Below are positions 1 to 64,000 of a stretch of DNA of 64,000 bases, one piece after another. The position numbers and the translations under genes were made by a program. The DNA is taken from the NCBI GenBank assembly GCA_000934665.2, contig JYFJ02001900.1, forward strand, positions 1 through 64,000. The letters run 5' to 3'. The notes below the pieces were generated by a model that was not told where the DNA came from, did no database searches, and saw nothing but the letters and a program-made list of their open reading frames with translations. Source of the stretch: Catajapyx aquilonaris (taxonomy: Eukaryota). The first letter of the stretch is position 1. The number at the start of each line of letters is the position of its first letter.

Positions 1-716
1 CCCCCCCCCCCCCCAACCCTATTTGCATTTGCGAGCTACGTTTATTTTCTTGCAAACCTCACAGAGCGAGGCCGTTTATTATCGACTTTTTCATTTTTTT
101 TTTCTTGTTTGTCTCCCAGAGCTGCACATTTCGTGGTGGAGAAAACACTGATTATGCATCGCGTAGAGGAGAATATTGCTACTCTTCTTAGCAAACCTGT
201 CGTTGGCTAATTATGTGAATATGTCAGAAAAATATGCTAACTTTGCTGTTACACACTGTACTTGTGAGAACCTATCCGATTTCACTCCCTTCCACGGTTT
301 CCATGGGAGTATCGTGGATTACCTGTGCTCCACGTACTGTACACCCGTGCATTCGTCAATGACAGCAATACAATCCAGCACAGTACCTAATTAGTCCGCA
401 TAATTAATACACACGGTTCCATCATGTTTTGTGTGGGTAGATCACTGGTGCAACAATGTCAATAGGCTCGGACAAGAGGTTATCACTCGTGAATGGAGTG
501 TGGTCAGGTGATAATTACCACCATCATTGTACTACTCTGCAGGACTTGGCCATTATACGTTACGAAAACTAAAAAAATCGATGCCTGTTACTGACATTAA
601 TTAGGTACTACAATGATTTTTTTGAGGTACGTAGTTATAATTAGGCAGAATCTGACAGGCTCCTATCAGGATGGATGATCTATAGGAATAAATTGTATTT
701 GTCCCTTTCTCGGCAG

Positions 717-2106
717 GACTTCCTGTCCATCCTGTCCCAGGTGTCCCGCGGGTCGGTGCAGGACAAGCTCCAGTGGATCTTCGGCCTGTACGACCTGAAC
801 GGCGACGGCCTCATCACAAAGGAGGAAATGCAGGATGTGGTCAAGTCCATCTACGAAATGCTTGGCAGAAACACGGAGCCAGTCGTGGAAGCAAACTCGG
901 CAAAGGAACACGTCGAAAGGATATTCCACGTGAGTACTGAAAAAAAAAAAAAAAATCTGCGGGTTCACACGAGGATCGCTGTCGACTCGATCGTATATGA
1001 TCACAACTTTCGCTTAATTAAAATTAGCCCCATGAGGACTATCTGTGCTGTAATAATTCACGTCAACGGTAAACACAGGGTATGTAAAACCAGGCGTGTA
1101 CGTATTATTCGCGTATGTCCCTCGAGTGAAGGTACGCCAAAGCTTGTCATGTCATACGCAGGGGCTGTGAGGTCAGACGGTAATTTTTGCACGCGAGCGG
1201 CAACACAGGGTTGACACCTGCACGCCTCGAACAAGAAAGGCAATATTACTATTTGTCGGGCAGACTGATCGTGTTTGCATGTCAATAGTGGGTAGGAACC
1301 AGCAATATCGATCATCCCTGCATGTAAGCCCTAAAGCCACTGACGATTGTAACACGGACGTAAAATTCGCTCAAGTGCTTCCCAATTCGAAAGTGAAACT
1401 AATGACCAGGCTTTATACGCACTGATATAGTGAGACTTACGACAGTAATTATTTCAGAAGGGAGTCATTAATAGCCGGATCAATAATGCAGTGCAGGTAT
1501 TGGCGTATTATTTTAGAAAGGTGGGTTGTAATTTTATCCCGCGATGCATACCGAACCCGGCTTAATTAGGCAGCTCATTGACATCATCCGCGCCAATTTG
1601 CCCGACCCTTCAATGAACGTCGGCGTTGCCATGCTGGCTCAATTTTATTACTTGCTCTCTATACACGTACTACATTTATCAGATCGGAAGGCTCAAACCG
1701 AAACCCAAGTGATATGCAATCTGCATTCATATCATTAAATAATCACATTCAATTAATATTTTTTAATTTGTTTTAACTTTCGGGTACGAAAACTTTTCAT
1801 GGTTGTTCACACCTATACGCTGCTTCTTTCATTAATATTCTCCAAGCGGTTTTCCATATTTTTTAAACAAATGTCCGAAAATCCTCATTAATTGCAATTA
1901 GCATCGCCAGAAATACTCGCGATATTCACAATGGTGGTGATGTGTACAGTATACTCATCAGATTTCTTATCGTGCACTTCTGTTCCTTACCACAGCAAAT
2001 CGACACGAACAAGGACGGTGTAGTGACGATCGACGAACTAGTGCAGTGGTGCTCCAGAGATGAGCGCATCCTGCAGTCCCTCAACACCCTCGACACCGTC
2101 TTATGA
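717..2106 (+). CDS. KChIP: Kv channel-interacting protein / neuronal calcium sensor (KChIP-like), last two coding exons (717-929, 1996-2106); 5' part lies outside the window
   Basis: AG|717 and 929|GT, AG|1996, stop TGA 2104-2106. The spliced peptide DFLSILSQVSRGSVQDKLQWIFGLYDLNGDGLITKEEM...HVERIFH|QIDTNKDGVVTIDELVQWCSRDERILQSLNTLDTVL* has EF-hand loops DLNGDGLITKEE and DTNKDGVVTIDE and the recoverin/KChIP-type C-terminus. Confidence 0.9.
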
Positions 2107-4894
2107 GTGTCTCCCAGACGCGTCTCAGCGCGCGGTCCGGACGCGTTCGAACGCCGGCGACAATGGAAGGACCAGTCCGAACTTCATCACGAAGGGTCGT
2201 GAATGTCTCTAACGTCGTCTTGGTTTTTTTTTAACTAAATAACTTCGCCAATCGTACGATGTAGTTGATGTTCTTTAATAACTACACGAAGAAAGAGCGG
2301 AACTTTCGCAAATGCAGCCGTCACGGAAACTATGCTGCTTAACATAATAACAATTAAATGTTCTTTCTACCGCTGTACTTACTGATGGTCATTCAACTTT
2401 TTTTGAATTGAACCAGTGACTGTCACTTCGTTAGGGTTATTCACGGCCCGTTAAATCAGCGTTCGGTAATTTACCTCCTCTGTAAATTTAATCCTTTAAT
2501 AACGGTACGTTTGTTGCTGCTGGATTTAGGGACCGTTGTACCAATGCAGGTATGTGACATTACCTTCGTGCTCCAAACAATTCCACGTACACAGTTAGTA
2601 ACAAGGATAATAAAACCAGCAGCAGAGCTATAGCCTGTCCTTACTCAAAAGTAGAGCCTTGCGAACACTGGTACCGACTCTGTATGTCCTGGAACCAACA
2701 CTCTTGAGTCATTTGCTCTCCAAATTTCTCACAAAATAATAATCGAATTGCTTTCCACGGAGAGTAAGTGACTTAAGAGCGTCGGTACATGCAAGTCATG
2801 TATACATGTCATTTTTCCTCGCACGCAATTCAACGACATGTTTGTCTTCTTTTTACCATTTGTTAAGCTTGTTTGTACGTTTGACTGGGTATCCTCCGAT
2901 GATTTACTGCCCTGCCAATGAACCCATCTTTTTACGTGCATTACAATTCTGGCCACTCAAAAAATATAATACATACTGTATATTACAATAATTATGTCGA
3001 AAAAATGTTTAAAAAAAGTGGCTGTTAGGAATCGTGCCTACGAGCAGGAAGTTACGCAGGAACTTCAACTCTACAAGGTGCCAACTGTTCTAGACATATA
3101 ACTTTCTCTCTAGGAGTGTACGACGGACAAGTAGAACTTGATAACAGCAATAACGTATATTATAATCTCAAAAAAAAGAGAGGTTGATATGTAGGGACAT
3201 TGTGTCATAACTTACAACTCGGAATGTACATGTTCTATGCAAAAAAGAAAAATATACATGTAGGATGATTTCGGGTGGAACAGAAGCTCGCAACTTCTAC
3301 GTATACTGTAGCTCTTCCAAACAAAAAAAAAGGGGTCGCACGCTTGGGGGGGCCAAAACTGTTTCAATAAATAAAAAAGTTAGATGCGACGGATGACTCC
3401 GGATTTCACTGAACTTTTAATCGTGAACAGTACATTTTTAAGAAGCAGTTTCGTTCCCTCAGCTGTGCCCTTTTGAAAATCTATACCGTGTTTTTGCATG
3501 TGCTTTTAAAACTGCGTTGAAACTGGATGTGCCCAAAGGCAGACAGGAATGAATAAATAAACAAATGTCGCGTGCCACAAGTAATCTGGTAATGACCTCT
3601 GCTGCACGTTACAGTTCAGGTCATACATCATAATAAGCAAAGCACGTTGAGAGAGTTTCTCTCCCGGTTTTTTGGATGGTCCAATGCGCTGCAGTCATAT
3701 TGATTAGATTAGCTCAAGGAGAAACTGGAGCCACCTATTCTCCGGAGACGAAACTATATAGGAAACAATACAGTTGCTACAAACTTTACAAAAACACAGA
3801 ACCAAAAAAATAATGAAAACGTAACATATCCGACATTTTGATGTATTTCAACAAACAATGATGCATCATTCTCTCTCTCTCTAAATCCGGAAGAGCTCGG
3901 AGCTACTTCTTGTATAATAAGCAAATGCATGAGGTATGTTACTTAGCCACATTAACAATATTGTGTAACACTTACTGTAGTGAATGTGTAACAACACTAT
4001 GCATTCCTCCCTTTATAAGTGTACGTCACTAAGAACGTATGGTGCTCTAATGCTGTGGGATCATATCTGTGTACTTAGGACCACGAAATAATAATAATAA
4101 TAATGTCGTCTTATAATTATATTCTTCTCGAGATTTGAACCCCCACAGTCTATTTAACTCCCCCTCCGCCCCTATACTCAGGCATGTTAATTAAACATGC
4201 AAAAACCCTCCTACACACTGCGTAGCACTTAATCGTAGCACAGAACCTCTATATTTAAATAAATGAAAAAGGTAATGAATACTGTAAATACCCATCACTC
4301 GTGCATGTCTAATCACTAAACTTCATTATTCAATTCGTATATTGTAAACGTCCGTTGCAAATCATCCTATCCTTCTGTTAATTATGTTAGGAAATAAACA
4401 TTATCGTTCTCTATATCTGGGTGGTGTTTGTTTCCTTCAAACTGATTTTTTTTATTGTTTTCTTATAAGCACGTTTTCATAACGTTGTGCAATTCACAGG
4501 TCAGCGACAAGTAGTCTTAATCCATATTATCGCAACTTCTGCAGGGTGTTCCAGAATAATGTGAGATCTTGAAAATATGCGCGTGCCAATGTCTTACTGT
4601 CACTCTCGGCAACACAACCACCAGTAACATGTGCCCATTTTGAATCACAGCTTACACGGAATGGTGCTATGTCCTCATTCTAACGGCGTCATTATTGTCC
4701 ATGCAGGAGCTAATTACGGAACACCCGGTAGTTGTGGGGGTCAGAAAAAAAGGGGCAATCATTGAAGTATGAACCCAAACATGATTGCGTATTCTACTAT
4801 CGGACAAGGTGTAGTCTTGTGTCTCTGCTGATAAGATTAAATGTCGTCTTGAGGGGAAAAGAGAACAACCAGATTCGGACACCGACTCTTCACC

Positions 4895-7309
4895 ATGGTG
4901 GAATCCTCTTTCGGAGTGGTGGACTACATTGTGTTAATTGGTTCGTTGGTGTTCTCAATCCTCATCGGAGTTTACTATGCGTTCGTCAAAAAGCAGGAGA
5001 CCAACGAAGACCTGTTGGTCGGAGGAAGGTCCATGTCCATGGTGCCAGTGGCCTTCTCCATGATGATCACCTACACCTCAGCCATCTTGGTTTTAGGTTC
5101 GTATACAATGTGCATAAGCGTCTATCTTCCACGTATACTTAATGCACGGTGATCTTCCAGGTACCCCTGCGGAAATCTACCAATATGGCAATCTCATATA
5201 CGCCTTCACTATCGAATCATTCGTCTTCGTGCCGCTGAGCTGCTTCATCCTCGTTCCTGTCTTCTACAACCTGAGGCTGACCAGCGTCAACGAGGTGAGT
5301 GATTAATTTCCACGTTATACATCTAGCCTAATCTGACAGAGTGAGTTTCCACTTATTCCAAGTACTTGGAGCTCCGATTCGACTCCCTGACGGTCCGGTG
5401 GGTCACTTCGGCCACGTTTATATTGGAGATGGTAATGTACATGGGCCTGGTCCTGTACACCCCGACCCTGGCCATGCAGACCTTCCTTGGTGTCCCGATG
5501 TGGGCGTCCATCCTGGTGGTCGGAGGGTGCGCCACCCTCTACACGGCCATCGGAGGACTGAGGGCTGTGGTGTGGACGGACGTCTTCCAGGCCCTGGTGG
5601 TCCTCCTGGGCATGGTGGCCATCTTGACCAAGGCCCTCATCAATGTCGGGGGATTCGCTAGAGCCTTCGAGATCGCCTCCGAGCACGGCCGTCTCCAGTG
5701 GGTCGACTTCAACCCGAGTCCTTTCATCAGGCAGAACACGTGGACCATCTTCTTCGGAAGCGGACTCATCACTCTCTGCCTCTGCTCAACCCACCAGCCT
5801 CAAGTGCAGCGGTACTCAAGCATGGGATCTCTCAAGCATGCTCTCGGGTACCGTATACGACGGACTGCAGTTATGTCCACGTCTAATCACAATTGGTCAA
5901 TATGATTATTCCAGTGCGATGATGCTGACCATCCCGATGCACTTTGTGATCTTCACCCTGGCCTGCCTGACCGGAATCGCCATCTTCGCCAACTACGCCG
6001 GATGCGACCCACTGGAGAGGGGACTGATCAGCCGGATAGACGAGATCGTCCCTTATTTCGTGGTGGACCAGCTGTCCATGGTCACCGGGATGATGGGCCT
6101 CTTCCTCTCCTGTCTCTTCAGCGCCTCTCTCAGCACGCTCTCCTCCGGGCTCAACTCAATGGCTGCAGTCACCTGGGAGGACTTCTGCAGCAAGATGGAC
6201 TACTTCGACAACATGTCCAAGAAGCAGCAGGCCACCGTCACCAAGATCCTGTGTATGTCTCAAAGCCTGCAGGTTGTCCATTCATTGACTGCCAGTTATC
6301 TAAGGGCATAATGACTCCTTATATTTCCAGCATTTTTATTCGGAATCCTGTCCATCGGGTTCGCGTTCATTGCCAGCAGTCTTGGAGCCATATTCGCAGC
6401 GTCTATTACACTATCTGGGGCCGTTATCGGACCCCTCGGTGGCGTCTTTTTTCTCGGTATATTCCTGCCGTTTGTCAACAAATGGGTAAGCAGATATTGC
6501 CTGCAGATTGATAAGTGACCTCATAAATCATCGTGCAGGAAATGTATGTGGACTCTAATGAAATAGTTGCTTTCAGGGAGCCATGACTGGAATAATAGTT
6601 GGACACGCCATCACCATATGGATATGCGTAGGAAGTTTGATATACGGTGGAAATCACGTCCCTTTGCCAACTAATGCAGACCACTGTCCTGATGCAATTA
6701 ATTCCACCATGGTAATGATCGCGATTACTCCAATTCTGCATTAATATTAGTTGAGAAAGCTGTCAGCTTTATTACTGATAACTATAACTTTTGACTAACC
6801 AAGCTGTTACAGCAGCCATGTAAAATAAAGTAACTCACCGCGGTCATTTGCCATTCTTGTAGATTTCGACAATGACGCCAATCACCACAACACCGTACCC
6901 ATCCACGGAAGATCTGTGAGCATTTAATATTTAAATTTTTTTGCGGCCCAATAATTTATTTGTTCATCTTGTTTTGCAGGGGTTGGCCGGAAAAACTGTA
7001 CACAATTTCGTACTTGCTGTATGCAGTGATTGGGACTGTTATCACCATCGTGGTTGGAGTCATCGTATCGCTATGCACTAGTAAGAATAAGTTAACACTT
7101 TCATCCACTTCAGCCTGTAACATATATTTTTCTGCCCATGTTTCTTTTCAGACCCGAGTTCGATGCCAGAAAGCAAGGAAAAATACATCCATCCAACTGT
7201 GGTGAGGTTCTGTAAGTACATCAGGAGGCGAAAGCTGGGCAGCAGGATCTACAGTCCTGTCCAGCTTAGGGTGGACGCCAAAGAAAACAACCTCCAGTCC
7301 AAAATGTGA
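4895..7309 (+). CDS. SLC5 sodium:solute symporter (SMCT/SLC5A8/12/NIS-like), paralog 1; 9 exons: 4895-5096, 5161-5294, 5363-5847, 5915-6252, 6331-6485, 6577-6711, 6863-6915, 6980-7080, 7152-7309
   Basis: All introns are GT..AG and the spliced frame is open. SSF motifs: LLVGGRSMS..PVAFS, YLELRFD, YTAIGGLRAVVWTDVFQ, QVQRYSS, YAGCDP, LFSASLSTLSSGLNSMAAVTWEDF, GPLGGVFFLG. Confidence 0.93.
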
Positions 7310-8307
7310 CACGAGCATCACGCAGTAGTGAATAATGTCGCAAGTCGTGCAAAAACACAAAATTCGGCATAATTTGAAGAGGAGAAACCTTTTCATTCTC
7401 ACATGCTGTACCGAGTATTAAGTGTTTATGGTGCATCTGCATGGTGTCCTCCAATACAGCTCATAAACCATCACCATCAGTGGAAAAAAACAACTCCCAA
7501 TACAATACTCATCACAACACTAAAATATTCTCCCTGCATTACTCGCCTAATTTTGCTTCATATTCGTAACAGCGAAATTTATCCATAAAATACATGTTGT
7601 TTTTAAAGTTGTAGACAATATTACTGTGTCGATTGCGGATACATATTATTACAATGCACACAATCGTTCTCATAACTGCCACTCGACTGTTACATCCTAA
7701 CGTATTAGCCCGATATCATCTTGCATATACTGTATGCCCATAACATACTGTAATAAATCTTGAGTGCTCTTTCATCCCTTAAGTTTGCAGCTCCTTATCC
7801 CATTTGTTGATCTCTGGCGGCCGAATCGACAGGCACTTACTGCTTCAATGATTAATAGAGTGTGTGACAAGGTATAGTGTTGCGACAGGTCAGTGAAATA
7901 CTTTCGTTTGATGCCGTGATTTCCAGCACTAGCGACTATTGACCACAATCTGAAATCTCCGCTGTAATGTATACAAATACAGTGGCATCGCGACTGTACA
8001 GTACTGCGCAAGTAGCTCATACAATATTTACAGAGAGTACTATTGTATTCCTATTTTATAGCTTAGCACCACACACACTATGATTCAGTCCATAGTAAAA
8101 GAGTATGCCGCCGTATCCAAAAGGTCAGTACGGCTGTGATGGACGTGATTCTTAATCTATATCGATTTTTACAACGGAGCGTAGATAAAATCCTTCACAC
8201 CTCACAGCCGGTATTCTATCGTTGCTGGGCTTGGACTGCACCTGATAAGATAAGGCTTCATTGGCAAGGAGCATTAGTGATCGAGTCGAGCTCCTCCTGG
8301 GAAGAGC

Positions 8308-10874
8308 ATGGGTTCCCCGGTATTCACAGTGCTGGACTACATCGTGCTCGTGGGTTCTCTTGTGCTGGCGATCCTCGTTGGAGTGTACTATGCCTTCATC
8401 AAAAAGCAAGAGACCAACGAAGACCTATTGGTCGGAGGACGGTCCCTCTCCGTCATACCAGTCGCGTTCTCCATTATGGTCACCTACATATCAGCCATTA
8501 CAGTATTAGGTACAGTACGTGTGCTCCCCAATGAAGTAGAGCCATGACGACAGCAACGACCCTTTTCCTTGCAGGTACCCCTGCTGAAGTGTACTACCAT
8601 GGATCACTTATAATAACCTTCGTAATTGAAGGCATGCTGTTTGTACCAATCAGCTGCTTCCTGTTCGTGCCTGTCTTTTACAAGCTTCAGTTGACAAGCA
8701 TTAACGAGGTTGGTACAGCGTCGGGATTACGGGAAGTGTCCTTATTGATATCATAACGTATTGTTCACAAGTATTTAGAATGGAGGTTCGATTCGGTGGC
8801 GGTCAGATGGCTGACATCAGTGACCTTCATAGTGGAGACGGTCACGGGCATGGGGATAGTCCTATTCGCCCCCACCCTGGCCATGCAGACCTTCCTGGGG
8901 ATTCCCATCTGGGCCTCGATCCTGATTGTCGGAGGCTGCGGGACAGTGTACACCGCCATAGGGGGTCTGAAAGCAGTCGTGTGGACCGATGCCTTCCAGG
9001 CCCTCGTGGTGCTGGTAGGCATGACCGCCATCATCGTCAAGTCCCTCATCAGCGTCGGAGGCATCTCAAGGGCCTTCCAGATCGCCGAGGAACACGGCCG
9101 ACTCCAGTTCTTCGACTGGAATCCGAGTATATTTGTGCGTCAGACCACGTTCACCATCTTTTTCGGCAGCGGGCTGATCACCATCGCTCTCTGCTCTACC
9201 CATCAGCCCATGGTGCAGAGGTACTCGGGGATGTCTTCCATCAAAAAAGCTATGGGGTGAGTATCCTACTGTACGATCTGTGTGATGCAACGAAATTTTA
9301 CCCAGCCGTCAATACATGTTGGTAAGCACACATACGGAATATTTTTTGTGTTGGAATAGGTCCAGGGTTCGAGACCTACGTATATGCTGGAGCTGCTGGC
9401 GTCACGGTCAGTCTAAAGTTCACACAGATGCACATATTTAATTCCAGAGCGATGATGCTGTCCATTCCCATCTACTTCTGCACGTTCCTGATGTCAATGC
9501 TGGCGGGCATCACCATATTCGCCTACTATGCTGGCTGTGATCCGCTGGCGAGAGGAGACATATCGCGACCGGACGAGATCGTGCCTTACTACGTTGCTGA
9601 AGAGCTGTCGGCGGTCAACGGAATGATGGGGCTCTTCATGGCGGCCCTCTTCAGTGCCTCTCTCAGCACGGTTTCCTCCGGATTCAACTCTCTGGCAGCA
9701 GTCACTTGGGAAGACTTCTTCGCCAAGTCCAAGTACTTCGAGAGCATGTCGCAGCAAAGGCAAGGGAGCGTCACCAAGTGTCTCTGTAAGTTCATATAGT
9801 GACAGCATCCGCCATTTCACATGTTGGTGACAATCATGGTGTTTTCAGCTGCATTCTACGGGGTGCTGTCCATGGGATTCGCCTTCCTTGCGACGGGATT
9901 CGGAGAAATCTTCGCAGCTTCATTCTCCATATCTGGCGCCATCATTGGGCCTCTGGGAGGAGTGTTCATGCTCGGACTGCTGTTTCCATTCGTCAACAAA
10001 TGGGTAAAACTGTTTCGACACTAGCGTTATTAGCTAACGTTACAACAAAATGTATTTTTCTGCAAGGGAGCATCCATCGGAATGATAGTTGGACATGCAG
10101 TGACCCTATGGATCTACGCAGGCGCGTTGCTTATGGGAGGTCAGCACGACCCTCTTCCAACCAGAACTGACCAGTGCCCAGGGTCATCCAATTATTCCAC
10201 AGTAAGTCGGTATATACACCTCACATGATTAAAATTGCCTGAATACTGAACCGCACGAGTACGGTTCATCACCCTTGTTTTTTTGCATCGCAATCGCGTC
10301 TGAATTACGCACATTTCCTTTCAGATCATGTCCAGTATTCCTACAAGCAGTTCAATTATGCCAAGGGAATATTCCACCGCCTTCTCAAATTCAACGGCTC
10401 ATTCCGAGGACGAAAGGTAAGAATCCAGCTTACAAGATATTCCAAATGTCCTTCTGCACAACTTCGCCTCGATTGACTAGAGGTTGGCAATCCACCGATG
10501 CAGCTGTCCAACATGGAACGTTTAATTTAACTCTCTGCTTCTTTAAATTGCAGCGAATGGCCAGAAAAGCTGTTCAAAATGTCATACTTGCTGTACGCAG
10601 CGGTTGGGATGCTCACCACAGTCATTGTGGGCATATTAGTGTCGCTGGTTACAAGTAAGTCCACATTAATTACGACATTTGCAGTTGCGACTTAACCTGC
10701 TGGTTTTTAACCATTTCAGAACCGAGTTCGTTGCCTGAGAGAAAAGAACGGCTGATTCATCCATGGGTGGTGCGGCTGTACAAATTCATAAGACGAGTCC
10801 GATATGGGGATATGAGGTACAAGGCCGTGGAAGTTAAATTGGAAAAGCGAGAAAGTAATTTATACATCACCTAG
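8308..10874 (+). CDS. SLC5 symporter (SMCT-like), paralog 2; 9 exons: 8308-8509, 8575-8708, 8772-9256, 9448-9785, 9849-10003, 10067-10201, 10325-10416, 10554-10654, 10720-10874
   Basis: Same exon structure as paralog 1. Motifs GGLKAVVWTDAFQ, MVQRYSG, LFSASLSTVSSGFNSLAAVTWEDF; stop TAG 10872-10874. Confidence 0.92.
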
Positions 10875-10875
10875 T

Positions 10876-12880
10876 CTCAAGTTTCGCAATAAAAAAAATT
10901 GAAACGTGTTACAAAGCCCCATTTCTGTTGCCAATCCTACCTTGTTTGCACGCTTCTTATCCTCTAATTGATTAGCGGGTTTATGTAAACATTGGCGATC
11001 CAGTTTAAACAACGTTAATGTTGCATTACTTTCACAAAGCAATAGTCTACTAGCAACCAACAAAAATTCATCATAACTCACAAATCACAAATAATAAATT
11101 CCCAAAGTTTTCTTTGACTTGAACCGACAATCAAAAGTACAAAAACTCATGTATACTCTCCAAAGTCAACTAACAACATCTCTTTTCATAAATTCAAAAA
11201 TATATAAATCATACAGATATACAAACTTCGCAAAAATCATTTTTCACTTCAACAGTCATTATCTGTGAGGTCATCCTCCTTTATTTGACTGTACTCTCCT
11301 TTTAAATCAACAACAGTGTCCAAAATAATTAAACCATTTTTGCAAAAAAAAAAAAATGCCCTCCAAACTAACACGTTTGGTTTCGTGTGCTAAACCATTG
11401 CTTCTTTTCTCGCACTCCCATTTTCATGTAAGTCTCTTGTAATTTCTTCCTTACAATAAATTCACTTGTCATGCACATTGCACTCTACCAAAAAAAAAAA
11501 AAAATTTTTCAAAACTCGCTTCTCTCAAAATTATCTCAAAAATTCATCCTCAGTTTCTCGCTATAGAAAATGTCTCCTCTCACTCATTCTTTTTGGAACT
11601 TGTTTCATCAGTATGCACTAACGGATTGACCAGTCCCTTATAGTGATTCGGACTAAAACAACTATTTCCCCTGTCCAAAAATTATCCTTGGTTCATTCCT
11701 ACTCTTCTATTCTTTAAACTATAACTCGCTTTGGCTTGATTTATTTAACTCTATTCATTTAATACTTATCTCCACAAATAAATTTTGCATTGCTCTTATT
11801 CCATCCTAAAATATCTCTTTCTGCACTGTCCCTATAGGTGCTAACGCTTCATTCCTACTCAGATATACGTTCTCTCCTTCCAAAGTTATTTATAACTGTT
11901 GGCACAATAATTTAACCCTCCCTTTCAGGATGTAACATAATTGTTTTGGATGAAGCTGTGATTCGGCAACCGCTTTCTCAACTCTCAGCACGCACACATG
12001 CAAAATATATACTCTCTTTTTTCTCTCTCTCTCCTTACTTCTACACTGACAATGAGTATCCTATCTCCGCCTTTCCGGCGTCCGTCTTGTCGGGCTTACG
12101 TTTTCCTTTAATGTAAGTTAAGAATATCTACTTCTTCTCACTTCCTCTCAAAAGTTCAAATCTCTTATTCTCTTTATCCCTATGCCAAAATCACATAATC
12201 TCTTGTCAAATATTTTCTACTAGCCATTTACGTGTTATTTTCTCACTTCTATTACATCTTCCCATTTGAGAGTCCTCTTCATTTTTGATCATCCTCTTCA
12301 GTTCTTGTCTATATAGTGTTGTTCTCGATGTGTCGACAGCCTTCCCTCTGTACATCGAATTATTCTCACTAATCAATTTTCTGAATTATACCAATTTTAG
12401 TGTTTTGCACAAAGTTTTTCGTCATCCTGTTTTGAGTGGACATGTAAAACCACATGCCACAACTCCACACAGTCATATCGGTTTACCTTCTTTCAAATTA
12501 CGTAACATTCTTATTTTTACTAATTTTTCTACTTTCATGGATGTAACTTCTAACCAAAAACCACTGACTTCCGTTACCACCTCCAATAATTTCCGTCAAC
12601 CTTTTGCATGATATCCGCGCTAGTTTACGCAACCTATTGATGTTCAAAATTTCTTAAAACATTCATAACTGCAACCTCAATTTCCCGGATTTCAATCTGT
12701 CTCATTTTTCTCATTACTTCGCATATTACTTTTACTCACATCACCTAGTACTGACTCCTTACCCAACAATTTCAAGAATTAAACCGCACTTATTTCCTGT
12801 ACATTGGTCATTTCGGTCACTTTGTGGTTCACCATATCCGTTTATTGCTTCTATATTCAACACTTACACTTCCTCTTGTG
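10876..12880 (-). mobile_element. Decayed, strand-skewed coding-like insertion (unidentified TE or endogenous viral remnant)
   Basis: The + strand is markedly G-poor and C/T-rich. The minus strand gives long protein-like reads broken by scattered stops (e.g. ...GYSLSV*K*GEREKKESIYFACVRAES*ESGCRITAS...). Family not recognised. Confidence 0.35.
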
Positions 12881-13379
12881 TAACTAGTCTGACTAAATGC
12901 AGGTAGAGCATGCTCTACCTATAGTCTTACTTTGAGTCATTGCTTACTATGCAAATTACTCATTTTTCTCATGGGAGTCGCTCTTCATTTCTCATGAAAA
13001 TTTCTCGCATAATACTGGCTGTAAGGCACACTCGGGCTTTTCACATTTCTTTCTCTCTCAGGACGTTTAAATTACACTCTTGTGTCTGATGCAATTGTTC
13101 TCACATCCCTATTATTATAAAGCTGAATATTTGTACATATATTTATTTATCACGCCTAAATAAGCAGCTTCCCGTGTACGGAGAGCGCTGAAATTTCTCA
13201 CACCCATGTCTTACCTATAGGTGACCCCGGGAAAAGTCCCAAAACCGCACTTTCTTGAGCCTATAAGGCCGGTTTTCAGCAGCCTTTGCAATTGCCTAGC
13301 AACCCTCGCTGTCAACAAGCCCAAAAGGAAGGATCTTCCTTCCCAACTCACATTCGAAAATAAACAACATTGCATATTT

Positions 13380-14605
13380 CAACAATGAAAACAATAGAAC
13401 AACGGGCAGGTTGGCAAGAATAATAATTGCAATCCACGTCGGGTATTGTAACAATTAACGGTTGGAGTACTTCGTGGAGTGCCGAGATCAACAATACCGA
13501 ACAATACAGTACTGTACAGTGCATTTCGATAGAACCTGCCGCAAGGCACCAGGAAAAGCAAAAGAAGAGCTGGTATGCGTTCGTGTGTTTGTTCTCAGAA
13601 GTGTTGCAGTGATGCGTTCATGTTTAGATTGTGTTATCATCAAATATTTCAAAAAATTCCGATAAAATTTTTTCAAATTGAATGTTAAAACCGGGGTTAA
13701 TGCGAAGCGGCGTAAAATGGAGAGGCGTAAAATGGAGCGGCGTAAAACGGGTACTTCCCATATAGGAAATCTTTCTAGGCCGTTTCACAACCAGCAGGCT
13801 ATCATAATTTTCAATTGATCATTGTGGTTTTGTTTATGGATCATGATTTCCGTGCTCTGGATATGTGATAGGAGACATGGCAAATCATGAACATACGGTA
13901 ATAATTTTTCCCTGGGTCGTAAGTAAAAAGCGCAAAACAGACATTCGCGTTTCCTGGTGTTCTGACATGAGTCGCCTGGTTTTGATAATGACCTACTGAT
14001 GACTGACTTATTGCAGTATGATATACTGCGATCTGTACTTACGAACGGGCTCCCGAGGCTCCCCATAAGGATACAGGTAGTACCCGGTAGTTACGCCGGT
14101 AATTCGTGGTTCCCGCAAAACGCGACGTAAAATGAAAAGGCGTAAAACGAGACAAAATTATAATGGAAGTAAATGAGATGGGTTCCAAGATTTCCAAATA
14201 TTTCCCTGATACTGTGCTTAAATTGCAGTTTTTAATGGCGACTAGATTTCAAACATTTATAATATATTGCACGTTTAATGGTTAAGGTTCCAGGTGAAGG
14301 GTCATCTGGTTCTGAGGCCCTTCTTTTGGCAAGAACTGCAGCAGACGTAGGGTATTTAACAGACTTCGGAGGGTTCCGATGAGACCAACAATACGGTACT
14401 GTATTTATCGATAGAACCCGCCACAAGACACCACGAAAGACAAAAAAATAGCATTATTTTATGGTCGTGTGTTCGGACACAAAAGTGTTGAAGAGTTGTG
14501 TTTCAAATTGTGTTGTTATCGTCATATTTTTCACAATTTTTCAATTTAAAAATTTTACAATGTCATTTTCAAACTGGCGCGTAAAACGGCGTAAAACGGG
14601 TGTTT
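13380..14605. mobile_element. Two related pogo/Tigger-like MITE remnants (about 13380-13754 and 14074-14605)
   Basis: Diverged direct repeat (tcgatagaacctgccgcaaggcacc vs tcgatagaacccgccacaagacacc), reiterated ggcgtaaaa subterminal motifs, and a TA|CAGGTAGTACCCG left end at 14072-14086. Confidence 0.5.
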
Positions 14606-14695
14606 TGGAAGTATGAAAAGCGGGATTTTAACATTTTTGTGGGTTGCCCCATTATTGCATAACACTGTCCAACTATCCCTCCGCTGAAGAAACAA

Positions 14696-15418
14696 GTTTC
14701 AGAATTTTTCTTGTCGTTTATGGATGTCCAATAAAATTGTAAAGTATCTCAGCGATTAAATGGGTACCGGTATTTATAGATACAGAAATAATATTAGAGT
14801 TGCTATTTCAGCACTTACTTAATTGTTATTAAGCAACAATGTGATAGATGCTCTCTTCAAAATCTCTGAGCATCGTAACACGTGCTTGGGTTCTTACTGC
14901 TCCGCTCCAGGGACATATATAACGAAGGTGTTTTGGAATGATGCATTTCGCGTAGGGCGGTTTATCGGGGTTCATTGTTGGACACAAGAACCGACCTGAG
15001 TGTTACATGTAGCCTACACAACTGTTGAGAAAGGCATGCTCACAGCTGGAGGCCTATGGAAGAATCTCCATCGTTGCTCCATCCACCTATGTACACGGTT
15101 AGTCCATTCTTGTGTTCAACAATGAACCCTGATAAACTGCCCAACACGACATACGACATAATATACAACATCATTCCAAAATACCATTGTCGCATGTGTC
15201 CCTGGATTGGCAACTGTCCACACGTCAAGTTATGTTCGTATGGTCAGCGGTTTTAAAGAGAACATTTTATCATATTGTTGCTTAATAATAACAGTTATGT
15301 AAATGCTGAAGTGGCAGCTGTAATATTATTTATGGATCGACAAATACCTAATCAATCATTATTCAGCCACGGAATAATTTTTTTGGCCATCCATACACGA
15401 CAAGAAAGATTCTGAAAC
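14696..15418. mobile_element. Foldback / long-inverted-repeat element (about 720 bp, diverged arms)
   Basis: gtttcagaatttttcttgtcgtttatggatgtccaa (from 14696) pairs with ttggccatccatacacgacaagaaagattctgaaac (ending 15418). Inner ggttcattgttggacacaagaa (14969-14990) pairs with ttcttgtgttcaacaatgaacc (15107-15128). Confidence 0.75.
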
Positions 15419-16992
15419 CTGCACCTTCCTCACTGAGAAGCCCATTAAAATGGGAATCTCTTTTAACTTCATGCAATTTATCATTTTACTCGACCATTGA
15501 CATCGGCATATTTATTGTTTAATACCTCGGTAGAGTTCTTGAATCAGGGAACAGGAGTTCTCCAGATGTTGCGGAATCCCAAGTAAACATTTCCCTTATC
15601 ATTTTAATTGCCATTCAAAATAAATCGCAGAGGTCCATTAATGATCAACATCAAAATAATAAAAAATTTTATCACCATTTTTATTTAAGATTTTTTTGTC
15701 TTCTTAATTACGAGTATGACCATCTCATAAAGAGTGAAATTACCTTTCAAATGCACACAAAGTTTAGGAATTAACTGTTATTCTGGGAGTTGTCCTCCAA
15801 GTAACAGCTTATGGATGCTTACGGAGCAAAATTGGCACATTGGGCACCCTGTAGTTTCGCAACCACTCGTCGTACTGAGAAACAAACTCGGTTACGCAAA
15901 CCTGTCTGTTGGTACTACAATATACTTGAATACTCGTATGACCAAAACCTGAAAAGGTCATGGCAAAGGGTAGCCACATTGACGCAGAATGCCCCATACG
16001 ATCCTACTTATACTGTAGTTACCATTAATACATTCATACACACTGATCATATAGGCTACCTCATCAACCCCCTATTGTGCAGCTTATTTAAATAACACTA
16101 AAATAACATGTAGTCTGCGGGGAACTATGCATTGTTATTTGTAATGCGGGAGTATTAACAATTGAAGAAGTATCCACCGGCTGACACGTTCACATGGATT
16201 ATGACTCATAACTCATGATCCATTGTCTTGATCACGTGGATCCTACCAAAAATCTAAAGCGTAAGCAATGCAGATTCGATGGAAAAAATATGGTGCTTTT
16301 GTCCAACCTGTCCCCATGCTGTCAAATTTTGACCCTAAGAGCCCCCACTAGTTCAACATATGTANGGGGGGGGGGGGGGGGGGGGGGACTCGTCACAATA
16401 TAAAATAATGTCTCTTAATAACAATAGTAATGTCCGAGAGGTGAATTGCATTTGAACACTTGAAATCCTAGGCTGTTCTTATGTGACCACCAGACGTGAC
16501 GCAAGGAGTTCCTTTAATTTGTCGCCAATGACTCTTTATTATTACTGATCAGTCTCGGATCGGTCAGTTACGTGTATCTATTATGCAGCAATTAAATCAG
16601 GCGGCAGCGATATCTACTGCGCGTCAGTGAGCTTATTGACAGAGGTAAGTACACATGTCCAGTGCAATCTTTGCACGTGTAGTTGCAACAAGTAATTTAC
16701 CGTGAGAAGGTAAGGCCCATATTTGCAACTTGTACACATCTCATTAGCTCATTATTGTTGGCCACTTACGTACACACAAACTAAGGCGTGCATCCACAAC
16801 TTAATTGACTCCCCAAACCTATTTAAACTCGGCAAGTTGCATCTTCTGACGTACCTGCATTTTACACGTATTACATAACAACACAGTATCTGATAATGAT
16901 CTTTTGTCAGCTGTGTCTAACCAGATCATCGGAGAGCAGCGGAGGTCCCGCGCATCTTATACTGGTCACTGGGTGCAAAAACACTCGCAACA

Positions 16993-19947
16993 ATGTTGGA
17001 AGACAATAATTTCAACTGGGTGGACTGGATAGTGCTGGTGGGTACCCTGGTGTTTGCCCTGCTCATTGGGTTCTACTATGCGTTCATGGACAAGCAAAAA
17101 ACCAACGAGGACCTGCTTCTCGGAGGAAGGACCATGTCCATGGTTCCAGTGGCACTCTCCATGATGGCCACTTACGTCTCCGCAACAATGGTTTTAGGTG
17201 AGCATCAACTCTCATCCTTATTTCAAATGCGAAGTTGAAAACTTTCGCTATAGCAATAGCTGAGCTGGACACGAGTGACTTACATGTGCAACTGCAGTGA
17301 CAAAATTCACTTCGATAATAATGCCATAAAGTTGGAATATAGACCCTACTAATTGGAAACATTGTGCAAGGACAGATAATGATTACAAATTATCTTTGCT
17401 GACCATCACGGCGTCGCAATAGGTATGTACTGATATGAACGATATACAACAACAAATATATTGGCAATGTAAGGTCAGGGGTGTTACGCAGCGTCCGCCA
17501 GAGATGGCGACACGTTTATGTATGATCTATGCACAACAAGTGCACGTTTCAATAAAAATAGTTTTGCTATGATATAACTAACATGCCGTTTTTACAGGAA
17601 CGCCTGCGGAAATATACAACCACGGAACCCTAATATTCACATTAGTGATCGAAATGATCGTGTTCGTGCCCATTAGCAGCTTCGTCTACGTGCCAGTATT
17701 TTACAAGCTGAGACTGACCAGTGTGAACGAAGTGAGTTGACGAGCTGCAACCAGCTAATTAGCGTGCTAATTATCTGCTCTTGCCTCTCAGTACCTGGAG
17801 CTGCGATTCAATTCGGTCGTCGTGAGGTGGTTGGCATCGGCCACGTTCATAATTCAGATGACCTTCAACATGGGCATAGTCCTCTACGCCCCGTCGCTGG
17901 CCATGCAAACCTTCCTCGGATGTCCAGTGTGGCTGTCCATCCTCGTGGTCGGAGGATGCGGGACAATCTACACCGCCATTGTTAGTAAATTGGTCTCTAT
18001 TCGACGCTAACTGCGATGATTAAAATTTGCATTGGTTATATGTTGGCAGGGTGGACTCCGTGCGGTGGTCTGGAGCGACGTGTTCCAGGTGGTGGTGATG
18101 GTGGCAGGGATGCTGGCCATCCTGATCAAGGGGCTCATTGACGTAGGGGGATTCGGAAATGCCTTCGCCATAGCCAACGAGCACGGCCGCCTCCAGTTTG
18201 TCGAGTATGCACACATTAATATGGAAACACATAGAGAGGAATCGCAAAATGGGCTTGGTTTCTTTACAGCTTCAGCTTCAGCCCATTTCTTCGCCAAACA
18301 ACATGGTCTCTATTTTTCGGCTACGGTATACTTTCGCTCTGCGTGTTTTCAACCCATCAGCCCCAAGTGCAGCGATACTCCAGCATGGGCAGTCTAAGAG
18401 GAGCCATGGGGTACGATAATTACAAACCTTGACTTATACACATGAGCTTAGGTAACCTTGCAGTTCATTCATCCATGGCCTCCAATTAGTAAGATACAGA
18501 TTGGCAAAGAACCCGGGATCAGGTGTTGTGGTTTCGAAATTCCGCAAGCCAGTTGGGCGCATGTCGGAAATTTTTTAACGTCAGTCGGGAGCTGTCTCTA
18601 CGTAGGATGCTTTTCAGGGCGATGCTGCTGAGCATACCGATGTTCGTCATCATGTTCACCCTGGGAATCCTGACTGGAGTGGTGATCTTCGCGGTGTACG
18701 CAGGCTGCGACCCAATCAAGACAGGACAGATCGAGAGGGTGGATCAGATCATACCGTACTTCGTGGTGGAGCAGCTCTCCATGGTCAAAGGCATGATGGG
18801 TCTTTTCCTGGCCTGTCTGTTCAGCGCCTCGCTCAGCACAGTGTCCTCTGGACTCAACTCAGTGGCAGCCGTCACCTGGGAGGACTTCCTGGTCAGAACT
18901 AACTACTTCAAGAACATGGCCGAATCCAAGCAGGCCACGGTCACCAAAATAGTCGGTGAGCATCTCGCATCATTCACGCAATATTAACTCGATGTTCACA
19001 ATCGCCTTTTTCCAGCGTTTAGTTACGGAATTTTATCCATTGGGTTCGCTTTCGTTGTGGTCAACATGGGATCACTTCTGACCGTCGCGTTCACAGTGGT
19101 CGGGGTCATAATAGGGCCCCTAGGAGGCGTGTTTTTCCTTGGGCTCTTCATCCCTCATGTGGACAAGTGGGTAAGTGTTTGCCTTGCCTAGATAAAACTA
19201 TTATTGCAACCACACATCTCCAGCATGTAACGGCATCTCATGACATGTTGTGTTCCAGGGTGCGGCGATTGGAATGATAGTGAGCCACATCACCACCATC
19301 TGGATATGTATTGGAGGCATGTTGATAGGAATAAACCACATTCCTATGCCCACCTCGACTGACCTGTGTCCGAACGAAACGCTGGTAAGTATCCAATGAC
19401 ATCATGCATATTATTGCAAACTTAATAACTGCGAAAAAAAAATGCATTGCAGGCCATATCTCCTGAAATGAGCGTGATGATGCCCGAGCATGTGGAAGTG
19501 TGAGTATTCCTTTGATCATATGGAATCTTTGCGAGCATCGCACTAAAGACAATTTACATTGCAGCGAGTGGCCGGAGAAAATATACACGATCTCGTACAT
19601 CTTGTATGCTCCAATCGGGACTCTGGTCTGCATGGTTGTAGGCAGTGTTGTATCGCTGTTCACAGGTAAAGTCTCTGCAGCGTTGTTACTGTCGATCGCA
19701 ATTGAAACGACGCTTTCCTGTTCCTGCAGGAAAGAACGAAATACCGCAGGAGAAGGAGAACCTGTTTCATCCTGGAGTGATCAAGCTGCACTACTACCTT
19801 CAACGCAAGCTTTGTAAGAGGCACTACAAGCCGGTCAACATACAAATACCAGTCGATCGTATCTCGTCAAACCCGTACCTAATGAACGGAGACTACAAGG
19901 ATGAGAAGTCAGATGGACAGGAAATGTCGAAGAAACAGTTGGGTTGA
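16993..19947 (+). CDS. SLC5 symporter (SMCT-like), paralog 3; 11 exons: 16993-17197, 17598-17731, 17792-17980, 18050-18204, 18270-18410, 18618-18955, 19016-19170, 19259-19384, 19453-19499, 19565-19665, 19730-19947
   Basis: Open spliced frame with GT-AG introns. Motifs GGLRAVVWSDVFQ, QVQRYSS, LFSASLSTVSSGLNSVAAVTWEDF. Probable 5' UTR exon ending at GAG|GTAAGT (about 16644) with an acceptor at 16910. Confidence 0.92.
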
Positions 19948-20868
19948 ACAGTCCCAGAGTCAGTGCATTGTGCTCCGTAATAATCATCCGAGTAATCATC
20001 TCAGTGCAGCTTTCATATAATAGACTATTCGAACTGTCCGTCACTCTCTGTAGAGCTGAACTCTAATGAGAACCGGTTAACATTATTCATAACAAAACAT
20101 GGAAACTGCATAAGCTTACAGCATTCATCTGTATGTGAAAACAGCCTGTGTTTCAAATCAAATGCTTTTTTTGCCCCAATACAGATTCTGAGATTAACCT
20201 ACAGTGTGGACCGCAAATTAACTGTAGTACGTCTACCTTAGTTTTATGTTTCAAAAATTCGTCAAATGTTCAAGCATGCCGCTGCTTAATAAACGGAAAT
20301 GTTGTCCATTGCACAACTCTGTTTGGTACACCTGCAAAGCCTTTTCAATATAAAGTACTTACTATAGTGTGATGCCCTGCACACACCAGAAACTAGTTAA
20401 GTGCAAAAATACTTCGCGAAATGCCTTTTTATAAGACAAATGTTATACACATACTTCTCACACCTTCACAATGTGGGAATTCAATAATTACCACCTTCAT
20501 ATTTGACCATTTAGCAAATACTGACCCAGCACATACACACACTTTCCGCTTTATAAACATAACTATAGATTTATGTAATTAACGAATTCACTGAACCTTT
20601 ATCACAATCGACCAGAGATGCAAGGCATGTTGTGATATATGCTGTATAGCTTATTCAGCCCATACAAACGTGCAACAAAGAAATAATATTCACGAAACAA
20701 AGCATAATATATTATGCAACTTTGCAACACACACGTTTGCTGCTACTGTATAAGGCAATGCAGTAATAAATTTTGTGAGTTAAAATAGAAGCATAACTAT
20801 ATGAACACCGAGCTATAGTCTACCTCATTCTATACAGTATTATTGCTCATTTAGGCAAAATATATGTA

Positions 20869-21047
20869 GCGTATTTGACGGCATATAACCCGCACGGGCA
20901 TGTATAAGACGCACCCCAATAATTTAAGCAGATCATATTCAGAAAAAAAGGTCGTAGGCAATTGTATTTTCGCATATAAGACGCGAGGCGATTTTTAAAG
21001 TCATTTTTGGGGGGAAAAAAGTGCGTATTATATGCCGTCAAATATGG
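20869..21047. mobile_element. Short pogo/Tc1-mariner-type MITE
   Basis: TIRs cgtatttgacggcatataa ... ttatatgccgtcaaatatg; TA on the left flank, CA (mutated TA) on the right. Confidence 0.7.
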
Positions 21048-22303
21048 CAATTAAACAGTATGATGGAAACGTTACACATAATATCCAGTATGTAAAAATA
21101 AGGTGTCTAAAAATAGTAAAATAGTAAAGCAACGTTTTGTAATATTGAATGCCCCCGATAGTAGAGAACGCGTTATTTTTGATATAAAGCTGTTGATCGC
21201 AGGTGAAGCAAGTGAATGACTAATACGTCAATATAATCGGTTCGATGACACTAACGAAGGAAATAATCACGGTTCATACGTACTAGCTCTTGTTATCGGC
21301 TACTACAGACATCAGCTTTTACCGAGTCATCAACTCTTCATAAAGTAAATTAAATGGTCTATTACTGTAGTACACAACATATCTTATGACGCCAGAAAGG
21401 GTATTGGAATCAAAATTACCTGACATATTCACACGACGTATATAACAAAGAGACATATCTGGGCCAATGCTTCTTTCTATTGCATTGTATGGATGGATGG
21501 AATACTGTCTTGAAATAATACAGTAGGCTAATAAACATGCAAAAATAAATATATGTTCTGAAATCATACAACTAGGCCTACAACATGCTGCAAGCTATAG
21601 TAACGTTTTTATTATTCTGAAGGTATGCATGGGCAGAGAGCAGCATCAACTGCATAAATGAAAAAAAAGTAAAATGTAAATTATCTTGAAAATGTGTAAC
21701 GTGGCACAACTTCACAGTGGCCTGAGGGTTCACCTCATTACTATATATAGACTTACTATTTAATTAGAATGCGGCCGTTTACCAGTAAATAAACAAATAG
21801 CCCAGCGGTGTCAACAGCAGGTTAATAACACGATAAGTGAAACGTAAATCACCGCACCCATATAACTTCTCTGTCAATTAAACCCCTATTGCGTGTTTAT
21901 TGCCACTGGCTATCATCCTTGGGCTGGAATGAAAACACGGGACTAACACGGGGATAGATTATATTAGGTGCAATGGCCACTACTGGACATCTTAAATAAT
22001 AAGCGACTGCGAGTACAAAAGGCACACTTCTCTCTCGGCATGATAAAACTCAAACAATTGCCCCAACAACATTATTTTTTTTTCTCTCGCTCACAAGTTT
22101 GCAAACATTCTGGAAGAATCCGTCCCAAGATATACCAATTAACTATTCCCTCCGATAAGAGCGTCGTATATCGACAGCGACCCTTCAAAATGGTCATTCC
22201 GCAACTGACCACCGTTCAAAATACTGCCAGTATCTCTTCAAATCGTCGACTCACTACAATAGACAAGTGCTTGATGTACGGGTGACAATACATAGAGGCA
22301 AAG

Positions 22304-24636
22304 ATGTCGACTCCTTTTTCCGTGAAATTCACCTGGACGGACATACTGCTCCTGGTAGGATCGTTGGTCCTGGTGATGCTGGTCGGAGTGTACTATGGAA
22401 TCATCAAGAAGCAGAGGACTAACGCTGAACTATTTCTCGGAGGACGATCCATGTCCATGGTGCCTGTTTCGTTCTCCATGCTGGCGACTTACTTCTCAGC
22501 TATCCTTGTCCTAGGTAAGCTCTTGCGACTATATACCGGAGACGAAATCTCCATGTCTCATGTTTAATGTCGACAGGTCAACCAGCAGAAATATACGGAT
22601 ACGGAACGCTGTTTTCCACGTACCTGTTCAACGTGGTCGTGTTCGTTCCTTTGATAGCCTTCCTGTTCGTGCCTTGTTTCTACAAGTTGCAACTGGTCAG
22701 CGTGTACGAGGTGAGTATACGAAATTAATTTAATTTAGTTGCAATGTAAACGCTCCCAATTCTCGCAGTACCTTGAACTCCGGTTTGACTCCTCACTGGT
22801 CCGATGGATGGCATCGGGAACGTACATTGTACAAACAGTTCTGGCTACAGGAGTAGTCATGTTCGCTCCGTCTCTGGCAATGGAAACGTTTCTCAACTTC
22901 CCAGGATGGGGATCTATTCTGGTCATGGGCGTTTGCGGCACCGTCTACACTGCTATCGTAAGTACTATGGCATCTAGAATATTTTTCGCGTACTATATTT
23001 GTGTCATGCACAGGGAGGTCTCCGAGCAGTGGTCTGGACTGATGTATTCCAGCTGATCATAATGTTCGGCGGCATGGTGACCATCCTGGTCAAGGCACTG
23101 GTCAACGTCGGAGGCATCGAATCAGCCTTTGAAATCGCCAGTCAGCACGGACGAGTCCAGTTTTACGAGTAAGTTTTCCATCTCATGTGTTGACTCTTGC
23201 GAATCTGTTTACTGATTCCTCTTATCCAGCTTCCGGATGAGTCCTTTCATTCGTCACACCACATTGGGGCTTGTGATCGGCTCAGGGTTTACCACGCTCT
23301 TCCAGTACTCCACGCACCAACCGCAGGTGCAACGGTACTGCAGCGTCAAGAGTTTGAGGCACGCCATCGGGTAAGTTCGAACCGATCTATACATCGGACA
23401 AAATTTTCAAAGAGTGTTAAACTAACTTTTTTTGAACTCGTAGAGCAATGCTCCTGAACATCCCGCTGATTTTGATCATTGTCGGCGTGTCAGTGCTGAC
23501 TGGAGTAGCTCTCTTCGCAAACTATGCCACGTGCGATCCTTACAAATCAGGCCAGATCGACAGAATCGACGAGATCGTGCCGTACTTTGTGGCCCACGAA
23601 ATGTCCGACATACCAGGCATGATGGGCCTCTTTCTTGCCTGTCTTCTCAGTGCTTCGCTCAGGTAAGTTGATTTAGAACTGTCAGAGTTTAAATTAAGCA
23701 AAAAGTAACAATAGTAATTTGAATCAATTTCAGCACCGTGTCTTCAGGATTGAACTCCTTGGCGGCTGTCACATGGGAAGATTTCATGTACAAGATGCAG
23801 TTCTTCAGGAGGATGCCCGAAGAGAAGCAAGCCCGTGTCACGAAAATTACGGCCCTTCTGTACGGCTGTATCATCACCATTTTTTCGTTCCTGTCTGCCT
23901 ACATGGGTCCGGTCCTAACCGCGATCATAAGCGTCAGCGGCGCCGTCCTGGGACCTCTCGGAGGCGTCTTCATCCTTGGGCTATTCTGTCCTTTCGCCAA
24001 TAAATGGGTATGTAAGAAGTCTTCTAGTAACAACCCGAGATAATTTTATTCACAATATACTTCATGCAATCAGGGGTCTATAGTCGGGATGGTAATCAGT
24101 CACCTCATAACTCAATGGATCTGCATTGGAAGCCTGATCTATGGCCAGAACCACGTTCCTCTACCTACCAGCATCGAGGATTGTCCGCTGGTCAACGGTA
24201 CGATGCCCCACGACATCGTCACCGATACACCTTACCTGGTCACAGAAGAGCATGACCTGTAAGTTACCATTTTGAATGAAAATAGTCAATATAATATTAT
24301 GACTTATGAATTTTTCAGCGACTGGCCTGAGAAGATGTACACCTTCTCCTACATCTTGTATTCCGTGCTAGGCTCGTCCATCACTATTGCAGTCGGAATT
24401 GCAGTCAGCTTACTCACAGGTGAGACTATATAAATTCCATTCCTTACAAGGCTATAAAGTCGACTCCTACTGTTACAGGTTACAAGTCGGTCGGAGAAGA
24501 AAAGGAGTATCTTCTCCACCCGATTGTTGTCAAGCTGAGGAAAAGATGCTGCGGCCAAGCCAAGGTGTCGTACGACATAAAAACGATCCAGCCTCTCATC
24601 AGCGTCTCATCTAGTGGTTCAAGTGACACAAAGTGA
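22304..24636 (+). CDS. SLC5 symporter (SMCT-like), paralog 4; 10 exons: 22304-22514, 22577-22710, 22769-22957, 23014-23168, 23230-23370, 23444-23662, 23734-24007, 24074-24258, 24319-24419, 24479-24636
   Basis: Open spliced frame. Motifs GGLRAVVWTDVFQ, QVQRYCS, LLSASLS|TVSSGLNSLAAVTWEDF; stop TGA 24634-24636. Confidence 0.92.
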
Positions 24637-27600
24637 AGGCATGCCCAATCAGAGGGCGGTTGTAATTTATGCTAGGCTATTTGTTTACATGAAATCAATT
24701 AAAGTTGAACTTTAGTTGGTATTGTCATTTAGTATTGTATATTTGCTTTCATAAAAGCGTTTTATGTGTGTAAATTATATCAAGAAGTTACACCTTCTGA
24801 GAGGGATCAAAATAAAATATTTCTTTCTAAAAAAAACATTCGAGTCAAAGTGTTCAATATTTCCACGCCACTGCTGCTTGCCACTCGCACTTTTAGCATA
24901 AATTTCCTCCTTTTTCCTCAGCAAACCCTGCAATTTCACACTCCGCTGACTAAACCGCGAACCGTTTTTATTTCGATATGTAAAAATATCGCAGCTCAGC
25001 CAAGTAGATCCAGGGTCACGGCCCTGCCTGCAACAAACAGCGCCGTCAGCACCTGATACGCGTGAGGTCTGCTGCTCGCCGATTGTTCAGTGGAGCTAGG
25101 CAAATGAATATATTCCAGAGAATACGCCTATTTATAGCTAGACGAGGGAGGCCATCAGCAACGTGTCAGCTGTGAATTACAGTCAGAGTCTATGAGGCTG
25201 CACATATTGCACAAACCTTACAGGTATACACTCCGAATTTAAATAGAGATACAATTTAGACCGGAAAATGCACAAGCGAGAATTCACATGGCATGTGGCC
25301 TTGCAACATGTTGCATATATCTGTAATGTAGCAGCACAATATTAGTACTTGAGTGCGAACCAGACATATTACTGTCCAGCATTACGATTAATCTCCTGTC
25401 GATCTAAAAATATAGTCCACTTCCTTTCAACGTGCGCCCAGACTAATCCAACGACGACCTTGAAAAATATTGCACGCACTTTAAGTATGTCAAGGTCACC
25501 AACTCACCGCTAATTTGGCAATAGTGACCACATGTCAGACAGACGTCACTCTCACGCAGAGTAAAATAGTGGTATTCCCGCAATGAAATGCATATTTAAA
25601 TCACGTACTCATCGATGAGCACAAGTTAAGAGACTCTTGAACTCCGTCGACCTCCAAGTGCAAATGTCATTACGCAACCGAACGATGAGTTTCACGTCCT
25701 CATACAAATAGCCTTGAACCTGATGAAGGTTTAAGTCGCTCCATGGACGCGATCAATGCATCCCAACCGGATAATATAATTGCATGCATTTTTCAGAAGG
25801 CAAAAATCTCTTTGTTGTATCCGACGCCCATGGCCTTGCCTGGAGTGTGTCACTGCCGCATTTTCATTCAGAGGTCAACCCCAAAAGGAGTGACGTCTCG
25901 TAACCAATCCCTATACACTTGAGTTAAGCTCCTGCAACTCGATTTCCAACTTTGCATATTGCAACCTGACCTGGAGTACACTAACACATGTTCTAAGAAG
26001 CTAGATAGCAGTGTCTCAAAATTTCAACAACTACTTGCTCTTTCTCAAAGCCACTCTTTCTTATGTTAGACACTTTTTTCTTTCTTTCTTGGCCTTCGGT
26101 TATGTTCACACATGTGGCACAGGTACTTTTTTTATCACGGTATAATTCTCGCTATCGTGAGCAAAAGCGAGTCCAGCAAGTCACGTCCGACAGAAAACAC
26201 AAGCGCAGCATATTGTATTTTGATCTTTGTTTTCAATACCACGGAAACTAATATTAGCCAGCACGTTCTGAGAACTTGTGGGGAAAAAAGGAGATGTATT
26301 TAGACCGAATTCTTCAGACAGTGCAACTCAAAATTCTGCACTGCATTTTCCTGCTTAGCTGTTTTCCCCCCAGCTACTCGATATCTGCTCAGCGGGGATC
26401 AATCGGCGAAAATGACCAGTCATCAGCTAACCAGCATGAAGCATGCGTTTTTATTAACATACATTGCGCTGCCACATTGCGCGGTGACAGGCATAACATG
26501 CGCAAAAAAAAAGAGAATAAAATGGCATCAATATGCATAACTCTAAGGCCCAACAGCTGGGGAATGCTAATAAAGATAAGCCTGATCCACAACAGCTACA
26601 GTGGCGATACAACTGCGCTTTCCAGTTGGCATGTTAGTCGCTGCTCGGAAAGTTACAGCTCAAGCCGGATATCACCATACGGTAAGTACACCTTGCCTCA
26701 AATAATTATGTACGAAGTTTGAAAGGTGAAATAACAGATGTTAGCATAAATGACAAAAAAAAAGTTAGTAAAGACTTACAAATTACAAGAAAAGCTGCAC
26801 TCCTAACTCAGGATAAGTGTTACTATAATCGCATTGCAGAAAAACAAATTCTATAATCCTATCAGGACATGAACTTTCCCAATTGCAGCCATATTCGCTG
26901 CATTATAACAGTTCAGTTCAAGTGCTTTCGGCGCCGTTTCATTTGACGTTGCATTGTATTACGACAATGGGAGGAAATACATTATCACACAATAGTTATA
27001 ACTGCGACCACAGTAAACCCGCAAATTATTGCCGTGTAATTCCTAAGATGTCATTACACAAGCAGTCACTGCGTATTTTGTTACGCCTTGTTCACTATAC
27101 ACCCAATAGCGTTTTCAGTGCCGGTAAAAAAGTGATACCACTGCTGCAGAATGTCCTATATGCAATAGGGTACAAAAAAAATGTAACAACTGTTAATTAT
27201 CTAAAAGCGTCCGCAAATAACCCCCAATAAAACTATAAAATTCGACCATTGGTAGCAATAGTAACCCTCCAAATAAGGGAATCCCTCAATTAATAAGCTA
27301 CCTACATCCATAAATTTCTTTTTACGAATCTTCAAATCTATTGTATGTTAATAGATTAGACCTTGAGTCTGCCCGGATATCGGAGGCCTTCTCCGTGTAC
27401 CAAGAAAAAGTCCTTTTGTAACTCATTACAACCAATCAAAAGCAGCTTCCTTATGTCCTTTTTTTAAAAACTTCTCCATAGCTTTGCCCTCTTTCCTTCC
27501 TGTTTCGGACACACACACAAAACGCGGAATCAGCACGCAGATAGCCATTGGTCACCAAAATCTGACTTATAGGACTTGCTGTGTCATTCAGTCATCCAAG

Positions 27601-29823
27601 TTCCCAGTACTTAGCCAGAATAGGCCAATCACTGACGGAACGTGCCTGGCCACAATTGCACGTGGTAAAACGGCGCTGGACAAACGCAGCCGTCACTCCG
27701 GGTTGAGATAACACGTCATACAACCGATGCTCTTCTCATCTCTTTGTTTTTGGGCTGAACGTTGAACTGTGAGGTGCAGTCATTCATTCCACTGGACTGG
27801 CTGAACCCGCCTCTCCTGACCACTCAACCAGCAGCCTGTATATAAGGCCTTGAGGGTCTTTGCACAATATTGCAGTGCAAGCACTTCAGCTGGACGGTGT
27901 TGTACCTGTAAGGGAAGCTCTGCCGCAACCACGAGGGAAGGTGACCCATAGTCATCCGGTAGGTCACTCAACTACTAATTGCTAATAATTATTTCCATAC
28001 AAAAAATTGCAGTACTTTAATCAGTGAGCAGCTATTAGAAAGAAAGTAAAATAGCTCAGTAGCCTATTTGACAAAGCCCACATTTTACAAGGCGTTACAT
28101 ATTATTTTCCAAAAATTCGGAGCATCTGCAATCAACGAATTATCAGTTACTAGTAGGTTACTTGGTGTAAGCGTTAATTGCATTCTCATTATATCTTACG
28201 CATTACCATAAAACAGGGCATGGCTTCTGCTGAAAAACATGGTGCTAAGATAACGGGCAAGTGAAGTGTAAAAGAGCTGAAAACATATTCTCAGGGTGCA
28301 ACAAGGGTGCAAGGAACTATGGCAATACCCACTGAAGATTAGTGTCATGTTCGTCATTTGCATCGCGATCATCAAGCTCCTTTGATAACCCGATGTGTGT
28401 GTATGAAGTATGAACAAAGGGTGTTTCGGCTAAAAACCGCCCGACCACTCCTTAATATCACACTGTCCCAAGTAAGCAATAAGGCTTCACTTCCTGCAGA
28501 TAATGCATGTAGACATGAGCTAGTTTTAGTAATTTGCTTTGGTGCTCGACAAACTGGTGACTCAAGTAGAGTAAAAAAAAAAAGTGCGAGTCATTTAACG
28601 TGGAATGTTACAGATTCCAAGGGCAGCTCGACAACCGCGTGCCTGACAGCTATTATTATTTTGCTGGCAACGCATCACCGGACAATATTGTAAACAACAA
28701 ATGTTGCGATCGTGGAATGATATCCGCAGAGAGGCACGTTACCTTCCCCGAGAAATGCGGCTCGTTTCATAACCTGGCTCACATCCGCATTTCATAATCT
28801 CGTGGATGATAAAAATTTCCACTAGCCTCTGCCCCGTCATTTTCAAACAAAAATATTCGCCCTTTGGTTTGTATGACACCACTCAAAACCTGAACAGCCG
28901 TAATTGATTGTTGTTCTTTACAACTCTTGATTACCAGGCCGTGTGGAAATCGTCCGCGAGATTACCGATATGATTGTTAGCTAACTTATGAACCACACGG
29001 TATACCCTTGAAGGTGGTATAGTTTTCAAGGTTTCACTCCAACGGACGATAAACTACACAAGTGCGTCATACCTAGGGATTTGCGAGTCTATATACCGTG
29101 AAATTAACCTTCATGGCTAGTTCTCAGCAATTTGAAAAAAACTGTCCCGACCTGTATGTCACATTTCACGTAATGGCTCAGTGAATCCTCTTGTCACACC
29201 GGTCAAGGTCCATAATCATCATGCGAATCTTGGATACCCGTCATATCCCTCAAGAGAAGGCGATTTATAGTCTCTGCACAATGACAGTGATGAACCCAAA
29301 CGTCACTTGCTTAACCAATCGGCGTGAGAGTGTATAAGCAGCTTAAGTCCTGACCATGCACTCCTTTTTAAATGAAAAATGCCAGACAAGGTCAGTTACA
29401 CGGCCTTGTCAGTCATATACTCGGCAAACAATCCAGATTTCAAAGCGTGGCGCCGATGTCAAAACATCCCCACAATGCGACATCAAACAATATTTTTTTT
29501 AGGTATTAATATCCCCACGATGCGTGATGCATGGCTACCAAAACAACTGACAAGTGGATTACCCACATGTTGAAATGAAAAGGAAGCGCAGTTCACGCAC
29601 CTGGATGTTTTTTTTTGGCATCAACATTTCATGAAGCACGCCACCGTGTATAAAACTTGCATCGTAATCTAGTAATATCTGGTAGCAAATCTCGCATCTG
29701 GAAACACCTGACGTGTCGAAAGGGTTTGGAAACGTAACAACGATCATCATGCTCATCCTCTCCTTGCAGAAAATACGCAGCATCCACAACTACAAAAGAG
29801 GCTCTACGTAAAATAGCGTCAAG

Positions 29824-32800
29824 ATGGGGTTTGGATCCTTCGCGATTCTAGACTACGTGGTGTTCGTTGGAACAATTCTGCTTTCCCTGGCCATCGGGCT
29901 CTACTATGCCTTCGTGGTCAAGCAGAAGACCAACAAGGACTTCCTGGTTGGAGGCAGGCAGATGGGTGTGTTCCCCATCGCCATGTCTCTTCTAGCAACA
30001 TACATGTCAGCCGTACTCATATTGGGTAAGACCTCATTGCGATCTCACACAATGTTTGCTCCTGTACTCGATTCCACATGGCTTTCCAGCAAAATCACTT
30101 GTTTGTTGCAGTCATGGTAAAGAGCAAAAGTATAGCAGGGCATTTCCATGAATGACACTAATCCTGAATTTTATCGAAATATTTCATGTTTGCTGCCTGT
30201 AAGATCGGAGTGCTTTTCCCACACTCTTACGTATCACTCCGATTCACGCCTCTGTTCTCATGTCCTTCTCTCAGGTTATACGTCAGAGGTGTACAACTAC
30301 GGCACGTTACTCTCTGAAGTCATTATCAGCTTTACAGTCTGGGTTCCCTTAGGAAGCCTGGTTTTCCTGCCTACATTTTACAAGCTGAAGCTGACAAGCG
30401 TGTACGAGGTACGTAGTAGCATACGTTCATGCCGTGGGAAGAGGAAGTACTGAACGCTCTTATTTTTTCTTGCAGTATCTCGAGATCAGATTCAGATCCC
30501 CTTGGGTGAGATGGCTGGCGTCCCTCACCTTCATCGTCCAAATCATCCTGTACTTGGGCGTGGTGCTCTTCTCGCCGTCTCTAGCTCTGGACAGTGTCTT
30601 GGACTTCCCCATCTGGGCGTCCATCCTGTGCGTCGGAGGAAGCGCCACTATTTACACTTCCATGGTACTTTTGCTGGCTGGAGACAACACTATATGATTT
30701 CTGGATAGGATCAGTCAATCAAGACGCCTTGTTTGTTTCAGGGCGGTCTTCGAGCAGTGGTGTGGACTGATGTGTTCCAAGTCTTCATGTATCTGGCCGG
30801 GCTCGTTGCGGTGGTGATTAAAGGTAGCATGAACCTGGGGGGTCTGGACAAGGCCATCGAGATTGCCAACGACCATGGAAGAATCCAATTCTTCAAGTAA
30901 GTGGTGCCAGAAAAAGGGTTCGACCAATTGTATCCTGGCGTTATGCAACCATCAACACTTCGGAAAAGGTGGAGTGCTGATGGTTGCACAGCCACAGGAT
31001 AATTCAACACGTTACAGCAGATGCGACGTAACTTGAGATATTAGTTTTAGTTAGCCATTTTTTCGCACATATACGAGTATGCTCATTTTAAGCAGTTATT
31101 TTCAGAAACCAAAAAATTACATTCAGTAGAATAATTAGTTTCTTCCCATAGGGACAGCCAATTTCCATTTAATTACCGGCTACAAGTGAGACATGTTTAG
31201 ATAAGCACCCAAGTTCTGAAATATTTGCAACAATGCCATATTGAATAAGTCGGGAATCATCTTTGGCACAGCTTTAATCCGTTTGAGCCTCCTCTGCATC
31301 GTCTTGGTGCTCTTGCAGCGTCATGTCCGCTACGGATCGAGTGATCGCAATCTCCTGATCAAAGTCATCCTCTCTGATGGTATCATTTAGCATTTCCTGC
31401 TCTTTCGACACCTTTTCATCTACCTCTTTCCCAACAATGCTCGATATATCTTTGGACGACGACATTTCTCTCTCTTCGGCGTAATCAGTCACTTTTTCCA
31501 GATCGGCTGCCCAGCTGTCGTACTTGGGCAACTCGATTGTCTTTTCCTTCTGCGGCTCTCCATCCAGATCGTGATCCAGATGCTCGCTTTCGTCCGCCAT
31601 GCCGGATCTGTTGTCACAAAAAATAAGCATAATTCGTACAGTTTTGAAGTTATAGGAATGAGCATAAAAGATTGCAATAAACTGAGTTTAATGGTTGAAC
31701 CCAATTTAGTTCAGGCTAGAGCCTCCATCAAGGTTTTTTTTTAAATATGCCTATTCCACCTAATGTTAGCAGGCAATATTTTTGCTTGTCCTTAAATGTG
31801 ACTGTTAAGCAACTAGACACAGTTGAGAGCAAAAAAAAATCGCTAATTAATAATACGCATTGGAACACTTTGCATATTTAGTGAGTTCACAAATCGCTGA
31901 TTGCGCCTTCTCTTTCAGCTTCGACCCGAACCCGTTCAACAGACTGAACAGCCTGGCCATCTTCTTCGGGCAAGGTCTCCTCTGGTTGAGCTACTATGGC
32001 TGCCACCAGACTCAGGTCCAGCGTTACTGCAGCATGAGCTCGTTCAGAAACGCGTACAAGTGAGTGTTGTCTCCACCGTAATTTTTTGTTCCGAAATAAT
32101 CCCGTCACATGCCAACAGGGCTCTTCTTCTGAACGTCCCCCTCATTGCCTTCACCATGGGAATGGCAGTGCTGGCAGGCATCGTCATCTTCGCCAACTAC
32201 GCCACCTGCGACGTCGTCAGCATCGGGTTGATCAAGAGGGCTGACCAGATTGCGCCTTTCTTCGTCGTGGACAACCTCTCCGTCATTCCCGGAATGGTCG
32301 GCCTATTCGTCGCCTGCCTCTTCAGCGGAGCCCTCAGGTTAGTATCATTGCCTTAATTAACTATCAGCTATAGCAAATAACATGTGCATTTCCAGCACTG
32401 TCAGTTCTGGTGTCAACTCCTTGGCAGCAGTCACCTGGGAAGACTTTTTCCGCAAGATTGACTACTTCAAGAACATGGGCGAGGAAAGGCAGGCCAACAT
32501 AACCAAGCTCCTGGGTGAGTTTCACAAACTAATGATCTTGCAAGGGAGACATCCCATCTGTGTAATTAACACCTATATTACAGCCGTGGCATACGGGGCC
32601 ATATGCATATGCATGGCGTTCATGGCGCAGAATCTGGGAGGCATCCTATCGGCGGCCATAACCGTCAACGGATCGGTGGCAGGGCCTCTTCTCGGTGTCT
32701 TCACCCTGGGGTTCCTCCTGCCCTTCACCAACAAAGTGGTAAGCAGTTCTCAATAAAGAAGGAAGAGAACAATGAGTTAATTCCCCACCTTTCTGATCAG

Positions 32801-33684
32801 GGGGCCATAGTCGGAATGCTCCTTGGTCACTGCATGACCCTGTGGATCAGCGTCGGAGCCTTAATGCACGGTGATAAGCACCCCCAGCTCCCGTTCGAGG
32901 TCAGCGGCTGCCCTGACTACCTGGCCTCTCACAACCTGACCCACAGGGTCGCACCCACAGCTCTAGCTCTCAGCAACGGAACCACTTCGAGCTTACTAAG
33001 CACCACAACCACTGCATCGCTGGTGGAAGATGAGTAAGTCTACTTTTCAAATAGGGAATTTTCTCGCGCACAAAATTCATGACGCTATCGTAACGTAGTT
33101 TCGGCTCAACTCGCCAGATGGCAGGAGATGCCGGGGTGCGCACATTGTACCCAAGTTTAAATTACGTCAGCATGACCAAATGTACAATACATGTTTGTTT
33201 TGTCTAGTGTGTGTGCACGATCTGGTGATTTCAACATTTTCTAATTACACTGTGTTATCCGCAGCGATGGGTTCGCTACACTGTACAGCGTATCATTTCT
33301 GCTATACCCATTCGTCGGTTGGATAGTCACCGTTTTCGTGGGAATTGTCGTCAGTCTGTTCACAGGTAAATGGTCGCAATATTTTGTTTGCAAACAGCAT
33401 TGATAACCTGGCTTTTCCTGTTAGTCACAAACATGTTGGTTGGAGGGTACAACATTTTGGCTACTTATCAACGGTTTCATTCAACAGGTCCCATGACTAT
33501 GGACAGCGACATGGAAGCGTACGTCTTCCCTCCAGTGGTGAAGATGATACACTACCTCAGGAGAAGAAAGTACTCCGTCTCTGACCTGCCCATGAACCAC
33601 TACGACAACGAAACCTTCACAATGAGCAAGGAAAAGGGCCTGGAGGCGACCAGCTACGGCTCCAACGGCCACATCAAACAGTGA
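29824..33684 (+). CDS. SLC5 symporter (SMCT-like), paralog 5, the most canonical copy; 11 exons: 29824-30025, 30275-30408, 30476-30664, 30742-30896, 31919-32059, 32119-32337, 32396-32514, 32584-32738, 32801-33033, 33265-33365, 33488-33684
   Basis: Open spliced frame. Motifs GGLRAVVWTDVFQ, WLSYYGCHQTQVQRYCS, LFSGALS|TVSSGVNSLAAVTWEDF, GPLLGVFTLG. Confidence 0.93.
31274..31600 (-). CDS. HYPK: Huntingtin-interacting protein K (HYPK)-like, intronless diverged copy (108 aa), nested antisense in intron 4 of SLC5 paralog 5; functional retrogene or young pseudogene
   Basis: MADESEHL...KYDSWAADLEKVTDYAEEREMSS matches the HYPK hallmark KHDSGAADLERVTDYAEEKEI. The C-terminus EIAITRSVADMTLQEHQDDAEEA resembles the HYPK UBA-like EMEISRAAAERSLREH.G.VVEA. 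ATG at 31600 is preceded on the minus strand by a ttttttgtgacaacag acceptor-like site. Confidence 0.8.
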   Translation of the reverse strand: MADESEHLDHDLDGEPQKEKTIELPKYDSWAADLEKVTDYAEEREMSSSKDISSIVGKEVDEKVSKEQEMLNDTIREDDFDQEIAITRSVADMTLQEHQDDAEEAQTD

Positions 33685-34982
33685 CCTTTTGTTGAATATT
33701 TCGCGGGGACTTCCATGAGAAGCAGCAAAGACACGTGTCGCAACACTGCTGTGGTCCAAAGAGCACTGCAAAATTTACCTAGTCAGCAACGCACCTGTGG
33801 CCTTAGTGACACTTTGACTACTTACAAAGTCATTCTGCCCGTATTTGCGAGGTGAAAGTTCTGCAAACACAAGGTGATTGAGCTAAATTTTTCCGAGCTT
33901 TTCGTCAATTAATGACGCAAATGCAGGGAACCACTTTTCGATCTTTTAACGGCATAAGAAAGGACATCTTTAATTTTGGCAAAGACGAAAGCTCGACAGA
34001 TGGATGATGGTTTTAAAGGAAGGGTCAACCTTTGAAGATCAACCTGCCATTTTGAACCCCCCTGTAGGACCAGCAATGCAGGGTGGTAAAATTTCCCACC
34101 ATATGTCTTATGCGATGTCCTTTTAAGTAAATAAAAAGATAATTTTGAAATTTGCATATATTTTTCCTCTACTTATACACTCGTTTTGGCTCAGAGAAAT
34201 CACTGACTGCCGGATTCCATATGGATTCTTAGTGCATAATGAAGTCTACAATACGTCACATGATTTTTAAGTGCTGGGATAGCCATTGTATTACGTGTTC
34301 TATCACTAAGATAAGGCTATCGGATACTTTATGCAAAGTGCAGTTCAGATAAAGAATCCGTAGTAGAGTTGACAGCTAAAATAATATTACAAGCAACGAG
34401 GTAATAAGTGGGTGTATATTGTGATGTATGCAAGTCCACATACGCAGGCGGATAAGGTAATATATAATATTTACTCCGGCAATCATTATACTATATTAAA
34501 TAGAATAACAATCCCAACTCTGAGACACGTGTGCATGGTGCGACCAGACCACCTTGTGTCGCATAAATTCCTGCACCTGCTACTCACCATTTCCCGCCCG
34601 ATATATTGATCAGTCACATTTCCATGTAAATCCCGATAACCCAAGCCCCTTTCATATATAAGTTCGTGCAGCTATGTGCAACCGAGGGCTCGTGTTATTT
34701 GCTGCGCCCTGGCGCCAGCCGGCAGAAACCGCTTCAAAGGCAATGCCACCACCTACCCAACCCTGAATCGCATTAGTCACCCATCAAGCAGCTTTCCACA
34801 CCAGAAGTGTACACATTCATCCGAGTATGGGTCAGGCCCAGTGAAATCCAACCCCGGGGCATCATTTCTCCCAACAACAAACACCAGCAGGAAGGTTCAA
34901 GGCCCAGCTTTTTTCTCCCCCCACCTGCCCCACCAACCCCAACAACACTCTTGGCCTACTCCTGGTCCATTCATTCGGAGCC

Positions 34983-37900
34983 ATGGGTACCTCCAGGAGC
35001 GACATATCCATCCCGGACTACGTGCTGTTCTTCGGAACACTGGCCTTCTCTGTGCTGATCGGCATCTACCATGCGGTGTTCAAGAAGCAGAAGAGCAACG
35101 CAGAGTTCCTGGTCGGGAAGAGAACCATGACCCTGGTGCCCGTCTCCTTGTCGCTCATGGCCACCACACTCTCTGGCATCTCCATCCTAGGTACGTCACC
35201 AACCTGCTGGACCTCTCTTGACCCAGTGCCAATTGCATGCATGCGTAGGAGGAGAAGCAGGTGAAAATGAGTCCCGCACTTGCAGGGACTCTCTCTTAAC
35301 AGGCCAGGCTGTGGGTCAACCCGCCATGCAAAGCATGTCACGTTTTATCAATAGGAAGAGGCATCTCTCTAGTCGTAAACAGCTGGCAGGAATAATGCCA
35401 AAAAAACATATCTGCTGCAACTCTAACAATGTCGCTGGACAACTGCCATACCAGAGACCCCGTTACAGGGGAAGGATCTGGCTCAAATATTTCCAAACTT
35501 ATATATACAGGGTGGTGTATTTGCTCAAGTCTACATCAGTAGACTGTGTACGTCAAACGTGGAATTCACAATCCTAAATGTTCGCATATAGAGAAAGGCG
35601 GAACCTGTCTATGACGAAAGAAGCAGGGAAAAAAACCCGTCCATTATAGATCATTTTGTTTGGTCCCAGTGTTTGTCGTGCATTTCTGGTCGCTCATTTA
35701 CGGAAAACAGGTTCAGTAATTAAACAATCAATCAGCAATTCCGACAAGACCGGTTTCGCTGTAACATTTTTTTTTAAACTTAGAAACTTAAGTAACAATT
35801 GCTCTGAACGCATTACTTAACAGTCTTTTTTTTTAAATCTGGCCATTCAAAATATTCAAAGTTAACAAAAATTACTTTCTCATAATAAAATGATCGAACA
35901 TGCAATTAGCAAACCTTCATATTGAATTTTTAAAATATGTTCGAAGGAAGTTAACCATCCAGCGAACACCGGGTATAGTCTGTATACTGCACGTAATGGC
36001 ATGATACCTTGTAACAATAATTTCCTTCACTCATATTCATCGTTAAGAGTTTCTGCTTAATGACATGCTGTTTTTTGCACAATATAGCCGGCTGCCTGAC
36101 TTGCACAACTCAGCAAAAAAAAAAAAAAATTAAGTGAGGCGAACTGTTAGATAAGTTTTCAAGGTCGGCAATCAGCTGTTAGTCCAGGGTCAAGTCGACG
36201 TGGTAATTGCGAATGTATACACATGCGAGCGCAATTTCCTTGCTAAAATATACCCATCCGGTAAAAAAACAAGTATAATCAATTTCATTCTCGTTTTAGG
36301 TTTTCCGGCCGAGGTTTACGCCTACGGAACACTTATAACGGAGTCTGCCTTCGCAGCCTTCGTTTTCGTCCCAGTCTGCGGATTCATATTCCTGCCGACC
36401 CTGTACAATATACAAATAACGACTGTTTTCGACGTAAGTCACTTACAATGTCCCCTGCCGCCAATACAACATTGTTATCAATAGAAACGGTACCATTCCA
36501 CCTGGTAATTAAGTGGTATGTCGTACCTTCTGACATTCCATTATCGCAATGCAATCGCTCATGTAATGCAAGGGCACTTGACATTAATCAGATTACTTAC
36601 CGTTGATGTCTTCACTGGGCAATGTGCGTGGTGTCACTTTCGGCACCTGAAAAAAAAAATTACAAATTTAAATTATCCCTACTTTTTATATACTCCACGG
36701 GCAGCCATAAACATTAAGATTTACAGCAGAACAATTCCCAGTAAAACAATACTGCACTGCACGTGAATTCATTACTCATCTTATCATGATTTCATGCTGT
36801 TTTACGAAGGACGCCTGGTTGGTATGATAAGCAGTGCACAATTATTAGTTGCATATAATGTTTATAAACCACAGTATATTACAGCAGACATTTTATTAGA
36901 TGGCATGGTTCGCAGCTCTATATAGTCTGATGGTCTACTGTCTTTCTTGGCTAAAAATATGCGCCAGCTATCTCCGTAATCAAAATAGTGATAACGTGAT
37001 TTTCCCTTTTCGATATAAGGTACATCTATAGTGTGGTTTTACGGGTGAAAAGTGTGTGGTTATCAGTCATTTAATTTTTTATAGTCTCCGAAACGCCATA
37101 ACCGTGAATATTATCATTTTAACTTGATGAGATGCAATGGAGCCCATCAATACAGCAAGTTGCACTTTCATTTTGTGAACATAATTTGCCAATATTTTAG
37201 CACGCAAATAAGCATAATCTGTCGATTCCATGACACAATAAATATCACATACAGTCTATAGCTGCTTTCCAATACTTACGTAAATCCTATAATTTTTAAA
37301 AAAATATATATGCCACACACATGCAATATTCTTTTCCGATTCTTAAATCACGCAAGCTAACAATTAACACGCAATTTATGCAACTGCTCGTCTCTGAGAA
37401 CTGCACAACCCTACATAGCACAGAATCTGGTGACATCATGGACTGCAGGTGGTGGCATATATGCAACAAACAATGACAGAACTCCCAGCAGGTGTACAGG
37501 CATCCCGATAACAATTGGAAGCATGCAAAACTAATTTATGATCCCTTGAGACTGTGCAGTATTATGGCATGCATTACGCTTACCATGTAATAATTAGGTA
37601 CCATAAACACATAATTTTATACTTTACCGCAAATTAGATATCGATGCCTTCGAAATAACTTCATGCAGAATTTCATTCATATAATTTCGCCACAACTGAC
37701 CACAGCCATCATATCAAACATGATTTTCACTCCCTGAAATGTTTTCCCGAAAGTCCGCTATATAATTATCTAGACAGGTTTCATTGCATTACTTGACAGA
37801 CATATAAGCAAATAATTCCGAATAAGTCGCTACCACCATCACCATGTTGTTAAGTTACACTGCTTTTTGCAAATGTATCTGCAGCACATCATTACGAGAT

Positions 37901-40900
37901 TGCCGGGATTTTTTTCCACGTGCATGGGAGCAAAATTTCACTGCAAGAAAGTACCAAGGGCACGTAATGTTTTCAGTAATTAATCACTAGAAATATGACC
38001 AGAGCATACATTAAATTAATGTGGAAGGAATCACTTCTAAAAATAGACTTTCGGTATTTCAATCTATCGGCCACAGCTGCACAGGACAATCACCTCGTAA
38101 GGCAGAGTTAATATTGACTTGCACAAAAGGAGCCGAATTGGAGCCATTGTGTGTTGGTTGGTCATTAAATTCCCCAGAGTTATGACCTCAGTGCAGCATT
38201 AGCATTAATGAAACCAGGGCGTGATCGTGGCTTAACTAATCGTTGCTAAATGGCAGCAAACAAGCTTGAAAGTACTGACAGTCTGGGTAGAAAGAGTGTT
38301 ACTCAAAATATTGGGTCACTGACATTTGGGTAATATTTGAGTCAACGTATTGCAAGTGATGCTAATCAACATCGGTTGGGTCACTATACACTACTTCACT
38401 CCCTCATTATTTGATCAAAAATTTTGCTGGTGGATGAACATTTCTGTCCTATGACCATAATTATTGTGGACCATAATTTGTTTTGACCAATCCAAATTTT
38501 GTGTTGACATTATCACATGAAATTAACAAGCTGTACAAAAGCAAAACAGGTAATAATATATCCACCCTGCATATCCATGAGATACCTATGTTCATTTACA
38601 TACACCTGATCACCACATGTTCTCATGAACTCTGACATCATCGCATGACATTGATATGGGTGCTGTGAATCATGGAGGGTGGAGTCCCTACACAAGCATT
38701 TAAAAAAAAGTCCATAAAGGATTGATGTACTAATTTGCAGAATATTATTAGACATGTGCAGTGTAGTGCATGTTGATCTTCAAGTATGACTTCTTCTGCA
38801 ACACTCCGCTGACATTATTTTCTCTTCCAGTACCTCACCTTGCGGTTCAGATCACGAGTCCTTACAATCATACAAACAGCAGTGTTCATATTAACATCGG
38901 TGTTGTACTTGGGAGTGGTCCTGTTTGCTCCTTCCTTGGCTCTGAGTGCAGTGGTCGACATACCAGTCAGTGTGGCCATCGTGCTGATTGGAGGCTGCGT
39001 CACCCTCTACAGCACTGTGGTAGATTTTTCATCCTTCTCTTTGCATGCAAGTAATATACTTAAATATATGTAATAATGCATTTTTGTTTGCAGGGAGGAT
39101 TCCAGGCAGTGATGTGGATCGAGTCATTCCAGGCTATGGTGATGCTCGTAGGCCTAGTTGCCACCGTCATTAAAGGCACCATTGATCTTGGGGGACTCAA
39201 CCATGCACTCGAAATTGCTGACCAATATGGACACCACCACTTTCTAGAGTGAGTCTTAATAATTGGCCTGTGAATCTTTCCAGAGCAGATACTTTGATTG
39301 CCTTTGACCATTACAGTGACTTTTGCCTTGCCACATGATCCTCAGTAGAATACAAACAATTCCAGCTTCTCACCATCACCATTCCTACGTCATACGAGCC
39401 TCAGCATCTTCTTCGGACAGGGACTCTACTGGGGAGGTGTCTACGCATCCAATGTGGGTCACGTCAATCGCTTCCGCAGCATCAGATCATACGGAGAGAT
39501 GAAGATGACGGTCCTTGCCAGTGCTGTTGTCCTCTCCCTGGTCATCCTCCTAGCCTGCCTTTGTGGACTGGTCATCTTCGCCACCTACGCTGGATGTGAT
39601 CCACTTCTCCTGGGTCGCATTGCAAGGCCAGATCAGTGTCTTCCTTACTATGTGGAAGACCAACTCAGGGTCTTGCCAGGTCTAATGGGACTTTTCTTTG
39701 CCGCTCTATTCAGCGGTACACTAGGGTAAGAGCCCAGAACCTCTTTCCGCAGCAAACAACAAAATAACAAAACTTGCACATCAATTAGGGCCTGCTCAGG
39801 TGTCCTGAACGCAATCACTACCAGCATATGGGTTGACTTCCTGAAGCCTCTGCGGATGTTCCAAAATCTGAGTAACACAAAGGAGACGTATGCCATGAAA
39901 GCAGTAGGTGAGTCATACTCATTGAATGCTTTAAGCTCTTGTAACCATTTTTTCTTTCCCCGGCCACAGTTCTTCTGATGGGATGTGTCGCTGTGTCCTT
40001 TGCCATGGTGGCAGGATATCTTGGGAATGTCCTCAAAGCCTCGATGCTAGTGGTGGGAGCTCTGGCCATGCCAATGACAGCAACAATTGCCTTCGGTATC
40101 TTGATCCCATTCGGTAATAAGAAGGTCAGTACGCCATGAAAGTGCGTCATGCAGTGGTAAAACAACATCTGCTTTTCAATAAGACATTACATTGCATTTC
40201 TGCTACGTGTAGGCTTATCGATAAGCAAAATTTTTGTCAAGTGACGTATGTCCACATAACCTTGAATCTGAATATCATATAGATCCATTTTTAAAAATTC
40301 AACCTAACTGAAGTGAAACCTGCCTGTCATGGATGTAGCAAAAACCTGACTATTGCATAAAATAATTGAGCCTTTCTAGCAATGAGACAGGGTTTTCCTC
40401 TTAAAATGTGCAAGGGCAGTGTAGGGCTTTTTGCACAATGGCATCATCACTGATTACGACAATACACTGGCTGTGTGATAAATGAATAGGCTTGACATAA
40501 CATAACAATTCAGCATGTTTTGATCCGCGTTCTAAATTAACTTCAAGGTTATTGTTACTTCCCTGCAAATTACAGGGAAAGGATTGTTGCAATATAGCGG
40601 TGCCTGTTACAAGTGTTTGCATCATTGGTGATTAACACTTGCAAATTCTCTATGTCATTGAATGCGTAAAGCGCAGGTCCATGCCATATAAACACCGGCT
40701 CTTCCCTTCCAGCCATGAGAAAGCTGCTCATAGCAATACCATCTCAATACATGCACAGAAGTCTATTCCAGGGAGCCTTCAGCGGCTACTTTGCAAGTTT
40801 AGCCATACTGATCTGGCTGGCTGCAGGATCAGTGTTTACAGGCAGACCTTCTCCCTATCTGCCATCCAGCATCGATAGCTGCCCTGTCACTAATCAGACG

Positions 40901-41678
40901 ATAGAGGAGGCTTGGACTGATGAATGGGAACTTACCACACTTCTGCCACCGACAACTAATGCAACTGAAGGTCACATTCAAGATGCAGGAGATATGTAAG
41001 TTAAGAAATCTCTTCCAAAAATAATTACATGCCCTCCTTAAGAGCATGACTTGAAATCATCCAATGAGTCAAAATGCACCATCAAGTATGTGTCAACAGA
41101 AACTGTGATAATCATATACCTTATTGTCCACTGCGGCAGGAGCTGGTCTACAAAAATGTACTCATTAACATTCATCTTATACCCACTTCTGGCTTGGATG
41201 ATTACATTTGTTGTCGGCACCATTGTCAGCCTTATAACAGGTATGTTACCATAAATACTCAAAATACTTGCCTACGGGGCCTCTACCCACCCTGTGATTT
41301 TTGCCAGAGTTAACAGTAACACCCTGTAGAATCATGACCAGTTTAGAATCAGTTTTACTGACACAAATGTGAGCTAACTTATGAAACATGCAACATATGA
41401 AGTGTTGTACAGTTACAATATTTTTGGTATGTGGCACATTTAATGCATTGTTACAAACAATGGCCTGTAATGCAGGTGGAGAGAGCCGCAGCTTGCAGCA
41501 AATTGGTCATTTAATCCACCCAAGTGTGGTGCGATTCTGTCGGTGGCTCAAGTCGGAGGAGGTGCCGGATGTGGAGGACAGCGTGCAGCTGAAGCAATTC
41601 AAGGCATCACCCATTGAGAATGGTGGCCACCATGAAGATGAGCCAGAATCAGCCAAAATGCTGGCCAACGGGCACTGA
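34983..41678 (+). CDS. SLC5 symporter-like, paralog 6 (divergent, Na+-site residues substituted); 10 exons: 34983-35190, 36300-36433, 38831-39019, 39094-39248, 39366-39725, 39789-39907, 39970-40124, 40772-40995, 41140-41240, 41476-41678
   Basis: Open spliced frame with introns at paralogous positions. Altered motifs GGFQAVMWIESFQ, HVNRFRS, LFSGTLG|ACSGVLNAITTSIWVDF. TATATAAG at about 34654. Confidence 0.88.
35508..35973. mobile_element. Possible degenerate mariner-like MITE in intron 1 of paralog 6
   Basis: TA|CAGGGTG... left end and ...CACCGGG|TA right end; the TIR match is weak. Confidence 0.3.
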
Positions 41679-42602
41679 CACACATGAGCTGCAAACTTAC
41701 CCAGTGACATTCTTTAACAGTGACGACAGGCACCAGTTCTTAAAATCAGTGAATTTATTATTATTAAGCACTGCGCATTGCCACGAGTATTCAACATTTT
41801 AAATAATGAGACGTGCTCAGGCTGCAGTAATTGTGGGGGTTATTGTGCCGCAATGATTCACACACCAGCAAGTAGAACACTGTAAACCGTAAGAGCATTA
41901 CTGCGGTGAGTCTCCCATGGAACAGCAACTTTTTAAGAACAGCATTAAAAGTTGATGCTCCATGGAAGCGACTCACCCAGTTAAATATGTTGTGCGGTTT
42001 ACAGCGTAACCACAGCACACACTGTGCCGCATGCATGATTGCTGCAAGCCCAGTATTTTCATCCTCCGGCACACACTTTTGTACATAAAAGAGCAAATAT
42101 ATTTTTTTGGATTCTTACTTGTACGCTTGAAGCACGTGCTACCCCTACCATAATAATGGACATTCCAGCCATGTTATTGTTGGGTTAGTTTTTACCTACT
42201 TTTTTAACCCCCCAGCTTATTGCGGGACTTCCCCACCAGCACCTGCCCTTTCTTGTTGAATATGCCCCCCACACACACCTGGAATGTGTACAGGTCTCCT
42301 CTTCAGATGAAGCGTGGCTGATGGAAGGCGCTGGAACAATGGCTGCTTCTTCGTTACGCGCATCATTTGATGGTCTTCGCACATTTTGAATCTGGCCACT
42401 CTTCTCTTTGGGGGCAACTGGCCAATCAGTGCCAGGCGGATGGTGTGCTGGCAGGTGTAAACTGGTCTCCCAGAGGGCTTCTGATTGGTCCGGTTGTGGT
42501 GCGCACGTGCGGTGGCCTCCTCCAAACATGTCTGCTCCCATCGGGCACAGGTTGCCGGGTGGGTGGACAACAGGTAGAGCTAGAAAGAAGAAGGGCAGGA
42601 GG

Positions 42603-43240
42603 ATGAGCACCCTAAGGAGGAGAGACGAAGGCGGGCGACGCTTGGAGGGCGCCGGGTGGTCCGCAGCTGAGAGAAGGCGAAGGGTGAGGGAGAGCGGCCG
42701 GGGTGCGACTACAGACCTGGTATGTACCGTGTGTACCCAACAACCCCCTACCTAAGACATACCCGTCATTGCAGGTGGCCACCGCTGCTGGAGCCATGGC
42801 ATGCAGCAACAACAATGCAAGGCCCAATGTAAGTACGAGCAATTGACCGTATGAAGCCCCGTTACTCTCTTTGCCGGTTGCAGGAGTTGCGCTTCTTCAC
42901 CAACGAGCAGTTGCATGAGTACCTGGAAGAGAAGTCGCTGTTCCTGGCCTTCTACGCTTCCTTTGGGTTGTCAGAGTCTGTCACCAAGTTGGCGGCTGCG
43001 GCTCTCAACAAACGGAACTGGCGATACCACTGGCTGTATATGAAGTGGTTCCGCCGACTGGAGTATCCGACTGAGCTCAACGAGGAGTTTGAGATGGTCA
43101 GTTGCGTGTTGCTTGCTATTGGATTGTTGTTTGGAGATGTTTCATTGCAGGGGACGTACGTCTACTTCGACAGGAAGACGGAGACGTTGCATAAGAAGAT
43201 TGGATTCACGTTTGAATACAAGTATCTGGGTTATCAGTAA
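42603..43240 (+). CDS. CNOT3: Small NOT-box (NOT2/3/5 domain, CNOT3-like) protein; exons 42603(?)-42719, 42775-42828, 42884-43096, 43151-43240; start uncertain (ATG 42528, 42603 or 42796)
   Basis: The spliced peptide ...LFLAFYASFGLSESVTKLAAAALNKRNWRYHWLYMKWFRRLEYPTELNEEFEM|GTYVYFDRKTETLHKKIGFTFEYKYLGYQ* aligns with the CNOT3 C-terminus (LFFIFYY...[27 protein letters not shown]...EFEQGTYIYFD...KKEGFTFEYRYL). Three 54-55 nt phase-0 GT-AG introns; AATAAA at 43427. Confidence 0.85.
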
Positions 43241-46200
43241 CATATGGCACAGTCGTGTGTCGTGCGTAGTGTAGTACGGATGTGTTGCTCGCGTTTTAAA
43301 TCATGTGCTATCCATTGATTTGTGCAATCCCAGTCTTTTTATCCCATTTGGCGAGTATCAGAATTGCACCCAGCTCTTTTTATACCAGTGCTGAATTATC
43401 TCGGTTTTATTTATGAATCATGCGGAAATAAATGGTTTTAATCAATCAGGGTGTTAGTTTTGCATATGGTAGTCCTAACAAGAACTTAACACACACATGA
43501 GCATTTTATGTTCCTGCATTATAAACCAACATCTAGAAAACCTAGGAAAGGTCGTGTGAGACTGAACCAACCGAACAAGAGAGTATCATTCATTGCCACC
43601 ATATTTGCTAGTATAGAACTAACAAAACTCGGCCAACTCGTGACATTTTTAAGGTAAGATGTGTCATAACAATGAGGCTTTCAGTGACGTCATCCCATTA
43701 CAGCAGCGCTCAGCATGCTGTAGACCAAAAAAATTCACCTGTGCCGACATATAGGTGAGCAATAGGAAATAAAATGTTAAAGGCCACCCTATGAAACCAC
43801 CCAATTTTCATAGTGTGCAAACTTTATTGTGCAAATCAAGAAATTGCGAAGCAAGTGTCTTATATTGTCCATTTTTAGGAGATGAAGGTGTACCTTTCCA
43901 GTTGCAGTGGTGGTAATATTATTATTACAGCTTATGCTGTATGCCTTTCCTTAAAAACACATTTAAAAATTCATAGCAGAACCCGTTTCCCGCATGTCAG
44001 ACGGGGTGAACTTGGCCGCACGTATGTACCCACCCACGCTGGTCCTATCGCAGTGGTAAGGTAAAACCTGTCAAGTTCAACACCTTAATAAGTTGGCCAC
44101 CTTCCCATGTTGGTCATTAATCATTATATTTGGAAAGGTTGGAAAAATCTATCCCTTGCAATGTTGCTAAGTTTATTTGACACCTGTCTATCTTGGAAGT
44201 TGGACACCTGCAGTACAATTTTCATATTTTACTCTACATGTATTCCCATTTTTTTTTTCTAAAAACCTGAGCCATGCTGAGCTCTGCATACATAATTTGT
44301 GTCAAGCATGTCTTCATGTCTTCAAGTGACACTGTCAACTGTATGACAACAGCATATCCTGGCAATGGAGGATGAATATGGTGCCAATGCAGATGAGATC
44401 CTGAATCAGGTGTTGCAGGATACACAAAGTAAATCTTCAGTTCAGATAAATACACTATATAAAACCTGGTTAGGACGATAATAAACCACCTTCTCATCGG
44501 GATGCCCTTGAGTGCATTTAAAAAATTACAACTTTATACGTACTTTGGCATGCCTCTCTTTATTTTGCTGCCCAAAAGAAAAACCAAATTTCTCTGATTA
44601 AAGAGTCACTTGTTACTCATTTATAAACCAAAAAGTAGTCCCATTTCAGAAATTTCAGGTACATAGCTGTGCTGTAGTGTACCGAAAATAAGAGAACGTG
44701 CATTGAAAGTTGGACGATTACAGTACAGTACTTACTCGTGCATTACTGTGATGCACTATGAAATCCGAAAGATTGAAATCCTAAGATGTTGGACACCTCC
44801 CTATGTTGGACAGTTTCTTTGGAACTGTCAGTGTCCAACATAAGACAGGTTTTACTATATGCGTATGATGTTTCTTGGACATGAGGAGATGATATGACAT
44901 GAATCGTATCTACCCCTGTTATGATTTGGGACAATAACACAGATCATCATCGGGTCAGTGCTTCACTTCTTAGATTTTAAATATGTCTCAAAATGAGATC
45001 ATGTACCACTAGTCCAAAATCACTCACAATAAGTCAATTCGGTAATCCGGATATTAAGGATGAGCAAGTGAAGGTCAATTCCAGTGTGCGGATAGGCACA
45101 TATAGATGGAGAAGACCACACTCTACTTGGCGAAATCATCCATCCTGCTGGTGATAACCAAACTCACGCAGCAGAATGTGGTCAGATATATAAGGAGGGA
45201 AGTTAGAAAAGTCTCAAAATACTCCTTCGCACATTGTCACCCCAGCATCCTTTGGGGCCAGACAAGACCGTATCACTGGTGGATTCACTCCCCCTGAAGG
45301 AAACAGTTCAAATAACAATATATCATTCGTTAGCCAAAATAATGACAAAAAAACAATGTCCTATTAGGACTCAATAATTGCTGCCACAAATGCAAAACGG
45401 ATGAATACTCTGAATGTTTACAATATTAGGCACACTGAAACTCAACTGAACTCAATCATGTCATGAAAGTCATGATTTAATAATCAAATTATAAATATTC
45501 AGTTACAGTCATGTTTGCAATTATCGCAAGGTATGTAATGTCATTATCAGAATGTGCCAGTTCAGAGAATGGGGTCCTAGCCATGGCCTGGAATTTGGGT
45601 AATTATTTGTACACGAATACCTCAAACATACGTATCAGATAAATACGCATTCCACCACTTTTCGGCACCAAAATGTCATTACTCGATAAATTATCGGGGG
45701 TTTAAAAGTCACTCTCAAATTGGCGGGAAAAGCGGGGGCGTGGCCTCTGACCCAAGTGACGTCAGCAGGCCGTTGCCTGGCGCCCGTTCGATTCGGCTTC
45801 ACTTGAGGTCGTTCTCGATTCCGTTATGTTATAGGCAACAAACAGAGGAACAAAGCAACCGGGGTGCATTCCTGCCTCTGCATGTTTATTTTTTTGACCC
45901 GAGTGACGTCAGATGGCAATACGATACCGTATAATTATTATGATCTTAGATCGATCACAGCTCGAAAACTAATATTTGTTTCTTCAAACACAAAACACCA
46001 AAATTCATTTAAAAATCAGGGCGATTTTTTAAGATGGGCCTGAAAAATGTAGGCTGTAGGACCCTATTGTACTGTACAGTATATTCATCAAGTAATAATC
46101 CTTCACGTTTCAGCTGGGGCCCCTAATCAAGATTAGTGTAAACATGTAAATGTTGAAGAATAGGGGAAGCGGACAAGCTGCCCTGATGTAAAGAACTTTG

Positions 46201-47021
46201 CATTTCTCATCGGGCACAGCCCATTCAAGCTCCTCATCATCAGTCCTGTAGTATTGGTAAGACCTCCCTCCTGCAACTCTCATGTACTGTACGTACATAC
46301 AGTAGGTCGTTTTACGTCAGAGAAAGAAAGTGTGTATGAGAAGTACTCTCAATCTGGCTTGCTCATGTTGTATTCTGCAGCTCTCGAACCCACTCTGTCC
46401 AACACCCTTGACAAACAACATTTTTGGACTCCCTATAAGGATCCACGCTGACCCAAGAAAAGAAAAGTGCAAGTGTCTGATTTCACGCCAATCGTCCCCG
46501 AAGTCGCCCCCACTCTACGGTACGTCTGAAATAAAACACGTTTCAACAATTATTTTAACAAGAACAAACTTTTTTCTATATAGGCAAAGTCCGATGCCCA
46601 ACTGAATAAAAATAATTGAATATTGTACACCTCACCTGACAACGGTTTTACTAGGATAAAATAATACTAGACAATAAAATTACGTGTGCAAGAACAGCAT
46701 CAGCATTGTATTGTTCAGCAGTGTCACAATATTGCCTTAAAAGTCCAACGGGTTCCCGATAAGAACTCGGCGAAATATAAATCGGCGGATGACGGTTAGA
46801 CGACTATACCATTGGCCGGAAATTAAATTCGGCGAAGGCACTTCTGATGGCAACAAAAACATTTGCTGATAACTGTTATCGTGTTGCATCGTGTAGTCAG
46901 CCTCATTTCCCGCAGCCCAATGAGAAAAGGTCGACTCGAATCATGCTCGCGTTATCACATTTTATGAGATGGTACATTGCTCCCTGTAATGAAATCAATA
47001 ACCTCAATGACTAGAGCAATG

Positions 47022-47282
47022 CTGGAGCCTCATGTAAAAACCATGTATTATTTGACCATTTTGAAACTTTGAACCTCAAAGTTCGTGATCGGCCAATGAT
47101 CTCAGTTGCATAAATCATACTTGAAAAACATGCATAACTTGGCACGAAAACAAGTTAGAGAGACGACCGTGGTGTGTGCCAGTGGATAGAGCTTGACAGG
47201 AGCTTGAAATGGCCAGTCCATTTGTGGTCTACAAGTAAAAACCCAGTATCTTGAGTTACATGATTTTTACATGAGGCTCCAG
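47022..47282. mobile_element. MITE with about 25-bp TIRs and 4-bp TSD, about 380 bp upstream of the FREP-A start codon
   Basis: aatg|ctggagcctcatgtaaaaaccatgta ... tacatgatttttacatgaggctccag|aatg. Confidence 0.8.
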
Positions 47283-47666
47283 AATGATGAAGCGAAGACC
47301 TCCGGTTTCATTTTGGTAGTCTGAAGAAAATTACCACTTTCCCCCGACTTACACCTCCTGACTTTGATGACGGTCATCATGTAAACATCCATTGCTTATC
47401 TCGGCGTAAAAATAAGGCTAACGCCCCAATCATATGACCCATGACACATCCAGCCAACCACGCCAATACTCGTGTGAGCAAGGGAAGTTCAAAGAGCATG
47501 AAATTTCCTAACCATAGCGCACGTGATCTATGTTCTTAAGGAGGCATCGCCCTCTGCCCAGAAAGGTTATATCTGCGGTCACCAATGTCACTATTTAAGT
47601 CGTACGCCCTTCAGGATTGAGGAGAAAGGAGTCAGTCTGATTGAGTCAAGTGCAGCATCCCCCGAG

Positions 47667-55232
<7,566 letters not shown>

Positions 55233-55928
55233 AAAAAAAGACCAAGGAATGACTCTTCTTTGCACATGATGTGCCACCCTTCCACACCCACCACCCTTAT
55301 TATTGCCTGCACCACTGTTATATCGGGTACCCTGGTGAGTCTCTCACGGAACATCAATTTGTAATGACCTTCTAATGCTCTTGCGATGCTTTTTTTGTTG
55401 CTAAAAAGCATTATAAGAGCATGTGTCCTGATCACTCTAATAGTAAGTAAGTAATATTATCCCACATTACATACGAACTATGATGGTTATCACTATATTC
55501 TTAGATTTGTCTTCTGTGCTGGGACAGGCACAAAAACAGGGCAATTAATCTTGAATTATTTTCAATTGTGGGCGCAAATATGATGTCGAGTGTTCTTGGA
55601 GTCTACCAACTGTGAATTTAGATACATTTCAAGACTCTGAACAGTGTAGGACTATAGGTTATTATTGCACCGCATGTGGAAACATCAAAACATGTAACAA
55701 TTTCAATATATTCATTATGAAAACAGGTTTCGTCATTACCTTTTCGGTATATGTACTCTTGGCAATAAAGTTAATTCTCTCAACATAGGATTTTAGACCA
55801 ATGAAGACCTACATAATTATGTCCCTCCTGTAACAGTGTAAATGACCTCACAGTTTGTTTTATCTCTTTTTATTATTTTCCTGGACCTTGAATAATATAT
55901 GACACCCATAAAAAGCAAAAGCATTTTC

Positions 55929-56192
55929 TACGAGCGAGCATCATACCAGGCTGGTCAGGTGTGGGGCAGGTCTCTTCATCTTTCATGGAGATCCTCCTCC
56001 GGATCCCTCGTCATCGGGGTGGACCTTACAATCAAGTGGATGGGAGCCCATATGGACCACCCTCCCAAGCATTTGGGAGTCATGCAGAGCCCTATAGATA
56101 TGTGCAAATGCAGGATAGCCTGCCAAACCCTTCGGTGCCCCTGCCATGCAGCTCAGCTGCTTTGCACACCTGGCTGCAAGAACTGCAACCTT
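55929..56192 (+). pseudogene. Frameshifted fragment of a DNA-transposon protein C-terminus with a Cys-rich CXC-like finger (AcademX-like)
   Basis: Across two frameshifts it reads ERASYQAGQVWGRSL / PDPSSSGWTLQSSGWEPIWTTLPSIWESCRAL / CKCRIACQTLRCPCHAAQLLCTPGCKNC, the RAxYQAGxxW...GW...WTTLP...Cys8 pattern. Confidence 0.6.
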
Positions 56193-56368
56193 GGGCGAAT
56201 GTTCAAACAAAAGGTAGGAACGTACGTTTATCTATTGACACATGGCAATAAAAACTGCGGATTAAATAATGATTCATTGTTCCAGGACTCATGAAAAGGA
56301 AAATCAAGCCTTCTCTAGGGGACACATGAATATAAAGCCTCGGGTGGGTGGGTGTGGGTGTTTGTGTT

Positions 56369-56638
56369 ATAATAATAATGGATAATGGATACCCCGTGAT
56401 AGGCCTGGGGCCTCTTAGGGGATCATCTTTTGAAAACCCGACTTTAATCATTTGCCTGAAATGTGATGGATTTTGATAGTGGGAGGAAACGGGAGAACCC
56501 CGAGAAAACCCACGCAAACACGGAGAGAACCCATCGAAACTCTATCCACATAAGTATCCTATGCGCGATCCGGGGATCGAACTCGGGATCTTAGAGGTGG
56601 AAGGCTGTGGCGCTAACCACTCCGCCACCGTGTCGCCC
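56369..56638 (-). mobile_element. tRNA-derived SINE with a V-domain-like core
   Basis: Minus-strand head gggcgacacggtggcggagtggttagcg (A box) ... gagttcgatccc (B box); core tctccgtgtttgcgtgggttttctcggggttctcccgtttcctcccac; (TAT)n tail; TSD ggtgtttgtgtt (56357-56368, 56641-56652). Confidence 0.85.
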
Positions 56639-58281
56639 TAGGTGTTTGTGTTTATTATAAGGCGAATTAAATTAAATTTAAGGAGATACCTATACCGTAA
56701 AACGGGGTGAAGTTGGCCGCCCGGGTGAACTTGGCCACAATTCCAAAAATGTCTTCTATGAAATGAGGCTTTCAATGACGTCATTACATTACAGCAGCGC
56801 TTAGCATGCTGTCGACCAAAAAAATTCACCTGTGCCGACATAGGTGAGCAAGGAAATAAAATATGTTAAAAGACACCCCATGAAACCAACCACTTTTCAT
56901 AGTGTGCAAACTTTATTTTGCAAATGAAGAAATTGCGAAGCAAGCGTCTTGTCCATTTTTAAGAGATGAAGGTGAACCTTTCCAGTGGCTTTTTTTCTAA
57001 AAACGTGAGACGTGCTGAGCTCTGCATACATAATTTGGGAAGAATGTCTTCGTGTCTTCGAGTGACATTGTCAACTGTATGACAACAGCATCCTGACAAC
57101 GGAGGATGAATATGGCGGCAATGCAGATGAGATGATGAAGCAGGTGTTGCAGGATACACAAAGTAAATCTTCAGTTCAGATGAATACACTATATAAAATC
57201 TGGTTAGGACGATAACAAACCATCTTCTCATCAGGATGCCCTTTGAGTGCATTAAAAAAATTCCAGCTTATGCTTTGGCATCCCTCTCTTTATTTTGCTG
57301 CCCAAAATAAAACCCAAATTTCTCTGTTAGAGAGTCACTTGTTACACATTTATAAGCCAAAAAGTAGTCCTGTTTCAGAAATTTTATGTATATAGCTGTG
57401 CTGTACTATACTGAAAATAAGAGAATGTGCATTGAAAGTTGGACGATTATAGTACAGTACTTACTCGTGCATTCCTGTGATGCACTCCGAAACCCGAGAA
57501 ATTGAAATCCTAATATGTTGGACACCTCCCTATGTTGGACAATAATTTCTTTAGAACTGTCAGTGTCCAACATAGACAGGTTTTACTATATGTGTACGAT
57601 ATGCTTGTTGGACATGAGGAGATGATATGGTATGAATCGTACTACCCCTGTTATGATTTGGGACAAAAACACAGATCATCATCGGGTCAGGGTTTTCCGG
57701 TTTCATTTTGGTAGTCTGAAGAAAACTACCACTTTCCTCCGACTTACACCTCCTGACTTTGATGAAGGTCATCATGTTCACATCCATTGCTTATCTCGGC
57801 GTAAAAATAAAGCGAACGCTCTATGACCCATGATACATACATCCAGCCAACCACGCCCATATACTCTTGTGAGCAAGGGAAGTTCAAAGAGCATGAAATT
57901 TCCTAGCCAGAGCACACGTGATCGGCATTCTGCTTTAGATGAAGGGAAAAATGCCCGCCTTTTGTCCTTCTGCACACTGACAGAGAGTCAGGACATGAAT
58001 GTTGCACCCTCTCAGGAAATCATTCTCTGGTGACATGGAGTTACAACTGGAATTATTACAATTCGAGCTCATTATTTTTCTCTCTCTTCCTTCCTTGTAA
58101 TATTCTGAGAAAATTTGTGGGGCGGGATCAAGCCACGAACATCTCTGTTGATAAGGAGGCCTCGCCCTCTGCCCATAAAGGTTATATCTGAGGTCACCAA
58201 TGTCACTATTTAAGCAGTACGCCCTTCAGGATTGAGGAGAAAGGAGTCAGTCTGATTAAGTCAAGTGCAGCATCCTCCGAG

Positions 58282-64000
<5,719 letters not shown>

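Follow-up and report, generated by a model that had tools for sequence, protein, structure and literature searches.

CNOT3/Not5 ties the deadenylase of the CCR4-NOT system to the ribosome at one end and joins the complex at the other, using its N-terminal domain for the former and its C-terminal NOT-box for the latter (PMC10157403, PMC4032980); the N-terminal domain binds the ribosomal E site (PMC10157403). As reported in PMC4032980, the NOT-box fold has three helices at its N terminus and, after them, a bent β-sheet; NOT-boxes dimerise through these helices, crystals of the CNOT3 NOT-box on its own contain a homodimer, and in the canonical proteins a connector extends the heterodimer interface. 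According to PMC3594282, binding between NOT3-C and NOT2-C is direct, and the Drosophila NOT2 NOT-box alone is insufficient for NOT1 binding and retains only residual NOT3 binding, residues just upstream of the box also being needed. A cotton survey of 30 NOT2_3_5 proteins gives lengths of 563-1048 aa (PMC8198034), and in the literature searched we found no description of a stand-alone NOT3-type box. Here, we describe a mini-gene whose exons 3 and 4 encode a complete CNOT3-type NOT-box and which is a gene of its own rather than the tail of a long CNOT3.

The mini-gene lies on the forward strand of the window (the whole 64-kb stretch of DNA that was analysed) and comprises 4 exons and 182 codons between 42528 and 43240, with a single, terminal stop in the spliced frame. 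Its features are as follows.

42422..42488 (+): promoter-like stretch, in which a motif scan gives CCAAT at 42422 and its inverted form (ATTGG) at 42484
42506..42719 (+): exon 1, with the 5′UTR from 42506 or earlier and the CDS at 42528-42719 (64 codons)
42528 (+): start codon ATG, from reading of the sequence
42720..42774 (+): intron 1, 55 nt, GTATGT..TGCAG, phase 0
42775..42828 (+): exon 2, 18 codons without CNOT3 similarity, with an in-frame ATG inside
42829..42883 (+): intron 2, 55 nt, GTAAGT..TGCAG, phase 0
42884..43096 (+): exon 3, 71 codons, NOT-box helices and first strands
43097..43150 (+): intron 3, 54 nt, GTCAGT..TGCAG, phase 0, in frame and stop-free
43151..43240 (+): CDS of exon 4, 29 codons and TAA, final two NOT-box strands
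43238-43240 (+): stop codon TAA, from reading of the sequence
43241..43450 (+): 3′UTR, with AATAAA at 43427-43432; contig coverage in read run X5 ends at 43424

All six splice sites are canonical GT..AG sites, and every acceptor ends in TGCAG. In exon 1, a single forward frame is open along the whole exon, and it is the coding one. Motif scans found the AATAAA at 43427 to be the sole AATAAA or ATTAAA in 43241-43700 and detected no TATA box in 42301-42530; the CCAAT and ATTGG motifs at 42422..42488 may act as the promoter of the mini-gene. Upstream, the neighbour on the same strand is an SLC5/SSF gene whose frame stops at 41678; the mini-gene has an SLC5 array on one side and fibrinogen-domain genes on the other. 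The preliminary description had placed here, behind that SLC5 stop, a compact spliced gene with phase-0 introns, an open frame, a stop at 43240, and an AATAAA at 43427, and every one of these landmarks is found as claimed. The 64 codons of exon 1 are rich in Arg, Gly, and Ala.

The gene model is matched by assembled reads from run X5, whose kind is unrecorded and whose study is not that of the DNA runs. We treated X5 as transcript-derived because its contigs skip two GT..AG introns of the SLC5 neighbour that are unskipped in DNA run X1 and because these contigs total 32 million letters, compared to ∼255 million in the DNA runs. In one X5 contig of 558 nt, the final 16 nt of exon 1 are followed by exons 2, 3, and 4 and by the 3′UTR to 43424, with all three introns removed, 0 other letters, and a depth of 7.7; the 16-nt exon-1 tail matches 42703-42718 alone in the window. 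The exon 2-3 joint (42828>42884, GT..AG) is seen in X5 but not in DNA run X1, and at the exon 3-4 joint the pieces 42884-43095 and 43150-43424 are contiguous. The three splice junctions, which had been set for an RNA check, are thus all joined as predicted in a single, low-depth contig of one run (kind unrecorded), and this contig is the transcript support for the mini-gene. A second X5 contig (42506-42744, depth 3.4) is unspliced into intron 1 and carries 4 other letters, three of them at second or third codon positions of exon 1. X5 depth is 0 across 42212-42445, and the first contig on the mini-gene begins at 42506 with no loose end. DNA run X1 has single-copy depth (33) over 41987-43741, and a DNA contig, possibly from the assembly's own sample, covers the same interval without differences. 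We consider it highly likely that the mini-gene is a real, expressed protein-coding gene.

The only recognisable domain of its product is a diverged NOT-box. The spliced protein matches PF04153 (NOT2_3_5_C, Pfam) at E 6.5e-13 and 49.3 bits, compared to a cutoff of 27 bits (the Pfam gathering score), over profile positions 35-126 of 126; exon 3 alone matches at E 8e-09, and exon 4 covers profile positions 102-126. In a PDB sequence search, the best solved structure is the human CNOT3 NOT-box 4C0G (chain 4c0g_A, E 4.4e-13, chain residues 10-96 of 102). CNOT3 chains score from E 4.4e-13 to 2.4e-12, compared to 0.0071 for yeast Not2 and 0.54-0.93 for human CNOT2 chains; by sequence, the box is of the CNOT3 type and not of the CNOT2 type, in agreement with the earlier assignment of both the domain and its type. 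An AF2 model shows helices and then four strands, that is, the NOT-box fold, with a block-mean pLDDT of 84-96 across the domain (intron-coded insert excluded), and Foldseek aligns it to 4c0g_A at E 5.7e-09, with a target-normalised TM of 0.90 and an rmsd of 2.0, although the model, made from the intron-read-through frame and an alignment of canonical CNOT3, leans to the family fold. For the NOT-box part, ESM Atlas re-finds PF04153 clusters only, at 0.89. When the read-through NOT-box (residues 18-135) was paired with itself in a complex prediction, the score was 0.01, the mark being 0.32, an outcome that speaks neither for nor against.

The other parts of CNOT3 are absent. Neither the Not3 N-terminal domain nor the NOT1 anchor nor the connector left a trace in the protein, in the six frames of 41700-42960, or in the whole window, where tblastn with two full-length CNOT3 proteins yields 42989-43228 as the sole match at E below 1. 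A profile of the 110 residues upstream of the box, built from 53 canonical hits, finds no match in the spliced protein or in the same six frames beyond an alignment of the box's first helix, and the first 61-74 residues of the constructs 5fu6_C and 4c0d_C have no counterpart in the mini-gene protein. Exons 1 and 2 have no Pfam match, that of the Not3 N-terminal (E-site) domain included. The claim that the box stands alone, with no ribosome-binding domain, linker, or NOT1 anchor, therefore holds for the upstream 1.2 kb and for the 64 kb around it. Instead, the 182-aa protein (pI ∼10) begins with 82 aa of pI 12 that contain 20 Arg and Lys residues, of which the part encoded by exon 1 matches no family (nothing better than E 0.46 in Pfam; best ESM Atlas score, 0.76). 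This basic region is probably disordered and may be a tail for nuclear import or RNA binding; it includes a short basic cluster that we take to resemble the consensus of a classical nuclear localisation signal.

The box shares 36-46% identity with canonical boxes, compared to a median of 63% among the canonical boxes themselves. It forms the longest branch of the family in a quick tree (5.57 changes per column compared to a median of 0.12) that leaves the mini box unplaced and whose groups are defined by motifs only; because this branch is so long, partner surfaces may have changed. Among columns with a conservation of at least 90% across 69 canonical boxes, 26/35 are kept, compared to 17/63 of the other columns (Fisher p 7e-06), and relative to each single canonical box, the conserved columns are 63-74% identical and the remaining ones 16-30%. 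The 9 changed positions among these 35 include the hairpin Trp that follows the FDY motif and the acidic ED at the C terminus. GC3 is 0.72, which resembles the neighbouring coding exons (0.43-0.77), compared to 0.48-0.49 at codon positions 1 and 2. Although extremely diverged, the box has kept an open frame, codon bias, and the core that the family conserves. Among 1.84 billion representatives, none was found to be a closer relative than canonical CNOT3, and homologue searches with the read-through frame (lengths of 74-237 aa) and exon 3 (lengths of 126-2000 aa) returned nothing at E <= 0.001. The missing close relatives say little, since a neighbouring SLC5 exon, used as a control in the same collection, has a best identity of just 48%, so that the organism's own proteins are not in the collection.

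Where the box comes from is indicated by its last intron. Intron 3 interrupts the frame in phase 0 at the same codon boundary as an intron of canonical CNOT3 genes, which argues for an origin by partial duplication at the DNA level. Among 135 library CNOT3 hits readable at this point, 73 continue with G, 61 with V (GTN), and 1 with something else. CNOT3 homology begins at the second codon of exon 3, and the Leu in the RLE motif and the Met before the intron are rarer states that the box shares with 5/150 canonical hits. A partial duplication of CNOT3 is therefore the likely origin of the mini-gene: a canonical animal CNOT3 gene would have had its final two coding exons duplicated as DNA beside an array of SLC5 transporters, and the duplicate would then have gained a promoter of its own along with two new exons at the 5′ end. 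A repeat search of 40500-46500 found no flanking direct or inverted repeats suggesting transposon capture. A processed (retroposed) CNOT3 copy was also considered and is ruled out by intron 3 at the parental position and by the three spliced introns.

As for function, it is possible, at somewhat less than an even chance, that the product works within the CCR4-NOT system by NOT-box pairing, and our leading reading, held about as tentatively, is that it pairs with the NOT-box of CNOT2 as a competitor or an alternative subunit. The preliminary description proposed that it could bind CNOT2 and be a decoy or a tissue-specific modulator. The mini box would still dimerise with the CNOT2 box via its N-terminal helices, and the protein would compete with full-length CNOT3; either CNOT2 would be sequestered, or, since CNOT2 itself has a NOT1 anchor, the NOT module that forms would lack the ribosome E-site sensor. 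The residual binding to NOT3 reported for the bare Drosophila NOT2 NOT-box (PMC3594282) weakens a simple decoy reading, and the absent interface-extending connector and the 9/35 altered conserved positions count against pairing with CNOT2. Put together as a real gene, a partial duplicate, and a putative CNOT2-pairing competitor of CNOT3, this explanation is the best we can offer, though we would place it a little below even. A microProtein-type regulator that replaces CNOT3 beside CNOT2 on CNOT1, leaving a complex without the E-site sensor, is unlikely; if it existed, mRNA decay would be uncoupled from codon optimality in the expressing cells, and the very fast evolution would reflect selection on a regulatory interface.

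The same observations can be read in other ways. The gene could be functional outside CCR4-NOT, its Sm-like NOT-box serving as a homodimerisation or RNA-binding module that, with the Arg-rich tail, has taken on a new (e.g., nuclear or RNA-associated) role, which we regard as somewhat unlikely. RNA-binding properties of the yeast Not1-Not2-Not5 module, reportedly described by Bhaskar et al. in 2013, count for this reading, as do the extreme divergence with the fold core kept, the basic N-terminal region with its putative NLS-like cluster, and the loss of the NOT1 anchor and connector. The isolated CNOT3 NOT-box can indeed homodimerise (PMC4032980), but what has been kept is the core conserved in the family itself, which fits continued CNOT2 pairing equally well, and positive evidence for another partner is missing. 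Alternatively, a young partial duplicate might be transcribed and spliced by chance and drift without making a useful protein. The very long branch, the unspliced second contig with its 4 differences, and the low contig depth (7.7 compared to 46 for SLC5, contig depth being a poor measure) are what such a relic would show, and so is the lack of a close relative, were it not for collections that do not hold this organism's proteins. However, in a crude neutral simulation down to ∼42% identity, with indels not included, just 1.6% of 5000 100-codon frames stayed open, and the avoidance of conserved columns by substitutions, the retained codon-position GC bias, and six canonical splice sites out of six likewise speak against drift, making a relic a quite improbable account.

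A third possibility, that the exons belong to the 3′ part of a long canonical CNOT3 and were parted from the rest by an assembly error or a very long intron, takes up the C-terminal place of the NOT-box in all canonical proteins and the canonical position of intron 3. Yet the spliced X5 contig joins exon 3 to exons 2 and 1, neither of them CNOT3-like, and coverage starts without a loose end at 42506 after a stretch of zero depth, beyond a same-strand SLC5 gene whose own spliced 3′ end reaches 42070 (X5). Moreover, two full-length CNOT3 queries hit nothing else in the window at E below 1, a canonical box would be far more conserved than this one, and the DNA contig, possibly from the assembly's own sample, crosses the locus without differences; this account is largely refuted, and we give it only a very slight chance. 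We retain the partial duplicate with putative CNOT2 pairing as our preferred, if tentative, explanation.

If its product works as proposed, a NOT-box-only protein would be a natural, ready-made separation-of-function allele, and the mini-gene could reveal how the NOT module and codon-dependent mRNA decay behave with the box but without the sensor. It would also be a clean example of gene birth, by exon-level partial duplication and new 5′ exons. The weight of these implications is limited, as the mini-gene is known from one genome and its function is a prediction.

Compared to the described systems, the mini-gene is closest to canonical CNOT3/Not3/Not5, which it resembles in NOT-box sequence, predicted fold, and the position of a phase-0 intron. 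Canonical CNOT3, however, is far longer (e.g., 848 and 870 aa in the full-length hits P0014 and P0002, compared to 182 aa) and has the Not3 N-terminal domain, linker, NOT1 anchor, and connector, none of which the mini-gene has. CNOT2/Not2 follows the same plan, with an unstructured N-terminal region and then a C-terminal NOT-box (PMC3594282), whereas the mini-gene is CNOT3-type in sequence, much shorter, and without the NOT1 anchor. The Not3/Not5 pair of yeast likewise goes back to a duplicated NOT3-type gene whose copies diverged unequally (PMC4032980), but both of these are full length with the N-terminal domain in common, while here the box alone was copied. In extent, the mini box is nearly the same as the human CNOT3 fragment 4C0G, an artificial fragment that forms a homodimer (PMC4032980); 4C0G is a laboratory construct, and the mini-gene is a genome-encoded fragment of this kind with a basic N-terminal tail. 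In the literature searched, we found no description of a microProtein for the NOT module of CCR4-NOT. MicroProteins such as Id and LITTLE ZIPPER are small proteins that keep just the dimerisation domain of a multidomain parent and can titrate the parent's partner. By analogy, the mini-gene product, which of the parent likewise keeps just the dimerisation domain, could titrate the partner of CNOT3.

We show that a separate spliced transcript in the window encodes a basic tail followed by a complete CNOT3-type NOT-box. The landmarks given for this mini-gene in the preliminary description (ATG, exons, introns, stop, and poly(A) signal) are all found in the sequence, as is the upstream SLC5 stop at 41678, and the spliced frame comprises 182 codons:

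42528, + strand: start codon ATG (sequence)
42528-42719, 42775-42828, 42884-43096, and 43151-43240, + strand: mini-gene exons (sequence)
Between these exons, + strand: phase-0 introns of 55, 55, and 54 nt (donors GTATGT, GTAAGT, and GTCAGT; acceptors ending in TGCAG)
43238-43240, + strand: stop codon TAA (sequence)
43427, + strand: single AATAAA poly(A) signal (motif scan)

Evidence for transcription comes from X5, a sequencing run of unrecorded kind that behaves as a transcriptome: it belongs to a different study from the four DNA runs, its contigs total 32 million letters compared to ∼255 million for the DNA runs, and over the SLC5 neighbor its contig skips two GT..AG introns (40995>41140 and 41237>41473), whereas DNA run X1 does not. 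On the mini-gene lies a 558-nt X5 contig (depth 7.7, 0 other letters) made up of a 16-nt tail, exon 2, exon 3 (42884-43095), and exon 4 with 3′UTR (43150-43424). Since the tail is the end of exon 1, identical to 42703-42718 and unique in the window, all three predicted junctions, for which an RNA check had been proposed, are present in one molecule-like contig. This support covers the junctions and comes from a single run at low depth, as assembled contigs and not reads. Another X5 contig, spanning 42506-42744 at depth 3.4 and with 4 other letters, starts 22 nt 5′ of the ATG and runs unspliced across the exon 1/intron 1 border; its three listed differences (42676, 42712, and 42713) fall at second or third codon positions, and it may represent another allele's pre-mRNA with a retained intron, a near-identical second copy, or low-depth error. 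The last SLC5 copy is itself spliced in X5, with a 3′UTR to about 42070; because its contig ends there and X5 depth is 0 over 42212-42445, SLC5 and the mini-gene are separate transcripts in these data. Just 5′ of the first X5-covered base, two CCAAT boxes, at 42422 and (inverted) at 42484, may serve as the promoter. A 188-codon open frame (42185-42751, − strand) lies opposite exon 1 and the promoter region; no Pfam family was found in it, and it is probably a by-product of a G+C-rich stretch.

The surrounding DNA is animal, with the following features:

645-1211, + strand: EF-hand calcium-binding protein exon at the window's left edge (PF00036, E = 5.9e-07)
4800-41678, + strand: some six sodium:solute symporter (SSF/SLC5) genes in a tandem array (PF00474 in three of the exon frames tested)
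31277-31687, − strand: HYPK-like frame of 137 uninterrupted codons with exons of one SLC5 gene on either side
41042-41509 and 43616-45000: high-copy repeats flanking a unique block, 41987-43741 (X1 depth)
47502-48017 and 58192-58545, + strand: two near-duplicate frames with a common hydrophobic, signal-like start
54756-55229, + strand: exon encoding a fibrinogen C-terminal domain (PF00147, E = 6.4e-45)

When one SLC5 exon was compared with a large protein collection, the closest named relatives were springtail proteins, one of them named sodium-coupled monocarboxylate transporter 1, at only 44-48% identity; that collection therefore contains neither the organism nor any close kin of it. The HYPK-like frame matches human Huntingtin-interacting protein K (6c95_D, E = 1.1e-10), had no Pfam match at E ≤0.01, and may represent either a retrocopy or a nested gene without introns. 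The fibrinogen exon and the two near-duplicate frames suggest tandem fibrinogen-related genes. In X1, depth reaches 600-2800 at 41042-41509 and 550-1060 at 43616-45000, compared to 33 in unique DNA, with many rearranged joints at these repeats; two frames that resemble each other, at 44234-44533 and 56959-57267 (both − strand), look like copies of one element.

We assign the mini-gene to the NOT-box domain family but not to the canonical CNOT3 subunits. Exons 3-4 match Pfam NOT2_3_5_C (PF04153; E = 6.5e-13; 49.3 bits, where the cut-off is 27; positions 35-126 of the 126 in the profile), and the top solved-structure match by sequence is the human CNOT3 NOT-box, 4c0g_A (E = 4.4e-13, residues 10-96 of 102), whereas human CNOT2 chains score only E = 0.5-0.9. 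An AlphaFold2 model of the read-through frame (intron 3 in frame and open) shows helices and then four strands, with block-mean pLDDT of 84-96 across the domain except for the intron-coded insert, and Foldseek places it on 4c0g_A (E = 5.7e-09, target-normalized TM 0.90, rmsd 2.0 Å), although its alignment, which consisted of 42 canonical hits (CNOT3-type proteins from the protein library), biases the model in favor of the family fold.

The box is complete and, as had been proposed, stands without the ribosome-binding N-terminal domain, linker, and NOT1 anchor; the connector is missing too (parts as defined in excerpts of PMC4032980 and PMC10157403). Two canonical CNOT3 proteins at full length (870 and 848 aa), used as tblastn queries against the 64-kb window, matched only 42989-43228 at E <1. 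The longer CNOT3 constructs 5fu6_C and 4c0d_C align only from residue 62 or 75 on, with no counterpart of their NOT1-anchor and connector parts in the protein by sequence search, and a profile of the 110 residues before the box plus its first 25 (53 canonical hits with enough upstream sequence) aligned only the first helix of the box in the spliced protein and six frames of 41700-42960. The second codon of exon 3 (residue 84) is the first with CNOT3 homology. The preceding 82 residues (exons 1-2) have a pI of 12, with 20 Arg+Lys, 12 Gly, and 12 Ala; no family was found for them in Pfam or the ESM Atlas, nor a Pfam match for exon 1 itself. Lacking similarity to CNOT3, exons 1-2 were probably recruited locally.

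Among 1.84 billion representatives, HMMER found 387 matches at E ≤0.001 (best E = 2.5e-10) and no relative nearer than canonical CNOT3-type proteins (33-58% identity over matched stretches). Many are gene calls on eukaryotic contigs whose frame continues past an exon into intron sequence. In 135 of the 150 matches listed, the intron 3 codon boundary is legible and is followed by Gly (spliced) in 73, Val (GTN, the first intron codon) in 61, and another insert in 1; our query had the same Val-starting run-on, which may have raised the ranking of such matches. Canonical CNOT3 genes therefore commonly carry a phase-0 intron at precisely this boundary. Intron 3 was inherited from such a gene, so the mini-gene most likely arose by DNA duplication; a retroposed origin was ruled out by that intron's canonical position. 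Two rarer states common to the mini-gene and 5 of the 150 listed matches, Leu in "RLE" and Met before intron 3, hint at the subtype of its parent.

The box has diverged strongly and unevenly. We compared it with 69 canonical boxes, from 72 hits with one full-length domain, leaving out P0002 (insert), P0010, and P0085 (both irregular). Its identity to them is 36-46%, compared to a median of 63% among themselves, and a quick maximum-likelihood tree built from 67 distinct rows gives it no settled place, on an end branch of 5.57 changes per column (median 0.12). It keeps 26 of 35 columns that are ≥90% conserved and 17 of 63 others (Fisher p = 7e-06); every canonical box taken alone shares 63-74% of the conserved columns and 16-30% of the others with it. 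GC is 0.72 at third codon positions and 0.48-0.49 at first and second, with GC3 of nearby coding exons at 0.43-0.77. In a crude simulation from present exons 3-4 (uniform random substitutions, no indels), only 1.6% of 5000 frames were stop-free at ∼42% amino-acid identity. Together, conserved-column retention, GC3, and simulation argue that selection kept the frame through most of its history.

How such a protein might act is suggested by the canonical partners. According to excerpts of PMC4032980, the CNOT2 and CNOT3 NOT-boxes form a symmetric heterodimer via N-terminal helices, with an interface extended by connector sequences and with anchor peptides that hold the pair on CNOT1; on its own, the CNOT3 box can homodimerize. 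Direct NOT3-C/NOT2-C binding is described in part of PMC3594282, and occupation of the ribosomal E site by the Not5/CNOT3 N-terminal domain in part of PMC10157403. We tentatively favor pairing of the mini protein with the CNOT2 box, a reading that we hold at somewhat under even odds. Since CNOT2 contributes an anchor and a connector, the pair could still occupy CNOT1, yielding a NOT module that lacks the ribosome sensor; otherwise, the effect would simply be titration of CNOT2 by the mini protein.

Against CNOT2 pairing, the mini box has lost its own connector, 9 of the family's 35 most conserved positions are changed, it is the most diverged member seen, and the bare Drosophila NOT2 box retains only residual NOT3 binding (part of PMC3594282). 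A new function outside CCR4-NOT would fit the lost connector and the divergence, but the retained conserved columns agree equally well with CNOT2 pairing; we regard it as possible but on balance unlikely. That the mini-gene is a functionless transcribed relic would accord with its long branch and low transcript depth, set against a frame apparently kept by selection, and we consider it improbable. Least credible, and very unlikely indeed, is a misassembly or a longer gene; against it stand the single contig with all three junctions and the gap in X5 coverage upstream.

Full-text literature searches turned up no account of a NOT3-type NOT-box protein that stands alone. The 30 NOT2_3_5 proteins of a cotton survey measure 563-1048 aa (part of PMC8198034), and the short library matches that we inspected keep a proline-rich, connector-like stretch N-terminal to the box and resemble pieces of long genes. 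The mini-gene, so far known from one genome, is a neat natural candidate for separation of function.
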